Of a DNA stretch of 64,000 bases, positions 1-64,000 are shown one piece after another. The position numbers and the translations under genes are program-made. Source of the stretch: Cyanobacteria bacterium J069 (GTDB lineage Bacteria > Cyanobacteriota > Cyanobacteriia > Elainellales > Elainellaceae); the NCBI GenBank assembly GCA_003695655.1, contig RFIF01000414.1, positions 4,551 through 68,550 of the forward strand, given 5' to 3'. The notes beneath the pieces were generated by a model. It made no database searches. It saw only the letters and a program-made list of their open reading frames with translations, and had not been told where the DNA came from. Position 1 is the first letter of the stretch. Each line of letters starts with the position of its first letter.

Positions 1-227
1 GTTGATATGGTTGGCAGGGGTAAACAGTAGCTGACCTAACTGGCCGACAGACTCGCAGACGGATTTAGGTGCTTTGAGACTTCTGCTCCTTTTGAGAACG
101 TCAAGTTATGACGGAGCCTGTCTGCAAGGGGTTTACGTAATTTTTGAGACAAGCTGGCTTTCCGGAGAAAGCCATTCGGGTTTTGAACGATGTTTGAACG
201 ATGTCAGTTTCTAAGGAGTAAAAGACT

Positions 228-644
228 GTGACTCAAGCAAAAGAAGTAGCGTCTTCTACCTTGTCTTCCTCGCCAGCTTCTGTTCTCACTAAGGGCGTGG
301 CAGCAACCGAGTTGCGTCCCTGGGGATCGTTCACCGTTCTCGAAGAAGGCCGAGGCTATAAGATTAAACGGATTGAGGTAAAGCCGGGACATCGCCTCAG
401 TCTGCAAATGCATCACCATCGTAGTGAACACTGGATTGTGGTTTCTGGAACGGCCCGCGTAACCTGCGATGAAAAGGAAACTCTCCTGTTTAGCAACCAG
501 TCCACCTACGTTCCTCCCTGTACAGCGCACCGTCTGGAAAATCCTGGCGTGATTCCGCTGATCCTGATTGAGGTGCAAAACGGCGAGTATCTGGGCGAAG
601 ATGATATCGTTCGCTATCAGGACGATTACGCCCGCGCCAAGTAG
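228..644 (+). CDS. Cupin protein, mannose-6-phosphate isomerase type II C-terminal domain
   Basis: Motifs RPWGSF, LSLQMHHHRSEHWIVVSGTA and EVQNGEYLGEDDIVR; GTG start preceded by AAGGAG. Confidence 0.9.
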   Translation: MTQAKEVASSTLSSSPASVLTKGVAATELRPWGSFTVLEEGRGYKIKRIEVKPGHRLSLQMHHHRSEHWIVVSGTARVTCDEKETLLFSNQSTYVPPCTAHRLENPGVIPLILIEVQNGEYLGEDDIVRYQDDYARAK

Positions 645-758
645 CGATCGCCGGGGTTCTGCCAAACCTTAGCCTGATTTGCAAGTCGGGCTGCGACGGT
701 GAGGAAGCCCTAAAGCACTTCAGAGATTAACAGGAAACATCACCACAACGAGAAACAT

Positions 759-795
759 CACTGAGGGGGCGATCGCAGCGATCGCCCCCTCAGTG
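759..795. repeat. Perfect 18-bp inverted repeat built from two HIP1 sites; possible terminator
   Basis: CACTGAGGGGGCGATCGC-A-GCGATCGCCCCCTCAGTG. Confidence 0.8.
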
Positions 796-899
796 CATGT
801 CGATCCGCGTTAGGATAGACGACGTTGTGCTCAATTAGCACATTTTAGTGGTTCGGCATTCTAGTTTTTGGGTTTTATCGAAAGTATTTAGGCAGGTTC

Positions 900-1232
900 A
901 TGGTGCAGCTTAGCCCAGCAGCTTCTCGAGAGATTGAGCGATTTCAAAAGACCCGCTCCGCCGCTGAGTCTGTGTTCAGGCTGGCGGTTCAGTCGGGCGG
1001 CTGCCTGGGGATGATTTATTCAATGCGTCTAGATGACTCAGCCTTGCCAGGCGATCGCATTTATGAATCAGAGCGGGTTCGAGTCGTCGTCGATGCTCAG
1101 AGCCTTCCATATTTAGAGGGCGTCGTGCTCGATTATTCGGAAGACCTGATGGGGGGAGCGTTTCGGTTCCACAACCCAAGGGCGATCGCCAATTGCGAAT
1201 GTGGTCACTCCTTTACAATTGCAGAGAGTTAA
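900..1232 (+). CDS. HesB/IscA-family Fe-S cluster assembly protein
   Basis: GGCLG motif, LDYSEDLMGGAFRFHNP and C-terminal CECGHSF. Confidence 0.9.
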   Translation: MVQLSPAASREIERFQKTRSAAESVFRLAVQSGGCLGMIYSMRLDDSALPGDRIYESERVRVVVDAQSLPYLEGVVLDYSEDLMGGAFRFHNPRAIANCECGHSFTIAES

Positions 1233-1289
1233 ACCCCTTCTGCCAGTGCAGCTAACCAACCCTTGATAGCTGCCTGCTTAAAAGCAGAT

Positions 1290-1319
1290 TTGACAGAATT
1301 ACAAAAAACTCGGTAAGAT
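1290..1319 (+). promoter_or_regulatory. Sigma70-type promoter of the str operon
   Basis: TTGACA-N18-TAAGAT about 50 nt upstream of rpsL. Confidence 0.6.
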
Positions 1320-1371
1320 TGAAGACTGTGAAAAGTTAGACCTGATCTATCGGCAAAGTAAGCCAGAGTCC

Positions 1372-1758
1372 ATGCCTACTATCCAACAACTCATTCGGAG
1401 CGAGCGTCAGAAAGCAAGCACAAAGACGAAATCCCCGGCGCTTAAAAGTTGCCCACAGCGTCGAGGTGTTTGCACGCGTGTCTACACTACTACTCCCAAA
1501 AAGCCTAACTCTGCCCTGCGTAAAGTGGCACGGGTTCGTCTGACGTCAGGCTTTGAGGTGACAGCCTATATTCCTGGCATTGGGCACAACCTGCAAGAAC
1601 ACTCTGTGGTGATGATTCGGGGTGGTCGGGTTAAGGATCTGCCGGGTGTCCGTTACCACATCATCCGCGGCACCTTGGACACTGCGGGCGTCAAAGATCG
1701 CAAACAAGGTCGCTCAAAATATGGAGCAAAGCGTCCCAAGCCAGCCGCTGCCAAGTAA
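1372..1758 (+). CDS. rpsL: 30S ribosomal protein S12
   Basis: MPTIQQL start, [23 protein letters not shown]. Confidence 0.99.
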
Positions 1759-2094
1759 CTAGACGCTCTTTGGTATCGTGCTTAGTCTGGGTTAGCTCTG
1801 AGCTTTCACAAACGCTTGAGTTTTTTTGAGCTTTTTAGCTAGATTTGGGGCTGTTTGTAGAGGTTTACCCCGCCCCTATTGCAACGCCTTTTGGGTAGGA
1901 ACTTGTTTAGAGACTTGCAGGAGAGTGTCTGTCTTGTAAGTCTTTGAGCTAAGCCCTTACAGTTTTACGGGTACTGTTTTTTCTGCCTTAGCACTAGCGA
2001 CTCTTCATGCTTCTAAAGCTTTTAAGAGTTTCGTCCATTTAGTTTGGTTGTCTACATTTTCTGAAGGTCTACAAAAACACAAGGGCTACTAAGT

Positions 2095-2565
2095 ATGTCT
2101 CGCCGCACCGTCATTCAAAAGCGTCCGGTTCCCCCAGACCCCAAATACAACAGCCGTCTGGTCAGTATGATCGTGCGGCGATTGATGCGTTCAGGCAAGC
2201 GCTCTCTGGCCTATGGCATCATCTACGACGCTTTTGATTTGATTCAAGAGCGTACAGGTTCTGATCCGCTTGAAACCTTTGAGCGTGCGGTTAAAAACAC
2301 AACCCCTCTGGTTGAGGTAAAAGCCCGCCGAGTGGGGGGAGCCACGTACCAGGTGCCAATGGAAGTCCGCTCCGATCGGGGAACCGCTCTAGCGCTCCGC
2401 TGGCTAATTCAGTTTTCTCGCGCTCGCTCTGGCCGCACTATGGCGGGGAAGCTGGCGAATGAACTGATGGATGCTGCGAATGAAACTGGCAGTTCTATTC
2501 GCAAGAGAGAAGAGACTCACAAAATGGCTGAGGCTAACAAGGCGTTTGCCCACTATCGCTACTAA
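2095..2565 (+). CDS. rpsG: 30S ribosomal protein S7
   Basis: [24 protein letters not shown]; str operon position. Confidence 0.99.
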
Positions 2566-2760
2566 TTTGTGTATCGGATGTTTTCCGATCTCATACTTTA
2601 AGGACTTTAAGAGTGGCGTTTAACCTGTCAGAGCGATCGCCTTGTAGGGATTCTCAAGTGCGTATCAGCCGAGCGCCAGAGATAAAGTATAGAATCTTAA
2701 CAGACGCACAACAGACGCAGTCATGCGACCATTTGGCGGCAAGCACTTAAGGAGGTAGCC

Positions 2761-4881
2761 GTGGCACGGAGTATCCCGCTAGAACGAGTTAGAAACATTG
2801 GCATTGCAGCCCACATTGATGCGGGCAAAACGACAACAACTGAACGCATTCTGTTCTATTCCGGTGTTGTCCATAAAATGGGCGAGGTTCATGAAGGAAC
2901 CGCTGTCACCGACTGGATGGATCAGGAGCGGGAACGCGGGATTACCATCACGGCAGCCGCAATTAGCACTGCTTGGACTCGGCGTGACCCGAAAAACCCA
3001 ACTCAGCCTCTTGCAGATGAGCCAGAGCACCGGATCAACATCATTGATACTCCGGGACACGTGGACTTTACCATCGAGGTAGAGCGTTCGATGCGGGTGC
3101 TGGATGGTGTTATTACTGTTCTGTGTTCGGTAGGTGGTGTCCAGCCTCAAACAGAAACGGTGTGGCGGCAAGCAGATCGCTACAAAGTCCCCCGCATCGT
3201 GTTTGTCAATAAGATGGATCGTACGGGGGCCGACTTCTTTAAGGTTTATAACCAGGTGCGCGATCGCCTCCGAACGAATGCAGTACCTGCCCAAATCCCC
3301 ATTGGCAGCGAAGACAACTTGAGGGGCATCGTTGATCTCGTCCGCATGAGAGCCTACATCTACAACAATGATCTAGGCACGGACGTTGAAGAAACTGAAA
3401 TTCCAAAAGACGTGCTCGAGCTAGCTCAGGAATACCGCCTCAAGCTCGTTGAGGCCGCAGCCGAAACTGACGACGTCTTAACGGAAAAATACCTTGAGGG
3501 CGAAGATCTGACCGAAGAGGAAATTCGCTCCGCACTTCGTAAGGGAACGCTAACCGGACAGATTGTTCCCATGTTCTGTGGCTCTGCCTTTAAGAACAAA
3601 GGCGTTCAACTTCTCCTAGATGCTGTAGTTGACTACTTACCTTCTCCGCTAGAAGTGCCTCCTATTCAAGGGACGCTTCCTGACGGCAACGTTGCCTCTC
3701 GCAGTGCAGATGATACCCAACCTCTGTCTGCTCTGGCTTTCAAGATCATGGCAGATCCTTATGGTCGTTTGACCTTCGTGCGCGTTTACTCTGGCATCCT
3801 GACTAAGGGTAGCTACGTGTACAACGCCAGCAAGGGCAAGAAAGAGCGAATTTCTCGACTCATCGTTCTGAAAGCTGACGATCGCCAAGAAGTAGACGAA
3901 CTGCGTGCAGGCGATTTGGGTGCAGCCCTGGGGCTGAAGGACACTTTTACGGGTGACACGATTTGTGACGAAGCAAATCCCATCATTTTGGAATCCTTGT
4001 TTGTTCCAGAGCCTGTGATTTCTGTGGCTGTAGAGCCGAAAACCAAGCAGGACATGGAGAAGCTCTCGAAAGCGCTGCAAGCACTGTCGGAAGAAGACCC
4101 CACCTTCCGCGTTCACGTCGATTCCGAAACCAATCAGACTGTGATTGCGGGCATGGGTGAGCTGCATCTGGATATCTTGGTGGATCGGATGAAGCGGGAA
4201 TACAAGGTTGAAGCCAATGTTGGTGCACCTCAGGTGGCTTACCGCGAAACGATTCGCAAGTCAGTCCGCGAAGAAGGTAAGTTTGTCCGCCAGAGTGGTG
4301 GTAAAGGTCAGTATGGTCACGTCGTCATTGAGGTGGAGCCAGGTGAACCTGGTACTGGCTTTGAGTTTGTGTCCAAGATTGTCGGCGGCTCGGTTCCCAA
4401 GGAATACGTTGGACCCGCTGAGCAGGGCATGAAGGAAGCCTGCGAATCTGGGATTCTGGCAGGCTATCCAGTGATTGACGTAAAAGTCACGCTGGTTGAT
4501 GGGTCTTACCATGAGGTGGACTCTTCAGAAATGGCATTCAAGATCGCTGGCTCTATGGCGGTCAAGAATGCTGTGCTAAAAGCAGCACCTGTCCTTTTGG
4601 AGCCTATGATGAAGGTTGAGGTTGAGGTTCCCGAAGATTTCATTGGGAGCGTCATTGGTGACCTCAACTCTCGTCGAGGTCAGATCGAAGGTCAGGACAC
4701 CGAACAGGGTATTGCTAAAGTCACTTCTAAGGTGCCGCTAGCAGAAATGTTTGGTTATGCTACCGACATCCGGTCGAAAACCCAGGGTCGTGGCATATTT
4801 ACGATGGAATTCAGCCAATATGACGAGGTGCCTCGAAACGTGGCTGAGACTATCATTGCCAAGAGCAAAGGGAACGCTTAA
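2761..4881 (+). CDS. fusA: Elongation factor G
   Basis: [21 protein letters not shown]; GTG start with AAGGAGG. Confidence 0.99.
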
Positions 4882-4907
4882 CTCAGGAGAAAGGGACAAG
4901 GAAATCC

Positions 4908-6137
4908 ATGGCACGCGCAAAATTTGAGAGAACCAAGCCTCACGTCAACATTGGTACGATTGGACACGTTGACCACGGCAAAACCACTCTGACTGCTGCA
5001 ATCACGATGACGCTGGCAGCACTCGGACAGGCTCAGGCTCGTAAGTATGACGAGATTGATGCGGCTCCTGAGGAAAAAGCTCGGGGGATCACTATCAACA
5101 CGGCTCACGTGGAGTATGAGACTGAAAACCGTCACTATGCCCATGTGGACTGTCCGGGACACGCTGACTATGTGAAGAACATGATCACGGGTGCAGCCCA
5201 AATGGATGGCGCTATTCTGGTGGTGGCTGCAACGGATGGTGCGATGCCTCAAACCAAAGAGCACATTCTGTTGGCTCGTCAGGTGGGCGTCCCCAGCATC
5301 GTTGTGTTCATGAACAAAGTTGACCAGCTAGACGACGAAGAGTTGTTAGAGCTGGTTGAGCTAGAACTGCGTGAGCTGCTCAGCGAATATGAGTTTCCGG
5401 GTGATGACCTACCTATCATTCGGGGGTCGGGTCTGATGGCGCTGGAAGCAATGATCAAAGACCCGAAGACTCAGCGTGGTCAGAACGAGTGGGTTGACAA
5501 GATTTACGAGCTGATGGATGCCGTAGATGAGTACATCCCAACGCCAGAGCGAGATATTGACAAGCCGTTCTTGATGGCTGTTGAAGACGTGTTCACTATT
5601 ACGGGTCGGGGCACGGTTGCTACAGGTCGGATTGAGCGGGGCAAGGTCAAGGTCAACGAAGAAGTTGAACTGGTCGGTCTGCGCGAAACTCGCAAGACGA
5701 TTGTGACAGGCATCGAGATGTTCAAGAAGAGCCTTGATGAAGGTCTGGCTGGCGACAATGCGGGCTTACTGCTCCGGGGTATGAAGAAGGAAGATATTGA
5801 GCGGGGCATGGTGATTGCCAAGCCAGGTACGATTACGCCTCATACCGAATTTGAAGGTGAAGTGTATGTCCTGACTGAGAAAGAGGGCGGACGGAAGACC
5901 CCCTTCTTCGCAGGCTATAAGCCTCAGTTCTATGTCCGGACGACTGACGTAACGGGCACGATCAAGACCTTCACTGCCGACGATGGCACCAACGCTGAAA
6001 TGGTGATGCCGGGCGACCGGATTAAGGTGAACGTTGAGCTAATCAACGCGATCGCCATTGAGCAAGGGATGCGTTTCGCAATTCGTGAAGGCGGCCGAAC
6101 CATCGGTGCTGGCGTGGTTTCGAAAATCATCAAGTAG
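4908..6137 (+). CDS. tuf: Elongation factor Tu
   Basis: [37 protein letters not shown]. Confidence 0.99.
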
Positions 6138-6149
6138 TTTCGACTGATG

Positions 6150-6196
6150 GCTACTCCGGCTTTTCCTGAAAGGCTAAGGCCGGAGTAGCTTCGTTT
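6150..6196 (+). terminator. Stem-loop between tuf and rpsJ (terminator or mRNA-stabilising hairpin)
   Basis: GCTACTCCGGC...GCCGGAGTAGC followed by TTCGTTT. Confidence 0.55.
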
Positions 6197-6269
6197 AAAA
6201 GCCAACAAAACTGACTTTTAAACTTTTTGGACGAGCAGATTCCTGAACCTTGAAATTTGGATATTTTTG

Positions 6270-6587
6270 ATGGCAACTATTCAGCAGCAAAAAATTCGTA
6301 TCCGTCTGAAGGCTTTCGACCGTCGCCTTTTAGACACTTCCTGTGAAAAGATCGTGGAGACGGCAAATCGTACTAACGCTACAGCGATTGGCCCTATCCC
6401 TATGCCCACAAGACGGCGGATCTACTGCGTTTTGCGATCGCCCCACGTAGACAAAGATTCTCGTGAGCACTTCGAGACCCGCACTCACCGTCGCATTATT
6501 GATATTTATCAGCCCTCTTCCAAGACCATCGATGCGTTGATGAAGCTGGATCTGCCGGCAGGTGTAGACATTGAAGTAAAGCTGTAG
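6270..6587 (+). CDS. rpsJ: 30S ribosomal protein S10
   Basis: [25 protein letters not shown]; ATG at 6270 preferred. Confidence 0.99.
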
Positions 6588-6715
6588 CTTTTACTCGCCT
6601 GTAGATTGACCGTTACTAGTTCTCTTTGAGACGGTCGGGTAGACAGTCGAAATTCCTCAAAGTTCCGAAGCTACTCAGCCAATTTTATTCAGTATTCAGT
6701 CAATTCATTTTTCAG

Positions 6716-6748
6716 ACATGCCTAGTCATCTAGACTGGGCATGTTTTT
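6716..6748 (+). terminator. Intrinsic terminator of the str operon
   Basis: ACATGCCTAGTC-ATCTA-GACTGGGCATGT followed by a T tract. Confidence 0.7.
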
Positions 6749-6932
6749 GTATTTCCCTCTGCCCATTACTTTAGAGTCGGCGGGCCCTGCCTTGGGAAAA
6801 CTAAAGGAATGCGATAGACTGAAGGACAAGTGCCCAAAGACTTCATAAATATGGCGTTGGCAAGGTTTTAGGTGCCAATTTGTTATATTTCTAAGCGCCC
6901 TTCAGCTCTGATATCGACCCAGACAGGATTCA

Positions 6933-7583
6933 ATGGCATTTTCTTCATCGGTTGCGGTTCGAGAACTCCCTCTGTTTCCTCTTTCAGAGGTTGTTTTATT
7001 TCCGGGGCGGCGGCTCCCTCTCCACATCTTTGAATTCCGCTACCGAATTATGATGAACACCATTCTCCAGAGCGATCGCCGCTTTGGTGTATTGATGGTA
7101 GACCCCACAGATGGCAAGGTATCCAGCGTTGGGTGTTGTGCAGAAATCACCAATTTTCACCGGATGCCTGACGACCGGATGAAAATCATGACGATGGGGC
7201 AGCAGCGTTTTCGGGTGTTGGACTACGTCCGTGAAAAACCTTACCATGTTGGGCTGGTCGAATGGATTGAAGACCACCCGACTGACCGAAACCTTCAATC
7301 GCTCAGTGTTGAAGTCGATCAGCTTTTGCGCGACGTAGTCCGTCTGTCTGCGAAGCTCACCAATCAGGAAATTGAAGTGCCAGATGATATTCCTGATCTA
7401 CCGTTGGAGTTGTCTTACTGGGTTGCCAGCAACTTATACGGTGTTTCTCAAGAGCAGCAGGCTCTTTTAGAACTGCAAGACACCGCAGCCCGTCTAGAGC
7501 GAGAAGCTGAGATTTTGACCTCTACACGCAGCCATTTAGCAGCCAGAACCGCTCTGAAAGATGCCTTGCGCTTCGACAGTTAG
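6933..7583 (+). CDS. LON peptidase N-terminal (substrate-binding) domain protein
   Basis: LPLFPL...VLFPG..LPLHIFEFRYRIM; no ATPase or protease domain. Confidence 0.9.
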   Translation: MAFSSSVAVRELPLFPLSEVVLFPGRRLPLHIFEFRYRIMMNTILQSDRRFGVLMVDPTDGKVSSVGCCAEITNFHRMPDDRMKIMTMGQQRFRVLDYVREKPYHVGLVEWIEDHPTDRNLQSLSVEVDQLLRDVVRLSAKLTNQEIEVPDDIPDLPLELSYWVASNLYGVSQEQQALLELQDTAARLEREAEILTSTRSHLAARTALKDALRFDS

Positions 7584-7621
7584 GGGGTATCCAGCACTCT
7601 TTATAATCTTTTTAATCTCTT

Positions 7622-7713
7622 CAGGACTTACGCAGTTGAAACGAGTTTTATAGACGTTGGATGATTTTTCGCGGGCTATGTCCGCAAAAAATCATCCAAC
7701 TGTGTAATTCCTG
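7622..7713 (+). mobile_element. 92-bp dispersed inverted-repeat element (MITE/SDR-like), copy 1
   Basis: Ends CAGGACTTACGCAGTTG...CAACTGTGTAATTCCTG with an internal hairpin; near-identical to 33639-33730 and 50286-50377. Confidence 0.8.
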
Positions 7714-7792
7714 CTTTTGATTGATGCATGACGCGACTATCTGCTGGTACTCGTTCATCTGGTACTCGTTCAGCTACGCCTACCCTGATTCG

Positions 7793-8635
7793 TTATGCAG
7801 TTCTAGCAATTGAATAGCTGCCTAGTAGTTTGAGCGTTTCGGTATGCTGCGCTAGTTCCTGGAGCGCTTGCTGAACCGCAACGTTGTCTACACTGGCTTC
7901 AATATCAATGAAAAAGACATAGTCGCCAAGCGATCGCTTGCTGGGGCGAGATTCAATGCGGCTCAAATTGAGGTTTCGCGTGGCAAAGATTTGCAGCGGC
8001 GTCACGAGTGCGCCTGGCACGTTAGCAGGTACGCTAAATGCTAAAGAGGTATGGGTGCCACCGGGTGAAGGCGTGAGTCCTAGCACCCAGAATCGGGTGC
8101 AGTTATCGGGATAGTCATTAATCGGGTAGCTCAGAATCGGCAAGTTATAGAGGCTGGCAGCACGACGTGAGGCGATCGCCCCGGCTTGAGGCTCTGAGTC
8201 CAGTCGATGGAGCGCTTCCGCATTAGAATGCGACGGCACCAGTTGAGCGTCAGGCAGCGTCCGTTCTAGCCAACCCTGACACTGGGCTAGCGCTTGAGGA
8301 TGCCCATAAACTGTCTTAACCGACTCTAAGTCCAATGCCCGCGAGATCAGCGCATGATCAATCGGCAGTACCAAAGCTCTTTGAATCTGCAGGCGGTCGA
8401 GTTGCCAGAGGGTGTCCAGCGTGGTGGTGACGCTACCCTCGATTGAATTTTCAACCGGCACAACTGATAGCTGAGTTTCGCCGCTTTCAGTCGCTCGTAT
8501 GGTTTTCGGAATGCTGGAATAGGGACGCAGCTCGGTCGATACTCCAGCTGTAGTTCTCAGCCACTCACCGCAGGCGATCGCCGCATCTTCGGCATAGGTT
8601 CCGGCGGGCCCAAGATGAGCAATGGAAATAGCCAT
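7793..8635 (-). CDS. pheA: Prephenate dehydratase
   Basis: LGPAGTY, VVPVENSIEGSV, NCTRFW, ACT domain with SRIESRP. Confidence 0.95.
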   Translation of the reverse strand: MAISIAHLGPAGTYAEDAAIACGEWLRTTAGVSTELRPYSSIPKTIRATESGETQLSVVPVENSIEGSVTTTLDTLWQLDRLQIQRALVLPIDHALISRALDLESVKTVYGHPQALAQCQGWLERTLPDAQLVPSHSNAEALHRLDSEPQAGAIASRRAASLYNLPILSYPINDYPDNCTRFWVLGLTPSPGGTHTSLAFSVPANVPGALVTPLQIFATRNLNLSRIESRPSKRSLGDYVFFIDIEASVDNVAVQQALQELAQHTETLKLLGSYSIARTA

Positions 8636-9094
8636 ACTGTGTCTGAATCAGGAATCTCAGATTTCTTGGTCAGATTTCTTGGTAAAACTTCCGTATACTA
8701 CCTAGAGTCAAGGTAGATTTCTGGGAAAAGCTGTAAAATTTATTTAAGAGATTGCTACTTTCCTTGTTTATAGCTTCATATTGCCTCAGGGTGAAATACG
8801 ATTAGGGGCCAGGGAAGTAGCGCTTATAGCGCTAGCTTCTAAGACACTAAGCTAAAAGATTCAAGCTTTTCCAGCTTCCAATCAATAGCTTAAGGATTGC
8901 GTCTAGCTCCGTAGGTCTGTGTAGGCACATCTGTGTAGTTCAGACTGGCTACGGGTATTTCAGCAATTAGCAGCGTCTAAGACAACTGATTTGGCGAGTC
9001 AACGCTGGCAGGTCGGCACTTGTGCAGAGCCAGGTATCGCGCCATAGAGTTTCGATCTATTGCTTGATTTTCTACTGTCCTCACACAATTTGAC

Positions 9095-9679
9095 ATGCAG
9101 ACTCGCTTTTTCGCCTCGCAATCGGTTGAACTTAATGTTCCCGAACAGCCAATTCCGATTCACCACTACCTGCGTCAGCCCCATCGGCTGATTACCGCTT
9201 TGGTAGACCCCAGCCGAGTGGAGACGCTTGGGGGCGATCGCTTTCGGCTCAAAATGCGTCCGCTGACCTTCTTCACCTTGAGCCTTCAGCCTACAGTAGA
9301 CATTGACATTTGGGCTGATGCAGAGGGTGGGATTACGCTGAGGTCAGTCGGCAGCGAGATATTAGGGGTGGAATACATCAACGAGCGCTTTCACCTCGAC
9401 CTTACGGGTCAACTAATGCCTGTGCAAACTCGTCAGGGAACTCGCCTCCTGGGCCAGGCAAATCTGCAAGTTGAGGTTGGACTGCCGCCTGCGTTTTGGG
9501 TTACACCTCGCCCTCTCTTGGAAGCAACCGGAAATGGTCTACTGCGGAGCGTGCTGGGAACGGTCAAGCAGCGCCTGATGCATCAGCTCTTGGTCGATTA
9601 TGGCAGTTGGGTACAGGCTCAACTGGCGCAACCCGCCTGTGCCTCCCTGGCGTTTGCTCCTGACCTTGCAACAGATTGA
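9095..9679 (+). CDS. DUF1997-family protein
   Basis: Cyanobacterial-type sequence HYLRQP.RL...LEATGNGLL.SVL..VKQRL. Confidence 0.75.
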   Translation: MQTRFFASQSVELNVPEQPIPIHHYLRQPHRLITALVDPSRVETLGGDRFRLKMRPLTFFTLSLQPTVDIDIWADAEGGITLRSVGSEILGVEYINERFHLDLTGQLMPVQTRQGTRLLGQANLQVEVGLPPAFWVTPRPLLEATGNGLLRSVLGTVKQRLMHQLLVDYGSWVQAQLAQPACASLAFAPDLATD

Positions 9680-9709
9680 GAATTCTCAAGGAAAAGATTC
9701 AGTCAGGGT

Positions 9710-10327
9710 TCAAAGGTTAGAAGTCAGGCTAGAAGGATTGATACTGAACGGTTCCAGTTGGCAGGGCTTGAAGCTGAGGCGATGCTGGGACGTGCAGCCG
9801 TGTTTTTGAATGGCATGGCGATGGACGGCTGTGCCATAGCCTTTGTTTGTTGCTAAATCATAAACGGGATAGCGAGCGGCGAGACGAACAATCAGGCGAT
9901 CGCGCCACACCTTGGCAATAATGCTAGCGGCGGCGATCGCCAGGCAGGTCTGGTCGCCCTTCACAATCGTTTGCTGAGGAATTATCAGTCCTGAAATTCG
10001 CTGATTGCCATCTACCAGGCAAAGCGTTGGCTGGGGAGTCAGCCGAGCGATCGCCCGTCGCATCGCCAACAGTGACGCCTGCAAAATGTTGAGTCGGTCA
10101 ATTTCGCGCACCGACGCCATTCCAATCTGGCAGTCGATCGCCAGACGGTGAATTTGCCCTACCAGGCGATCGCGCTGGCGAGGTGACAACAGCTTGCTAT
10201 CCGTCACGCCCAGGTCTGCTAGCTCTGCGGCAGCATTTTCCGGCATCACAACAGCAGCAGCGACGACCGGCCCAAACAGTGCACCCCGACCCACTTCATC
10301 CACACCCGCCACAATTTCAGGTGCCAT
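9710..10327 (-). CDS. rnhB: Ribonuclease HII
   Basis: GVDEVGRG, DSK, DG, AAASIIAKV.RD, NKGYGT. Confidence 0.96.
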   Translation of the reverse strand: MAPEIVAGVDEVGRGALFGPVVAAAVVMPENAAAELADLGVTDSKLLSPRQRDRLVGQIHRLAIDCQIGMASVREIDRLNILQASLLAMRRAIARLTPQPTLCLVDGNQRISGLIIPQQTIVKGDQTCLAIAAASIIAKVWRDRLIVRLAARYPVYDLATNKGYGTAVHRHAIQKHGCTSQHRLSFKPCQLEPFSINPSSLTSNL

Positions 10328-10474
10328 TGCTCAGAAAATCCTATGTTCAGAAAATCCTATATTCAGCAAATCCTGCCGTAAAGATCCGCACGATGAAACT
10401 GACTGGAAACGGCGTTCCAACTGTCATCGTGCCAGATTAAAGGTTCCATTGTAGATAAATCAAGCGCTGATAGA

Positions 10475-12601
10475 TCAGGAAGCCGATTCATCCGTCGAGA
10501 CTGAGGAGCGGCGGCGGCGGCGGCGACGATTGGGGGAACTCTCGCTGGAATCGCCTTCCTCCGCATCACCACTGGAATCAGCACTGGGGGCATCAGCGCT
10601 CGGTTGGGCGATCGCTTCTACAACAGGCTCCGGTTCAGATTTCGGAACAATTTTGGGAGCAGCCTTGACTGGCTCGGGCAGCGATACTGGCTCGGGTTGT
10701 GCTTTCTCCAGCAAAGCAGTCGGCAGCACGCCAGATCCATTCCCAACCAGTGCAGTTGCCTGCGCCATAGCCTGCCGGCCCTGCCCTGGCAAAGCCACAG
10801 CTACCACCGTGGCTTTCGGGTCTTTTACAGATTCCTGGGTCAAAATCAGCGGTGAGACACCCATCAGAGCATAAACTTCTTGCTCTTCTGGAGTCATTTC
10901 TACCGTAATCACCTGCGGCGGGTCAGCCGCAGCCCGTTCTCGTCGCCCCGTTCTCGCCGCCCGTTCCGGTTTCTCAGAGCGCCCCTCTCGGACTTCTCGG
11001 CTCTCGCGCCCCTCTTTCTCTTTAGCCGGAGTAGGAACAGCGCCATTCAGCAGCGGCATCTCTTCCAGCGCTGCGGGGGATTCTGTCTCAGGTTCCGCTT
11101 CAGGCGATCGCGACCCATTGCTCCGAATTACCGGCTCACCAGCGCGGGGCGGTCGGCTGCGGCGACGACGGCGACTGTCTACTCGGGTGCGATCTTGATA
11201 GCTGGGGTGATTTGTCAGATCCAGTTCTTGTTGGTCGGTCGTTGACGAAAGACCCAGATCCAGCGCTGGGGCATCCCAAGGCTCTCTCAACTGCACAGCG
11301 CGCGACTCTGAGGCAGCAGTAGACACAATCCGAGGCACCTCCGTTGGCTGCGCCACCTCATCACCCTCACCCGGTAAATGAACCACATGTCCCAGTCCGC
11401 CGCAGGTTGGGCAGGCCCGCCCAAATAATTCGTAAATATTTTTTCCCTGACGTTTGCGAGTTAGCTCCACCAGTCCCAGTTCGGTCAGTTGCGCAATCTG
11501 GGGACGCGCCTTGTCTGCTCGCAGCGCCTTATTAAACTGCTCCAAAACCTGGAGCTTGTCGCGATGGGAGTCCATGTCGATGAAGTCCACCACAATAACG
11601 CCGGCAATGTTGCGCAAACGAAGCTGGCGGGCAATCTCTGCCGCCGCTTCGCAGTTGGTCCACAGGACAGTTTCTCTCGCCGTCGCAGAGCGGGTAAACG
11701 AGCCAGAGTTCACATCAATTACCGTTAGCGCTTCGGTGCGCTCAATGATGATATATCCGCCAGAGGGTAAGTCTACTCGCGGTTTTAGCGCTTCGCGAAT
11801 GGCAGCATTGACCCGGAAATATTCCAAAATTGGCGTACGCTCACGGTGATGATCAATCAGCACGCCGACCGGAGCCTTTCCACCGCTCCAGTTCATCAAG
11901 TGTTGTTTGACCCGCTTAGCACCTGTATGAGAGTCTACGACAATGCGATTGACATCCGCGCTGTAGACATCTCGCAAAACCCGCTGAATAAAGTCATCGT
12001 CACGATTCAGCAAGCTCGGAGGGCGAGTTGTTGCAGCCTCCTGCTGAATCACTTCCCACTGTTTTTGCAGGGCTTCCAAATCTTCGATAATTGCTTCTTC
12101 GGGAACACCCTCTGCCTCAGTGCGGACTAATAACCCCATCCCCGCAGGCTTCACCAGGATGGCCAAAGCCCGCAGCCGATTGCGTTCGTTTTCGTTGCGA
12201 ATGCGGCGCGATAGGTTGACCCCTCGACCTGAGGGCATGAGCACCAGGTATCGTCCGGGGAGGCTAATGTTGCCGGTGAGCCGAGGGCCTTTGTTGCCCG
12301 TTGGCTCTTTCATAATTTGCACCAGCACTTTTTGCTGAGGCACAAGCAGTTCGGTAATGGGAGCGGCTGCTTTTTTGAGCCGTAGCGGTCCTAAATCGGA
12401 AACATGAATAAATCCGTTGCGCTCACTGTCTCCAATATTCACAAAGGCCGCATCAATACCGGGCAGGACGTTTTCCACGATGCCCAGATAAATATCGCTA
12501 ACCTGGTGGCTGCCCGTTGCCACGATCAGCTCTTGAGTTTGGTCTCCTGAAAAGACGGCGGCGATTCGATGCTGCTCAGCAATAATAATTTGTTTTGACA
12601 T
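10475..12601 (-). CDS. rne: Ribonuclease E/G
   Basis: S1 region AAFVNIG, IDVNSG, IVVDFIDM, CPTCGG Zn link, disordered Arg-rich C terminus. Confidence 0.96.
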   Translation of the reverse strand: MSKQIIIAEQHRIAAVFSGDQTQELIVATGSHQVSDIYLGIVENVLPGIDAAFVNIGDSERNGFIHVSDLGPLRLKKAAAPITELLVPQQKVLVQIMKEPTGNKGPRLTGNISLPGRYLVLMPSGRGVNLSRRIRNENERNRLRALAILVKPAGMGLLVRTEAEGVPEEAIIEDLEALQKQWEVIQQEAATTRPPSLLNRDDDFIQRVLRDVYSADVNRIVVDSHTGAKRVKQHLMNWSGGKAPVGVLIDHHRERTPILEYFRVNAAIREALKPRVDLPSGGYIIIERTEALTVIDVNSGSFTRSATARETVLWTNCEAAAEIARQLRLRNIAGVIVVDFIDMDSHRDKLQVLEQFNKALRADKARPQIAQLTELGLVELTRKRQGKNIYELFGRACPTCGGLGHVVHLPGEGDEVAQPTEVPRIVSTAASESRAVQLREPWDAPALDLGLSSTTDQQELDLTNHPSYQDRTRVDSRRRRRSRPPRAGEPVIRSNGSRSPEAEPETESPAALEEMPLLNGAVPTPAKEKEGRESREVREGRSEKPERAARTGRRERAAADPPQVITVEMTPEEQEVYALMGVSPLILTQESVKDPKATVVAVALPGQGRQAMAQATALVGNGSGVLPTALLEKAQPEPVSLPEPVKAAPKIVPKSEPEPVVEAIAQPSADAPSADSSGDAEEGDSSESSPNRRRRRRRSSVSTDESAS

Positions 12602-13074
12602 TCAAGTTCCTCAGAACGGGGCAACGCAGAGCGAACAGACTCGCGGGATGCGCTTCTGCGGTGAATTCGTGTGTAGATCTGTAAACATAGAAAATCCTGG
12701 CATGAATCAGTAGACAAAGCGTTCTCTGCTACTTCATCACTGCGGCTCTGCGTCACTCTAGATAAAAGATCAAGAGTTGCCTGCCGCTGAATACCCGGAG
12801 CTTTTGCCAGCTAGTGGTCGGTCAATTTTCAACTAATGGTTTGGTTGATTAACGGTCTGTGCAGCGCACAGCGGATCAATCTTCAAAAGCTGCCTGACGC
12901 AACACTAGTCAAGCTCAACAAAACTGGGAACACCTTCCTTTGAAGACCAGGTACCCAATTTGACTCATTTCAGTCTCAAAACCTGCGGAGGCGAACTCTC
13001 CCCCAGACGATCTGCCAATTGAACCACGGGCAGCTACATGGGCGCTTAGTCCGCATCAGCGTCTTTTGAAATGC

Positions 13075-13080
13075 ATTATA
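13075..13080 (-). promoter_or_regulatory. Candidate -10 box for rne, implying a ~470-nt 5' leader
   Basis: Perfect TATAAT on the minus strand in the ~890-bp non-coding gap upstream of rne. Confidence 0.4.
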
Positions 13081-13495
13081 GCGTGTTGCCAAGATTGTGC
13101 TACAACTGCTGCACAATTCCTATCACAGGGGGATCAGAGGATAGAAAAAGGCAGAAGTAAAGTCTCAATAACGGCCACCAGTTTAAGCATAGAGGAAGCA
13201 GATTATTCCTGGAGGTTATTCCTGGATATATAGATCTGTATCCTCCTCTATTCTAAGCATAGACCTGGGGCTATCTGTTAAAAAACGCACGTTGGAGCTG
13301 TTTTAGTGCCGAATTGAAACAGAATGAAACAGAAGTTTGAAAACGCGGCACAACTTGTTCTCTAGTCTTTGTCAGGGCTGACGCAGTTGCAAAAAATCCT
13401 GCAAAAAATCCGATGGATTCTGAATGATTTTTGGCGGGCTGTGCCCGCGAAGAACTATCTAGCTGCGTCAGTCCTACCTGTGTTAGGGCATTGCA

Positions 13496-16222
13496 TTAAA
13501 GCACGAGACGGTGGCGATGGCTGTGTAAGAGTTGTAACGGTTGGTGGCAGACTTGTTCGAGCAGATAGATGACATGCTCCGGCCGAAGCAGGGTGCCATC
13601 GTTGCGGCAACTGCCCAGATAGCGTAGAGCAAAGATCTGCTCAAGACTCGTTTGCTCAGGGCTAGTTTGTTCAGGGGTAATCTGATGCAGAGGAATGGGA
13701 AATTGCTCAAGGGGAACGGGGGTGAGTTCGTTTAGGCGATCGCGCAAATTTACCCGCTGCACGTTACCCGATTTGGTCGTCTGGTCGTACCAAAGTTCGG
13801 CGGCGGCGAGAAGCTCCTGAACCCACTGAGCGGGCTGGTGGGGCAGCAAGCCAGGTGAATCGGCAGCGGCTGCGGACGCGATCGCCAAATAGTATTCTGC
13901 CTGGCTCAACTGCTGGGTGGCGGCTGGGGCATTCGGGGCGATCGCCTCGATTCCGTACAGCGGCACTTCCAATGGCAGTTGGGCAGCTAGCTTCGTCAAA
14001 AATTGATCCGGCTCCATTGCGGTGGTGAGGTCAAACTCCACCACTTCACCTGTGCTGGTAGATCCCAGCGGCAGTGCGCTGGCGATCATAATGCGGGGAC
14101 TGGGATGAAAGCCACCCGTGTAGGCGATCGGTAGGGACGCTCGGCGCACCGCCCGGTCAAACAGGCGCAGCAGATCCAAATGCCCAACCAGTGCCATGCT
14201 GCCGAGTTTGCCAAACCCAAGGCGCAGCCTCTGGGCACGATGGGTTTCTGGCGTAAAGTGGTTCTGAAATTGGGGAATGGGCAGCGGCGGCACCACCACG
14301 TTGTGCCCAAAGTCCGCACCACAGACGCCGCAGTGCGAGCAGCCGTCAAAGGAGCAGTCGGGCACAGTGGCAGCTTCTAGCGCCCGATGCAGGTCTTCCT
14401 GGAGCCAGGTTTTGCTAATGCCTGTGTCGATGTGGTCCCAGGGTAGCGGAGCATCATAGCGAGGAGCAGGGGCGACCGATGGGACAGACGCAGAAGCCGC
14501 ATCATCCTTCATCTCTCCGTTTGCATCCCTGCTAAATAGGTTCCATTCGCCACTTTCAACCTGGCGATATTTCCAGGTGAGTCCCGCTTCGGCGATCGCC
14601 TGCGCCCAAGCTCCAAACGCCCGCTCCAAACTTTCCCACCAGGAATCTTCCCGTGCCCCCAGCTCCCAGGCACGACGCACAACAGCGCCCAGACGGCGAT
14701 CGCCCCGCCCGACGAAATCCTCCATTGCCGAAATGCGCACATCAGTAAAATTCGCCTTCAGTCCGCGAATCGTCCGAAATTCCTGTTGCAGCAGCTTTTG
14801 CTTGCGCTCTAGCTCTGCCGTAGACACCGAATGCCACTGAAACGGCGTATGAGGCTTGGGGGTGAAGTTGGAAATTGTGACGTTAAAGCTCAGCGGCTTA
14901 CGGCTTTTCAACCGGCATTCCCGCTGAAGCCAGCGCATGGTTTCGGCAATACCCAGCACATCGGCATCCGTTTCACCCGGCAGCCCAATCATGAAATACA
15001 GCTTGACCCGATCCCAACCCTGCTCGTAGGCGGTTTTCACGCCCCGCAGCAGCTCCTCGTTCGTTAAACCTTTATTAATAATGTCCCGCAGGCGCTGGGT
15101 ACCTGCTTCTGGGGCAAAGGTAAGGCTGCCCTTGCGCGTGCCGCCGATGATATTGGCAATGTTTTCATCAAAGCGATCGACCCGCTGGCTGGGCAGGCTT
15201 AGCGAAATATTCTCGTCTTTGAGGCGGTTTTTAATTTCTAGACCCACCGCAGGCAGCGCCAGATAATCGGAGCAGCTTAACGACAGCAGCGAGAATTCGT
15301 TATAGCCTGTCGCCCGCATTCCCTGCTCAATCGTGTCGATGATTTGCTCTGGTTCTACATCCCTGGCTGGGCGGGTCAGCATTCCCGGCTGACAGAAGCG
15401 GCAGCCCCGCGTGCAGCCCCGGCGGATTTCTACCACGAGGCGATCATGCACTGTCTCCACATAAGGAACCAGTCCGATAGAATAGGCTGGCATGGGTGTC
15501 GCTACCCGACGCAGCACTCGTTCCGGCACCTCTGACCGCTGCGGCCGCACGGCTCCGTTGGCTTCCAGGCTATAAAACTGCGGCACGTAGACCCCAGGAA
15601 CCTGGGCCAGATCCAGCAAAATCTCTTCCCGGCTGAGTCCCTGCGCCTTGCCTTCTTGCAAAACCAGCCCAATTTCTGGCAGGAGTTCTTCTCCATCTCC
15701 CAGCGCCATAAAGTCAAAGAAGTCAGCGTAGGGTTCTGGATTGGAGGTGGCAGTTTGTCCACCTGCAAAAATCAGCGGAAAACTTCCTTGCGCTACATTC
15801 CACGGGCCCGACTGCTGGCGTTCTTGCCAGGTAAGAGGCACTTGGGCAAGGCTGAGCATTTCCAAAATGTTGGTTGCGCCCAGTTCGTAGCTGAGGCTAA
15901 AGCCAAGGATGTCGAATTCGCTGAGAAAGCGGCGTGACTCTACGGCAAATAGCGGTGTGGCAGAATCTTTGAGCTTGGCGGCCAGATCGGGAGCCGGCAG
16001 ATATGCGCGATCGCACAGTTGGTGGGGTTGCGCGTTCAGAATGCTGTAGAGAATGATATGCCCCAAGTTAGACGCGCCGACCTCATAAATCTCAGGATAG
16101 GTCAGCACCCAACGGACTTCAGCTTCAGTCCAGGGCTTGTGCACTGCCCCTAGTTCGTTGCCCAGGTATCTGGCAGGACGGGCAATGTCGGAGGTGAGCA
16201 ACTGCTCAAGGGCGATCGCCAC
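13496..16222 (-). CDS. B12-binding radical SAM protein (TIGR03960-like) fused to a C-terminal DUF2344-like domain
   Basis: PARYLGNE start, GCTRGCRFC (CxxxCxxC), CSHCGVC, later GHLDLLRLFDRAVRRA...GGFHP. Confidence 0.88.
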   Translation of the reverse strand: MAIALEQLLTSDIARPARYLGNELGAVHKPWTEAEVRWVLTYPEIYEVGASNLGHIILYSILNAQPHQLCDRAYLPAPDLAAKLKDSATPLFAVESRRFLSEFDILGFSLSYELGATNILEMLSLAQVPLTWQERQQSGPWNVAQGSFPLIFAGGQTATSNPEPYADFFDFMALGDGEELLPEIGLVLQEGKAQGLSREEILLDLAQVPGVYVPQFYSLEANGAVRPQRSEVPERVLRRVATPMPAYSIGLVPYVETVHDRLVVEIRRGCTRGCRFCQPGMLTRPARDVEPEQIIDTIEQGMRATGYNEFSLLSLSCSDYLALPAVGLEIKNRLKDENISLSLPSQRVDRFDENIANIIGGTRKGSLTFAPEAGTQRLRDIINKGLTNEELLRGVKTAYEQGWDRVKLYFMIGLPGETDADVLGIAETMRWLQRECRLKSRKPLSFNVTISNFTPKPHTPFQWHSVSTAELERKQKLLQQEFRTIRGLKANFTDVRISAMEDFVGRGDRRLGAVVRRAWELGAREDSWWESLERAFGAWAQAIAEAGLTWKYRQVESGEWNLFSRDANGEMKDDAASASVPSVAPAPRYDAPLPWDHIDTGISKTWLQEDLHRALEAATVPDCSFDGCSHCGVCGADFGHNVVVPPLPIPQFQNHFTPETHRAQRLRLGFGKLGSMALVGHLDLLRLFDRAVRRASLPIAYTGGFHPSPRIMIASALPLGSTSTGEVVEFDLTTAMEPDQFLTKLAAQLPLEVPLYGIEAIAPNAPAATQQLSQAEYYLAIASAAAADSPGLLPHQPAQWVQELLAAAELWYDQTTKSGNVQRVNLRDRLNELTPVPLEQFPIPLHQITPEQTSPEQTSLEQIFALRYLGSCRNDGTLLRPEHVIYLLEQVCHQPLQLLHSHRHRLVL

Positions 16223-16392
16223 AGAAAACCAGCCTCATAACTAAAACCTACCCAACCAGTATACGAGGCTGACTGGCGGGTAGGGGGCTGATAAACCCAA
16301 GCGAGCGGCGATCGCTCCCTTGCAAGCACCCGTAAACTATTGCAGATCAACTATTGCAGATCGGCAGAACTCAAGTATGTAGAACTCAACCC

Positions 16393-16728
16393 TCAGACCA
16401 ACTGTGAGAACTCGTATTCAGCCTGAGTATTGAACAAAGTAAATGCTCGATCGAGCTGAGTCACTTCAAAGATGATGCGGATTGAAGGAGACACCCCACA
16501 AATCCCGAAGCGCTTTTGACGCTGCTGGGCAGCCGTTTGAGCAGACACTAAAACCATTAGCCCAGCGCTGTCGAGCGTCTCAACCTGGCTTAAATCGACC
16601 AATACGGATGGGCAGTCAGACGTAAGCAGCGTTGCCAACTGGCGCTGAAACGCAGACGCATTAGAAGCATTGAGCGCACCAGCCGGCTGGACAACCGTCG
16701 TTGAGGACTCGGATAGTAAGACTTGCAT
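16393..16728 (-). CDS. STAS-domain anti-sigma factor antagonist
   Basis: VDLSQVETLDSAGLMVL, IIFEVTQLD. Confidence 0.88.
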   Translation of the reverse strand: MQVLLSESSTTVVQPAGALNASNASAFQRQLATLLTSDCPSVLVDLSQVETLDSAGLMVLVSAQTAAQQRQKRFGICGVSPSIRIIFEVTQLDRAFTLFNTQAEYEFSQLV

Positions 16729-17373
16729 GACAACCTAATTTCACCCCGATAAAAGATCCAGATTTAACCAACCGAGCGCGGGCAGAAGCTGGGATGAGGC
16801 AAGGTACAGAGGCAGCGTCCGTGTTGCGGCGTCTTAGTTTTGGCATCTGCACATAGTACATATAGTCGCCAAATATAAATGACTGCCAAACAAATTGCTA
16901 AACGTGATGGCCAACTGCCCAACTAGAGTGCTTAGAGTGCTGTCGCTCTAGCGTCTGCCACACCTACCTGATCCCAGACCCAATCCAAAACCTAATTCCA
17001 ACCACATCAATACTGAATCAATACTGATGCGCCACATACCAAATTGATACCAGAACCAAATCAAAGTCTAGAATCATTGAAATATAACGCTTTCAGAGCC
17101 TTGAAGCCAGGAGCACCCCGTATATTTGCGTAATCTTTAAAAGTACGCCCCCTCTCTGTGAAGATTGGAATAAGTGTTTCTACGAGTGTGCTCCTATACG
17201 GATTGCGTTACGATCTATCCCCACATTAAACTTTTGAATATTTGGTTTGTAATGACCAAAGGGTTGAGATTTAGGGAACGGAATTAAACAGGAACGGAAT
17301 TAAAAATCTTCATTCGGGTTGCTCAGGTTAGACCACTTCAGAAACTTTGAATTTCAACCTTGCACTGAGTGTT

Positions 17374-17389
17374 TGTGACCTAAATCACA
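17374..17389. promoter_or_regulatory. CRP-family (SyCRP1-type) binding site
   Basis: Exact TGTGA-N6-TCACA (TGTGACCTAAATCACA) with TT/AA flanks, in a divergent intergenic region. Confidence 0.7.
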
Positions 17390-17505
17390 AAAAAACCTCG
17401 TTTTAGATCACTTGTCTCACTCGGTGGAGATCACTTCTGTTCCTGGAAAAGCGCACGACAATTTTGTTAGTGTGAGATGCCCCCATCGCTGCGGTGGTAA
17501 CCATA

Positions 17506-17700
17506 ATGAAAACTACCCATGTTATCCGTCAACTCGTTGCTAAAGCCCTCTATATCAAGCAGTTGACTCCAGATATTGAAAACGAAATTAATTACGAGTT
17601 AACCCGGCTAGGCTATATTTCAGATGCAGACTATGAGGCGCTGGAGTTACTGATGTCCGAGATGGATGCGGGCCGCGTCCGCCTAGTGCCTAGCCCCTAA
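17506..17700 (+). CDS. Small hypothetical protein (64 aa)
   Basis: Helical amphipathic ORF in an otherwise empty region; alternative GTG start at 17494. Confidence 0.7.
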   Translation: MKTTHVIRQLVAKALYIKQLTPDIENEINYELTRLGYISDADYEALELLMSEMDAGRVRLVPSP

Positions 17701-17796
17701 AGTCTTCGTGACGCATGTTTGCCGCCTTGCATTCTTCGAGGTGTTCTGGATAAGGTGTTCTGGATGCTGTTCTTAACGCACTGCACGTTTGACGAA

Positions 17797-18225
17797 CTAC
17801 TTATCCCTCTTGTCTAAGGTTTCAAAGATTGTAGGGTAGGCGTTCCAGAGTCTTTGTGTAAACGAATGCAAAGGATTGGGAAGCGGGCGATCGCCCTCAG
17901 AGGGGGGCTTGAGCGCATGGAGCGCTGACCATAAAGGAATCAGTTCGGTGTCGAGGGCATGGCGCATTAGTTCAACGGGTAATAGTAGATCGGCTCCCTG
18001 ACGTAGGTCGATCATGCAATGAAGCCCTTGCTGGTCTGTTTGCATGGTGCTATGAGTGCTGCCAAAGCAATCGAAGTGGGTTTCGCTGTCCGTTAGTCGC
18101 TCTAGAAGCAGCAGAGGACGGAGCCAGCCTACAGGGCGCGTTTCCGAGAGCTGAATGACCTCTGCATAGAGACGCATCTCTTCATGCTCGACACAAATTA
18201 TTTCACTGGAATGAAACTTAGACAT
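17797..18225 (-). CDS. Hypothetical cyanobacterial protein
   Basis: LYAEVIQ..WLRPL..DLRQGADLLLP pattern; ATG at 18225 preferred. Confidence 0.7.
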   Translation of the reverse strand: MSKFHSSEIICVEHEEMRLYAEVIQLSETRPVGWLRPLLLLERLTDSETHFDCFGSTHSTMQTDQQGLHCMIDLRQGADLLLPVELMRHALDTELIPLWSALHALKPPSEGDRPLPNPLHSFTQRLWNAYPTIFETLDKRDK

Positions 18226-19010
18226 TGAATCCGTGAATAAGCGCAATTAGCAATCTGCAACTAGCGATCAGCAACTAGCAATCTGCCCTGCCCCTGGCAA
18301 CTGCTCTGCTCGAGGTCAGAAATTTTTGCACCAACGCTCTCTCCTAAAAGAGTGCTCTGAAGACAGGCGAGACTCTGTTTCTATTCTAAAAGGTTGATTT
18401 GTGGCTGATTTAACTCCCAGCGACTCTGCAACAGCCGATAAAAGTGGTTAAATCTCTATCAAGATGCGCGGGATGCAAGGCTGATTGACTGACAGATCTT
18501 TGCCCTCAGGTGGCTAAAGCCGCAGCGATGTGAACAAAACTCGCCAGCACGGGCTACGAAAAGCCCTGATATATCTAATCCACAGCGGCAAGCTTCGACT
18601 CTATAGGCGCGACTTCAATCGCCGGTCTGAGTAATCCATACCAAGGGCTTCAGGAGTTTTGCCAGTCAGCCAGGGCGCGAGGTAAGTTGATGCACTCAAA
18701 CTGTAGGGTCGGGCGGGGCGGTGAGGCTAGGCGGTGAACCAGTGCAACAGGTGTAGACAACAGGTGTAGAAATGTAAATTCGCGCTAGGGTATATAGAGG
18801 TCAATCTCCAAGGGCGATCGCAACAGCAAGAGCGCGAGATGGGTTATGCCATTCGGGATGCAATTATCCAGGTGGCTCTAAACCTCTAGCCTTTGCAAGG
18901 CGTCAGCGAGAGCGCCAGCATTCGTAAGGTTTCTCGAAGCTTGCTGAGGTATCGCCGATAGGCTTGCTATTTGGGTAAGCGGTGTACTTTACACAGAGAG
19001 GGTTAGAACT

Positions 19011-19292
19011 GTGGCGGTCGAGACTATTGAGCAGCGTTCAACGTCCCGTAAACTAGCTCCACGCTATCGTGTCTTGCTGCACAATGACGATTTCAACTCG
19101 ATGGAATACGTGGTGCAGGCGCTCATGAAAACGGTGCCCAACCTGACGGTTCCTCAGGCGATCAACATCATGATGGAAGCACACACTAATGGCGTGGGCT
19201 TAGTGATTATCTGCGCCCAGGAGCATGCCGAGTTTTATTGCGAAACCCTGAAAAGCCAGGGACTAACCAGCACCATTGAGCCAGATGAGTAG
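19011..19292 (+). CDS. clpS: ATP-dependent Clp protease adaptor ClpS
   Basis: YRVLLHNDDFNSMEYVV, MMEAH. Confidence 0.95.
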   Translation: MAVETIEQRSTSRKLAPRYRVLLHNDDFNSMEYVVQALMKTVPNLTVPQAINIMMEAHTNGVGLVIICAQEHAEFYCETLKSQGLTSTIEPDE

Positions 19293-19315
19293 TCCAAACG
19301 AGTATTGATGTCATT

Positions 19316-19708
19316 ATGTTTGGAGTTTTTCAACAGAGCGAACTGCGAATCGAGCTAAACGCTTCAGAAGCGGCAATTCGAGATAGCCTGCTGCGCCCTG
19401 AGCAGTTTCGCCAGTGGCTGGGGCCAGAAACCTTTTCCCAAGACATGGGCGATCGCCTAGAGACAGGTATGCAGTTTACAGGCTGGCTTGGGCCTGTAGC
19501 AATTCGGCATCAGGTTGATGCTATTGAGCCAAACAGTTTGCGGCTGCTGCTTAGCCAGGGCGTCGATGGATTTCATGAGTGGTATTGGGGCGAGGGCTGG
19601 GTGCAATCTTCGCTGCAAGGCATCTCGCTATTACCGCTGAACCTGGGGCAAACCCTTAGCCTGCTGCGGCTACGGCAATACCTCACTCGTCAAGAACCGT
19701 CCCAGTAG
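19316..19708 (+). CDS. Hypothetical protein, possibly SRPBCC-like fold
   Basis: ORF directly after clpS; GVDGFHEWYWGEGWVQS. Confidence 0.7.
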   Translation: MFGVFQQSELRIELNASEAAIRDSLLRPEQFRQWLGPETFSQDMGDRLETGMQFTGWLGPVAIRHQVDAIEPNSLRLLLSQGVDGFHEWYWGEGWVQSSLQGISLLPLNLGQTLSLLRLRQYLTRQEPSQ

Positions 19709-19730
19709 CCTCTTTGTCGGGTCTAGCAGT

Positions 19731-21089
19731 TTAAAAACCCGCTTCTGGGCTAATTGGATAATCGCTTCCAGACACGTCTGTATCACTGAGCTTCTGCATC
19801 CGCAGCCGCACAGAATCTGCGTGAGAAGGCAGCCCTTCTGCCATCGCCAGCGTGTCTACTGCGGTCGCCACTTCTTGGAGTGCAGCCGGAGAATATTGAA
19901 TCAGACTGGAATGCTTGATAAACGTCTCTACGCTGAGGGCTGAGGCATACCGGGCTGCACCAGAGGTCGGCAGGGTGTGGTTTGGGCCTGCCAGGTAGTC
20001 TCCTACCGCCTCGGGAGTCGAATGTCCCAGGAAGATTGCGCCAGCATGGCGAATTTTTTCCAGGAGCACCCACGGGTCAGCGACCTGTAGTTCTAGATGC
20101 TCTGGGGCAAACTCATTCGACAACTCTGCTGCCTGAATGAGAGAGTCCACCAAAATCACAATGCCATAGTGAGCGATCGCCTTCTCAGTGAGCAGTCGGC
20201 GGGGGTGATTGATCAACATCCGTTCCACCTCTGCCACCACCTTATGAGCCAGGGTTGCGTCGGGGGTTAGCAAAATCGCCGCCGCCAGAGAATCGTGCTC
20301 TGCTTGAGCCAGCATGTCTGCCGCAACATGGGTGGGATTTGCCGTATGATCAGCAATAATCAGCACCTCTGACGGGCCAGCCAGGGAGTCGATGCCGACC
20401 GTCCCGTAAACTAGCTTTTTCGCCAGGGTGACATAGATATTGCCTGGGCCTGTAATCACATCCACATTGGGGATGGTTTCTGTACCGTAAGCTAGGGCGG
20501 CGATCGCCTGCGCCCCGCCGATCCGGTAAATTTCCTGAACGCCAACCTCTTGCGCCGCCACCAGAATAGCTGGATTCACGCTCTTGTCAGCGCGAGGCGG
20601 CGTAGCGATCACAATGCGCTCAACACCGGCCACCTTTGCCGGGGTGGCATTCATAATCACCGTGCTGGGATAGGCTGCCTGACCTCCAGGCACATAGAGT
20701 CCGGCTCGATCCACAGGCGTATAGCGCTTGCCCAAAACAATTTCTGGGTCTTCAAACTGCACCCAGCTTTTGGGCACCCGCTGCCGGTGGAACGCTTCTA
20801 CCCGTCGGCAAGAAAGCCGGATCGCATCCAACAATTCTTTTGACACTTGCTGATAGGCGGCATCCAGTTCCGACCCGCTGACCCGCAGTTCTTCTGGCTT
20901 CAGGGAGACTTGGTCAAACTCTTCGGTGTAATGAAGCACTGCGCGATCGCCTTGCCGCTTGACCGCCTGGAGCACCTGCTGAACCGTTGCCTCTTTATGA
21001 AGAATTTGCTCATCGTGCGTGCGATCGCAAATTCGTCGCAGTTCCGTTGAGGCTTCAGACCGTTGGTTGATAATTCGCAGCATTGCCAC
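19731..21089 (-). CDS. hisD: Histidinol dehydrogenase
   Basis: GLYVPGG, GGAQAIAALAYG, AGPSEV, APEHLE, GPNHTLPT. Confidence 0.97.
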   Translation of the reverse strand: MAMLRIINQRSEASTELRRICDRTHDEQILHKEATVQQVLQAVKRQGDRAVLHYTEEFDQVSLKPEELRVSGSELDAAYQQVSKELLDAIRLSCRRVEAFHRQRVPKSWVQFEDPEIVLGKRYTPVDRAGLYVPGGQAAYPSTVIMNATPAKVAGVERIVIATPPRADKSVNPAILVAAQEVGVQEIYRIGGAQAIAALAYGTETIPNVDVITGPGNIYVTLAKKLVYGTVGIDSLAGPSEVLIIADHTANPTHVAADMLAQAEHDSLAAAILLTPDATLAHKVVAEVERMLINHPRRLLTEKAIAHYGIVILVDSLIQAAELSNEFAPEHLELQVADPWVLLEKIRHAGAIFLGHSTPEAVGDYLAGPNHTLPTSGAARYASALSVETFIKHSSLIQYSPAALQEVATAVDTLAMAEGLPSHADSVRLRMQKLSDTDVSGSDYPISPEAGF

Positions 21090-21362
21090 ATGAGGTGAGA
21101 GACGCCAGTCCGGGAGTGCCCCGTCTACTCAAAAGTCGAACCCAGCTTCCCAGAAGTCCCCAACCTCGCCACGAGTTGAGAGAGTGCCAGTCTGCAATCG
21201 AGTGTCCACGGGTACGACCTATCTCTAGGTTAGCGGGATTTTTGGCGGATTAGTGTAGCCTTGAGCTAGATTTATAAGGAGTGGCTCTAGCGGATTAATG
21301 AGTTATTCGTTAGAATGAGTAACTGCTGAAATTTTGTAGCTTTTACCTGATAGAGACAAACT

Positions 21363-21668
21363 GTGGCAAATATTAAGTCTGCGATTAAGCGAGTTCAGAT
21401 TGCAGAGCGCAACCGACTGCACAATAAATCCTATAAGTCTGCGGTGAGAACCCTGATGAAGCGCTATCTGGCAACGGTTGGTGAGTATGCCGCCAATCCC
21501 TCGCCCGATCTCGAGAAGCAGGTTCAAGATCGCTTGGCAGCCGCCTACAGCAAAATTGACAAGGCCGTGAAGCGGGGTGTCTTGCATCCCAACACGGGCG
21601 CACGCAGGAAATCTCGCCTCGCCAAAGCGCTAAAAGCGCCAGCCAGCGCGCCAGCTACCAAGCGTTAA
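21363..21668 (+). CDS. rpsT: 30S ribosomal protein S20
   Basis: [31 protein letters not shown]. Confidence 0.98.
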
Positions 21669-21870
21669 GAGCAGGTTCAGGCTTAATTTTAAGCTGATTA
21701 AACTGACGGCTGGTAGACCCACCTAATTAGTTAGGTAGTCACTGTTAGGTAGTTACCCCTATCAGGCGGTCACCCATATAGTCATTGATTTGTAGTCACT
21801 GATTAAGTAGTCATCCGTTAGAGAGTCAATACGTTCAGTCAGAACCGAATTATCCTGTCAGGACTTTGTC

Positions 21871-22755
21871 GTGACCTCATTGCCTCCCCTGATTGATACT
21901 CACGTCCATCTCAACTTCGACAGCTTCCAGCCTGATTTGTTGCAGGTTGTGCAAGCTTGGAGGGATTCAGGAGTGGTGCAGCTAGTTCATTCCTGTGTGG
22001 AGCCGTCTGAGTTTGAGGCGATTCAAGCGCTGGCGGATCGGTTGCCAGAACTATCTTTTGCGGTAGGGCTGCACCCGCTGGATGCTGATCGCTGGACTGC
22101 CGTGATGGCTGGGGAGATTCGAGATCTGGCGCGGTCGGATCGCCGAGTCGTGGCAATTGGTGAAACGGGTCTGGATTTTTACAAGGCGGACAATCGGCTG
22201 CTTCAATTTGAGGCGTTTGAGGCTCAGCTTAGGGTTGCGCGAGAGCTTGATCTGCCAGTGATCATTCACTGTCGAGATGCGGCCCCGGAAATGGCCGCAC
22301 TCCTCCAGCGGGTTTGGTCGGCGGAGGGGTCGGTTCGGGGGGTCATGCACTGCTGGAGCGGCACTCCAGAAGAGACGGAATGGTTTCTCAACCTAGGCTT
22401 CTATATTAGTTTCAGCGGAATTGTTACGTTCAAAAATGCCGCCCAGGTGCAGGCTTCTGCGCAGCAAGTGCCGGGCGATCGCCTGCTGATTGAAACCGAT
22501 TGCCCTTTCTTGGCTCCGGTGCCCAAACGGGGAGAGCGCCGCAACCAGCCTGCCTATGTTCGCTATGTTGCTGAGCGGGTAGCAGCGCTGCGAGGCGAGT
22601 CTCTAGAAGCGATCGCTAATCAGACCACTCAAAACGCCCGTCGGCTTTTTCGGCTAAGCGTTCCGTCTTCCCCAGCGTCGGCTCCAGATTGGCAACAGGC
22701 CGCCCAGCAGTCCTCTGCCTCCTTGCCTGCACCTTTGTCCCTGCGTACCCCTTAA
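21871..22755 (+). CDS. TatD-family hydrolase
   Basis: [37 protein letters not shown]. Confidence 0.93.
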
Positions 22756-23467
22756 TTGACTGCCCAAAAAACCTGTGCCTGCTGCTATCAGCTCTATCAG
22801 AAGTTTGTCAAGAGGGACAGTGCAAAATTTAGACACGGATTAGGCGACATGCGTCATAATTTCAGAGGGGTTGTGCAGATAATGAGGTGCAGACAATGAG
22901 GAAAGCTGAATGCTCATGCTTTGCAATTGCACCAGATTTACGCTTTTCCCTAGCTGTCTTGCAACTGGTCTGGCAATCGGTTAGATTTAGATTTCTTATA
23001 TAAATGTTCCAATATTCCGCTTTCTACCGATACACTTGCCCGAAGCGATCGCCCAAATGCCCCCACCCAGCATAATTTCAGCTCTCACCTGTTCGGTTTT
23101 TGTGACAGATTGCTAAAGATGACCGCCAAAGAATTGATTTGATCCACTTGTCCCACCCAGGACATACACCTTGCCTTATTTTCAGCTTCGATCCGAATTA
23201 GTTTGGCTCACCGAAACTACTCGTAGAGCTGTTGCACCCATGCAAACTCCTGCTTTCCCGTTAAGGGGGATCAATCGTTTGTGTGGCGATCGCTGTTTGC
23301 AGACATCCTAGCCTCTTACAGAACCTGGGAATGTTCCGCAGCCTCCGCCCTTCGAGTGCCTCCTATAAGCGTTAAATAGCTTGACTTGATTTTCTGACTG
23401 CTTTGCTACCTGACCTGATTGCTTTGCTCTGGGATGTTTCCCAGAATTGACCTGTTCGAGGAGACGC

Positions 23468-26400
23468 ATGACTACACAAGCCACTGCCAACTTTACGCTG
23501 CCCGATTTGGTCGAAATCCAGCGTGCAAGCTTCCGCTGGTTCCTAGAAGAAGGATTAATAGAAGAGCTAGACAGTTTCTCTCCCATCACAGACTACACGG
23601 GCAAGCTAGAGCTTCATTTCCTGGGCAAAGACTACAAGCTGAAGCGTCCCAAGTATGATGTGGACGAAGCCAAGCGGCGAGACAGCACCTACGCCGTACA
23701 AATGTACGTGCCCACCCGCCTCATCAACAAAGAAACCGGGGAAATCAAAGAACAGGAAGTGTTCATTGGTGACTTGCCGCTGATGACTGACCGAGGCACC
23801 TTTATCATCAACGGAGCCGAGCGCGTTATCGTCAACCAGATTGTTCGGAGTCCTGGAGTTTACTACAAGTCAGAAACCGACAAAAACGGACGCCGCACCT
23901 ACAACGCCAGCCTCATCCCCAACCGGGGCGCTTGGCTCAAATTTGAAACCGACAAAAACGACCTGGTATGGGTTCGCATTGACAAGACCCGCAAGCTTTC
24001 TGCCCAAGTCTTGCTGAAAGCCCTGGGGCTGAGCGATGGCGAAATCTTTGACGCCCTCCGCCACCCAGAGTATTTCCAGAAAACGATTGACAAGGAAGGT
24101 CAGTTTAGCGAAGAAGAAGCCCTGATGGAGCTTTACCGGAAGCTGCGTCCCGGTGAGCCGCCCACGGTGTCTGGTGGGCAGCAGCTCCTTGATTCTCGCT
24201 TCTTTGATCCCAAACGCTACGACCTGGGGCGTGTCGGCCGCTACAAGCTCAACAAGAAGCTGCGGTTGAGCGTACCCGAAACCATGCGGGTGCTGACGGC
24301 GCAAGATATTCTGGCAGCGATCGATTATCTGATCAACCTGGAATTTGATATTGGCATGGTGGACGACATCGACCACCTCGGCAACCGTCGCGTTCGTTCG
24401 GTCGGCGAGCTACTGCAAAACCAGGTGCGGGTGGGCTTGAACCGGTTGGAGCGGATTATCCGGGAGCGGATGACCGTGTCAGATGCCGACTCCCTCACGC
24501 CCGCGTCGCTGGTCAACCCCAAGCCGCTGGTCGCTGCTATCAAGGAGTTCTTTGGCTCTTCGCAACTGTCCCAGTTCATGGATCAGACCAATCCCTTAGC
24601 CGAGCTGACCCATAAGCGGCGTCTGAGCGCTCTTGGGCCTGGTGGTCTAACGCGAGAGCGGGCGGGCTTTGCTGTCCGAGATATTCACCCGTCGCACTAT
24701 GGACGCATCTGCCCGATTGAAACACCGGAAGGTCCTAATGCGGGCCTGATTGGGTCTTTGGCAACCCACGCGCGGGTCAACGCTTACGGGTTTATCGAGA
24801 CGCCTTTTAATCGGGTGGAAAATGGTCGGGTGGTGAAGGAAGAAGCCCCCATTTACATGACTGCTGATGAAGAAGACGATCTGCGGGTGGCTCCGGGCGA
24901 CGTTTCGATTGATGAGAACGGCTACATCATGGGCGAGCAGGTGCCTGTGCGCTATCGCCGCGACTTCACTACGACCACCCCGGTTGAAGTGGACTATGTG
25001 GCGATCTCCCCAGTGCAGATTATTTCGGTGGCGACTTCGCTCATTCCTTTCTTGGAGCACGACGACGCCAACCGCGCCCTTATGGGATCGAACATGCAGC
25101 GTCAGGCAGTGCCCCTGTTGCGCCCTGAGCGACCGCTGGTGGGCACGGGGCTAGAAGCCCAGGCTGCTCGCGACTCGGGGATGGTGATTGTGAACCAGCT
25201 CGACGGGGTCGTGTCCTACGTGGATGCCAACCGGATTCGCGTGCGCGGCGAAAATGGTCGAGAGAAGGAATATATCCTGCAAAAGTATCAGCGCTCGAAT
25301 CAGGACACTTGCTTAAACCAGCGCCCGATTGTGTCGGTGGGCGATCGCGTAGTGGCGGGTCAAGTCCTGGCAGATGGCTCTGCGGCTGAGGGCGGCGAGA
25401 TCGCCCTTGGTCAAAACATTCTTGTAGCCTACATGCCTTGGGAGGGCTACAACTACGAAGATGCCATTCTGATCAGTGAGCGCTTGGTCTACGACGACGT
25501 TTACACCTCAATTCACATTGAAAAGTACGAGATTGAGGCCCGTCAAACCAAGCTAGGCCCAGAAGAAATCACACGCGAAATTCCCAACGTGGGCGAAGAT
25601 GCGCTGCGCCAGCTTGACGAAACTGGCATCATCCGTATCGGAGCCTGGGTAGAAGCTAGCGATATTCTGGTGGGCAAGGTTACACCGAAGGGAGAATCGG
25701 ATCAGCCGCCTGAAGAGAAGCTGCTGCGAGCCATCTTTGGCGAAAAGGCAAGGGATGTGCGGGACAACTCTCTGCGCGTGCCCAACGGTGAAAAGGGTCG
25801 CGTGGTGGATGTGCGAGTGTTTACCCGCGAGCAGGGCGATGAACTGCCTCCGGGCGCGAACATGGTGGTGCGGGTCTATGTGGCTCAAAAACGCAAGATC
25901 CAGGTGGGCGATAAGATGGCTGGCCGCCACGGCAACAAGGGCATTATTTCCCGCATTTTACCGATTGAGGATATGCCTTACCTGCCTGACGGCACACCTA
26001 TCGACATCGCCCTCAATCCTCTGGGTGTGCCCTCTCGGATGAACGTGGGACAGGTGTTTGAGTGCCTGATGGGCTGGGCAGCCGAGAACCTGGGTGTGCG
26101 GTTTAAGATGACGCCCTTCGATGAGATGTATGGGCAGGAGGCCTCGCGCCTCACCACCCACGGCAAGCTGCAAGAGGCCGCCGAAAAAACTGGGAAGCCC
26201 TGGGTCTTTAATCCTGATAATCCGGGCAAGATCCAGGTCTATGACGGCCGCACGGGTGAACCCTTTGACCAGCCTGTGACGGTGGGCAAGGCCTACATGC
26301 TGAAGCTGGTTCACTTGGTGGACGATAAGATCCATGCCCGTTCAACTGGGCCATATTCGCTGGTGACTCAACAGCCTTTGGGCGGCAAGGCACAGCAGGG

Positions 26401-26761
26401 CGGTCAGCGCTTCGGAGAAATGGAGGTGTGGGCGCTAGAGGCCTTTGGCTCTGCTTACATTCTGCAAGAGCTGCTGACGGTGAAATCCGACGATATGCAG
26501 GGGCGCAACGAAGCGCTAAATGCCATCGTTAAGGGCAAGGCGATTCCGCGTCCTGGCACTCCGGAATCCTTCAAGGTGCTCATGCGAGAGTTGCAATCGC
26601 TCTGTCTGGATATCGCCGCCCATAAGCTCCAAACCCAGGAAGACGGCACGAGCCGCGATGTGGAGATTGACCTGATGGCGGATGTGAGCAGTCGGCGAGC
26701 ACCGTCTCGCCCCACCTATGAGTCGATTTCGCGGGATGAACTGGACGAGAGCGACGAGTGA
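23468..26761 (+). CDS. rpoB: RNA polymerase beta subunit
   Basis: [41 protein letters not shown]; ATG at 23468 follows GAGGAG. Confidence 0.99.
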
Positions 26762-26966
26762 TTGATCAATCGGCGGGGCGATCGCTCTCCTGGCGCAGAT
26801 TAAGCCAACTTGGTTCCCAATTTGTCCAGAGGCGATCGCCTGCGTTCTTTGATTTTTCTCCCCGCTTCACCAGCAGATTCGACAGATTCGCAATGCGTCA
26901 TGCGCCCGCAACACGCTTTTAATCTTTAAGCCAAGCGCCTCATCGTTACAGAAGGAAGAACCACGA

Positions 26967-28841
26967 ATGCCCAAAATCGAACAGCGGTTTGACTACGTCA
27001 AAATTGGGCTGGCTTCGCCAGAGCGGATTCGTCAATGGGGTGAGCGCACCCTGCCAAACGGACAGGTCGTCGGTGAAGTCACCAAGCCTGAAACCATTAA
27101 CTACCGCACCCTGAAGCCAGAAATGGACGGCTTGTTTTGTGAGCGGATCTTTGGCCCCGCCAAAGACTGGGAATGTCACTGTGGCAAGTACAAGCGGGTG
27201 CGTCACCGGGGCATCGTCTGCGAGCGCTGCGGCGTAGAAGTGACGGAATCCCGCGTCCGCCGCCATCGCATGGGCTATATCAAGCTGGCTGCCCCTGTGG
27301 CCCATGTCTGGTATCTCAAGGGCATCCCCAGCTACATGGCTATTTTGCTGGACATGCCGCTGCGCGATGTGGAGCAGATTGTCTATTTCAACTCCTATGT
27401 TGTGCTCAGCCCCGGCAACGCCGAAAACCTCAGCTACAAGCAACTGCTGACCGAAGACCAGTGGATTGAGATTGAGGATCAGCTTTACAGCGAAGACTCC
27501 CAACTGACTGGTGTTGAAGTGGGGATTGGCGCTGAGGCCCTCCAGCGACTGCTGGAAGACCTGGAGCTGGAAAAGGAAGCTGAGCAACTGCGGGAAGAAA
27601 TTGCCACCGCCAAAGGGCAAAAGCGGGCCAAGCTGATCAAGCGACTGCGCGTTATCGACAACTTCATCGCTACCCAGTCCAAGCCGGAATGGATGGTGCT
27701 AGACGTGATTCCCGTGATCCCGCCGGATTTGCGTCCGATGGTGCAGCTAGACGGCGGTCGCTTTGCCACCTCCGACCTCAATGACCTCTATCGTCGAGTT
27801 ATCAACCGCAATAACCGTTTGGCCAGGCTTCAGGAAATCCTGGCCCCTGAGATTATCGTCCGCAACGAAAAGCGGATGCTACAAGAAGCGGTGGACGCGC
27901 TGATTGACAACGGACGACGGGGGCGCACGGTGGTCGGGGCTAACAATCGCCCGCTCAAGTCTCTGTCTGACATCATTGAAGGGAAGCAGGGGCGCTTCCG
28001 TCAAAACCTTCTCGGGAAGCGGGTTGACTATTCTGGGCGTTCTGTCATTGTGGTTGGGCCCAAGCTGAAGATCCACCAGTGTGGTCTACCCAAAGAAATG
28101 GCGATCGAGCTATTTCAGCCTTTTGTGATTCATCGGCTGATTCGGCAGGGCCTGGTGAACAACATCAAGGCGGCTAAAAAACTGATTCAGCGCAATGATC
28201 CCCAAATTTGGGATGTGCTGCAAGAGGTGATCGACGGCCATCCGGTGCTGCTGAACCGGGCACCGACGCTGCACCGCTTGGGCATCCAGGCCTTTGAGCC
28301 GATCCTGGTGGATGGTCGCGCGATTCAGCTTCATCCCCTGGTCTGCCCAGCATTTAACGCTGACTTTGACGGCGACCAAATGGCGGTTCACGTCCCGCTA
28401 TCGCTGGAATCGCAGGCAGAAGCCCGGCTGCTGATGCTGGCGTCGAATAATATTCTTTCACCGGCGACGGGACGGCCAATTGTGACCCCTAGCCAAGACA
28501 TGGTTTTGGGCTGCTATTACCTGACGGCGGAAAACCCGGCCGCTACCAAAGGGAAAGACCGCTACTTTTCTAGCATGGAAGACGTGGTAATTGCCTACGA
28601 ACAGCAGCAGGTCGATTTACATGCCTATGTTTGGGTGCGGTTTGACGGTGAGGCGGAAGCGCCAGAGCCGGATGACGCACCATTAGAAGAACAGCGGTCT
28701 GAGGATGGCGTTGTGACGAAGCTCTACAAGTATCGCCGCGTTCGGGAAGATGCCGAGGGCAATCGGGTGTCTCAGTATATTCGCACGACACCAGGACGCA
28801 TTATCTACCACAAGACCGTACAGGAAGCGCTGGTTAACTAG
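26967..28841 (+). CDS. rpoC1: RNA polymerase gamma subunit (N-terminal part of beta')
   Basis: Zn finger CHCGK...CERC and catalytic NADFDGD. Confidence 0.99.
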
Positions 28842-29008
28842 CGCTACAGCAGGCGCGATCGCCCTTCGCACAGGATCTTCTTTCCTGACCAGAGCAAACG
28901 AGGCGATCGCCGCACCTGCTGAATTCTCCAGGCGGTCATTCAGCTTGGGAATCACAGGGCAAACGATATTGCTAACCTTTCTTAAGTTCTGAGGGGCGGG
29001 ACATCATC

Positions 29009-32000
29009 ATGACAGAGCACAATTCGATTCAACATTCTGAACAGCCCGTCGTGTTTCGCAATCGCGTCATTGACAAGAAGCAACTGCGCAAGCTGATTGC
29101 TTGGTCTTTTACACACTATGGCACAGCCCGCACCGCCCAAGTTGCCGACGATCTGAAGGATCTGGGCTTTAAGTTTGCCACACGAGCGGGTGTGTCCATT
29201 AGCGTGGACGACTTGGAAGTACCGTCTAGCAAGCGCCAACTGCTCGACGAGGCCGAAGATGAAATCCGCAAAACCGAGGAGCGCTACACCCGAGGTGACA
29301 TTACTGAAGTAGAGCGTTTCCAGAAGGTGATCGACACCTGGAACAGCACGAACGAAGACCTCACCAGTGCGGTTGTTCAAAACTTCCGGGAGCGCAACCC
29401 GCTGAACTCGGTCTACATGATGGCGTTTTCTGGTGCCCGGGGCAACATCTCCCAGGTGCGCCAGCTTGTGGGGATGCGCGGTCTGATGGCCAATCCGCAG
29501 GGAGAAATTATTGACCTGCCGATTAAGACCAACTTCCGCGAAGGGCTGACTGTTACCGAGTACATCATCTCGTCCTATGGCGCGCGGAAGGGTCTGGTGG
29601 ATACTGCCCTGCGAACCGCCGACTCTGGATACCTGACCCGTCGCTTGGTAGATGTGTCGCAGGACGTGATTATTCGGGAGCTAGACTGCAACACCGAGCG
29701 GGGGATTCCGATCCGCAGCATGACAGACGGGGAACGGGTGTTGATTCCGCTGAAGGATCGGCTGCTGGGTCGCGTCCCTGCTGAGGATGTGCTCCATCCC
29801 GAAACGGGCGAAGTCATCATTGCCCGCAACGAGCCAATTTCAGACGACGTGGCAGAAATTATTGGCAAAGCCAAGGTCGAAAAAGTCGTCGTGCGATCGC
29901 CCCTGACCTGCCAGGCCTCCCGTTCTGTCTGTCAGCGCTGCTACGGCTGGAGCCTAGCCCATGCTCACCTCGTAGACATGGGCGAAGCCGTCGGCATCAT
30001 CGCCGCTCAGTCGATTGGTGAACCCGGCACCCAGCTCACCATGCGCACCTTCCACACGGGCGGCACCGTAACTGGCGAGCAAGCACCAACCATTCGAGCC
30101 AGCTTTAACGGCACCGTTCATCTCAAGTTCAAGCGTAAGGACGATGTCCTCCGCTCTCGTCCCTTCCGCACCCGTCATGGTGAAGATGCGCTGATTATCG
30201 AGTCTCCATCCGTCGATGTCATCGTCGAACAGGGCAGCCGCAAGGAATCCTACACTCTGATGCAAGGCTCGATTCTGTTCGCCCATGAAGGCAGTACGGT
30301 GGTTGCCGACCAAATTTTGGCAGAACTGCCAGCCACCGGGCGGGTTCGCAAAGTGACTGAAAAAGCCAGCAAGGATGTCGCGTCCGACCTGGCCGGTGAG
30401 GTGAAATTTGCGGATCTGGTGCCCGAAGAAAAGCGCGATCGCCAGGGCAACATTACCCGGATCGCCCAGCGGGGTGGCCTCATTTGGGTGCTGTCGGGTG
30501 AGGTGTACAACCTGCCGCCTGGCGCAGAACCAGTCGTCAAAAATGGCGATCGCGTCGAAGCCAACAGCATCCTGGCGAAGACCAAGCTCGTCACCGAAAA
30601 CGGTGGGACGGTGCGCCTCCCGCAAGACGGGGAAGGCAAAGCCGGCCGTGAGGTCGAAATCATCACCGCCTCGGTCTTGCTCAACCAGGCTCGGGTGATC
30701 GCAGAAAGCCAGCAGGGCCGCGAACATTACATCATCGAAACGCCACACAACCAGCGCTTCTCTCTAATCGCTACCCCCGGCACCAAGGTCGTGAATAAGC
30801 AGGTCGTCGCCGAGCTAATCGACGACCGCTACCACACACAGACAGGCGGCATCATCAAGTTCTCCGGCATCGAGCTAGAGAAGCGCGGAAAAGCCAAACT
30901 CGGCTATGAAGTGGTCAAAGGAGGCACGATTCTTTGGATTCCTGAAGAGTCTCATGAGGTGAACAAAGACATCTCACTCCTGCTGGTCGAAGATGGACAA
31001 TACGTCGAAGCGGGCACCGAAGTCGTCAAAGACATCTTCTGCCAAAGCAGCGGCGTGGTCGAAGTCACCCAAAAGAACGACATCCTTCGGGAAATCGTGA
31101 TTAAACCCGGTGAACTTCACATGGTGGACAATCCGGAAGCCGTCATCGACCGCAACGGCACCATTGCCAATCCTGGCGAAGAGATGCTTCCCGGACTCAA
31201 CCTGACAGACCTGCGCTATGTCGAATACATCGATTCGCCAGAAGGACCAGCGCTGCTGCTGCGCCCCGTCACAGAGTTTGCCGTACCCGACGAGCCTTCA
31301 GTTCCTAGCCAGTCTTCAACCAGTGAAGACGCAGGGCGCTCCATCCAGCTTCGCGCAGTTCAGCGCACCCTTTACAAAGATGGCGAGCGCGTCAAGTCTG
31401 TCGAAGGGTTAGAGCTGCTGCGCACCCAACTAGTGCTCGAAATTGACAAAGACGCTCCCCAGCTTGCTGCCGATATCGAGCTAGTCGCCGATGAAAGCGA
31501 TCCCGAACTGCTGCGCTTACAGCTCGTCATTCTGGAGTCGCTTGTCATTCGTCGCGATGTGCCCGCCGACCAAACCCAAGGCAGCACTCTCACCACGCTA
31601 CTCGTGAAAGATGGCGACCAAATTTCGCCAGGAGACGAAGTCGCCCGCACCGAAATCCTTTGCAAGGAAGGCGGTGAAGTGCGGGGCGTCGGCAGCAACG
31701 AAACGGCTCGTCGGATTCTCGTCGTTCGTGAGTCGGATAATTTGATTCTTGATACGGAAGGTAAAGAGCCTAATGTCAAGCCAGGAGATTTAATTGTAGC
31801 CGGAAGTGAAATTGCTCCTGGTGTGTGCTCTCATGAGTCAGGCCAGGTTATCCGCATCAGTGATTCAAAAGCTTGGCAAACGTTTGTTGAGAATTTGAAT
31901 GTGCAGTTCATCCAGCCTCTTAATGTCCAATGGGAGAAACTCAGTAAATTACTGAAACTCGATCAGATTCAGATTCCAACTTTCGCATTTGGGAGTCAAC

Positions 32001-33397
32001 CAAGCGAGGAGGAGATCAGGAACCGCCTGCAGGAAAAGGCAAAAGCAATACAGGATAAAATTCTTCAGAAGTATCCTGCCTATGGAAGTCTTTACTTCAA
32101 GCTTAAAGCTCAAGGATCTCTTCCACGAGAAGAGGCTCAACAGCTTGAATCCGAGGAAAGTAAACTCCCACAAGGCGTTTCAAGCCACATTGATGATCTT
32201 TTTAGCCGTCTCAAGAAGGCCCAGGATGAGGCGTTGTGGCTTTTGGGACATCGTGTTCAACTGCGTCTCGCTCGTCCTTACCGCGTGTCGGCGGGTGCCG
32301 TGCTGCACATTGATGATACTGATCTCGTCCAACGGGGTGACAATCTGGTGCTGCTGGTGTTTGAACGTGCCAAAACAGGCGACATCATTCAGGGTCTTCC
32401 CAGAATTGAGGAACTCCTAGAAGCACGGAAACCCAAGGAAGCCTGCGTTTTGGCACGGCGTCCGGGGACGGCTCAGGTGGTCTACAGCGATGACGATAGT
32501 GTCCAGGTCAAGGTGGTGGAAGCCGATGGCGTCATCACCGAGTATCCGATCGGGCCGGGTCAAAACATGCTGATCATTGACGGTCAAGAAGTGGACACGG
32601 CAGAACCGCTAACGGATGGCCCGGCCAATCCCCATGAAATTCTAGAGATCTTCTTTGATCTTCATCGGGAAACGCTGGGTGTGCATGATGCTTCTCTAAT
32701 CAGCTTGGAAAGGGTGCAAACCTTCTTGGTGAACGAGGTGCAGTCGGTTTATCAATCCCAGGGGATTGAAATTTCTGACAAGCACATTGAAGTGATCGTT
32801 CGTCAGATGACTTCTAAGGCAAGAGTTGATGACGGGGGCGATACAACAATGCTGCCGGGAGAACTGGTGGAGTTGCACCAGATTCAGCAGGTGAATGAGG
32901 CGATGTCGATTACGGGCGGCGCACCAGCAGAATACACCCCTGTATTGCTGGGGATCACCAAAGCATCCCTCAACACCGATAGCTTCATCTCAGCGGCTAG
33001 CTTCCAGGAAACAACTCGTGTGCTGACAGAAGCGGCGATCGAAGGAAAGTCAGACTGGCTGCGCGGCTTGAAGGAGAACGTTATTATTGGTCGTTTGATT
33101 CCAGCGGGGACAGGCTTTAATGCCTACGAAGAGTCCAATAGTGTTGACCTTGATGCACTGGAAGACATGGGATTAAGCGATGTCGTGCTCGATGATTTGA
33201 CGGCCCGTAGCTATGACTTGGATAGCGGATTTGATGTATTCCCTCCGCCAGAAGGCTTGGGAATGCGTGAAGGCACCGAGTTTCCTCGTCCGTCTCACGG
33301 CTTTGGTGATGAGGCTTTCTCCGGAGTTCTGGAGGAAGATGAATTGACCGATGAATACGCCGATGACGAGGCTGATGAGGATGATGACGAAGAGTAG
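29009..33397 (+). CDS. rpoC2: RNA polymerase beta' (C-terminal part) with large SI3 and an extra insertion
   Basis: [53 protein letters not shown]. Confidence 0.98.
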
Positions 33398-33581
33398 GGT
33401 GAAGATTGGGAGGTGAAAATTTAGGGTAGTTCCAGGCGAAATCCTTCTTTTTGTCTGAACGATGATCCTGGTGCGTAGCCCTTGTTAATTAGCTAAAGTA
33501 AGCAGTTCAGGAACCTGTCCTTAAAGCTGACTGCTGGCTAATTAGCTCACATCCTTCCAGCACAGTTCCTTAAAAAAGCAA

Positions 33582-33620
33582 GAAAGAGCGGTAGCCTGGC
33601 TGCCGCTCTTTCCCTTTTTT
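33582..33620. terminator. Probable bidirectional terminator between rpoC2 and tRNA-His
   Basis: GAAAGAGCGGTAGC-CTG-GCTGCCGCTCTTTC with an A-rich left flank and a T-rich right flank. Confidence 0.7.
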
Positions 33621-33638
33621 CCAGAGGTCAAAACTGCT

Positions 33639-33730
33639 TAGGACTTATACAGTTGAATGATTTTTCTCGGACTACGCCCGCGAAAAATCCTCCAACATCT
33701 ATAAAACTCGTTTCAACTGCGTAAGTCTTG
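33639..33730 (-). mobile_element. 92-bp dispersed inverted-repeat element, copy 2 (reverse orientation)
   Basis: Reverse complement reads CAAGACTTACGCAGTTGAAACGAGTTTTATAGATGTTGG...; lies 16 nt from the tRNA-His 3' end. Confidence 0.8.
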
Positions 33731-33746
33731 AAAAGGATGCTAAAAG

Positions 33747-33820
33747 GGCGAACGATGGGGATCGAACCCACGAATGGCGGAATCACAATCCGCTGCCTTA
33801 ACCACTTGGCTACGCTCGCC
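33747..33820 (-). tRNA. trnH: tRNA-His (GTG)
   Basis: GGCGAGCGTAGCCAAGTGGTTAAGGCAGCGGATTGTGATTCCGCC...GGTTCGATCCC; has G-1 and C73; CCA not encoded. Confidence 0.96.
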
Positions 33821-33974
33821 ATTAACTGCCGCATATAGGCAGATACTAGTATAGCACCCCAGTACAAAATTGCATTCCTTTTGTATCACTCCTAAGAAGC
33901 AGGTTTTAAGCTTCAAATACGGACTCCCCTTTCAACATCGGCTATACTGAGATTTGTTGTGTGAATGACTGCTT

Positions 33975-34048
33975 CGGGATGTAGCGCAGCTTGGTAGCGC
34001 GCCTGCTTTGGGAGCAGGATGCCGCAGGTTCGAATCCTGTCATCCCGA
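33975..34048 (+). tRNA. trnP: tRNA-Pro (TGG)
   Basis: CGGGATGTAGCGCAGCTTGGTAGC; anticodon arm CCTGC-TTTGGGA-GCAGG; GGTTCGAATCC. Confidence 0.96.
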
Positions 34049-34089
34049 TTTTTACTTTTAGGAACTGATCGCTGCTTAGAGGACAAGTT

Positions 34090-34824
34090 GTGGAATTAAC
34101 GGACTGGATTTATCCTTATCCGCCGCTATTGTCTGGCGTGTTGATCAAGCGGTATAAACGGTTTTTTTCTGATATAGAGCTAGATAGTGGCGAAGTAGTG
34201 ACGGCCCATTGCCCGAACACGGGGCCGATGACTGGCGTTAATCGTCCAGGCAGCCGCGTTATGGTTTCTCGCAGTGATAACCCAAACCGGACGCTGCCTT
34301 ACACCTGGGAAATGATTCAAGTCGATGAGGATGGCATTTGTGCTTGGGTAGGGGTAAATACAGCACTGCCTAATCGCGTTGTGCGATCAGCGTTAGAAGC
34401 ACGGTTGTTTGCTCCATTGGGCAGCTATCAGGAGATTCGTGGAGAAGTTCCCTATGGCCAGGACAGGAAGAGTCGGGTAGATTTTTTATTGCGAGGCAGA
34501 GGAGACGCACCACCCGTATATCTCGAGGTGAAGAACACGACCTGGGCGCTGGGTAGCCTGGCCTTGTTTCCTGACACGGTGACGGAGCGGGGACAAAAGC
34601 ATCTGCGCGAGCTGGCAGCACTGTTGCCTGATGCGCGATCGGTGATGTTGTATTTTATCAACCGAGGTGACTGTACCCAGTTTGCGCCGGGGGATAGTGC
34701 TGATCCGGTTTATGGGCAACTGCTGCGGGCAGCGATCGCCCAGGGGCTAGAAGTCCTTCCTTGCCGGTTTGAGGTCTCCCCCGCAGGCATTCGCTATGTG
34801 GGACAGGCAGAGCTATGCCTTTAG
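34090..34824 (+). CDS. sfsA: DNA/RNA nuclease SfsA
   Basis: RYKRFF, AHCPNTGPM, SRVDFLL, YLEVKNTT, FPDTVTERGQKHL. Confidence 0.95.
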   Translation: MELTDWIYPYPPLLSGVLIKRYKRFFSDIELDSGEVVTAHCPNTGPMTGVNRPGSRVMVSRSDNPNRTLPYTWEMIQVDEDGICAWVGVNTALPNRVVRSALEARLFAPLGSYQEIRGEVPYGQDRKSRVDFLLRGRGDAPPVYLEVKNTTWALGSLALFPDTVTERGQKHLRELAALLPDARSVMLYFINRGDCTQFAPGDSADPVYGQLLRAAIAQGLEVLPCRFEVSPAGIRYVGQAELCL

Positions 34825-35315
34825 TTAGATTGAGAGCGAGTGCTACAGACTCACTCAAAAGCGGCACCTGGTGCTTTTAGCAGGGTTTTTCGCTGCCCCC
34901 TACAAGGGAGACGGTTGACCCTTTGGCAAGTTTAGAAATACGGGCGATCGCGCTTTGAGCCTTTTGTTTTCAGGCAATCTAGAACAAGTTTGATCCCCAG
35001 GTTTCTGTTAGCAAATAAGCAGCTTATTACGGCGATCGCCTCCAGTACGGTTATCCGTATTGCCCTTGGCAGGAAGATCCGTATTGCTCTTTCTGTAAAT
35101 TTTTCTTAGCCTTTATTCTAAGCCATTGAGCAAGGCTTAATCCCTCTTAGGAGGCGTAAACTTCTCAGATACATCTGGTACAGTTACATCACAAGACGAG
35201 ATTTTATGTTGACAGCCACTAGGAAGCATTTGCAGTAGATAAACTGAAAAGTGAATTGCAGTTCCGCTAAATTTTTTATGTTTCCCAATTCACATTTAAA
35301 GTTTAGAGGATCTAC

Positions 35316-35483
35316 ATGTCTCTGCATCATATCTCTGCATCTTTGTTGTCCTTGGATGGTGTCATGCTGGTAGCCAGTGCTGCTGACTCGCTTGCTCCCT
35401 GTATCAAAGCTTCCAATAATTCCGGCGAATTCCTTATAAATTCCTGCGAATTTCTAGACCGAAAGCTCGATGTGAGCGGCTAG
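35316..35483 (+). CDS. Candidate 55-aa small ORF upstream of the GT4 gene (below the ORF-track cut-off)
   Basis: AGAGGA 5 nt before ATG; reads MSLHHISASLLSLDGVMLVASAADSLAPCIKASNNSGEFLINSCEFLDRKLDVSG*. Confidence 0.3.
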   Translation: MSLHHISASLLSLDGVMLVASAADSLAPCIKASNNSGEFLINSCEFLDRKLDVSG

Positions 35484-35511
35484 CTATGTTCGTACAAAGG
35501 AGACACAAATA

Positions 35512-36591
35512 ATGCGTATTGCACAAATTGCTCCGCTTTGGGAAAGGGTTCCGCCACCCATGTATGGGGGCACTGAACTGGTTGTTAGTTTATTGACTGA
35601 TGAATTGGTCCGGCGGGGGCATGAAGTCACCCTATTCGCATCAGGTGATTCGGTGACGCTGGCAAATCTGGAACCAGTTGCTCCGCGTGCTTTGCGCCTG
35701 GATGATACGGTTAGGGAATATGGGATTTATGAGATGTTGGAAATGGCGCAGGTTTATGAACGTGCCCATGAGTTTGATGTGATTCATTCTCATGTCGGCT
35801 GCGTGGCGCTGCCCTATGTAAACCTGGTAAAAACGCCAACGGTTCATACCTTGCACGGCATCTTCACACCAGATAACGAGAAGATGTTTACCTATGCACG
35901 GCAGCAACCTTTTGTCAGCATTTCTCACACGCAGCGAGAACCGCGGCTTGGGCTGAACTATGTCGCGACGGTGTATAACGGCATCGATATTGAAAGTCAC
36001 AAGTTTCATCCAACGCCTGATGATCCACCCTACCTGGCATTTTTGGGACGGCTGTCAATCGAGAAGGGCACCCATCTAGCGATTGAGATTGCCAAGCGGA
36101 CTGGTTATCCCTTAAAGATTGCAGGCAAGATCGATGCGGTGGATCGGGAATACTATGAGCAGCAGATTAAGCCCCATATTGATGGAGAGCAAATTCAGTA
36201 TCTTGGCGAAGCCAACCATCATCAGAAAAATGCGCTGATGGGGGGAGCCGTTGCGACGCTGTTTCCGATTACTTGGCGAGAGCCGTTTGGTTTGGTGATG
36301 GTGGAATCGATGGCTGCTGGAACGCCTGTAGTTGCGATGGAGATGGGTTCAACCCCAGAGGTGATTGCACATGGCAAGACGGGATTCCTGTGTCGTTCTG
36401 TAGAGGAGTGTGTAGAGGCGATCGCCCAGGTGCCCCAGCTTGATCGCCACGCCTGTCGTGCTCATGTGCAAGCCCACTTCAGCGTTCAACGGATGACCGA
36501 TGGCTATGAGCAGGTCTATCGCCAACTGGTCGGCGATCGCCTGTCAGCCAACTCTGCTCTCTTCAGCCTGGCCCGCTACAGTCGCAATTAG
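35512..36591 (+). CDS. Glycosyltransferase family 4
   Basis: MRIAQIAPLWERVPP..YGGTE, LGRLSIEKG, WREPFGLVMVESMAAGTPV. Confidence 0.93.
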   Translation: MRIAQIAPLWERVPPPMYGGTELVVSLLTDELVRRGHEVTLFASGDSVTLANLEPVAPRALRLDDTVREYGIYEMLEMAQVYERAHEFDVIHSHVGCVALPYVNLVKTPTVHTLHGIFTPDNEKMFTYARQQPFVSISHTQREPRLGLNYVATVYNGIDIESHKFHPTPDDPPYLAFLGRLSIEKGTHLAIEIAKRTGYPLKIAGKIDAVDREYYEQQIKPHIDGEQIQYLGEANHHQKNALMGGAVATLFPITWREPFGLVMVESMAAGTPVVAMEMGSTPEVIAHGKTGFLCRSVEECVEAIAQVPQLDRHACRAHVQAHFSVQRMTDGYEQVYRQLVGDRLSANSALFSLARYSRN

Positions 36592-37202
36592 CAAAATCGC
36601 CTAAAAGCCTCATAAAAACTGTTGCTAAACTCCTCCCTGGGGCCGAAGCTGCAATTCTGAAACAATGAGAGGCTTATAGATCGTAACGATAGTTTGGTTG
36701 TAGCGACAGTTTATTGACTTGAGATGACTCAGGTAAGATGCAGCGGGGTAGAGCTTTTCGGGCTTTTGTCCGGGAAGCACGCTGCTGCCGCTGAAGTGAT
36801 CTAGGTGTTCCTCTCGATTGCGATTTTTAGAGTGTTCCCTCCAGCCAACAATCCTCTGTTGAAACCGACGCACCTGAGATTGACGCGCCTGCGCCCAGTG
36901 GCGGAGAGCAGCGCTTGGCATCGTGTTGTACGGCACTACCCGGCTCCACTAGTTCTTCTAGAATGTTTTTGGAGAAAAATTCAAAAAGCGGCATGTTCGA
37001 TACAGCATTGGGTGGCAGGGCCAGGCACGATCAAGGGGCATAACCTGTGGAAAGTGAACAATTCTGCTCGTTTTGTCTGTTTGCATCTGTTCTGTTTACA
37101 ACTGAGGTCAATTCAGCCGGACAGAAGGTGTTCCACTGTCCTTGTGAGAAGTTTGGCTTGGCTGTGGAGTCCGGTACGATATCAAAGTCTACGAGGTTAG
37201 CA

Positions 37203-38591
37203 ATGTCCCAGACCCCTCCCGTATCCCAATCTCGTCATCCTAGAGCGACGTTTGCGGCTGGTCCCCAACGCCAAGCGATCGCCCTGATTCTGGTACACAA
37301 CGACCCTGCCCTCGAGTTTCAGCGCGAAGAAGCCAGCGGCAGCCGGGTTTACGTTCGCCAGCTCAGTGAGGCCCTGGCCAAGCTAGGTTGGCAAGTGGAC
37401 GTGTTTACTCGCAAGACCAATCCCGATGATCCCGCCATTGTGCAGCATTCGCCGCACTGTCGCACCATCCGCCTGGTAGCCGGCCCGCAGGAGTTTATCC
37501 CGCGCGATCGCCTGCTGGAGCACATGCCCGCCTTTGTGGAAGCGTTCCGCAAGTTTCAAACCAAAGACGGATTCCATTATCCGCTGGTTCACACTCACTA
37601 TTGGCTCGCTGGCTGGGTGGGGCTGCAACTGAAGCAAGAAAGCAACATTCAACTGTTGCACACCTATCATTCGCTGGCGGCAGTGAAGTATGCAGGCATG
37701 GCCCAAAAGCCGCCCGTTGCGGATCATCGCCTAGCCGTTGAACGGCACACCCTTGTCGGCGCAAACTGCGTCGTAGCGACTAGCCCGCAAGAGCAGGAAA
37801 CCTTGCGAGAACTGGTCGCGACACCGGGAAACGTGCAAATTATCCCCGGCGGCACCGATTTGGACGTGTTCCATCAAATGTCTCGCAGTGAAGCCCGCTC
37901 GGCGCTGAGTCTCTCGCCCTCGGAAAGCGTCGTGCTGCATGTGGGCCGGTTTGACCCCCGCAAAGGCATCGAAACGCTGGTGCGAGCCTGTGCCCAAGTT
38001 CAACATCTAGAAGCCCTGGCGCAAAAACCTCTACGCCTGCTGCTGGTGGGGGCGGCCGATGATGCCGATAGTCTGGCGGAGCGCGATCGCATCCAGTCTC
38101 TAGTGGCAGAACTGGGACTAAATGTAATTACGGAATTTGTGGGGCAAGTCGGGCATGATCGCCTGCCGCTGTACTACACTGCTGCCGATGTTTGCGTGGT
38201 GCCCAGCCAGTTTGAACCCTTTGGTCTGGTGGCGCTGGAGTCGATGGCTTGCGGCACGCCCGTGGTGGCCTCCGATGTGGGCGGGCTGCGGTTTGCCGTG
38301 GTGCCCGAAGAAACTGGGCTGCTGGTGGCTCCGCAAGATGTGGACGGGTTTGCCGGGGCGATCGCCCGCATCCTTAGCGATGACCTGTGGGCCTATCGTC
38401 TGCGCCGTCAGGCTTCTCTGCGCGTCCAGCAAAACTTTAGCTGGGGCGCTGTGGCGGCTCGCCTGAGCGACCTCTATCGTCGGCTGTTGGCCCAATCGCT
38501 AACAGGTGATTTATTAGCGGCTCCTTTGCCCCAAAGCGATGCAGCTCTGCCGAGCCAGCCAATCGAGCAACCGCTGATCAACGTGTCTTGA
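37203..38591 (+). CDS. GT4 glycosyltransferase resembling unidomain sucrose-phosphate synthase / MshA
   Basis: GWQVDVFTR, CRTIRLVAGP, HTHYW, HTYHSL, GRFDPRKG, EPFGLVALE; ATG at 37203 follows GAGG. Confidence 0.85.
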   Translation: MSQTPPVSQSRHPRATFAAGPQRQAIALILVHNDPALEFQREEASGSRVYVRQLSEALAKLGWQVDVFTRKTNPDDPAIVQHSPHCRTIRLVAGPQEFIPRDRLLEHMPAFVEAFRKFQTKDGFHYPLVHTHYWLAGWVGLQLKQESNIQLLHTYHSLAAVKYAGMAQKPPVADHRLAVERHTLVGANCVVATSPQEQETLRELVATPGNVQIIPGGTDLDVFHQMSRSEARSALSLSPSESVVLHVGRFDPRKGIETLVRACAQVQHLEALAQKPLRLLLVGAADDADSLAERDRIQSLVAELGLNVITEFVGQVGHDRLPLYYTAADVCVVPSQFEPFGLVALESMACGTPVVASDVGGLRFAVVPEETGLLVAPQDVDGFAGAIARILSDDLWAYRLRRQASLRVQQNFSWGAVAARLSDLYRRLLAQSLTGDLLAAPLPQSDAALPSQPIEQPLINVS

Positions 38592-38632
38592 ATCTCAGCA
38601 ATCTTTAGCTGCTTTAAAAAAGCATGAAAACT

Positions 38633-38664
38633 AAGAGTGCAAATCCAATTTGCACTCTTTTTTT
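38633..38664 (+). terminator. Intrinsic terminator
   Basis: AAGAGTGCAAAT-CCA-ATTTGCACTCTT followed by a T tract. Confidence 0.75.
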
Positions 38665-39330
38665 GTGAATCCCATCCGAATTGTGCGTTAGTTCAGGCTG
38701 ATTTTCCAGGTTTTCTGATGCAGATTTGGTGATGCAGAACTGAGGGTGATCTTGAGCCACCTTTATAGGGTTTCATGCTCCCAAGACAGCGTTTGAACCC
38801 GGCAAAACCGTGATTCAAAAAGAGTCAAACATGAGCGAAATAACTATCTCAAAATTTTTTACGATTAATTCAGCCTAACTTTAAACGAGTCGTGGCACAC
38901 TGAAGCGAGTGCCTAACGCTATTTTCTAGCAACCGACCCAGGGATGATTTTGCCAATAAATATTAGCTCCATCTGAGCTTTATTCTGAGCTTTATAAAGT
39001 CGCCTTGCGCCAGATGTAGCGGATGTAGCTTAGCGCACAAGAGGACATCTCAATCTGGAATCCGGTCTGAGACAGTTCTTAAAATATTCGCTGATTATTG
39101 ACCTGTCAAAAATCAGTGCTCAATTTCCTGAGGCTGTGGATTGGTCTTGAGATGCAACTTATTTAGCATCTTGAGCATCGGGCTGGTGCGCGCCGCGCTG
39201 ATTCCTGTGTCTGAGTTTTTACTGTCCGCCCCTGATTCATCAATCCTGATTGATGAATCAAGTGATTAACTTAGCGTTTTCTTTTCCAAGCATTTTCCTT
39301 TGCCAAACCGCAGTCTCGCCTCCAGAAGCC

Positions 39331-41592
39331 ATGCCCGACATGATTGAACTTGACGGACGCACGTTTATGCCCGCTAGCCAGTCCCCAGGGGCTGAGTGGG
39401 CGTGTGTAGCCAGCGATCGCCCCCAGCCGACTCTGACGCTAAAGGATGACGACCTATTTTTAATTATTGACACGCTGGGCAATATTTCCAGCCGATTAGA
39501 CGACAGCACCGTCGCTAGTTTGGGGCTATTTTGCCGAGACACTCGGTTTCTCAGCCGCCTGGAACTGCAAATTGCAGGGCGATCGCCCGTGTTGCTCAGC
39601 AGCAGCGCCACCAAGGGATTTGCCTTCTCTGCCCTCTGCACCAATCCGCTGATTGACGACAGCCTGCCGGCCGATACCCTCGGCATCCACCGAGAAATGG
39701 TGCTCAACGGCGGCCTGTTTGAAGAGCTGACCCTGACCAACTACAGCACGTCCCCCGTGCGGTTCGAGCTGAGCCTTAGCTTTGATGCCGATTTTCTGGA
39801 TCTGTTTGAAATCCGGGGGTTTCAGCGGGGCGAGCGGGGGCAACTGCTGCGCCAGGTGACGCCAACCACGGGTGTTGCAGAGTCCGACGATGAGCCGTCC
39901 CGCTTTGTACCGAGTTCCCTGCCTGACCCCGCCGAACTGACGCTGGCTTATCAAGGGCGAGACGGGCTGCTTGCGGAGTCTCACATCCAGTTTTCGCACC
40001 AGCGCCCCCATTTTCTCAAGGGCTACACCGCTGTCTGGTATTTGGCTCTTGCCCCCCACCAGACTGCCCAGATCGGCTATCGGTTGGAAATGCGGATGAA
40101 CGGTCGCCATGTGTCTACCGTTAGCCCACCGACGACGCTGGTGCAGGCCAAAGCTGCTGAGCAAATGGAGGAACATGAGTGGCAGTCCGCCACCACCCGC
40201 ATCCGCACCGACAACAAAGACATTAACCAAATTCTGGAGCGGGCTGAGCAAGATGTCTATTTGCTGCGGCAGACCTTTGAGCAGGGCAAGGCTCTGTCGG
40301 CCGGGGTGCCCTGGTTTTCTACGCTGTTTGGGCGCGACTCAATTATTGCGGCGATGCAGACGCTAATTCTCGACCCGGCGATCGCCCGCGAAACCCTGAC
40401 GGTCTTGGCGCACTATCAGGGCAAAGCCGACGACGACTGGCGCGACGAAGCCCCCGGCAAAATCCTCCATGAGCTGCGCTTTGGAGAACTCGCCCGCTGC
40501 CAGGAAATTCCCCACACGCCCTACTACGGCACGGTGGACGCAACGCCGCTGTGGCTGCTGCTCTACGCCGACTACTATGCCTGGACGCATGATCAAGCCA
40601 CGCTCGATCGCCTCTGGCCCAACGCCCTCGCCGCCATGGACTGGATCGATCGGTCTTGCCGAGACACGGGATACCTCAGCTATAACCGGCGATCGCGGCG
40701 GGGCTTGCCCAACCAGGGCTGGAAAGATTCCGACACCTGCATCGTCGATCGCCAAGGCAAAATGGCACAGGGGGCGATCGCCCTGTGTGAAGTGCAGGCC
40801 TATGTCTACGCTGCCAAGCTGCGCCTCAGCGACATCGCCCGTCTCTACAAGCGATTTGATCTGGCCGATCGCTGGCAAGCCGAAGCGCAGGATCTTAAAA
40901 CCCGGTTTAATCAAGACTTTTGGATCAAAGATTTGGACTTTTGCGCGCTGGCGCTTGATGGCGAGGGCAGACCCGTTGATAGCATCACCTCCAACCCCGG
41001 ACACTGCCTGGGGCTGGGCATTTTTGACCCGCAGAGGGCGCACAGCGTCGCCGAACGCCTGCAAGCTCCCGACCTGTTTAGCGGTTGGGGCATCCGCACC
41101 CTCAGCAGCCTGTCGCCCGCCTATAACCCGATGGGCTACCATGTCGGCTCGGTCTGGCCCCACGACAATGGGCTGATTGCCGTCGGACTGCGATCGCTCG
41201 GATTCACCAACGCCGCCCTGGAAGTCACTCAGGGCTTGCTCGACATGACTTTGCAGCAGCCCTACTGCCGCCCGCCCGAACTCTTTTGTGGCTATGAACG
41301 CACCCCCGGCACTGCCCCTGTGCAATATCCGGTCGCCTGTTCTCCCCAGGCCTGGGCCACGGGCACGGTCTTTCACCTGGTGCAATTGATGATTAATCCC
41401 ATCCCCAACGCCCCAGGCAACCACCTCCGCATCATCGAACCGGCCCTGCCCGACTCGATGCACCAGCTCTCACTGCAAAACTTGCGGATCGGCAGCACTC
41501 TCCTCGATCTGGAGTTTGAGCGCGTGGGCAGCACCACCGCCTGCCGCGTCGTCAAAAAACGGGGTAACTTGCGCGTGGTGATTGAGGCGTAA
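39331..41592 (+). CDS. Amylo-alpha-1,6-glucosidase (glycogen debranching-like)
   Basis: DTRFLS, AGVPWFSTLFGRDS, PGKILHE, NQGWKDS, YHVGSVWPHD, CSPQAW; start uncertain (39250-39340). Confidence 0.92.
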   Translation: MPDMIELDGRTFMPASQSPGAEWACVASDRPQPTLTLKDDDLFLIIDTLGNISSRLDDSTVASLGLFCRDTRFLSRLELQIAGRSPVLLSSSATKGFAFSALCTNPLIDDSLPADTLGIHREMVLNGGLFEELTLTNYSTSPVRFELSLSFDADFLDLFEIRGFQRGERGQLLRQVTPTTGVAESDDEPSRFVPSSLPDPAELTLAYQGRDGLLAESHIQFSHQRPHFLKGYTAVWYLALAPHQTAQIGYRLEMRMNGRHVSTVSPPTTLVQAKAAEQMEEHEWQSATTRIRTDNKDINQILERAEQDVYLLRQTFEQGKALSAGVPWFSTLFGRDSIIAAMQTLILDPAIARETLTVLAHYQGKADDDWRDEAPGKILHELRFGELARCQEIPHTPYYGTVDATPLWLLLYADYYAWTHDQATLDRLWPNALAAMDWIDRSCRDTGYLSYNRRSRRGLPNQGWKDSDTCIVDRQGKMAQGAIALCEVQAYVYAAKLRLSDIARLYKRFDLADRWQAEAQDLKTRFNQDFWIKDLDFCALALDGEGRPVDSITSNPGHCLGLGIFDPQRAHSVAERLQAPDLFSGWGIRTLSSLSPAYNPMGYHVGSVWPHDNGLIAVGLRSLGFTNAALEVTQGLLDMTLQQPYCRPPELFCGYERTPGTAPVQYPVACSPQAWATGTVFHLVQLMINPIPNAPGNHLRIIEPALPDSMHQLSLQNLRIGSTLLDLEFERVGSTTACRVVKKRGNLRVVIEA

Positions 41593-41676
41593 GGGGGAGA
41601 GAGAGGGAGAGGGAGGGAGGGAGAGAGAGGGAGAGCGGGCAACTACTTTGTCACTCCGTCACTCCGTCACTCCCCC
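41591..41676. repeat. Purine-only tract plus octamer tandem repeat (TCACTCCG) between convergent genes
   Basis: 45 nt of only A/G (41591-41635), then TCACTCCG-TCACTCCG-TCACTCCC. Confidence 0.7.
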
Positions 41677-42448
41677 GCCTCACCGCCCAGTACACTGCTT
41701 CCAAAAACTCATCCGAGTTCAGTCCTGCCGGTAACTCCTCAAGCTGAATGCGCGATCGCACTTGGCGGGCCAGTTGCAAGCTGAGGTCGTGGCGGGCTTT
41801 GCGGGTCATGTCTGGGCGGCGACCCAGGTATTCGCGGATGACGGCCACATCGTCAGGATGAAGATTTTCTAAGTTGGACTGCGTGGGCAGCCAGTCTCCT
41901 AATTTCTGGGCGCGGTCGGATGGGGTCATGGCAGGCTTAGTGCGGCTGCGGTTTTCCTGCACCACCAGCGTGCCCGCTACCCAGTCGCCAATGCGCTTTT
42001 CCCGTTTGCCAAAGAGGATGAATAACGCTCCCATGAAAAAGAAGTCGTCGATCGGGCGCAGGAGCGATCGCAGTCCTGCCTGGGTCAGTCCAATTGGTCG
42101 GCCGTCGTCGCGGATGACGCGAATTTTGGCGACGCGCTTGCCCGGCGTTTGCCCCTGCCAATAGACCTCAAAACCCACGAAATAGCCCGCATAGATGACA
42201 AACGTGCCTAACACAAACAGCGCCAGTAGCCAGGGCGGCAAAGCGCTGTAGTTGCCACCAAGCTGGCTGAGATACGCCATCAGCCGAGTCGAGAGAAACA
42301 CCCACAGGAGGGAAAACGCCACCAGCGACAGCGCCACAATGTGATAGTCGATCAGCAGCGCCAGCGCCCGATTGCCAATGCCCGCCAGCGAAAACTCTAG
42401 CTCGACGCTTTCGGGAGTGTTGAGGTTAACCCGGTTTAAAAAGCGCAT
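41651..42448 (-). CDS. RDD-family membrane protein
   Basis: TPESVELEF.LAGIGNRALALLID, GQTPGKR, RIGDWVAGT. Confidence 0.92.
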   Translation of the reverse strand: MRFLNRVNLNTPESVELEFSLAGIGNRALALLIDYHIVALSLVAFSLLWVFLSTRLMAYLSQLGGNYSALPPWLLALFVLGTFVIYAGYFVGFEVYWQGQTPGKRVAKIRVIRDDGRPIGLTQAGLRSLLRPIDDFFFMGALFILFGKREKRIGDWVAGTLVVQENRSRTKPAMTPSDRAQKLGDWLPTQSNLENLHPDDVAVIREYLGRRPDMTRKARHDLSLQLARQVRSRIQLEELPAGLNSDEFLEAVYWAVRRGSDGVTE

Positions 42449-42486
42449 GGCGGTTAGGCGAAAATAGGAACTCTCAGGCAGAAACT

Positions 42487-43524
42487 CTAGGCAGAAGGGT
42501 CAGAATCTTGTAAGTCAGCAGATCCAAACTCAGATTCGTCGAGCGGGGGGTTGCTCAGTTGTAGCCCCATCCCCTCGCGACGACGGCGCAAGTCATAATA
42601 AACCACTGCTTTGATGGATTGCCAGAGCGGCAGGGGAAAAATGCCCAGCAGCAGGCTGATCAGGAAACTACTGCCGACCGTCAGGACACTGTAGAGGGGA
42701 GACGTTTCGGGATAAAAGCGGGCGATCGCCTCTTGCGCCAGCCCCAAAACTAGCTGAATTACCAGTTGCAGCGGGATCGTGGCAATCCACGTCACCAGCA
42801 AAATCAAGAAAATTCGCCCGACGTTTTTGTCTGTTAGCTCCCAACTGCGCCCTAGCGATTGCGTCGCCGTTAGCCCTGGCTCGACCGCCAGCGGCACCTC
42901 GGGAATGGCAAACCGAATGCTAAACCACGTCAGCACCCAAATCAACAGCCCAATAACTCCCAAAAATACGAGAAATGCCAGAATCAGCAGACCCGGATTT
43001 ACCAGGGCCGCCGACTGGGGGTTGAGCAAAAACTCGGTGCCGCCAACAAAGGCAAACACCAGCGCCACGACAATCGCCGCCACTAAATAGAACCCCAGCG
43101 TCACGAGGATTCCTAGCCCAAATAGCAGCACGCTTGCCACCAAAAACCGCCACTGGCGGGCGCGGGTAAAGCGATAGGCCGTGTCTACGGTTTCTGGCTG
43201 CTGGGTGAGTTCGGCATAGCCCAGTCGAGCGATCGCCGCCGACAGGGCATAGGCCCGAGCCGAGCAAAACGCCATCAGCACAATCCATGCCGGAATCACC
43301 AGCCCCAGCGTTGTTAAATAGCGTTGCGTGCTGATATAGAACACGCCGAGGGCGATCGCCAAAATAATCGGCAGCAGCACCCACAGCGTAGACATCGCCG
43401 CCAGTCGCAAATAAGGCTTTAGCTTGGCTCCATACAGCCGAAAGCCCACATTCACGGCATTCCCAATGGTGAGCGGCTGGGTCAAGTCAGGAGAGTTTGG
43501 GCCGGAGCTAGGGCTAGAGGTCAT
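42487..43524 (-). CDS. Multi-pass membrane protein of the type found with RDD/SpoIIM loci
   Basis: PLTIGN start, several TM segments, SLGRSWELT, YYDLRRRREG; ATG at 43524. Confidence 0.8.
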   Translation of the reverse strand: MTSSPSSGPNSPDLTQPLTIGNAVNVGFRLYGAKLKPYLRLAAMSTLWVLLPIILAIALGVFYISTQRYLTTLGLVIPAWIVLMAFCSARAYALSAAIARLGYAELTQQPETVDTAYRFTRARQWRFLVASVLLFGLGILVTLGFYLVAAIVVALVFAFVGGTEFLLNPQSAALVNPGLLILAFLVFLGVIGLLIWVLTWFSIRFAIPEVPLAVEPGLTATQSLGRSWELTDKNVGRIFLILLVTWIATIPLQLVIQLVLGLAQEAIARFYPETSPLYSVLTVGSSFLISLLLGIFPLPLWQSIKAVVYYDLRRRREGMGLQLSNPPLDESEFGSADLQDSDPSA

Positions 43525-43731
43525 AAAATCGAAAAAGGCTGGCAAGCAGCCCACCAGAGCGCAAAGGACTGATGCTATCGTAGACTACGCATCGATAGAG
43601 TTTCACTTTTCTCGCTTAGAGGCGTGATACATCGTCACATAGCAGGGGTTGGGGGTTGTTGCTCCGCAACGCTAACGCGAGACGGGGTTAGAGGTTACGA
43701 CAAGCCGCAACCAGTCCTCACTCGTTTCTTG

Positions 43732-43785
43732 CTCCATCACTCCGTCACCCCATTACTCCGTCACTCCGTCACCCCCTCCTCCCCC
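43732..43785 (+). repeat. Octamer STRR array (CTCC[AG]TCA)
   Basis: CTCCATCA-CTCCGTCA-CCCCATTA-CTCCGTCA-CTCCGTCA-CCCCCTCC, ending at the SpoIIM start. Confidence 0.75.
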
Positions 43786-43786
43786 A

Positions 43787-44740
43787 ATGGACTTTCGCCG
43801 CTGGACTGCCCGCCGAGAACCAAGCTGGAGCGAACTCGACCGACTGCTACAACAGGCCGAGCGGCGCGGGCTAAAGTCTTTGACAGCGACAGAAATTCAT
43901 CAGCTTGCTAGCCTTTATCGAGCCGTGTCGGGCGACCTGGCTCGCGCTCAGCACATCAGCCCCCACCTGACTCAAGAGCTGCAAGCCCTCACGACTCGGG
44001 GCTATGCCCAGGTCTATCAAGGGCTGCGGCGACAAGAGTGGCAGGCGGTGCGCCAGTTTTATCTATCGGGGTTTCCGGCGGTGGTGCAGCAATGCGCGGG
44101 CTACATTGCCGTTGCCACTGGGCTGTTTGTGCTGGCGGGACTGATGGCCTGGTGGTATGCCTGGCGCGATCCCAGCTTTATTGACCTGATGGTGCCCGAT
44201 AGCATTATTCGCCAGGTGCGCGATCGCCAGGAGCTTTGGATGGGTTCGATTGTGGGTGTAGAACCCTACGCCGCCAGCAATATTATGGTGAATAATCTGA
44301 AGGTGTCTTTTGCCGCAGCGGCTGGTGGCATTACGGCAGGGCTGGCCACGGTCTATATTCTGCTGCTCAATGGGGTGAATATTGGGGCGATCGCCACGCT
44401 CGTTGGCCAAAACAATCTGGCGTTTCCCTTCTGGGCGTTTGTCTTTCCCCACGGCGCGCTGGAGCTGCCCGCCATTTTTCTAGCGGGAGCGGCAGGACTG
44501 CTGATCGCCCGCGCCTTGCTATTTCCTGGACGGTTGCGCCGGGTTGATGCGCTGAAATGCCACAGCACCCAGGCGGCTCAATTGATGTATGGCGTTGTGC
44601 CCCTGCTGGTGATTGCGGGTATCATCGAAGGCTTCTTCTCGCCCAATCCAGCCGTGCCCGACCTGCTGAAATATGTCGCTGGCACGGGTCTATTTGCAGC
44701 GCTCGTTTGGTATTGCAGACGTGAGGGAGGGATGGAGTGA
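43787..44740 (+). CDS. Stage II sporulation protein M (DUF95) family membrane protein
   Basis: LYRAVSGDLARA, IMVNNLKVSF, PHGALELPAI, AGIIEGFFS. Confidence 0.92.
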   Translation: MDFRRWTARREPSWSELDRLLQQAERRGLKSLTATEIHQLASLYRAVSGDLARAQHISPHLTQELQALTTRGYAQVYQGLRRQEWQAVRQFYLSGFPAVVQQCAGYIAVATGLFVLAGLMAWWYAWRDPSFIDLMVPDSIIRQVRDRQELWMGSIVGVEPYAASNIMVNNLKVSFAAAAGGITAGLATVYILLLNGVNIGAIATLVGQNNLAFPFWAFVFPHGALELPAIFLAGAAGLLIARALLFPGRLRRVDALKCHSTQAAQLMYGVVPLLVIAGIIEGFFSPNPAVPDLLKYVAGTGLFAALVWYCRREGGME

Positions 44741-44769
44741 GGGAGGGATGGAGTGTTGGAGTGATGGAG
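44721..44769 (-). repeat. Octamer STRR array, inverted relative to 43732-43785
   Basis: GTGAGGGAGGGATGGA x2, then GTGTTGGA-GTGATGGA. Confidence 0.7.
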
Positions 44770-44799
44770 CAAGCTGCCCCGTCACCTCGTCACCATCTC

Positions 44800-45162
44800 C
44801 TACCAGGCTGCTTCATCCAGCAGCAGCTCTAGTGCTTGTTCCACATCACTCCAGGCGTCGTCGAGCGAGTCCGACAGGTGAGGATGAAGCGATCGCAGAT
44901 CATCCGCCAGTCCCAGCAAATCTTCGCCAATCTGGGTTAAGCGGTCTTCGGCGATCGCCTTTGCCTGCTGCTGCCGTTTTAGGCTGCGCACCCGCCGGGA
45001 AGACGCAGAAAAGCCGGGCTGCTGAGCATAAAGGCTATCCACCAGGCTGTCCGCTGCGCCAGCAAAATCGGCAGCAGAGTCCGCGTCTGGTTGCAACCGA
45101 GGGGCGATCGCGCCGCCAATGTCATCCGGTTGGACACTACTGCTTCGATGGGTCGGTTTCAT
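44800..45162 (-). CDS. Hypothetical acidic helical protein
   Basis: ORF with helical C terminus LTQIGEDLLGLADDLR...DDAWSDVEQAL; ATG at 45162. Confidence 0.6.
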   Translation of the reverse strand: MKPTHRSSSVQPDDIGGAIAPRLQPDADSAADFAGAADSLVDSLYAQQPGFSASSRRVRSLKRQQQAKAIAEDRLTQIGEDLLGLADDLRSLHPHLSDSLDDAWSDVEQALELLLDEAAW

Positions 45163-45191
45163 AGGGCTTGCTAGAGTGCAAAAACGTAAAA

Positions 45192-45205
45192 GTATCTTTA
45201 GATAC
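45192..45205. promoter_or_regulatory. NtcA-type palindrome GTA-N8-TAC
   Basis: GTATCTTTAGATAC (minus strand TGTATCTAAAGATAC) in a divergent intergenic region. Confidence 0.55.
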
Positions 45206-45435
45206 ACTTTAACTTACTCAAAGTGCCCGCTTCCTGCCCAGAAAACCGCCATTTGTAGACAATTCCTCACAATTTTTCGGAATTCAGTCGTCATCTCCGC
45301 ACCTGGCAATCGGCTAACGTCTTGCCCATGCCATGATGGATCTAAGCCTTGATGAGATGCTGCTCAATGCCTAACTGCGCTGCTCATCTCGTCTCGTACT
45401 CCATCCATGTTCCATCCGCTCAGGTGCAGATTCAG

Positions 45436-45888
45436 ATGCCCTCCCAACCGGGTCAAACCCTCCCTCAACCCATTCGCTCTTGCAATTGGGCGATCGCCCA
45501 GCTCCCCGGCCTCAGCGAAAAACACCTAGACTTGCTATCCAAAGCCAATATCCAGACCACTCTCGACCTCTGGCGGCGCACCCAAACTCCTGCCCAGCGC
45601 CACAACCTCGCTGCCCAACTCCAGCTTCATCCCAAGCATGTTAATAAATGGGCCGCGCTCTCCGACCTGGCCCGCATTCCCGCCGTCGGCTGCACCTATT
45701 GCGGGCTGCTGCTACACGCGGGCATCATCTCCGTCCCCCAACTGGCCGAAGTCGCCCTGCCCAATCTCCACCGCCATCTCATGCGGCTACAAGTGGCCAC
45801 CATGCAACGTCAAGACCTCTGCCCGCCGCTAGGGGAGGTTTCCCTCTGGGTACAACAAGCCCGCCAGCTCAACCAAACCAAGCGCTAG
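45436..45888 (+). CDS. DUF4332 (helix-hairpin-helix) protein
   Basis: LPGLS, KWAALSDLARIPAVG..YCGLLLHAGI; ATG at 45436 preferred. Confidence 0.85.
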   Translation: MPSQPGQTLPQPIRSCNWAIAQLPGLSEKHLDLLSKANIQTTLDLWRRTQTPAQRHNLAAQLQLHPKHVNKWAALSDLARIPAVGCTYCGLLLHAGIISVPQLAEVALPNLHRHLMRLQVATMQRQDLCPPLGEVSLWVQQARQLNQTKR

Positions 45889-45995
45889 AACAGGCGCTAG
45901 AACAGGCGCTAGAAACGGCTCCGTTCCTGCCCAACGCGCCCCGCTCTAGCCCCATTCATCCCTCAGCCTTCACCCTTCATCCTTAGATTCCGGCT

Positions 45996-46517
45996 CTAGT
46001 CGGGATACCAAAACATTCCCTTAATCCCCTCCGGGTCAGACATAAAGCCCAGATGGCGGTAAAACTCGACGACCTGCGGATCGGCAAACAGCGTGATATT
46101 GCTAATATCTTCGCTACGCAGCTTTTTAATCACCTGCTTCATCAAGGCTTTGCCCAGACCCTTGCCCTGAAAATCGGGATGCACCACCACATCCCAAATC
46201 GTGGCGTTAAAGGCATGGTCGGACGTAGCCCGCGAAAACCCGATCAGTCGCCGCTGAGCGCCCCGCTGCTCCCACATCGACACGACCAAAAAACTATGCT
46301 GAATCGCCTTTTTGACCTTGCGCAACGGGCGACGCGACCAGCCCACCGCATCACAAAGTTCCTCTAGCTCATAGAGGTCAATCTCGCGATCGGTGCTAAA
46401 AAAGATGCGAGTCCCGCTGTTGGTCGTCATCACGGGTGCCGCCTGTCCCTCAGGTTGGGCCGGTCTGGACGCAGCGGCAGCATCAGAAGCGGTGAATAAG
46501 CTTTTCCAGAAGCCCAT
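45996..46517 (-). CDS. GNAT N-acetyltransferase, Ycf52/NSI-like
   Basis: [44 protein letters not shown]. Confidence 0.92.
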
Positions 46518-46980
46518 GCGAGTGCGTAGCCTAGACGTAAGGTGGGAACAGCAGCATTAAGCAGTATTAGCATAGTATAGCTTTCATCTCTCGTTCCCAA
46601 AAGGACTTGTGCGTTGGAATGATTTTGCTCCCGCCCTGGCTGCCGAGTCTGCGCTGATCCTGGATTGGTTTGTTGATTAGTCAGCCGATTTAATCCTAGT
46701 CTGCGTCGCTCCCCAATTGGCTCTATCTGGCTTGATGAACTCGAGGGAGGCAACCTTGGCTGTCCTGTTTGAAATTCGCCAAAAGTAGGGGTGCAATTTG
46801 TGAGAGATTGACCTACAGTTAGGGTTTTCTAAGATAGAAGCGCATTACTGCGTCGCCCTACTGGCGAAATCACCGTCATCCTGAGAATCAGACTGTTTTG
46901 GGCAGATACCGTGCTGCTGCCCAGTTCTCAGGAGTCGATTCAGAATCCATCATGTGGGCACACGAAGGCTTTCCCCAGAT

Positions 46981-47706
46981 ATGGCTCCGGGCTTGAAACC
47001 AACGACGCTGGAACTTTTGAAACGCTTTAATCGGGCGTTTCCACAGTTTTATGAGCAATTTGTCAGCAGTGAAATCCAGCTTCAGAATTTGAGACTCGCC
47101 TATCAGCTCTACAAGAGCCGTCAGGCTGTTATCGAGATTAAGCCAGAGGGCAACAAGAGCGCCCTGCATTTTGCCTATCGCAACCAGTCGTTTTTGCTCA
47201 GCGACATTTTTGGCGTGCTGGCGGCTTACGGGCTGACGATCCACGGACTCAGCCTCTATGGGCAGATTTATCCGCCGATGCTGGTGTTTATCAAGCTAGT
47301 GGTGGCCCGGAGCGGCAAAGCGCTGAGTGAAAAAACGGCTGAAAACGTGTGTCGGGCGATTCGCGAGGCGCTGGGCGGGCGCTTTGAGGTGGAGGAGATG
47401 TTGGCGGTGGAGTTCAACCTGGATGCTGGGTTGGAGCAGGTGGAAACTGAGTTTTATGTAGATCCAGTGTTTCATTTGCCGGCGCTGCTGATCGAGGCGG
47501 ATAACCAGCCAGGGCTGTTTTATAAGGTGATGTATGCCATTTGGCAAGAGGATTTACTGGTGGTGAATGCCAACCTGCTGGTGTGGCGCGGGCGCACGCG
47601 GCTGATTCTCTATTTGCTGGGGCCGAACGAGAATTTGATTCCTGAGTATTTAGGACAAAAGATTGCCGATGGAATGAGGCAGCGGCTGCTGGGGCGGCGG
47701 TTTTAA
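46981..47706 (+). CDS. Conserved-looking protein with two ACT-like segments
   Basis: YRNQSFLLSDIFGVLAAYGLTIH and ADNQPGLFYKVMYAIWQEDLLVV resemble ACT signatures. Confidence 0.75.
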   Translation: MAPGLKPTTLELLKRFNRAFPQFYEQFVSSEIQLQNLRLAYQLYKSRQAVIEIKPEGNKSALHFAYRNQSFLLSDIFGVLAAYGLTIHGLSLYGQIYPPMLVFIKLVVARSGKALSEKTAENVCRAIREALGGRFEVEEMLAVEFNLDAGLEQVETEFYVDPVFHLPALLIEADNQPGLFYKVMYAIWQEDLLVVNANLLVWRGRTRLILYLLGPNENLIPEYLGQKIADGMRQRLLGRRF

Positions 47707-47769
47707 GCCAGGGCTGAAGCAAAGACACGCCAGCGCTTCCAGTCTGACTCCTGACCCTTGACCCCTGAT

Positions 47770-48765
47770 TTAGCGATCGCCCACCGAGCCATCTGGCATC
47801 ATCGCGCCCTGCAAAATTGCACCTGCCAAATCCGTACTGCTGAGTTCTGCCCGCACCAAACTCGCCTCGGTAAGGTTGGCGTCCACCAGGCTGGCCCGCG
47901 CCAAGTAGGCATCGGTAAGCTGGGCATGTTGCAAATCTGCGCCTTGCAAGTTGGCGCGGCTGAGGTCGGCGCGGCTGAGTTGAGCAAACGCCAGAATGGC
48001 ACCTTTTAGCTCAGCGCGGGTCATTTGGGCATCGGGCAACACTGCACTCCGAAGCACCGCATGCTGCAAATCAGCCTCGGTCAGGATGGCTCTTTCCAGC
48101 TTGGCATTGGCGAGGTTGGCATACCGTAAGTGCGCCTGAGACAGGTCAGCCTCCGTGAGAAACGCCCCCCGCAAATTTGCCCCGCTGAGGTCGGCCCCGC
48201 TGAGGTTGGCGCTGCGCAGTGTGGCTTCACTGAGGTCGGCTTCTCGAAGATCAACCCGTGACAGGTCTGCGCCCGTCAGGTTGGCCCCGCGCAGGTCAGC
48301 TTTGTGCAGCGTTGCCCCACGCAGGTTTGCAGTATAGCGGCGATTTTCTTCCCGCAGGTTGGCCCCGCGCAGGCAGGCTCCCGTCAGGTTGGCACCGCCC
48401 AGGTCGGCATTGCGCAGGTCGGCATCGCTGAGGTTGGCATCGAGCAAATCAGCCAGGGTCAGCGTGGCGCTCCGCAGGTCGGCTCCCGCCAGGATCGCGC
48501 CATGCAGATCGGCGTCGTTGAGGCTGGCCCCAGTTAGCACCGCCTGGCTGAGGTTGACGCCGCTCAACAGGGCATGGTCGAGCGCGGCTTTGCTGAGGTT
48601 CGCCCGATTCAGGTAGGCCAGGGAGAGGTTGGCATGACGCAAATCGGCGCGACTCAGATCAATACCAATCAGGTCGGCAAAGGCAAGGCAAGCACCGGCC
48701 AGGTTTTCACCGCCAAAGTGAGTTTCGCGTTGGGCGTAGCGCTGGAGCAGTTCTTGAGGAGTCAT
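47770..48765 (-). CDS. Pentapeptide repeat protein
   Basis: Continuous A(D/N)Lxx repeats; ELLQRYA start and AMMPDG end. Confidence 0.96.
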   Translation of the reverse strand: MTPQELLQRYAQRETHFGGENLAGACLAFADLIGIDLSRADLRHANLSLAYLNRANLSKAALDHALLSGVNLSQAVLTGASLNDADLHGAILAGADLRSATLTLADLLDANLSDADLRNADLGGANLTGACLRGANLREENRRYTANLRGATLHKADLRGANLTGADLSRVDLREADLSEATLRSANLSGADLSGANLRGAFLTEADLSQAHLRYANLANAKLERAILTEADLQHAVLRSAVLPDAQMTRAELKGAILAFAQLSRADLSRANLQGADLQHAQLTDAYLARASLVDANLTEASLVRAELSSTDLAGAILQGAMMPDGSVGDR

Positions 48766-50102
48766 AGATATTCACAGGACGGCTCACTCCCGCTGGCGTT
48801 GTTCTGGAAGGATTCTGGGGCGGATTCTAGCTGACCCACAATGCCTGTGGGGTCTGGGCGGGCTGGAGCTGGGGGCGGCGCCCCCAGGTAAGACTGGCAA
48901 TGCTCAGATACTTCGGCGGACGCAGGAGCCGCAGGATGTTCAGGAGTGGTAATAGGATAGAACGGCTGGAGGGCGCGGAGGAGGGCGCTGGCAACGGGGT
49001 GATAGGGACTGGTGTCATGGGTGGCGGCGGGGCGATCGCCCTCCAATTCCAGCGCTGCCAGCCGCTCAGCTATCCTCATCACATCTGCTTTGAGTGCCGT
49101 CAAGGTCGGATATTGCTGGAGCGTTTGCCGCAACAGCGCATCTAGATCATAGCCCTTGAGATGCGTCCAGGCAGGCAGACCTGGCGGCAGCGGCTCATGC
49201 AACACCGCAAATAGCAGCAGCTTTGCCCGCAGCGGATTAGCATATTTCATCACGGCCAGCCGCAGATCAACTAGCGCCGCCGGGTCATCGGGGCTGAGGG
49301 GCTGAGGAGCCGCAGATTCTGAAGTGGCAGCGGCTAGAGCAGCGGATGCGGGGACGGCTGACTCTGGAAAACTCTCAGCTTCTGAAAGCGCTGGCGTGAC
49401 CACATCGGACGGCGGGGAAAGCGCCACCGGGCTATGGATGCGCGTCTCATCCGCCGTGTCAGCCACGGGTGTTGCCAGGTTTGCCTGGGTCAGTTCCAGT
49501 CCGTCGCCATACAGAGGCGCAAAGGCAGAGATAATCGTTTGAGCAACGCGGGTATATTCCGTCTGACGGTTTAGCGTCCGCACAATGCTGGTGAGGATAG
49601 CGTCGAGGGTTTGGGGCGTAGCGGTCAAACGATGCAGCCGCTGCACCAGTTCCACCAGCGAATGCTGGTTTAATACTTGGGGGTCATTTTCCCAGGTCTG
49701 GGTGCAGGCAGAGAACAGGAGTTTTTTGATGCGTATCCCGTTGGGGTTTTGCTCAAGCTGGGCGGCGACTTGCTGATAGGCTTGCGGGCTGGCCGTCAGC
49801 GACAGGGACTCGTTCACCGGATATAGCGGCTCCAGATGGCTGAGCGCAGCATTGGCGACCAGTGTATATTCGGTTACTTTGCTGAGCGTGTTGACGAGGG
49901 CCGTCAGATGACCCTCCAGGATTTGGCGCGTGGGATACTGTGTCCGCAGGTCTTGCACCAGCGGATATAGATCTGCTTGCTGAATTTGCACTGGATCTCG
50001 CTCCCAGATTTGCCTGCTGGCGTAAATCAGCAACTTCTTGATGCGCAGCAGATTGGGGTCTTGTGAGAGGTTTTGTATCACCTCATCCAATGGCGATCGC
50101 AC
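48762..50102 (-). CDS. Hypothetical protein with a repeated RIKKLL...WE.DP helical domain
   Basis: Two clear ~100-aa repeats plus a degenerate third (LRAKLLL); stop overlaps the pentapeptide gene start (ATGA). Confidence 0.8.
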   Translation of the reverse strand: MRSPLDEVIQNLSQDPNLLRIKKLLIYASRQIWERDPVQIQQADLYPLVQDLRTQYPTRQILEGHLTALVNTLSKVTEYTLVANAALSHLEPLYPVNESLSLTASPQAYQQVAAQLEQNPNGIRIKKLLFSACTQTWENDPQVLNQHSLVELVQRLHRLTATPQTLDAILTSIVRTLNRQTEYTRVAQTIISAFAPLYGDGLELTQANLATPVADTADETRIHSPVALSPPSDVVTPALSEAESFPESAVPASAALAAATSESAAPQPLSPDDPAALVDLRLAVMKYANPLRAKLLLFAVLHEPLPPGLPAWTHLKGYDLDALLRQTLQQYPTLTALKADVMRIAERLAALELEGDRPAATHDTSPYHPVASALLRALQPFYPITTPEHPAAPASAEVSEHCQSYLGAPPPAPARPDPTGIVGQLESAPESFQNNASGSEPSCEYL

Positions 50103-50285
50103 CTTTCTCCTTCCTCATGCACAGCTTATCTCTTATTAAATACCGAGTTCGCAAAACTGTCACAACCAACCTGCACAATAAGTCATTAGATCGAAATATC
50201 AAATCTAATATTCAGTCGCGATTGAATGCAGGACTCTACCAGTTGCGGACAAGTTGGTCAATCCCAAAATTGTGTTCAAGAAATT

Positions 50286-50377
50286 CAGAACTTACGCAGT
50301 TGAAACGAGTTTTATAGATGCTGGATGATTTTTCGTGGGCTGCGCCCACGAAAAATCATTCAATTGCGTAAGTCCTA
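50286..50377 (+). mobile_element. 92-bp dispersed inverted-repeat element, copy 3
   Basis: CAGAACTTACGCAGTTGAAACGAGTTTTATAG...CAATTGCGTAAGTCCTA. Confidence 0.8.
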
Positions 50378-50448
50378 TTACAGTTAGATCGCCTCGTCTG
50401 CTGAACGCGGTTTGCAAAGCTGCGCTCAGCACTTTAGCCAGCCAGCGT

Positions 50449-51411
50449 CTAGCGGTCTGCTGCCGCCTGCACCACCGCCAGGAACTGGGCCAGCACTACA
50501 GACGGGTGGCGGGTCTGCCAAACTGCAACAATTTCCAGATCGGGCAGGTCGTCTTGAAGATCGCGATAGACCACGCCGCTGCGCTGGAGATGTTTCACAT
50601 TGGCCGGCAGCAGCGACACGCCCACCCCACCCGTCACCAGGCTCAGCACGGTGGTGATCCAGGCGGCTTCCTGCTCAACTCGCGGCTTGAAGCCTGCCTG
50701 TTGACAGACCCGCTCAATCTCGTCGCGCAGCCCCCGCAGCAGGCTGTGGGGCGGCAGAATGAAGCGATCGCCCCGCAGGTCTATCAGCGACACGGTTGCC
50801 CGTCTGGCCAGCCGATGGCGCTGGGGCAACACGGCCACCAGCGGTTCACACAGCACCCGCAGCGTAGACATACCCAGATGGACTTCTGCATCAAGCGTCT
50901 GGAGGTTATGCCGATGAAAAAAGCCAATGTCGAGCTGGCGGGTCTGCAACTGGGCGATCTGGTCATAGGACGCCAGTTCATGCAGCACCAGGCTCACCTC
51001 GGGAAACTGCTGGTGAAACGCCTGCAAAATTTCCGGCAGCTTGCTGTTGGCGATAGAGGTGTTGATGCCAATGTCTAATCGGCCGCGCTTGCCCTGGTGG
51101 GTTTCTCGCGCCAGCGCCACGGCTCGCCGCGTTTGGGAGAGAATTTGCCCTGCCTGTTCCAAAAAATCATGCCCCGCCTCGGTAATCGCCAGCGGGCGCG
51201 TCTTGCGGTTAAACAGGGGAAAGCCCAGCCGAGCTTCGAGCCGCTGGATCTGCTTGCTGAGAAACCCCTGATCTAGCCCCAGGGCGATCGCCGCCAGAAT
51301 GAAGCCCCGATGCTCGGCCACGGCGATCGCATATTCCAAATGCCGAAACTCTAGCTCGCTCCAAAGGGCGGCTGGCTCTGGCTCAGCAGTTCTGTCCTGA
51401 GAGTCTTGCAT
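50449..51411 (-). CDS. LysR-family transcriptional regulator
   Basis: LEFRHLEY...LSKQIQRLEARLGFPLFNR HTH; LVTGGVGVSLLP; ATG at 51411 preferred. Confidence 0.93.
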   Translation of the reverse strand: MQDSQDRTAEPEPAALWSELEFRHLEYAIAVAEHRGFILAAIALGLDQGFLSKQIQRLEARLGFPLFNRKTRPLAITEAGHDFLEQAGQILSQTRRAVALARETHQGKRGRLDIGINTSIANSKLPEILQAFHQQFPEVSLVLHELASYDQIAQLQTRQLDIGFFHRHNLQTLDAEVHLGMSTLRVLCEPLVAVLPQRHRLARRATVSLIDLRGDRFILPPHSLLRGLRDEIERVCQQAGFKPRVEQEAAWITTVLSLVTGGVGVSLLPANVKHLQRSGVVYRDLQDDLPDLEIVAVWQTRHPSVVLAQFLAVVQAAADR

Positions 51412-51570
51412 CGGGTTTCGCGCAGATGACTTGGCGCAGATGATTTGGCGCAGATTATGCCAATTTGAACATCGAGCAATGTCTAATATGTTGAATAACA
51501 CATCGCTAGTTGCCGCTATTCTAATCTTCATTGCGGCCAAAAGGCGAATTTTCGCGGAGGGCTATGAACG

Positions 51571-52494
51571 ATGAACAAGATTCAGCGGGTACTGATTGTC
51601 GGCGGCACCCACGGCAACGAACTCACCGGGGTTTATCTCGTACAGCGGTTTGAGCAGCAGCCGCATTTGGTGCAGCGGCCCAGCTTTGATACGCGGACAC
51701 TGCTGAGCAATCAGGCGGCGATCGCCGCTGGGGTGCGCTATGTCGATCAGGATATGAACCGCTGCTGCGATCGCCAGTCGTTGGCCACCCCCACCCCTGC
51801 CGCCTATGAGGTGGCGCGGGCTCAAGAAATTTCCCGCCACTTTGGAACCACGGGTTCCACCCCCGCTGATGTGATTCTCGACCTCCACAGCACCACCGCC
51901 AACATGGGTCTGACGCTGATTTTGGATGATCACCACCCGTTCAAGCTGCAACTGGCAGCCGCCCTCAGCGCTCAGCAGCCCGCTTTGCGGGTCTACAGCT
52001 CAGCAAACTCAGGCCGCCAGCAAGACGCACTGCGATCGCTCGGTAGATTTGGCTTTTGTCTGGAAGTTGGCCCAGTTGCTCAGGGCGTGTTGGAAGCAGA
52101 CCTGTTTCACCGTACCGAGGCGCTGGTGTTGCAAACCCTAGACTATCTAGACAGGCTGAACCAGGACACACCAACCACAGCGCCCCATCCGCTGACCCTT
52201 TACCAATATCTCGGTACGGTGCCCTATCCCAAAGACTCTAAAGGACGGCTACAAGCGATGATTCATCCACAGCTTCAGGGGCAAGATTATCAACCGCTTC
52301 ATCCCGGCGACCCAATGTTCCTATCGCTGACGGGGGAAACGATTGCCTATGCGGGCGAAGACCCGGTTTTTCCCGTGTTTATTAACGAGGCGGCCTATTA
52401 CGAAAAAGACATTGCTATGGTGCTAACGCGGCCCCAGCAAATCGAGGTGGAAACCTGGGTAGAACCGGAATCGGAAGCTAGAACATGTCGCTGA
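51571..52494 (+). CDS. Aspartoacylase
   Basis: GGTHGNE, DMNR, DLHSTT, EVGP, FINEAAYYEK. Confidence 0.93.
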   Translation: MNKIQRVLIVGGTHGNELTGVYLVQRFEQQPHLVQRPSFDTRTLLSNQAAIAAGVRYVDQDMNRCCDRQSLATPTPAAYEVARAQEISRHFGTTGSTPADVILDLHSTTANMGLTLILDDHHPFKLQLAAALSAQQPALRVYSSANSGRQQDALRSLGRFGFCLEVGPVAQGVLEADLFHRTEALVLQTLDYLDRLNQDTPTTAPHPLTLYQYLGTVPYPKDSKGRLQAMIHPQLQGQDYQPLHPGDPMFLSLTGETIAYAGEDPVFPVFINEAAYYEKDIAMVLTRPQQIEVETWVEPESEARTCR

Positions 52495-52523
52495 ACATGT
52501 CGCCTGCCGACTCGGTTCGTGCC

Positions 52524-53738
52524 CTATTGCACCCGAATCCGCGACAGAATCGCGCCTCGATAGTAGTGCGTCACAATATCTCGATAGCTGGCTCCCTGCG
52601 CCGCCATGCCAAACGCGCCATACTGGCTCATGCCAATGCCGTGACCAAACCCGCGCCCTGTCACCTGGAAGCTGGGCGGAGCAGCCGCACCCTGAGCGCT
52701 GGCGATCTGTCCAAGCTGGGGCTGAATCGTAAACAGTGTGCTGCGGAGATTTAGCGCCTGCCGAATCTGATCACCCGTTAGCTCCTTGCTGCCCGCATCG
52801 CCCACCACGCGCACCCGCCGCAACCGCTGATTTGGCGAGGCTTGCACCAGCTCAAACCGGACGATATTGCCAATGCCCGTGATTCGCTGCCGCATCTGGT
52901 CGGCGGTAAAGGTTTCCGACCACTGAAACACGGGAGCAGACTGGTCATAGTCGGGCACTCCGCGCAAGTAGGGCAGCGGACTCACCCACACATCCTCAGA
53001 GTTTTCTGTATGCCCGCCCGATGAGGAGTGATAGACCGCGTTGATGATCTGCCCGTTGTGGGTCAACACCTGACCCTGGGTGGCCTGCACAGCGGCGATC
53101 GTGCTGCTGGCTTCCTTTTCGGCACCGCCATAGGCCTGCCAACGAGTGGTGTTGCCCACGTCAAACACAGTGTTGCCGCTGGTTTGCCGCTGATAGAGGG
53201 CATAGGTGCGGGCGGCTACTGCCTGCGCTTTGAGCGCCTCTAGGTGCCAGCTTGCGGGCATTTCACTGCCCACAACGCTATAGAGATATTCCTCAAGATC
53301 GACATAGTTGACCGCCGTCAGCCCAGCGGCCGTGGGCACTACTAGCACCCGTCCCCGGTAGTAGCGACCGCGATTATTGTCTCCAGGATTGTCGATGTAA
53401 ACGAAGCCGCCGTTTTGCGGCTCTAACCAGACGGCGTTGAGCTGCCAGTCGCTAATTTTTAGACCGGCGGCATCGGGGGAGGCGACGAGCGAAGTGCCTT
53501 GCTGAAGCTGGGCCAGGACGCGCCCGCTGCCGTCTTTAAGCACGGAGGCAGTGTTGCTGCCGATTTGAACGCTGGGCACGTCGCGCTCGATCGACACGCG
53601 CAGGTCTAGTTCGGCGCGCGCAGGAGCGATCGCCACCAGCCACAGCATCGCCGTCAGCCACCAGGAACGCTGCCCCAACTTGAACCCCAGCTTGACGAGC
53701 GCTTGCAAAAAGCCCGTATATTTCAGCGTTTGAATCAC
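52524..53738 (-). CDS. SpoIID/LytB-domain protein
   Basis: LEEYLYSVVGSEM, EALKAQAVAARTYA, GFGHGIGMSQYGA; N-terminal signal peptide. Confidence 0.93.
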   Translation of the reverse strand: MIQTLKYTGFLQALVKLGFKLGQRSWWLTAMLWLVAIAPARAELDLRVSIERDVPSVQIGSNTASVLKDGSGRVLAQLQQGTSLVASPDAAGLKISDWQLNAVWLEPQNGGFVYIDNPGDNNRGRYYRGRVLVVPTAAGLTAVNYVDLEEYLYSVVGSEMPASWHLEALKAQAVAARTYALYQRQTSGNTVFDVGNTTRWQAYGGAEKEASSTIAAVQATQGQVLTHNGQIINAVYHSSSGGHTENSEDVWVSPLPYLRGVPDYDQSAPVFQWSETFTADQMRQRITGIGNIVRFELVQASPNQRLRRVRVVGDAGSKELTGDQIRQALNLRSTLFTIQPQLGQIASAQGAAAPPSFQVTGRGFGHGIGMSQYGAFGMAAQGASYRDIVTHYYRGAILSRIRVQ

Positions 53739-54348
53739 AACAACCTCACACCAACGGAGACAGATACTTCAGGATTAACTCAGGTGAAATCAGTTTGGGA
53801 CGGGTCTTTCAGGCTTATTTTAGGCTTAAATATTGGCAAATCTCGAATATCGAAAAATTCGCCCCAAAAACAGCCGCTACGATTCTTTACAGAAGGGTAT
53901 CACGGAATGCCGAGCTGGAAGAGTATGCTCAATGTTTGAGCCAGATTTTTGATGAATTTCCGGGTTCATGACGCCGTATTCACCATCCAGCAGCCAGGCG
54001 AAAACCGCTAGACAAAGCCGTTTGATCTTCGGCTCTGCATCTCTGTAAAGTTTCGATGAACTCGCAAAACACCGTCTTTTCTCACCTAGACCGACGCCAC
54101 CAGTCGATTAGTTCCTGGCTTGTTCAATATCTGGCGATCGCCCCCAAAAACCTTGCGCTGGACAAACGCTTGAGCCACAATATCGCGCCAATAGTGTGCC
54201 ATTGCTCTTGCCAACCCCTGCCCTGACCCACTGCCAGATCTGGACTGTCTTAAAGTGTTGCTGGTTGTAGAACCGCCTTAACACCTGCTTTGCATCTTTC
54301 GGGCGTCCCCATTTTCGGGTTTCCCTCAACAGACAACTGAGAAAACAA

Positions 54349-54398
54349 TGATAGAAATAACTAAGGGTTCATCTGATAGAAATAACTAAGGGTTCATC
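54349..54398. repeat. Perfect 25-nt tandem duplication downstream of the HNH gene
   Basis: TGATAGAAATAACTAAGGGTTCATC x2. Confidence 0.9.
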
Positions 54399-54412
54399 AC
54401 TTAAGAGTTCTT

Positions 54413-54865
54413 TTAAGGGTTCTTTAAAGATTTCAAGAGCTTCATCGGGCGCGCTGCTTTGATCCCCGACAGGCGATCGGGATGATGTTTCATCATATAG
54501 TGCTCATACTCAAACCAATGCATCTCGCCCTTTTCATCATTACAAGCTTTACAAATTACCCAGAAATTATCAAAGTTCATAGATAGCCAGGGATATTGCG
54601 ATCGCGGCAATTTGTGATCGATTGTTCTACCGCCACACTCAGAGAACCTAACGCCACAGATCGGGCAGTGGAAATCTGAGTTATCCCTCGCCCAATCTCG
54701 GCTTTCTTGAGTTGTGCCGCAATCATGTTCACCATTGACATAGCGCCAGTGGTTAAACTTTTCATAATCTTCGAGGTCTTGGCGCGTCAGCTTGTGATAA
54801 CGCTGCTTTCCAATTTTGTCTGCCAATGCAAACAGTTCAGGCAGTCGTTTGCCGTCAAGATTCAC
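54413..54865 (-). CDS. HNH endonuclease with Zn-binding CxxC pairs
   Basis: CPIC...TIDHKLPRSQYP...NFWVICKACNDEKG; GTG start preceded by AGGAG. Confidence 0.9.
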   Translation of the reverse strand: MNLDGKRLPELFALADKIGKQRYHKLTRQDLEDYEKFNHWRYVNGEHDCGTTQESRDWARDNSDFHCPICGVRFSECGGRTIDHKLPRSQYPWLSMNFDNFWVICKACNDEKGEMHWFEYEHYMMKHHPDRLSGIKAARPMKLLKSLKNP

Positions 54866-54950
54866 TGTTAGCTCCTGTCTATTTAGATCTGTCTATTTGA
54901 ATCTGATTAAGTCTGAAAAATTTGCCGATCCAGCCGATTTTATTTGAAAT

Positions 54951-55364
54951 CTATTTAGACCGTTTACGAGTCGGCTTTTTGACAGCACTACCAAAATCAA
55001 TCACTTCGATTTCTGTATCTGGAAACTGCTGATCAATTAGCTCTCCAATCTCGGCAACCTCCTGAGACATCTTCCGGTTAAATTCCTCAATCTCTTCAGC
55101 AGAGAGGTATTTATTTCCAATGCGATCAGCTTCTAGAAATAGCTCCTCTAAACTCATGTCTTTGAACTGAGCTTTGTCCAAAAAATCCTCAATTTTTTGA
55201 TACAGGCGAATCACATTATCCCAGCCAACATTCCGATAGCCATTCTCCTTTAGCCAGTTTTGCTCTTCTTGAGTAATTTTTTTTCGATTATCAGAATTGG
55301 CACGCTGCACCTGGACGTAGCCCATTCCGTTAAATTTTTTCGCCTGCCTGGAGTTCTGCCCCAT
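54951..55364 (-). CDS. Hypothetical protein, middle gene of the HNH operon
   Basis: 137-aa ORF 15 nt downstream of the coiled-coil gene; no recognised family. Confidence 0.8.
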   Translation of the reverse strand: MGQNSRQAKKFNGMGYVQVQRANSDNRKKITQEEQNWLKENGYRNVGWDNVIRLYQKIEDFLDKAQFKDMSLEELFLEADRIGNKYLSAEEIEEFNRKMSQEVAEIGELIDQQFPDTEIEVIDFGSAVKKPTRKRSK

Positions 55365-55379
55365 GTTCTCTCAAGCCCC

Positions 55380-56006
55380 CTATCCTAAAGTCCACCTAAA
55401 CAAACGAATCACCGCTTTACGGAGTTCACTATCTTCATATTGCAGCAGCACTTTGGTATCCTCAGCCAGTCTCAGTCGAATCTGATCGACGATATTTTTA
55501 AGGTCTTTGTTTTCTTTTTTAAGCTGTGCATTTACATCTGTTAGCTCGGTATTTTGGTTAGCTAAATCTTGCACCTTGGAAGACAAAGCCTGATTGTTTT
55601 GGGATAGGCTTTTTAACTCAGACTCTAGTTTGAGCTGCTCTTCCTCAAGGGCTTTCTTTTTCTGCTCCAGCGTTTGCTTGCCGACTTCTAAGGTTCTTTT
55701 TTTCTGTTCTAGTGCTTGCTTATCTGCTTCAAGATCTTTAATCGACTGCGCTAGCTGGGTATATTCAGTTTTTAAGGTTTCGAGTTTGCGCTCTGCCTGA
55801 CTGCGAAGCTGACCATAGTGGGCATTATTCCTTCCCAGGCTGGCATTTTTTTTGGCAAACGAATCGACAAGTCTGGCGGCGGAGTGGTCTTGCTGAAGGA
55901 GCGCCAGGATATTCTCACAATCCTCGCGGGTTAGCGATTCTGTGATGTTTTTATTGATACCAAGTTTTTCTTTCAGGATAGTTTGCAGTTCACCCTTAGA
56001 CACCAT
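55380..56006 (-). CDS. Coiled-coil hypothetical protein, first gene of the HNH operon
   Basis: Long heptad stretch including LEADKQALEQKKRT/LEVGKQTLEQKKKA; small globular ends. Confidence 0.82.
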   Translation of the reverse strand: MVSKGELQTILKEKLGINKNITESLTREDCENILALLQQDHSAARLVDSFAKKNASLGRNNAHYGQLRSQAERKLETLKTEYTQLAQSIKDLEADKQALEQKKRTLEVGKQTLEQKKKALEEEQLKLESELKSLSQNNQALSSKVQDLANQNTELTDVNAQLKKENKDLKNIVDQIRLRLAEDTKVLLQYEDSELRKAVIRLFRWTLG

Positions 56007-56060
56007 TGGTTACTCTCTTAATACTGGTTATTCTCTTAATACTGGTTATTCTCTTAGTGT
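56007..56060. repeat. 18-nt tandem repeat x3 abutting the operon start codon
   Basis: TGGTTACTCTCTTAATAC / TGGTTATTCTCTTAATAC / TGGTTATTCTCTTAGTGT. Confidence 0.85.
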
Positions 56061-56452
56061 CGATTGCTCTTAATACTAGTTGCCATTGAATTAATTACCA
56101 TTGATACTGATCATTCTCTTGGTTACGCCTTCAAGTGATGACGCTGATAACGCTCTTAATTTTTGATTTGGTTGCGCCTTAATTTGGTCGCGCGCTTTGG
56201 CTTAATAATCATCGAGAACATGAGGCAGCCTATGCGATCGCCCTCTGTGGTGCCGAGGAATAGTTCAGTGCCTGAGCGTAACCCTATTTTGCCCAGACCA
56301 GGTCTGAGCAAGATAGCTTTCAAGAACTTTTGTATCTTTACTATTCCGACTCTGGCATCAAAAAACCGCCAGCTTTTCACAAAAGTTAGTCTATTTCTAA
56401 CGGATTTGAAGATTTCTGGCTACTTTTCCCAATTCAGACTTTGCACCAGTTG

Positions 56453-56499
56453 CAGGTTTGGCAACCAGCAGGTTTGGCAACCAACAGGTTTGGCAACCA
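56453..56499. repeat. Tandem repeat x3 with a 16-nt period
   Basis: CAGGTTTGGCAACCA at 56453, 56469 and 56485. Confidence 0.85.
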
Positions 56500-56850
56500 A
56501 TGTAGAAAACTCTGAAGGTCGCGGTTAGTCAGTTTCTGGCTGCGCTTTGCCTGAAAATATAGACCAGGTTTTGCCCATGCCGTAGCGAATCACACTGCAC
56601 AAACGCCCGCCTGTACCAGTACAATTCAATCTATTCGCTAGATTTATGCTGCGAAGCAGGGCGATCGCCTGGTGTTTGCTTTCGAGCTGACGCTTGGTGT
56701 AAGGTCACGGACGTCAGTTCACGTCAGTCCCCAGGTTCACGTCGGTGCACCATCAGTTCATTCAGGCAGTTTATTTAGAAGTGGCTCCCAAGCCGCAGCC
56801 AAACTAGCCAAATCTATTTCTTTGCTCAGATCGATTAGGAAGAACTCCCA

Positions 56851-57636
56851 ATGACGCAATATCACACGGATGCAATCACCAACGGCAATGGTCAAGTTGG
56901 CTCCGAGCCGGTGATCTTGGCGGAAAACGTGGAGAAATGGTACGACAATAACTTCCATGTGCTGCGCGGCGTTAGTTTGACGGTGCAAAAGGGCGAAGTG
57001 GTGGTGGTAATGGGGCCTTCTGGGTCAGGAAAATCCACCTTTATCCGCACTTTCAACGCGCTAGAGAGCTACCAAAAGGGCAAGATTGTGATCGACGGGA
57101 TTCACCTTTCCCATGATCTGAAGAATATCGATGCAATCCGGCGGGAAGTGGGCATGGTGTTTCAGCAGTTCAACCTGTTTCCCCATCTATCAGTCCTGCA
57201 AAACGTGATGCTTGCGCCGATTTGGGTGCGCCGCTGGCCCAAGGCCCGAGCCGAGGAGAAAGCCCTGCAACTGCTAGAACGGGTTGGCATTTTGGAACAA
57301 GCGAAGAAGTTTCCGGGGCAGCTTTCGGGCGGACAGCAGCAGCGGGTGGCGATCGCCCGCGCCCTGGCGATGGAACCCAAGATTATGCTGTTTGACGAAC
57401 CTACCAGCGCTCTCGACCCGGAAATGGTACGTGAGGTGCTGGATGTAATGCGAACCCTGGCGCAATCAGGGATGACGATGGTCTGCGTGACGCATGAAGT
57501 GGGCTTTGCTCGTGAAGTCGCCGATCGAGTAGTGCTGATGGCGGATGGGCTATTGGTCGAAGAAGGCACGCCCGAAACCTTCTTCAACGATCCCAAAGAG
57601 GAGCGTACGCAGAAGTTCCTCTCGCAGATTCTGTAG
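56851..57636 (+). CDS. Polar amino-acid ABC transporter ATP-binding subunit (BgtA/GlnQ-like)
   Basis: [45 protein letters not shown]. Confidence 0.95.
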
Positions 57637-57773
57637 ACAGGGATTAGGTTGCAGGGATTAGGTTGCAGGGGTTAGTGACGGGGCAAGACCTGGAAATTGC
57701 CTCTTTGCTGACAGCCTGAAACCTGACTCCTGATCTCTGTCACCTGACCCCTGTCACCTGACTCCTGGCACCG

Positions 57774-57782
57774 TGCTATTCT
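57774..57782 (+). promoter_or_regulatory. Extended -10 promoter of SRP RNA
   Basis: TG-C-TATTCT a few nt before the RNA 5' end. Confidence 0.55.
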
Positions 57783-57787
57783 AAAGA

Positions 57788-57883
57788 AGACCTGGATCCA
57801 CGCGATTACAACGCCCAAATCTTGTCAGGACCGGAAGGTAGCAGCAATACGGGATGCTTGTAATAGGCGTGGTCTCCGGGTCT
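57788..57883 (+). ncRNA. ffs: Signal recognition particle 4.5S RNA
   Basis: Domain IV motif TCAGGACCGGAAGGTAGCAGC; ends pair (AGACCTGGA/TCCGGGTCT); T tract follows. Confidence 0.93.
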
Positions 57884-57941
57884 TTTTGTGTTTAGCCCTG
57901 GCTCGAAAAGATTCTGGCTCGAAAAGATATTTAGGTAGACG

Positions 57942-58373
57942 GTGGAACGGCTTCAGGCAGAGCGAATTGAGTCAATTAAAGCGGGTGGGCTGGGTGCCCT
58001 GGTCTGTGCCATGGTGGTGTTGCTGGGGGCGATCGCCAACACCCTCCTGGCCGCTCGCTGGAACGCCTTAACCGTCCTCTCGCTCAATTGGGCAACCTTT
58101 TTACATTTGGCAAACGCTGCACTTGCAGGACTATTATTTGGCGTCACCTATCGCTACGTGGTGCGCCAGGGCGAAAATCCCCATCTCAGTTCGGGTGTGG
58201 TGTTGGCCTTTGCGCTGGTGCGCGGGCTGGCCCAGCTTGAAACTGGCTGGACGCTGCACGGCAACCCGACCCTGCTGCTAATTTTGGGTGGCGAAAGTTT
58301 TTTGATGATGGCGATCGCCGCTGTTGTTCTAAATATCGCCTTGTCTCGCAAAGCAATTCTTCCCTTTGTATGA
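57942..58373 (+). CDS. Hypothetical membrane protein
   Basis: ERIESIKAG, LFGVTYRYVVR, LSSGVVLAFALVRGL; about four TM segments. Confidence 0.8.
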   Translation: MERLQAERIESIKAGGLGALVCAMVVLLGAIANTLLAARWNALTVLSLNWATFLHLANAALAGLLFGVTYRYVVRQGENPHLSSGVVLAFALVRGLAQLETGWTLHGNPTLLLILGGESFLMMAIAAVVLNIALSRKAILPFV

Positions 58374-58441
58374 TCTTGGCAGGCTGCCTCGCTCGCGCCA
58401 TTCAGAACTCGTTAGGCTGAAGGGAAAACCAGGAGCGGGGC

Positions 58442-60481
58442 ATGGCGAGCGAGGTCAAGCTGATTGTCGAAATGGTGTCAGTGCTTGGGGCAGCCACCAC
58501 AGGCGGGTATCTGGCAAATCGATTGCGACAGCCCGTATTGCTGGGCTATCTGCTGGGGGGCATCGTCATTGGCCCGGCTGGGCTGGGCTGGGTAACTCTA
58601 GAAGGTGACATTGAAGTCCTGGCATCGGTCGGCGTGGCGCTGCTGCTGTTTGCTCTGGGGGTAGAGCTATCGCTCAAAGATTTGCTACGAATGCGGCGGA
58701 TTGCCCTGGGTGGCGGCACTCTGCAAATTTTGCTCACCATTTTGCTAGGCGGCGGCTTGGCCTACGGCATGGGCTGGGTTTCTACCATTCCCAAGGCGGT
58801 GTTTCTGGGGGCTGTGCTGTCGCTGTCGTCTACGGCGGTGGTGCTCAAGAGCCTGCTAGAGCGCAACGAAATGCAGAGTCAGCACGGGCAGATCATGCTG
58901 ACGCTGCTAATTGTGCAGGATTTAGCCGTCGGCATCATGCTGGCGGTGCTGCCTGCGCTCACCCAGTCGCCCGAGCAAATTGGGGGGGCGCTACTGACGG
59001 CCTTTCTCAAGGCGCTGCTGTTTATGGGCGGGGCAGCGCTGGCAGGGATCTGGCTGATTCCCCGGCTGATCCGGACACTTGCGCGAAGCGGCTCTCCAGA
59101 GCTTTTTTTGCTAGGAATTTTGGTGTTGTGTCTGGGTGTGGCGCTGCTGACTTCGGCAATTGGGCTGGGGATTGAGATGGGCGCGTTCGTGGCGGGGCTG
59201 CTGGTGTCGAATGTGGAGTATGCCGACCATGCGCTGGATCGGGTGCTGCCGATGCGGGATGTATTTGCCACGCTGTTTTTTGCATCCATTGGGCTGCTGA
59301 TCGATCCGGTCTTTTTGTGGGAAAACGCCTGGGCGCTGCTGGGGCTGGTGGGCATTGTGATGGTGGGCAAGGCGGCGATCGCCACCAGCCTCGTCCGCGC
59401 CTTTGGCTATTCCTTCAAAACGGCGCTGCTGGTGGGGCTGGGCATTAACCAGATCGGAGAATTTTCGTTTGTGCTGGCAGGCGTGGCGCGGAGCACGGAG
59501 CTGTTTACCGACCAAGTCTACGGGCTGACCGTGGGTACAGCGGCCGCGACCCTGCTGATCACACCGTTCGTGCTGCGCGCTGCGCCACACCTGCTGACCT
59601 GGCTAGAGCGGTTTCCCCAAATTTACGGCTGGCTAGATCCCAAGCGGCCGCCCCAGTTTGTCGGCCCGTCCGATGAGCTAGCTAATCATGTGGTGGTTGC
59701 GGGCTATGGCCGCGTCGGGCAAACCCTGGTGCGAATGCTCTACTTTCAAGGCTATAAGCTATTGGTGATCGACAATAATGAGGCAGTGCTGGCCAGCCTG
59801 CGCAGTCGCCAAATTCCTTACCTGCTCGGCGATGCTTCTAGCAATGTGCTGCTGGAAAAAGCAAATTTGGGCCAGGCGCGAGCGATGGCGATCGCCCTGC
59901 CCGATCCGTTTGCGACCCGCCTCGCCTTGCAGCGGGCCCTCAGCCTCGCCCCCGACCTGGACATCACCGTGCGGGCCCACGCCACCGACGAAATCGACGC
60001 GCTCTACCAGCTTGGCGCACAGGAAGTCGTGCAGCCCGAGTTTGAAGCCTCGCTAGAAATGGGCGCACACCTGCTGCTCAACCTGGGCGACACGGCATCG
60101 GCGGTGCAACAGGTCGTCCATCGCTACCGTAGCGGGCGCTATCGCGACATTTTGCCCGAGCGGTCGGCATATTGGGGACGGGCAGACCTGGACTCGGTGA
60201 CCGACGGCTTTCCCAAGCATTGGTACATCCTGGAGCCGAGTTCTCCCCTGGCAGGAAAAAGCCTGGGACAGGCTAACGTCCGCCGCGCCACCGGAGCCAC
60301 CATCATGGCAATCGAGCGGCACAAACAGCTCCACGCTTACCCACTGGGAGACACTCTGCTGGAGGTGGGCGATCGCCTGCTGGTGGTGGGCAACCCCGAA
60401 GAACACCACGCTTTTGCCACACTCATCCGTAGTAGCGCCTTGCCGGCCGACCCCAACCGATATACTGAAGACAAGCTTTAG
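58442..60481 (+). CDS. CPA2 cation:proton antiporter (Kef-like) with TrkA_N and TrkA_C domains
   Basis: SLSSTAVV, QDL, GEFSFV, GYGRVG, C-terminal RCK_C. Confidence 0.93.
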   Translation: MASEVKLIVEMVSVLGAATTGGYLANRLRQPVLLGYLLGGIVIGPAGLGWVTLEGDIEVLASVGVALLLFALGVELSLKDLLRMRRIALGGGTLQILLTILLGGGLAYGMGWVSTIPKAVFLGAVLSLSSTAVVLKSLLERNEMQSQHGQIMLTLLIVQDLAVGIMLAVLPALTQSPEQIGGALLTAFLKALLFMGGAALAGIWLIPRLIRTLARSGSPELFLLGILVLCLGVALLTSAIGLGIEMGAFVAGLLVSNVEYADHALDRVLPMRDVFATLFFASIGLLIDPVFLWENAWALLGLVGIVMVGKAAIATSLVRAFGYSFKTALLVGLGINQIGEFSFVLAGVARSTELFTDQVYGLTVGTAAATLLITPFVLRAAPHLLTWLERFPQIYGWLDPKRPPQFVGPSDELANHVVVAGYGRVGQTLVRMLYFQGYKLLVIDNNEAVLASLRSRQIPYLLGDASSNVLLEKANLGQARAMAIALPDPFATRLALQRALSLAPDLDITVRAHATDEIDALYQLGAQEVVQPEFEASLEMGAHLLLNLGDTASAVQQVVHRYRSGRYRDILPERSAYWGRADLDSVTDGFPKHWYILEPSSPLAGKSLGQANVRRATGATIMAIERHKQLHAYPLGDTLLEVGDRLLVVGNPEEHHAFATLIRSSALPADPNRYTEDKL

Positions 60482-60544
60482 TACAGTTTGGCCCTGTGAG
60501 ATTGGTTGAAAGCGCTCGCACAGTTCGCAGGGAATGGAGGCATC

Positions 60545-61471
60545 GTGAAGATAGCAGTGACCGGGGCAACCGGATTTGTCGGCGTGCGGCTCGTGGAGCG
60601 GCTTCAGCAAGAGGGGCACAGCGTTGTAGTGCTGACCCGCAGTCAGGCGCATGGCGATCGCGTGTTTCCCAAATCCGCCTTCCCTAAAGTTGAGGTGGTG
60701 GAATACAGCCCGCTGGAATCGGGCGACTGGCAGCGGGCGCTTTCAGGCTGCGATGGCGTAGCAAACCTGGCGGGCGCAGGCATCGCCGACGAGCGCTGGA
60801 CGCCGGAGCGCAAGCAGGAGATTCTGGACAGCCGCAAGGTGGGCACGGAGAAAATTGTCGAGGCGATCGCCCAGGCCAACCCCAAGCCATCCGTTTTGGT
60901 CAACTCTTCCGCCATCGGCTATTACGGTACCAGCGAAACCGCCACCTTCGACGAAAGCAGCGCCCCCGGCGACGACTTTTTGGCGCAGGTCTGTCAGGCG
61001 TGGGAAGCGGCGGCCGAATCTGCCAAAAACAGCGGCACGCGGGTCGTCATTTTACGGACGGGCATTGTCCTCGGCATGGGCGGCGCATTGGGCAAAATGC
61101 TGACGCCCTTCCGCCTGTTTGCGGGCGGGCCGCTGGGCACGGGTCGCCAGTGGTTTTCCTGGATTCACCGCGATGACTTGGTGAACCTGTTGATCAAAGC
61201 GCTGACCGACTCTAGCCTGTCGGGCACCTACAACGCCACCGCTCCTCATCCTGTCCGCATGGCGGAGTTTTGCCAAACCCTGGGTCAGGTGATGGGTCGC
61301 CCGTCCTGGCTGCCCGTTCCCGCCTTTGCGCTGGAGGCGCTGCTGGGTGACGCGGCTCAGGTGGTGCTGGAAGGTCAACAGGTTCTGCCCAAACGAACCC
61401 AGGAAACGGGATTCACCTATCAATACACCGCTGTAAAAGAGGCGATCGAAGCAGTTTTACAGGAGAGTTAG
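60545..61471 (+). CDS. thyD: TIGR01777-family NAD-dependent epimerase-like protein (ThyD)
   Basis: TGATGFVG, NLAG, SAIGYYG, WIHRDDL; GTG at 60545 follows GGAGG. Confidence 0.88.
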   Translation: MKIAVTGATGFVGVRLVERLQQEGHSVVVLTRSQAHGDRVFPKSAFPKVEVVEYSPLESGDWQRALSGCDGVANLAGAGIADERWTPERKQEILDSRKVGTEKIVEAIAQANPKPSVLVNSSAIGYYGTSETATFDESSAPGDDFLAQVCQAWEAAAESAKNSGTRVVILRTGIVLGMGGALGKMLTPFRLFAGGPLGTGRQWFSWIHRDDLVNLLIKALTDSSLSGTYNATAPHPVRMAEFCQTLGQVMGRPSWLPVPAFALEALLGDAAQVVLEGQQVLPKRTQETGFTYQYTAVKEAIEAVLQES

Positions 61472-61548
61472 GTTGAGCTTTGGTGCAAAAACTAGCGATT
61501 TTTGAAAATTTTTGAATGCCCAGAAGGCATTCAACTTTACTTTGAACC

Positions 61549-61890
61549 CTATTGAGGCATTTCGACTCGAATCAGGACGCTAGCCTGCATTTGTCGCTGC
61601 ATTTCCTGTCGGGTAATGGAGCGACAGCCCGCACAGTCGCAGCCCCGAAAGGCGATCGCCATTTCCCCTTCCGCATCAGAGCCGTCCCACCCGGCTGAAA
61701 CTGCGTCTGTCGCTCCGCAGGTGCAGGCAGGGCCATCCGGCGGCACCATCTCGCCCGTCTGCGTACTGGAAAAGATCAGTTCGCGAACGGGAACCGTTTG
61801 GGATAGCCCCGCATCAGGCAGCGCCATAGACAGCGCTAGAGAGCCAGAGCAGCCCAGCAGGGTCAACAAGCTTTTTTGAGTTGGGTTCAT
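61549..61890 (-). CDS. Small, probably exported Cys-motif protein
   Basis: Signal-like N terminus; CTC and GCDCAGCR motifs; ATG at 61890. Confidence 0.7.
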   Translation of the reverse strand: MNPTQKSLLTLLGCSGSLALSMALPDAGLSQTVPVRELIFSSTQTGEMVPPDGPACTCGATDAVSAGWDGSDAEGEMAIAFRGCDCAGCRSITRQEMQRQMQASVLIRVEMPQ

Positions 61891-61945
61891 GATGGGGGTC
61901 TTGAGATTTGCGGGTTTCTTGGTGGGCAGTATAGCGCAAATTGGC

Positions 61946-62707
61946 TTAAGCACTGCTTGTTAGAGGCTGACCGAGCAACTGTTGCGCAAGTTCCCAAAAG
62001 CCCTCCACCTCCTCAGCGTGGGTGATGCCAGCGGGCTTATGGGCGAGTCCATCCAGATAGTGGCGCACGTTGCCCACGCCGACGGAATGGGGAAAGCGAT
62101 CGCCATTAAACAAGCTCTCGTCATTGGGGCTATCCCCGACCGTCACCAGTTGCACGGGCGAGATGTCGGGAAAATGCCGCTGCAACACTTGCGCCAGGGC
62201 AGTGGCTTTGTCCTGAGCAGCCGGCTTAATGTGGCACTGCACCGTGCTGTAGGTAAAGCCCCAGCCCGCCGACCGACAGCGATCGCCCATTGCTTGCAAA
62301 TCCGCTGGCGACAGCCCCCGCACGTCAAACGTCCAGTCCGTCAGCCGAAAGCGGTTGTCGGGCGCTTCCTGAATTTGAGGAAAGTCTTGCTGGAGCTGGT
62401 GAAATAGGTTGGCGAGTGCCTGGCGATGGGTGGAAATTTCGGGCAGGTCTACCAGAAATTCTGGCTCGGTGTCGCCAGGGAAAAACAAGCCGCCATTCTC
62501 GGCGATCGCCCCCGCCACGGGCAAATACGACACCACGCCATGCACCCAGCCCGCCGAGCGCCCCGTCACAATCACCACGGGAATTCCAGCCGTTTGTAGC
62601 GCCTCCAGCGTTTGCAGCAGCAGCGGCGTAAACTTGCCCCGACGGGTGAGCGTCCCGTCCATGTCGGTGGCAATCAGGCGAATCGAATCCGGCAAATCTA
62701 GCGGCAT
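61946..62707 (-). CDS. HAD-superfamily subfamily IIB hydrolase
   Basis: DMDGT, TGR, K, GDSPND motifs. Confidence 0.92.
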   Translation of the reverse strand: MPLDLPDSIRLIATDMDGTLTRRGKFTPLLLQTLEALQTAGIPVVIVTGRSAGWVHGVVSYLPVAGAIAENGGLFFPGDTEPEFLVDLPEISTHRQALANLFHQLQQDFPQIQEAPDNRFRLTDWTFDVRGLSPADLQAMGDRCRSAGWGFTYSTVQCHIKPAAQDKATALAQVLQRHFPDISPVQLVTVGDSPNDESLFNGDRFPHSVGVGNVRHYLDGLAHKPAGITHAEEVEGFWELAQQLLGQPLTSSA

Positions 62708-62719
62708 GGTTCAACGTGC

Positions 62720-62756
62720 AAAAAAACCGAGGGCATTCCCACAGGAAACACCCTCG
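62720..62756 (-). terminator. Intrinsic terminator after the RTX-like remnant
   Basis: Minus strand CGAGGGTGTTTCC-TGT-GGGAATGCCCTCG followed by GTTTTTTT. Confidence 0.7.
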
Positions 62757-62813
62757 ATGAGTCTAAGCGAAGCGAAGCCAGTTAGACCATCACTCCGTTA
62801 CCTTGTTACCCGA

Positions 62814-62999
62814 TTACGCAATTGAAATCTGAGCATGGGTCAGGCTGGTGCCTGCGGTCAACTGTGCAATCTTCACCTGTTGACCCGCACCGCTGCCGTC
62901 CAGGTCAAAGAACAACGCTCCAGACTGTTGGCTGTAGATAAACCGCTCGGCTGCGGTTTCAGCTTTGCTACCCAGGCGGAACTGCTCAGGGCTGATGCC
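62814..62999 (-). pseudogene. Remnant encoding the C terminus of an RTX/Ca-binding secreted protein
   Basis: Manual translation GISPEQFRLGSKAETAAERFIYSQQSGALFFDLDGSGAGQQVKIAQLTAGTSLTHAQISIA*; no ATG/GTG/TTG between the upstream in-frame stop (~63081) and this domain. Confidence 0.75.

Positions 63000-64000: not shown

Follow-up and report, generated by a model that had tools for sequence, protein, structure and literature searches.

The window analysed here, a 64,000-nucleotide stretch of contig RFIF01000414.1 of Cyanobacteria bacterium J069, raises the question of what three small co-oriented genes, more AT-rich than their surroundings, do between the genes for SpoIID and an ABC ATPase. A first-pass annotation took them for a candidate undescribed defence or toxin-antitoxin system. 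The same ORFs were called in our analysis: three intact minus-strand genes, here named CC, MID, and HNH, encoding 208, 137, and 150 residues, respectively, and separated by 15 and 85 nt (Table 1). The GC content is 0.41-0.45 over about 54200-56450, versus about 0.58-0.64 in SpoIID and the downstream genes. The identity of both neighbours was upheld, the left one being SpoIID (Pfam, 6.9e-31) and the translation of the right one containing the Walker A and signature motifs of an ABC ATPase. Family profile searches confirmed that the cassette, which is single-copy and chromosomal in its own genome, contains no ATPase, reverse transcriptase, membrane, or methylase gene.

The tandem repeats reported at both ends of the cassette are present, and are local features. 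Upstream repeats occur in 4 of 34 loci only and their sequences are unrelated, so a function as conserved operators or iterons was rejected. In blastn comparisons, the homology to the congeners G002 and G003 stops at 53909 and restarts at 56578. A simple empty site was ruled out, as the congeners have SpoIID and the ABC gene far apart (224 kb to about 2.2 Mb), and the genome-specific segment is therefore delimited by the homology borders alone. The search for insertion sequence or transposon remnants on either side of the cassette (53910-54412 and 56007-56577) yielded one weak 108-nt similarity to another part of the genome, where there is no recognisable gene. The HIP1 site noted at 54598 exists, but it codes for the invariant PRSQ motif, and the HIP1 density is 0.63/kb in the cassette versus 1.59/kb across the window, so that the site is a poor indication of long residence.

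Table 1. Features of the cassette and its surroundings (positions in the window; a dot marks features without strand)
Feature	Position	Strand	Description	Basis
CC	55380..56006	-	208-aa coiled-coil protein, proposed scaffold	ORF
CC N-terminal domain	55827..56006	-	small helical domain, residues 1-60	alignment A6
CC insertion	55680..55721	-	14-residue (two-heptad) in-frame coiled-coil insertion, this genome only	alignment A3
CC C-terminal domain	55383..55559	-	residues ~150-208, most conserved part of CC	alignment A3
MID	54951..55364	-	137-aa protein, proposed two-module adaptor	ORF
MID N-domain	55170..55340	-	residues ~9-65, three-helix bundle	AF2 pLDDT 92-94
MID C-module	54990..55169	-	residues ~66-125, portable helical hairpin	profile search
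MID shared helix	55110..55169	-	residues 66-85, first C-module helix, common to the HNH N-terminus	hhalign
HNH	54413..54865	-	150-aa predicted zinc-HNH nuclease, GTG start	ORF
HNH N-terminal helix	54803..54862	-	residues 2-21, copy of the first C-module helix	BLASTP, hhalign, alignment
HNH core	54521..54676	-	catalytic and zinc core, residues ~64-115	Pfam stretch 67-113
MID-HNH spacer	54866..54950	.	expanded, 85 nt versus the usual 11 nt; 14-nt x2.2 repeat at 54875-54905	TRF
Genome-specific segment	53910..56577	.	2.67 kb with the cassette, at a synteny breakpoint	blastn to congeners
Tandem repeat	56007..56056	.	18-nt x2.8, touching the CC start codon, local	TRF score 93
Tandem repeat	54349..54398	.	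perfect 25-nt x2 (100%), just 3' of the HNH stop, local	TRF score 100
Tandem repeat	56453-56500		further repeat	
Terminator-like hairpin	54155..54169	-	hairpin and T-run, about 245 nt 3' of HNH	consensus scan only

The three genes form a conserved unit. The collinear CC-MID-HNH triplet was found in all 33 foreign cyanobacterial loci examined (34/34 including the window), an arrangement far beyond chance, usually with intergenic gaps of 12 and 11 nt and with a 4-nt gene overlap in locus L036. Beyond the triplet, no neighbour is conserved across the 34 loci. The cassette is accessory and patchy, being present in 19 of 36 genomes of its own host family, in none of the three congeners searched, and in about 14 of 400 genomes phylum-wide; its matches were confined to cyanobacteria in the searches run. 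Both the co-occurrence and the patchiness had been anticipated in the first-pass annotation. An enrichment near defence islands, also suggested there, did not emerge: the 119 nearest neighbour genes, a set of cassette neighbours scanned with no control set, are mostly housekeeping or metabolic with scattered PIN, XisI, and ATPase matches (PIN-domain genes in 3 loci), and show no sign of a defence island. Genes for terminase, portal, capsid, integrase, or replication proteins were found near none of the 34 cassettes. All three genes are under purifying selection, with dN/dS of 0.32 for CC, 0.20 for MID, and 0.14 for HNH. Inheritance is mostly vertical, with clustering by host family, and the sequence identity across host families is 60-75%. 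In 33 of 34 loci the AT content of the cassette exceeds that of the flanks, and its GC content follows that of the host; thus the low GC is no mark of recent acquisition, and recent horizontal transfer as its cause was rejected.

Some of these observations point to a housekeeping or accessory DNA-transaction complex that acts on the cell's own DNA and is unrelated to phages, for instance in repair, recombination, resolution, segregation of the multi-copy chromosome, or DNA uptake. Mostly vertical inheritance and high sequence conservation would fit such a role too, and it would also agree with the ordinary neighbours, the strong purifying selection, and the GC content that follows the host, which suggests long residence. 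However, the searches did not find the cassette in roughly half of the family genomes, in the congeners, or in most of the phylum, and it is consistently more AT-rich than the host. Nor would such a complex readily account for paralogous types that have cassette-specific pairing helices and are able to co-reside, or for a module common to phage portal and cargo proteins (see below). We consider this role unlikely; if it were correct, the cassette would still add a new, conserved machine to the chromosome biology of cyanobacteria.

The product of the last gene is assigned by its sequence to the HNH endonuclease superfamily PF01844 (23.3 bits with the gathering score of 21.4; residues 67-113). 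The zinc-HNH signature seen earlier is intact, and 33 family members share its motifs CPxC, DH, N, and CxxCN without change, the invariant residues being C67, P68, C70, D83, H84, N100, C105, C108, and N109. The GTG start codon is preceded at 8 nt by the ribosome-binding site AGGAG. In a Foldseek search of the PDB, HNH gave weak HNH-domain matches and nothing further; the fold weakly resembles Cas9-HNH and Cap5. In P0247, a natural CC-HNH fusion, precisely three parts are missing: the C-terminal domain of CC, MID, and the helix of HNH. P0247 differs at two otherwise invariant HNH positions and therefore may be a decaying gene.

CC has only generic coiled-coil matches in Pfam, NCBIfam, PHROGs, and PADLOC. 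Its N-terminal domain averages 69% column identity over 23 loci, is homologous to the N-terminus of the type-2 CC protein (hhalign, 96.8%), and has no sequence match in the PDB; the aligned N-termini in L023 and L027, where start codons were picked by script, are unrelated. The protein has 208 residues here versus the usual 194, the difference appearing as a gap at residues 96-109 of alignment A3. In the same alignment the columns from L155 to G208 are invariant or near-invariant, with the consensus ...LKKDNKDLKNIVDQIRLRLA...YEDSEIRKALIRLFRWTLG.

MID belongs to no family in Pfam, NCBIfam, PHROGs, or PADLOC, and has more than 559 homologues in cyanobacteria. It is modular (AF2 model, pLDDT 77 overall). 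The N-domain, with the invariant residues Y16, Q20, N23, N45, and W48, stands alone in 35 representative small proteins retrieved by a profile search and heads a family of such proteins, some of which have tails of the 'NVIAFP' type. Its fold matches are generic helical, with Z 5.5 or lower (5.4 for the epsilon antitoxin). Fold searches with MID in Foldseek PDB, VIA wide, and BFVD likewise yielded generic helical bundles only, and the matches in the ESM Atlas were limited to unnamed cyanobacterial clusters. SAP, HeH, or Rho_N DNA-binding motifs in the C-module or in the CC N-domain were considered and are without sequence support or a PDB sequence match: for 29 C-module proteins, none of these families was among the 25 listed of 29 matched families, and three of the 29 proteins had weak EF-hand_10 matches.

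The N-terminal helix of HNH reproduces the helix with which the MID C-module begins. The two proteins are linked by BLASTP (E 0.007) and by profile comparison (hhalign probability 83.9%, E 7.7e-6, 20 columns); a second shared segment proposed by BLASTP, MID 10-41 with HNH 36-62, found no support at the profile level (E 0.12). Modelled alone, the HNH helix has a pLDDT of about 50, which would suit a helix that adopts its fold on a partner. The pattern recurs in two paralogous cassette types: in each, the middle protein copies the terminal helix of its own nuclease, and the sequences involved differ and are specific to the cassette. In type-3 cassettes the C-terminus of both the middle protein and the nuclease is a helix followed by [KR]YxxL (12/12), and tails from the same cassette are closer than tails from different cassettes (BLOSUM 30.0 vs 22.7, p 0.006). 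The type-2 result, which rests on three loci, is similar in 3/3, with own-pair z of 3.5, 4.3, and 2.1 versus cross-pair z of -0.3 to 1.8. No within-cassette co-variation was found for the type-1 helix, whose pattern is LxELFxxADxIG (p 0.62), because this helix is nearly invariant. Homology to CC was not supported for the coiled-coil protein upstream in type 3 (1.4% probability). Different types occur together in G056, G170, and G012, which would agree with orthogonal pairing.

Such cassette-specific matching between the helices of adaptor and nuclease recalls the specificity of cognate toxin-antitoxin pairs. It could reflect a three-component toxin-antitoxin or addiction module with HNH as the toxin, MID as the antitoxin acting through the matching helix, and CC as a regulator or chaperone, maintained through post-segregational or stress-linked killing and not as defence as such. 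The small, tightly packed co-transcribed genes, overlapping in L036, would suit this view, as would the PIN-domain neighbours and the three-helix bundle of the MID N-domain, which is like some antitoxins by a generic match. On the other hand, there is no recognisable DNA-binding autoregulator, known toxin-antitoxin families are unmatched, and the cassette is single-copy, chromosomal, and, as far as seen, not carried by plasmids or islands. An addiction module would also leave the conserved scaffold of about 200 residues and the phage portal link unexplained, and we find it improbable.

The phage link comes from the C-module. It is carried by four portal proteins of two unrelated families (Portal_Mu, 6.5e-93; Phage_portal_3, 3.5e-41) and by a 2,420-aa protein with N6-methylase and SNF2 domains (N6_Mtase+SNF2) resembling DarB. 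The copies are about 60% identical over ~55 residues and are flanked by low-complexity linkers. In the viral contig L050, a small C-module protein encoded at 2744-3109 lies inside a TerL/portal/MuF head block and adjoins a 201-aa coiled-coil ORF; the L050 portal itself lacks the module. No prophage copy of the module was found in 300 cyanobacterial genomes, and a search with a degenerate DNA pattern returned L096, an uninformative contig, and L097, a match by chance. There is an established precedent in the short tags that direct phage cargo to the capsid (PMC9024508), and in many phages an HNH gene is the neighbour of the terminase and portal genes (PMC3592412).

The cassette might thus be a domesticated or parasitic phage-packaging module built from head-assembly genes, namely a scaffold-like coiled coil, a portal-docking piece, and a packaging HNH, with a cryptic satellite-like function or loading its nuclease into phage capsids. 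The portals and the DarB-like protein with the module, the phage HNH genes next to terminase and portal, and the head-gene block of L050 would all be in line with this origin. Against it, no head, integrase, or replication gene accompanies any of the cassettes, HNH and MID had no match in 50,697 phage genomes, and the viral contigs yielded no full cassette and no CC relative; viral HNH matches cover the generic core only, at 25-39% identity. We regard a packaging origin as quite improbable.

The explanation that we tentatively prefer, and would place just short of an even call, is a scaffold-adaptor-nuclease complex restrained through the shared helix and active in phage conflict. The three genes would encode one self-contained protein machine, in which CC is a coiled-coil scaffold, MID a two-module adaptor, and HNH a predicted active zinc nuclease. 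The like helices of MID and HNH could pair mutually or compete for one scaffold site; in both cases MID would serve as a tether and a restraint for its own nuclease. The roles of CC as scaffold and of MID in controlling the nuclease, proposed in the first-pass annotation, would agree with the shared-helix data. Conflict with phages is the likeliest role; the C-module is common to phage portals and the DarB-like methylase-helicase. During infection, phage proteins with the C-module may titrate or recruit the MID/HNH pair, so that the nuclease is released or aimed. These comparisons show the operon and how it is conserved, the intact catalytic residues, the modular build of MID, a shared helix in three cassette types, and the phage carriers; that the proteins interact physically, that MID inhibits the nuclease, and that the system acts against phages is what we infer.

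In favour of the restrained-nuclease complex we count the triplet in 34/34 loci, purifying selection, the invariant catalytic residues, patchiness, the shared helix in all types and the co-residence of types, the phage carriers of the C-module with the capsid-tag precedent, the defence HNH profiles nearest to the HNH core, and the P0247 fusion. Counted against it are the mostly housekeeping neighbours, the largely vertical descent and high conservation, CC without a relative in viral contigs, the L050 portal without the module, no prophage copy in 300 genomes, the type-3 coiled-coil protein that is not demonstrably homologous to CC, the type-2 evidence from three loci, and the possible decay of P0247. 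An improbable variant is that the C-module is a self-pairing phage docking piece which hangs cargo, such as the DarB-like enzyme and small proteins, on the portal of certain phages, and which the cassette has copied. In that case the packaging vertex would attract the adaptor and nuclease of the host, or strip them apart, and HNH would be set free at the very place where the phage packages its DNA, giving immunity by mimicry of a virion-assembly tag; paralogous types would use different, mutually orthogonal helices.

If the restrained-nuclease complex is real, it would represent an undescribed family of ATPase-free nuclease systems, so far in cyanobacteria only and with at least three paralogous types, and it would provide the first function for two unannotated protein families with hundreds of members. 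Its design rule, an adaptor carrying a copy of the end helix of its own nuclease, would make partner specificity directly testable, and the link to portals and the DarB-like protein would offer a concrete, testable way for a cell to sense or sabotage capsid assembly. HNH enzymes are common among homing nucleases, and the position of the cassette at a synteny breakpoint, between repeats, would suit one, but a selfish homing-endonuclease cassette that propagates by cleavage of empty sites and leaves the repeats as footprints is very improbable and already largely refuted, given the single copy in the genome, the variable flanks with no conserved insertion site, repeats unconserved in other loci, no intron or intein context, and three co-conserved genes whose purifying selection and mostly vertical descent do not agree with it.

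As the first-pass annotation had concluded, the cassette appears to correspond to no described system; PADLOC returned HNH-core matches to PtuB and PDC-M01B, and coiled-coil noise for CC. Septu (PtuA ATPase and PtuB HNH, including the retron-associated PtuAB) likewise pairs a small HNH effector with partner genes. However, no PtuA-type ATPase lies in or beside any of the 34 cassettes, the PtuB match falls mainly on the ~60-residue HNH core (best PtuB1 match 1.9e-10, residues 53-122 of 150 versus positions 38-109 of a 224-position profile), and neither partner, the coiled-coil protein or the putative two-module adaptor, belongs to a known family. PDC-M01B of the PADLOC candidate PDC-M01 is the best defence-library match of HNH (4.7e-12); it spans residues 57-115 versus a 285-position profile and therefore covers the core only, and CC and MID have no PDC-M01 match among the matches listed. 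Unlike Zorya type II, the cassette has no membrane protein (ZorA/ZorB), and ZorE is absent from the best 25 of 58 PADLOC matches. Unlike HNH retrons, it has no reverse transcriptase; the score with the NCBIfam model for retron HNH proteins is 12.9 bits, the cut-off being 52, and Rfam found no retron RNA in 50000-60000. The omega-epsilon-zeta toxin-antitoxin system also consists of three small co-transcribed genes, the last for a potentially toxic enzyme and the middle one for a protein with a three-helix bundle, but there is no homology, the epsilon fold match is generic, and the first cassette gene encodes a long coiled coil in place of a repressor-type DNA-binding protein. The phage packaging HNH of the HK97 gp74 type is a small zinc-HNH (PMC3592412) and shares with the cassette a sequence link to portals via the shared module; the cassette, in contrast, never lies beside terminase or portal genes, has no match in the 50,697 phage genomes, and has this link through the adaptor module and not through the HNH domain. 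Finally, the capsid-targeting tags of phages P1 (DarB N-terminal signal) and T4 (IPIII CTS) are comparable as portable pieces found on methylase-helicase cargo (PMC9024508) and on other phage proteins, a likeness for which no sequence relation is claimed. Unlike these tags, the C-module is about 55 residues long, resides on the portal as well, and recurs in cells as part of a nuclease operon.

The cassette consists of three ORFs, encoding the coiled-coil protein CC, the proposed adaptor MID, and the zinc-HNH nuclease HNH. All three appear intact, are separated by gaps of 15 nt (CC–MID) and 85 nt (MID–HNH), and occur in one copy each in the source genome (626 contigs, fragmented, 86% complete); an AGGAG sequence lies 8 nt 5' of the HNH start codon. 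ORF, GC, and repeat analysis confirmed the first-pass annotation of co-oriented ORFs with low GC content (0.41–0.45 over the cassette vs ~0.6 in the flanking genes) and bracketing tandem repeats; a tandem repeat is also present within the MID–HNH spacer. Homology with two complete congeneric genomes stops at position 53909 and restarts at 56578, and the flanking SpoIID and ABC-ATPase genes are separated in these congeners by 224 kb to ~2.2 Mb. Thus the cassette occupies a genome-specific segment of 2.67 kb where synteny is broken. No cassette copy was found in the three congeners searched, and the non-coding parts of the segment have no repeats elsewhere and no visible transposase. The stretch preceding the ABC-ATPase gene, which is 87–95% identical in two congeners within surrounding sequence that is not alike, could serve this gene as a conserved leader or regulatory element.

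Features of the cassette and other elements of the window
Feature	Position	Strand	Remarks
CC	56006..55380	-	ORF, 208 aa
MID	55364..54951	-	ORF, 137 aa
HNH	54865..54413	-	ORF, 150 aa, GTG start
Tandem repeat at cassette end	54349-54398		
Tandem repeat at other cassette end	56007-56056		
16-nt x3 tandem repeat	56453-56500		CAGGTTTGGCAACCAA; genome-specific segment, ~450 nt upstream of CC
Conserved stretch	56578-56638		~60-nt stretch, upstream of ABC-ATPase gene
Bacterial small SRP RNA gene	57789-57885	+	directly downstream of ABC-ATPase gene; Rfam RF00169, 65.9 bits, E 3.6e-13
tRNA-His(GTG)	33746-33819	-	divergent from tRNA-Pro(TGG)
tRNA-Pro(TGG)	33974-34049	+	divergent from tRNA-His(GTG)

The gene triplet is conserved, as had been proposed: CC, MID, and HNH follow one another in the same order in all 33 foreign loci (about nine host families), usually with gaps of 12 and 11 nt, and no further gene family is conserved around them. 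The expected patchy distribution was also observed: of the family's 36 genomes, 19 carry the cassette, as do ~14 of 400 sampled over the phylum. MID has more than 559 homologs (60–70% identity), and all source names shown are cyanobacterial. The MID+HNH tree groups by host family with few, well-supported cross-family placements, which indicates that inheritance has been largely vertical, accompanied by losses and the occasional transfer. Median dN/dS values for CC, MID, and HNH are 0.32, 0.20, and 0.14, respectively, with dS close to saturation. Some cassettes are decaying: HNH is truncated in locus L019 (genome G016), and internal stops occur in MID of G020 (L008) and HNH of G336 (L030). Two of the first-pass cues turned out to be other than they had looked. 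In 33 of 34 loci the cassette is more AT-rich than the flanking sequence (mean difference, 8 points of GC), and its GC content tracks that of the host (27–51%); therefore low GC is a trait of the cassette family. Upstream tandem repeats were found in only four of the 34 loci, and their sequences are unrelated.

HNH scores above the Pfam threshold as a member of PF01844, and its zinc and catalytic residues are invariant in the family alignment. Judged from sequence, the three co-inherited genes form an operon whose last product is a predicted HNH nuclease with intact catalytic residues. The first helix of the MID C-module (residues 66–85) matches HNH 2–21 at the profile level (83.9% probability, E 7.7e-6). 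In type 1, the window-like family, this shared helix is too invariant to reveal co-variation (p 0.62). A helix common to the middle protein and the nuclease is a general pattern, since two paralogous cassette types show the same. In type 3, all 12 loci, from other host families, encode a coiled-coil protein followed by an N-domain protein and then an HNH protein, the latter two both ending in a helix and a [KR]YxxL tail. The tails resemble each other more within a cassette than between cassettes (BLOSUM 30.0 vs 22.7, permutation p 0.006), and the matching persists without the fixed motif (p 0.009), the p-values being indicative only, as the ten non-redundant loci permuted are related. In type 2, represented by three loci only, CC is homologous to type 1 CC (hhalign 96.8%, E 3e-10) and the middle protein belongs to a family different from MID. 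From residue ~83 the type 2 middle proteins align best with the N-terminus of their own HNH (z 3.5, 4.3, and 2.1); cross-cassette pairs yield z from -0.3 to 1.8. Adaptor and nuclease thus have a common helix in three cassette types, cassette-specific in sequence in types 2 and 3. Three genomes (G056, G170, and G012) contain two cassette types each. A second MID–HNH segment reported by BLASTP failed at the profile level.

CC yielded nothing beyond generic coiled-coil matches in Pfam, NCBIfam, PHROGs, and PADLOC. Its last ~55 residues are almost invariant, the central coil is variable in length (with a two-heptad insertion in the window genome), and an N-terminal domain of ~60 residues is conserved. 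In two genomes of host family f30 (L023:3027-3557 and L027:3028-3558, start codons picked by script), an unrelated N-terminus, UBA/TS-N-like by eye, replaces this domain, and the C-terminal domain is retained. In the natural fusion P0247 (292 aa, present on 7 contigs), the CC N-terminal domain and coil run straight into the HNH core, with none of the CC C-terminal domain, MID, or HNH helix; this make-up would fit a non-covalent tether formed by the three missing parts. P0247 may be decaying, because two otherwise invariant HNH positions differ in the sequence as listed. P0192 (72 aa) is likewise a natural deletion-fusion product of the cassette, in which the C-terminal motif of CC is attached to the C-terminus of MID.

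MID matched no entry of Pfam, NCBIfam, PHROGs, or PADLOC. A profile search against 1.84 billion representatives divided it into two modules. The N-domain, a confidently predicted three-helix bundle (pLDDT 92–94) with invariant Y16, Q20, N23, N45, and W48, is also found at the head of 35 representative small proteins with different tails. The C-module, a helical hairpin of ~55 residues, occurs without the N-domain in 66 representatives, many of them short (46–145 aa). Large carriers include four portal proteins of phages, from two unrelated families (Portal_Mu 6.5e-93, Phage_portal_3 3.5e-41), and a 2,420-aa N6-methylase+SNF2 protein with a domain make-up like that of P1 DarB. In the carriers the module is ~60% identical to that of MID and always flanked by low-complexity linkers. 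Further, a viral contig with TerL, Mu-type portal, and MuF genes encodes a 121-aa protein with an N-terminal C-module, adjoining a 201-aa coiled-coil ORF. These profile matches show that the adaptor is modular and that its C-module also occurs in phage portal and DarB-like proteins. Within 300 cyanobacterial genomes the C-module resides inside MID genes only. P0164 (712 aa) joins part of a Mu-type portal to the C-module, after which comes a weak ParB_N nuclease-like domain (E 4.1e-5, under the Pfam cut-off); this suggests that enzymatic cargo tethered to the portal lies downstream of the module. A short near-C-terminal motif of the NN[IV][IV]xF or NVIAFP type, common to unrelated middle-protein families (N-domain proteins P0172, P0173, P0186, and P0217; middle proteins of L099-L101), could act as another portable docking peptide.

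We tentatively favor, ahead of any single alternative, a helix-tethered, restrained nuclease acting in phage conflict. The like helices of adaptor and nuclease may pair, or compete for a single scaffold site, and the nuclease would thereby be tethered and restrained; module-bearing proteins of phages could titrate, recruit, or block the system. The suggested enrichment near defense islands was not seen: by our own ORF calls, the 119 nearest neighbors are mostly ordinary metabolic genes (PIN occurs three times and XisI twice), and their PADLOC matches resemble generic ATPase or kinase cross-matches, an impression from tallies rather than a measured depletion. In this setting a cellular DNA-transaction complex is conceivable, and we consider it unlikely. 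A three-part toxin–antitoxin module, with the conserved triplet as its components, seems somewhat less probable still. Precedents are established both for short tags that target phage cargo to the capsid (PMC9024508) and for HNH genes adjoining terminase and portal genes (PMC3592412). The genomic context of a phage packaging HNH is absent, so the cassette is not one, and neither the full cassette nor CC or close HNH relatives were found in viral contigs or 50,697 phage genomes; a domesticated or parasitic packaging module, of which the portal-borne C-modules are reminiscent, is improbable. A homing element is very hard to credit.

The favored tethered nuclease differs from the described systems with small HNH proteins. 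Lacking an ATPase, a membrane motor, and an RT or retron RNA, the cassette is not Septu, Zorya II, or a retron system, respectively, and PDC-M01 is excluded because the match is confined to the HNH core. Its mode of action would resemble that of other partner-controlled HNH effectors, although both the partners and the pairing logic would be new.

Follow-up and report, generated by a model that had tools for sequence, protein, structure and literature searches.

Why should a small nuclease and the short protein encoded in front of it, which otherwise look unrelated, carry almost the same stretch of twelve residues? This question is raised by a cassette of three tightly spaced genes, all on the minus strand, in the window analysed here, a stretch of 64,000 nucleotides from Cyanobacteria bacterium J069. 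A first-pass annotation had noticed the shared stretch and interpreted it as a docking helix of a system whose middle protein could be a decoy. We refer to the three proteins, in the order of their genes, as CC (the coiled-coil protein), MID (the middle protein) and HNH (the nuclease). The features to which the text refers are the following, in coordinates of the window.

53775..56833, no strand: low-GC islet with the cassette, delimited by a drop in GC content and a break in the likeness to G017, a complete genome of the same genus
55380..56006, minus strand: gene 1, CC, 208 aa, an open reading frame
54951..55364, minus strand: gene 2, MID, 137 aa, of no named family
55155..55340, minus strand: N-terminal domain of MID, about residues 9-70, a three-helix bundle according to the structure model and the hhalign comparison of cassette types A and B
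55080..55172, minus strand: shared module in MID, residues 65-95, composed of helix, G-x-K-Y loop and helix (BLASTP, conservation, hhalign)
54990..55178, minus strand: C-terminal unit of MID, residues 63-125 (profile alignment)
54413..54865, minus strand: gene 3, HNH nuclease, 150 aa, with a GTG start and AGGAG in front of it
54764..54865, minus strand: shared module at the N-terminus of HNH, residues 1-34 (BLASTP, conservation, hhalign)
54500..54679, minus strand: catalytic core of HNH, about residues 63-122 (conservation and Pfam)

The GC content of the islet is 0.40-0.48, that of its flanks 0.55-0.62. Likeness to G017 stops at about 53774 and restarts at about 56833. A search of G017 for MID found none, hence the cassette was not found in this genome, and an empty site could not be found there either, because the two flanks of the islet sit 2.2 Mb from each other in G017. 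Our scan for promoters and terminators gave no minus-strand site above background, and the small open reading frames flanking the cassette are without a Pfam match.

Residues 72-83 of MID (LEELFLEADRIG, nt 55151-55116) and residues 8-19 of HNH (LPELFALADKIG, nt 54844-54809) are identical at 8 of 12 positions, with an R/K exchange in addition, so that both the coordinates and the count of the first-pass annotation were right. In 1000 composition-preserving shuffles of both proteins eight identities were never reached in any window of 12 residues (the maximum was 7, in 9 of the 1000). BLASTP of MID against HNH gave 11 identities in 27 positions, with one gap of three residues, at an E-value of 0.007; this alignment also covers the weaker continuation LSAEEIEEF/LTRQDLEDY, which had been pointed out together with the motif. 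A chance or compositional likeness of two helical segments would draw on the shortness of the segment and on the single-pair BLASTP E-value, which is just 0.007. It is contradicted by the shuffles, by the conservation within the families, by the profile E-values in two cassette types, and by the fact that a profile made from unrelated mini-proteins finds MID and HNH alike. The conservation data refute a chance resemblance, to which we assign a negligible probability.

Conservation of the motif in either family was the test proposed with the first observation, and the motif columns are indeed near-invariant in 120 homologues of each protein. For MID the counts out of 120 are L72 120, L75 120, F76 120, A79 119, D80 117, I82 111, G83 120 and Y86 120; for HNH they are L8 117, L11 119, F12 120, A15 119, D16 102 and G19 120, followed by Y23 119, L26 119 and T27 120. 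Comparing the two family alignments by hhalign yields a single match, MID 65-95 to HNH 1-34, over 31 columns (E 3.8e-6, probability 87%), which is also obtained with the set from 14 independent loci (E 2.9e-5). A profile made from stand-alone mini-proteins alone also finds six HNH N-termini, all from other genomes (E 3e-4 to 8e-4 per genome). Judged by these alignments, the module of MID and the N-terminus of HNH have a common origin, and selection on the module is strong in either protein. That the two proteins are otherwise unrelated agrees with the profiles as well: a second BLASTP segment, MID 10-41 with HNH 36-62, is without profile support (E 0.2), and a circular permutation, considered on account of this segment, was rejected. 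The DNA coding for the motif is identical at 19 of 36 positions between the two genes; the likeness is therefore kept at the protein level and is not a DNA repeat.

The consensus of the module, h-E-D-x-x-L-x-E-L-F-x-x-A-D-+-I-G-x-K-(x)-Y-(xx)-L-T-x-x-[ED]-h-x-[DE]-[FY] (h hydrophobic, + basic), can be read as an amphipathic helix that is capped by Gly at its C-terminal end, followed by a Tyr as anchor and a Thr/Glu N-cap box that opens the second helix. The helices of the AlphaFold2 monomers coincide with those of the consensus in both proteins at moderate confidence (pLDDT 60-79): they span residues 72-85 and 89-113 of MID (pLDDT 62-74) and residues 8-23 and 28-41 of HNH (pLDDT 60-79). The loop of the HNH module is three residues longer than that of MID (GKKRYHKLT versus GNKY-LT). 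The motif thus forms the central part of a helix-loop-helix module which spans about 31-34 residues. Of the docking helix proposed at first, the portable docking-element behaviour stands, while the term helix understates what is found, namely a hairpin of helix, loop and helix, which in MID belongs to a larger unit of some 60 residues.

A hairpin of this kind could also bind a ligand or nucleic acid, either as a degenerate calcium EF-hand or as a DNA-binding hairpin of the HeH/SAP/Rho_N kind, gained independently by the two proteins. Matches in this direction exist below threshold, to EF-hand_10 in 18 of 38 MID members (best E 0.0034) and to Rho_N in 3 of 28 modules (E 0.026). The Pfam cut-offs are, however, not reached (EF-hand_10 attains at best 17.8 bits versus 27), and we rejected membership in either family, every match being under its cut-off. 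The calcium ligands, expected at positions 1, 3, 5 and 12 of a 12-residue loop, are missing: in the MID loop, D-R-I-G-N-K-Y-L-T-x-E-E, position 3 is Ile and position 6 is Lys, and the loop of HNH exceeds that of MID by three residues. Being strongly acidic, the MID module is unsuited for DNA binding, and the type B tails and phage mini-proteins described below would be explained neither by calcium nor by DNA. We consider this reading very improbable. What the module has in common with paired EF-hands are two helices and a loop of at least 12 residues which starts with Asp. A lone EF-hand needs a second hairpin to fold, and such pairing is the structural logic that we propose for the module, although the matches are sub-threshold and the calcium ligands unconserved.

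We found 559 homologues of MID, typically of about 146 aa and cyanobacterial wherever the source states an organism; neither MID nor these homologues contain a Pfam domain. Searches with MID in Pfam, PADLOC, PHROGs and NCBIfam returned nothing informative, and in PADLOC-DB 2.0 its sole match was AbiEi (E 0.006). The start was placed at the ATG at 55364, because F11, N12 and G13, which precede M14, are conserved. Its AlphaFold2 monomer has a mean pLDDT of 74.8; values above 90 are found over residues 11-60 of the N-terminal domain, which has helices at 16-27, 32-40 and 48-68 and is common to all cassette types. In structure comparisons the MID fold had no match in the PDB by Foldseek at E<=0.001, and the VIA wide search gave generic helical bundles without significance (best Z 5.4). 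The similarity of the N-terminal domain to the epsilon antitoxin (1gvn_A; Z 5.4, rmsd 3.1, 57 residues) ties with that to unrelated helical bundles. A structure search of the ESM Atlas returned unnamed cyanobacterial clusters only. The C-terminal unit of MID is made up of the module, a third helix and QQFPDTEIEVIDF, and this unit is the piece carried by phages and mobile elements.

HNH meets the Pfam profile PF01844 with 23.3 bits (cut-off 21.4) over residues 67-113. The zinc ligands C67/C70 and C105/C108 and the catalytic residues D83-H84, N100, N109 and H116 are invariant or nearly so in 120 homologues, out of 397 homologues found. The beta-beta-alpha fold resembles the HNH domain of Cas9, Cap5 and PtuB. 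In PADLOC the core region, and this region only, matches PDC-M01B (E 4.7e-12) and PtuB (E 1.9e-10), while the cut-off of the NCBIfam profile TIGR02646 is not reached (12.9 bits versus 52.15).

The nearest relatives of the HNH core are therefore the PtuB-type nucleases of Septu and of the PtuAB system of retron Ec78/Eco7. In Septu and retron Ec78, helices from two copies of PtuA and the helical C-terminal domain of PtuB come together in a shared bundle of nine helices (PMC12819146). PtuB of Septu is in this way held by a coiled-coil partner via a helical appendage (PMC12819146), and we propose the same structural logic for the cassette. There are three differences. The adjacent PtuA is an ABC/SMC-type ATPase, whereas both upstream genes of the cassette are without an NTPase domain in Pfam, PADLOC and NCBIfam; the appendage of PtuB is a C-terminal three-helix domain, whereas it is an N-terminal hairpin here; and the cassette includes a third, small protein that bears the appendage as well, for which Septu offers no equivalent.

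CC consists of an N-terminal domain of the 'YGINKNIS..EECE' form, a coiled coil in its centre and about 60 conserved residues at the C-terminus (LKNIVDQIRLRLA..LLQYEDSEIRKAVIRLFRWTLG). Against Pfam, PADLOC and NCBIfam it gave coiled-coil noise only and no NTPase domain, and PHROGs added nothing informative. Across 14 loci the C-terminal residues are conserved, whereas the N-terminal domain occurs in two unrelated forms or is missing. The modules of MID and HNH stay constant through these swaps. When a module-like segment was sought by hhalign at the N- and C-terminus of CC, none was found (E 0.02-0.8), and CC was rejected as a third carrier of the module.

The 14 loci are those of the strong MID matches in 401 cyanobacterial species genomes, and the order CC, MID, HNH is the same in all of them (14/14). 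The three genes travel together. That they act as one system, as had been supposed from the motif alone, gains support from this constant order and from the conservation of the motif in both families. Weak MID matches led to a divergent group of cassettes, designated type B, of which we gathered 30 further loci; their hosts include Microcystis, Lyngbya, Okeania, Richelia and others. The cassettes with the module described above are designated type A. By hhalign the two types are related in the N-terminal domain of MID (E 1.4e-15, residues 9-72) and in the HNH core (E 8e-13), whereas a relation between their first genes is undetectable (E 0.24).

In type B both MID and HNH end with L-[AV]-[DE]-x-[AT]-L-x-[KR]-Y-x-x-L. 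Between the two proteins, the sole significant profile match covers their final 23 residues (E 1.9e-5), and in both the tail stops exactly three residues past the Tyr. The tails of MID and HNH resemble each other more within a cassette than across cassettes (BLOSUM62 scores of 31.1 versus 25.6; permutation p 0.00025 for 18 non-redundant cassettes, which are interrelated, so that p overstates their independence). Such pairs are LTE with LTE, LVDE with LVDE and TAL..Y with TAL..Y, and in the Okeania/Trichodesmium subtype the terminal Leu-Leu is gone from MID and HNH alike, and each of them has acquired a polar tail. Where the tails share residues, codon identity is barely raised (43% versus 34%), therefore selection at the protein level is the main cause of this likeness and not recent gene conversion. 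These codon values and the DNA identity of the type A motif led us to reject a DNA repeat or recent gene conversion as the main cause in general. The alignments thus establish type B as a sister cassette with a motif of its own, shared by MID and HNH at a different position, and with tails that change in parallel. The type A module and the type B tail could not be shown to be homologous (E 0.3, ADRIGNKYL versus ADQALDKYQ). In a third type, C, known from three loci, the best match of MID and HNH is again C-terminal (..K-x-K-Y of both) and not significant (E 0.24).

If MID and HNH possess the same element, both may dock on one and the same receptor, and the conserved C-terminal part of CC would be a place for it; binding to the coiled-coil partner was the chief interpretation of the first-pass annotation. 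The two modules could sit there side by side on a CC dimer, or they could compete for the site as in a partner switch, and phage copies would compete as well. This agrees with the fact that the C-terminal 60 residues or so are the only part of CC kept through swap or loss of the N-terminal domain, with the invariance of the motif in spite of these swaps, and with the parallel type B tails, whose fixed distance to the free C-terminus fits a shared pocket. The CC proteins of type A and B are, however, not detectably related, while the N-terminal domains of MID are. If there is a single conserved receptor, the N-terminal domain of MID is therefore the better candidate, because its relation across the types is detectable and that of CC is not. 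We regard CC as an unlikely receptor.

Additional information comes from copies of the module outside of the cassettes. When we searched 1.84 billion representatives with a profile of the C-terminal unit of MID, 166 proteins reached E<=0.001. Among the best 150 of these 166, the N-terminal domain of MID is present in 26 and absent in 124; of the latter, 82 are shorter than 100 aa, 26 have 100-259 aa and 16 have 260-2420 aa. The module occurs on about 80 mini-protein clusters, which come mostly from short metagenomic contigs, with contexts covered for a minority of the clusters. The majority of all copies are stand-alone proteins of 42-99 aa without a structural domain. Large carriers include four clusters of portal proteins and a protein of 2420 aa with an N6-methylase (N6-MTase) and an SNF2 helicase, which resembles DarB of phage P1. 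Six clusters unite a type A module with a type B tail, and the hybrids P0313 and P0342 score 30-34 bits against the profiles of type A and type B each. Of 13 metagenome loci, three are cassettes; at seven, a stand-alone ORF of 59-77 aa has ParB-like and replication genes as neighbours, and three encode proteins of 626-681 aa adjoining an Ig-domain structural/major-tail gene. In the 401 cyanobacterial genomes the profile of stand-alone mini-proteins finds the 14 MID genes and six HNH N-termini only, and no stand-alone copy of the module.

In phages the module was found by tblastn of the MID module against GenBank phages and in IMG/VR. The Leptolyngbya phage Lbo402-yong5, a cultured and complete tailed phage of 49 kb with an integrase, has an ORF of 57 aa at 353-526 which comprises little beyond the module; its product aligns by hhalign with MID at E 3.6e-10 and with HNH at E 2.5e-5. 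IMG/VR contains the module in three distinct phages, represented by four contigs of which two are alike: as a 44-aa ORF adjoining methylase, tail and tape-measure genes, at the N-terminus of a 121-aa protein next to a minor head protein, and within a protein of 1939 aa which carries the whole C-terminal unit of MID (48 bits) and adjoins a tail-fibre gene. All phage copies are of the MID type, with 27-50 bits against the MID profile versus about 10 against the HNH profile. They were detected by module-level queries only; scans of viral sequences that started from whole MID, from type B MID or from P0385 gave no match. Going by these profile matches, phages and mobile elements possess the MID-type module in free or fused form, a distribution suggestive of an arms race based on mimicry. 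The term decoy, which the first-pass annotation had used for MID itself, is a better fit to these phage-borne copies than to MID.

The reverse role of the copies was also considered. Like might bind like, and MID and HNH would then be drawn to virion proteins that bear the module, so that the copies are the targets of the system and the nuclease meets the phage DNA during ejection or packaging. The module in four portal clusters, in the DarB-like giant and in the 1939-aa protein by the tail-fibre gene would agree with such targeting. Most copies are, however, stand-alone, of 42-99 aa and without a structural domain, and some adjoin partition and replication genes. A module that attracts a nuclease should moreover vanish quickly, yet the copies are diverse and widespread, and the hybrids of type A and type B look designed against two host systems. 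Both the targeting and the encounter with DNA in ejection or packaging therefore appear improbable to us.

Our preferred reading, which we hold to be somewhat on the probable side, is that the module is a portable docking piece which couples MID and HNH. We infer this docking from the conservation of the module, the fixed gene order, the recurrence of a shared element in type B, the portability of the module and a co-fold prediction. For the latter, two copies of CC 120-208 were predicted together with MID and HNH in one job with three runs, in which HNH was scored as the partner. The median ipSAE was 0.43 (runs 0.43, 0.00 and 0.74), and the best control reached 0.01; with an unrelated protein in place of MID it was 0.00. 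The mark used is passed by 58 of 80 solved complexes and by 2 of 110 mismatched pairs, at values up to 0.60 by just 7 of the 80 solved complexes plus both passing mismatches, and our job, with its own alignments and four chains, differs from this calibration set. The contact agreement between the runs was at least 0% and the pLDDT of the partner at least 76. This weakly supports a predicted docking of HNH that depends on MID.

With the module as such a docking piece, MID would be an adaptor or regulator, composed of a conserved three-helix N-terminal domain and a docking unit. Two hairpins, or the HNH hairpin and MID, may pack into a shared helical bundle, by analogy with PtuB and PtuA in Septu. 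An argument against pairing of hairpins is the fixed end of the type B tails, which is more reminiscent of a peptide recognised by a pocket than of paired helices; the N-terminal domain of MID is a further candidate receptor inside this reading. The cassette would be a candidate anti-phage or anti-mobile-element nuclease system. The phage copies, which are without the N-terminal domain, could then act as decoys that fill the docking site and thereby uncouple or silence the nuclease, be it as mini-proteins of 44-90 aa, as inserts in portal proteins or as an insert in a DarB-like protein. It is conceivable, though we would not rely on it, that the types reflect a docking code, in which each cassette type has its own element in adaptor and nuclease and phages or plasmid-like elements forge copies of it. 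Such forgeries would take the form of free mini-proteins, of parts of portal or other injected virion proteins, or of hybrids of two types.

We did not find a description of the CC-MID-HNH cassette in the literature searched. The cassette matches no described system and is conserved in many cyanobacterial lineages. Phage defence in cyanobacteria is little known, and a docking element that is common to regulator and effector, specific for the type and copied by phages provides direct experimental handles: about eight residues for point mutants, the 57-aa protein of Lbo402-yong5 as a candidate inhibitor, and hybrids that predict specificity across types. If mimicry holds true, the cassettes would represent a new defence family and the copies a large and diverse family of small, motif-mimicking anti-defence proteins, and the case would show how short interaction modules are exchanged between the proteins of hosts and phages.

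Virion-packaged anti-restriction proteins are known with DarB of phage P1 and IPI* of phage T4. The 2420-aa DarB-like carrier, the portal carriers and the giant beside the tail-fibre gene are reminiscent of them, and virion-borne carriers would deliver the module along with the DNA. In contrast to this likeness, the module has no relative in DarB or IPI*.

The cassette also has similarities to toxin-antitoxin systems, as a small upstream protein is paired with a nuclease that is a candidate for a toxic protein. Dmd of phage T4 and the pseudo-ToxI of PhiTE are antitoxin mimics encoded by phages, and in the present case, too, phages carry a cut-down copy of the putative partner-binding part of the small protein. 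To our knowledge, antitoxin and toxin do not have such a segment in common in the known toxin-antitoxin families. The cassette differs from these systems in having three genes, and in one genome (G508) an intact HNH gene is kept beside a MID gene which is largely deleted. MID is therefore not obviously an essential antidote, and this decayed locus warns against a simple toxin-antitoxin reading. The deletion in G508 is frame-shifted and affects the same region as in P0273, a protein composed of an N-terminal coiled-coil part and the C-terminal half of MID. For this reason P0273 was rejected as a Rosetta-stone fusion; a similar fusion was not found in 301 genomes, and P0273 is probably a decay product.

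The cassette of the window, a minus-strand operon encoding a coiled-coil protein (CC), a middle protein (MID) and an HNH nuclease, is sited in a low-GC islet (53775-56833), which coincides with a break of synteny between the window and a complete genome of the same genus. In this genome no copy of the cassette was found, and 2.2 Mb separates the counterpart of the left flank of the islet from that of the right. HIP1-like GCGATCGC sites are present within the islet. At this locus short tandem direct repeats both flank and interrupt the operon and could serve as operator or end sites.

Direct repeats around and within the operon
56007-56060: tandem direct repeat, 3 x 18 nt, immediately 5' of the CC start
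56452-56499: tandem direct repeat, 3 x 16 nt, upstream of the 3 x 18 nt array by about 450 nt
54875-54902: direct repeat, 2 x 14 nt, in the gap between MID and HNH
54349-54398: direct repeat, 2 x 25 nt with perfect copies, just 3' of HNH

Studying the CC genes of the loci with a cassette like that of the window (type A, L001-L014) reveals that the N-terminal domain is exchanged between cassettes which are alike elsewhere. Nine loci carry the form 'YGINKNIS..EECE' and four the form 'AIKLLEDEGWTKADAKRAL', which is UBA-like in appearance, while the CC of one locus has no N-terminal domain. A decayed cassette was found in genome G508 (L119, contig C1, about 1498-2723). Here a deletion has removed sequence between the 3' part of CC and the interior of the helix-loop-helix module which MID shares with the HNH N-terminus, leaving the MID tail out of its original frame; the HNH gene (152 aa) is intact. 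The representative protein P0273 is a comparable fusion of CC and MID, but in-frame.

In the divergent type B cassettes MID and HNH have a common C-terminal tail. In the subtype of Okeania, Trichodesmium and Dapis (L044, L046, L048, L049, L052, L053, L056) this tail is altered in both proteins (..EHRYNEQSKT and ..FNRYPNANS), and the end of the MID gene overlaps the start of the HNH gene, which is read in the +1 frame. All three proteins of the type C cassettes (L015, L017, L018) terminate in a ..K-Y-x motif; the third of them retains DH..N..N and has lost all four zinc-ligand cysteines.

An additional group of MID-like proteins (179-191 aa; L016, L025, also L065 and L078) combines the conserved N-domain, the three-helix bundle of MID, with a repetitive Pro/Glu/Gln-rich tail (PEQVPEQVPQQ...). 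No HNH gene was found beside the genes of this group within the sequence covered at each locus.

The module also occurs in other proteins. Six small ones of 82-127 aa (P0313, P0342, P0298, P0368, P0372, P0385), all from short contigs, combine parts of both types: an N-terminal type A module is followed by the C-terminal half of a type B MID with the ..KY(P/Q)LL tail. In seven others of 130-190 aa (P0289, P0319, P0324, P0365, P0295, P0316, P0357) the module precedes a stretch of helix along with segments that look hydrophobic and could be membrane anchors. Three of these seven start with a SAP/Rho_N-like segment (LKDYCQENAI..GDKRK).
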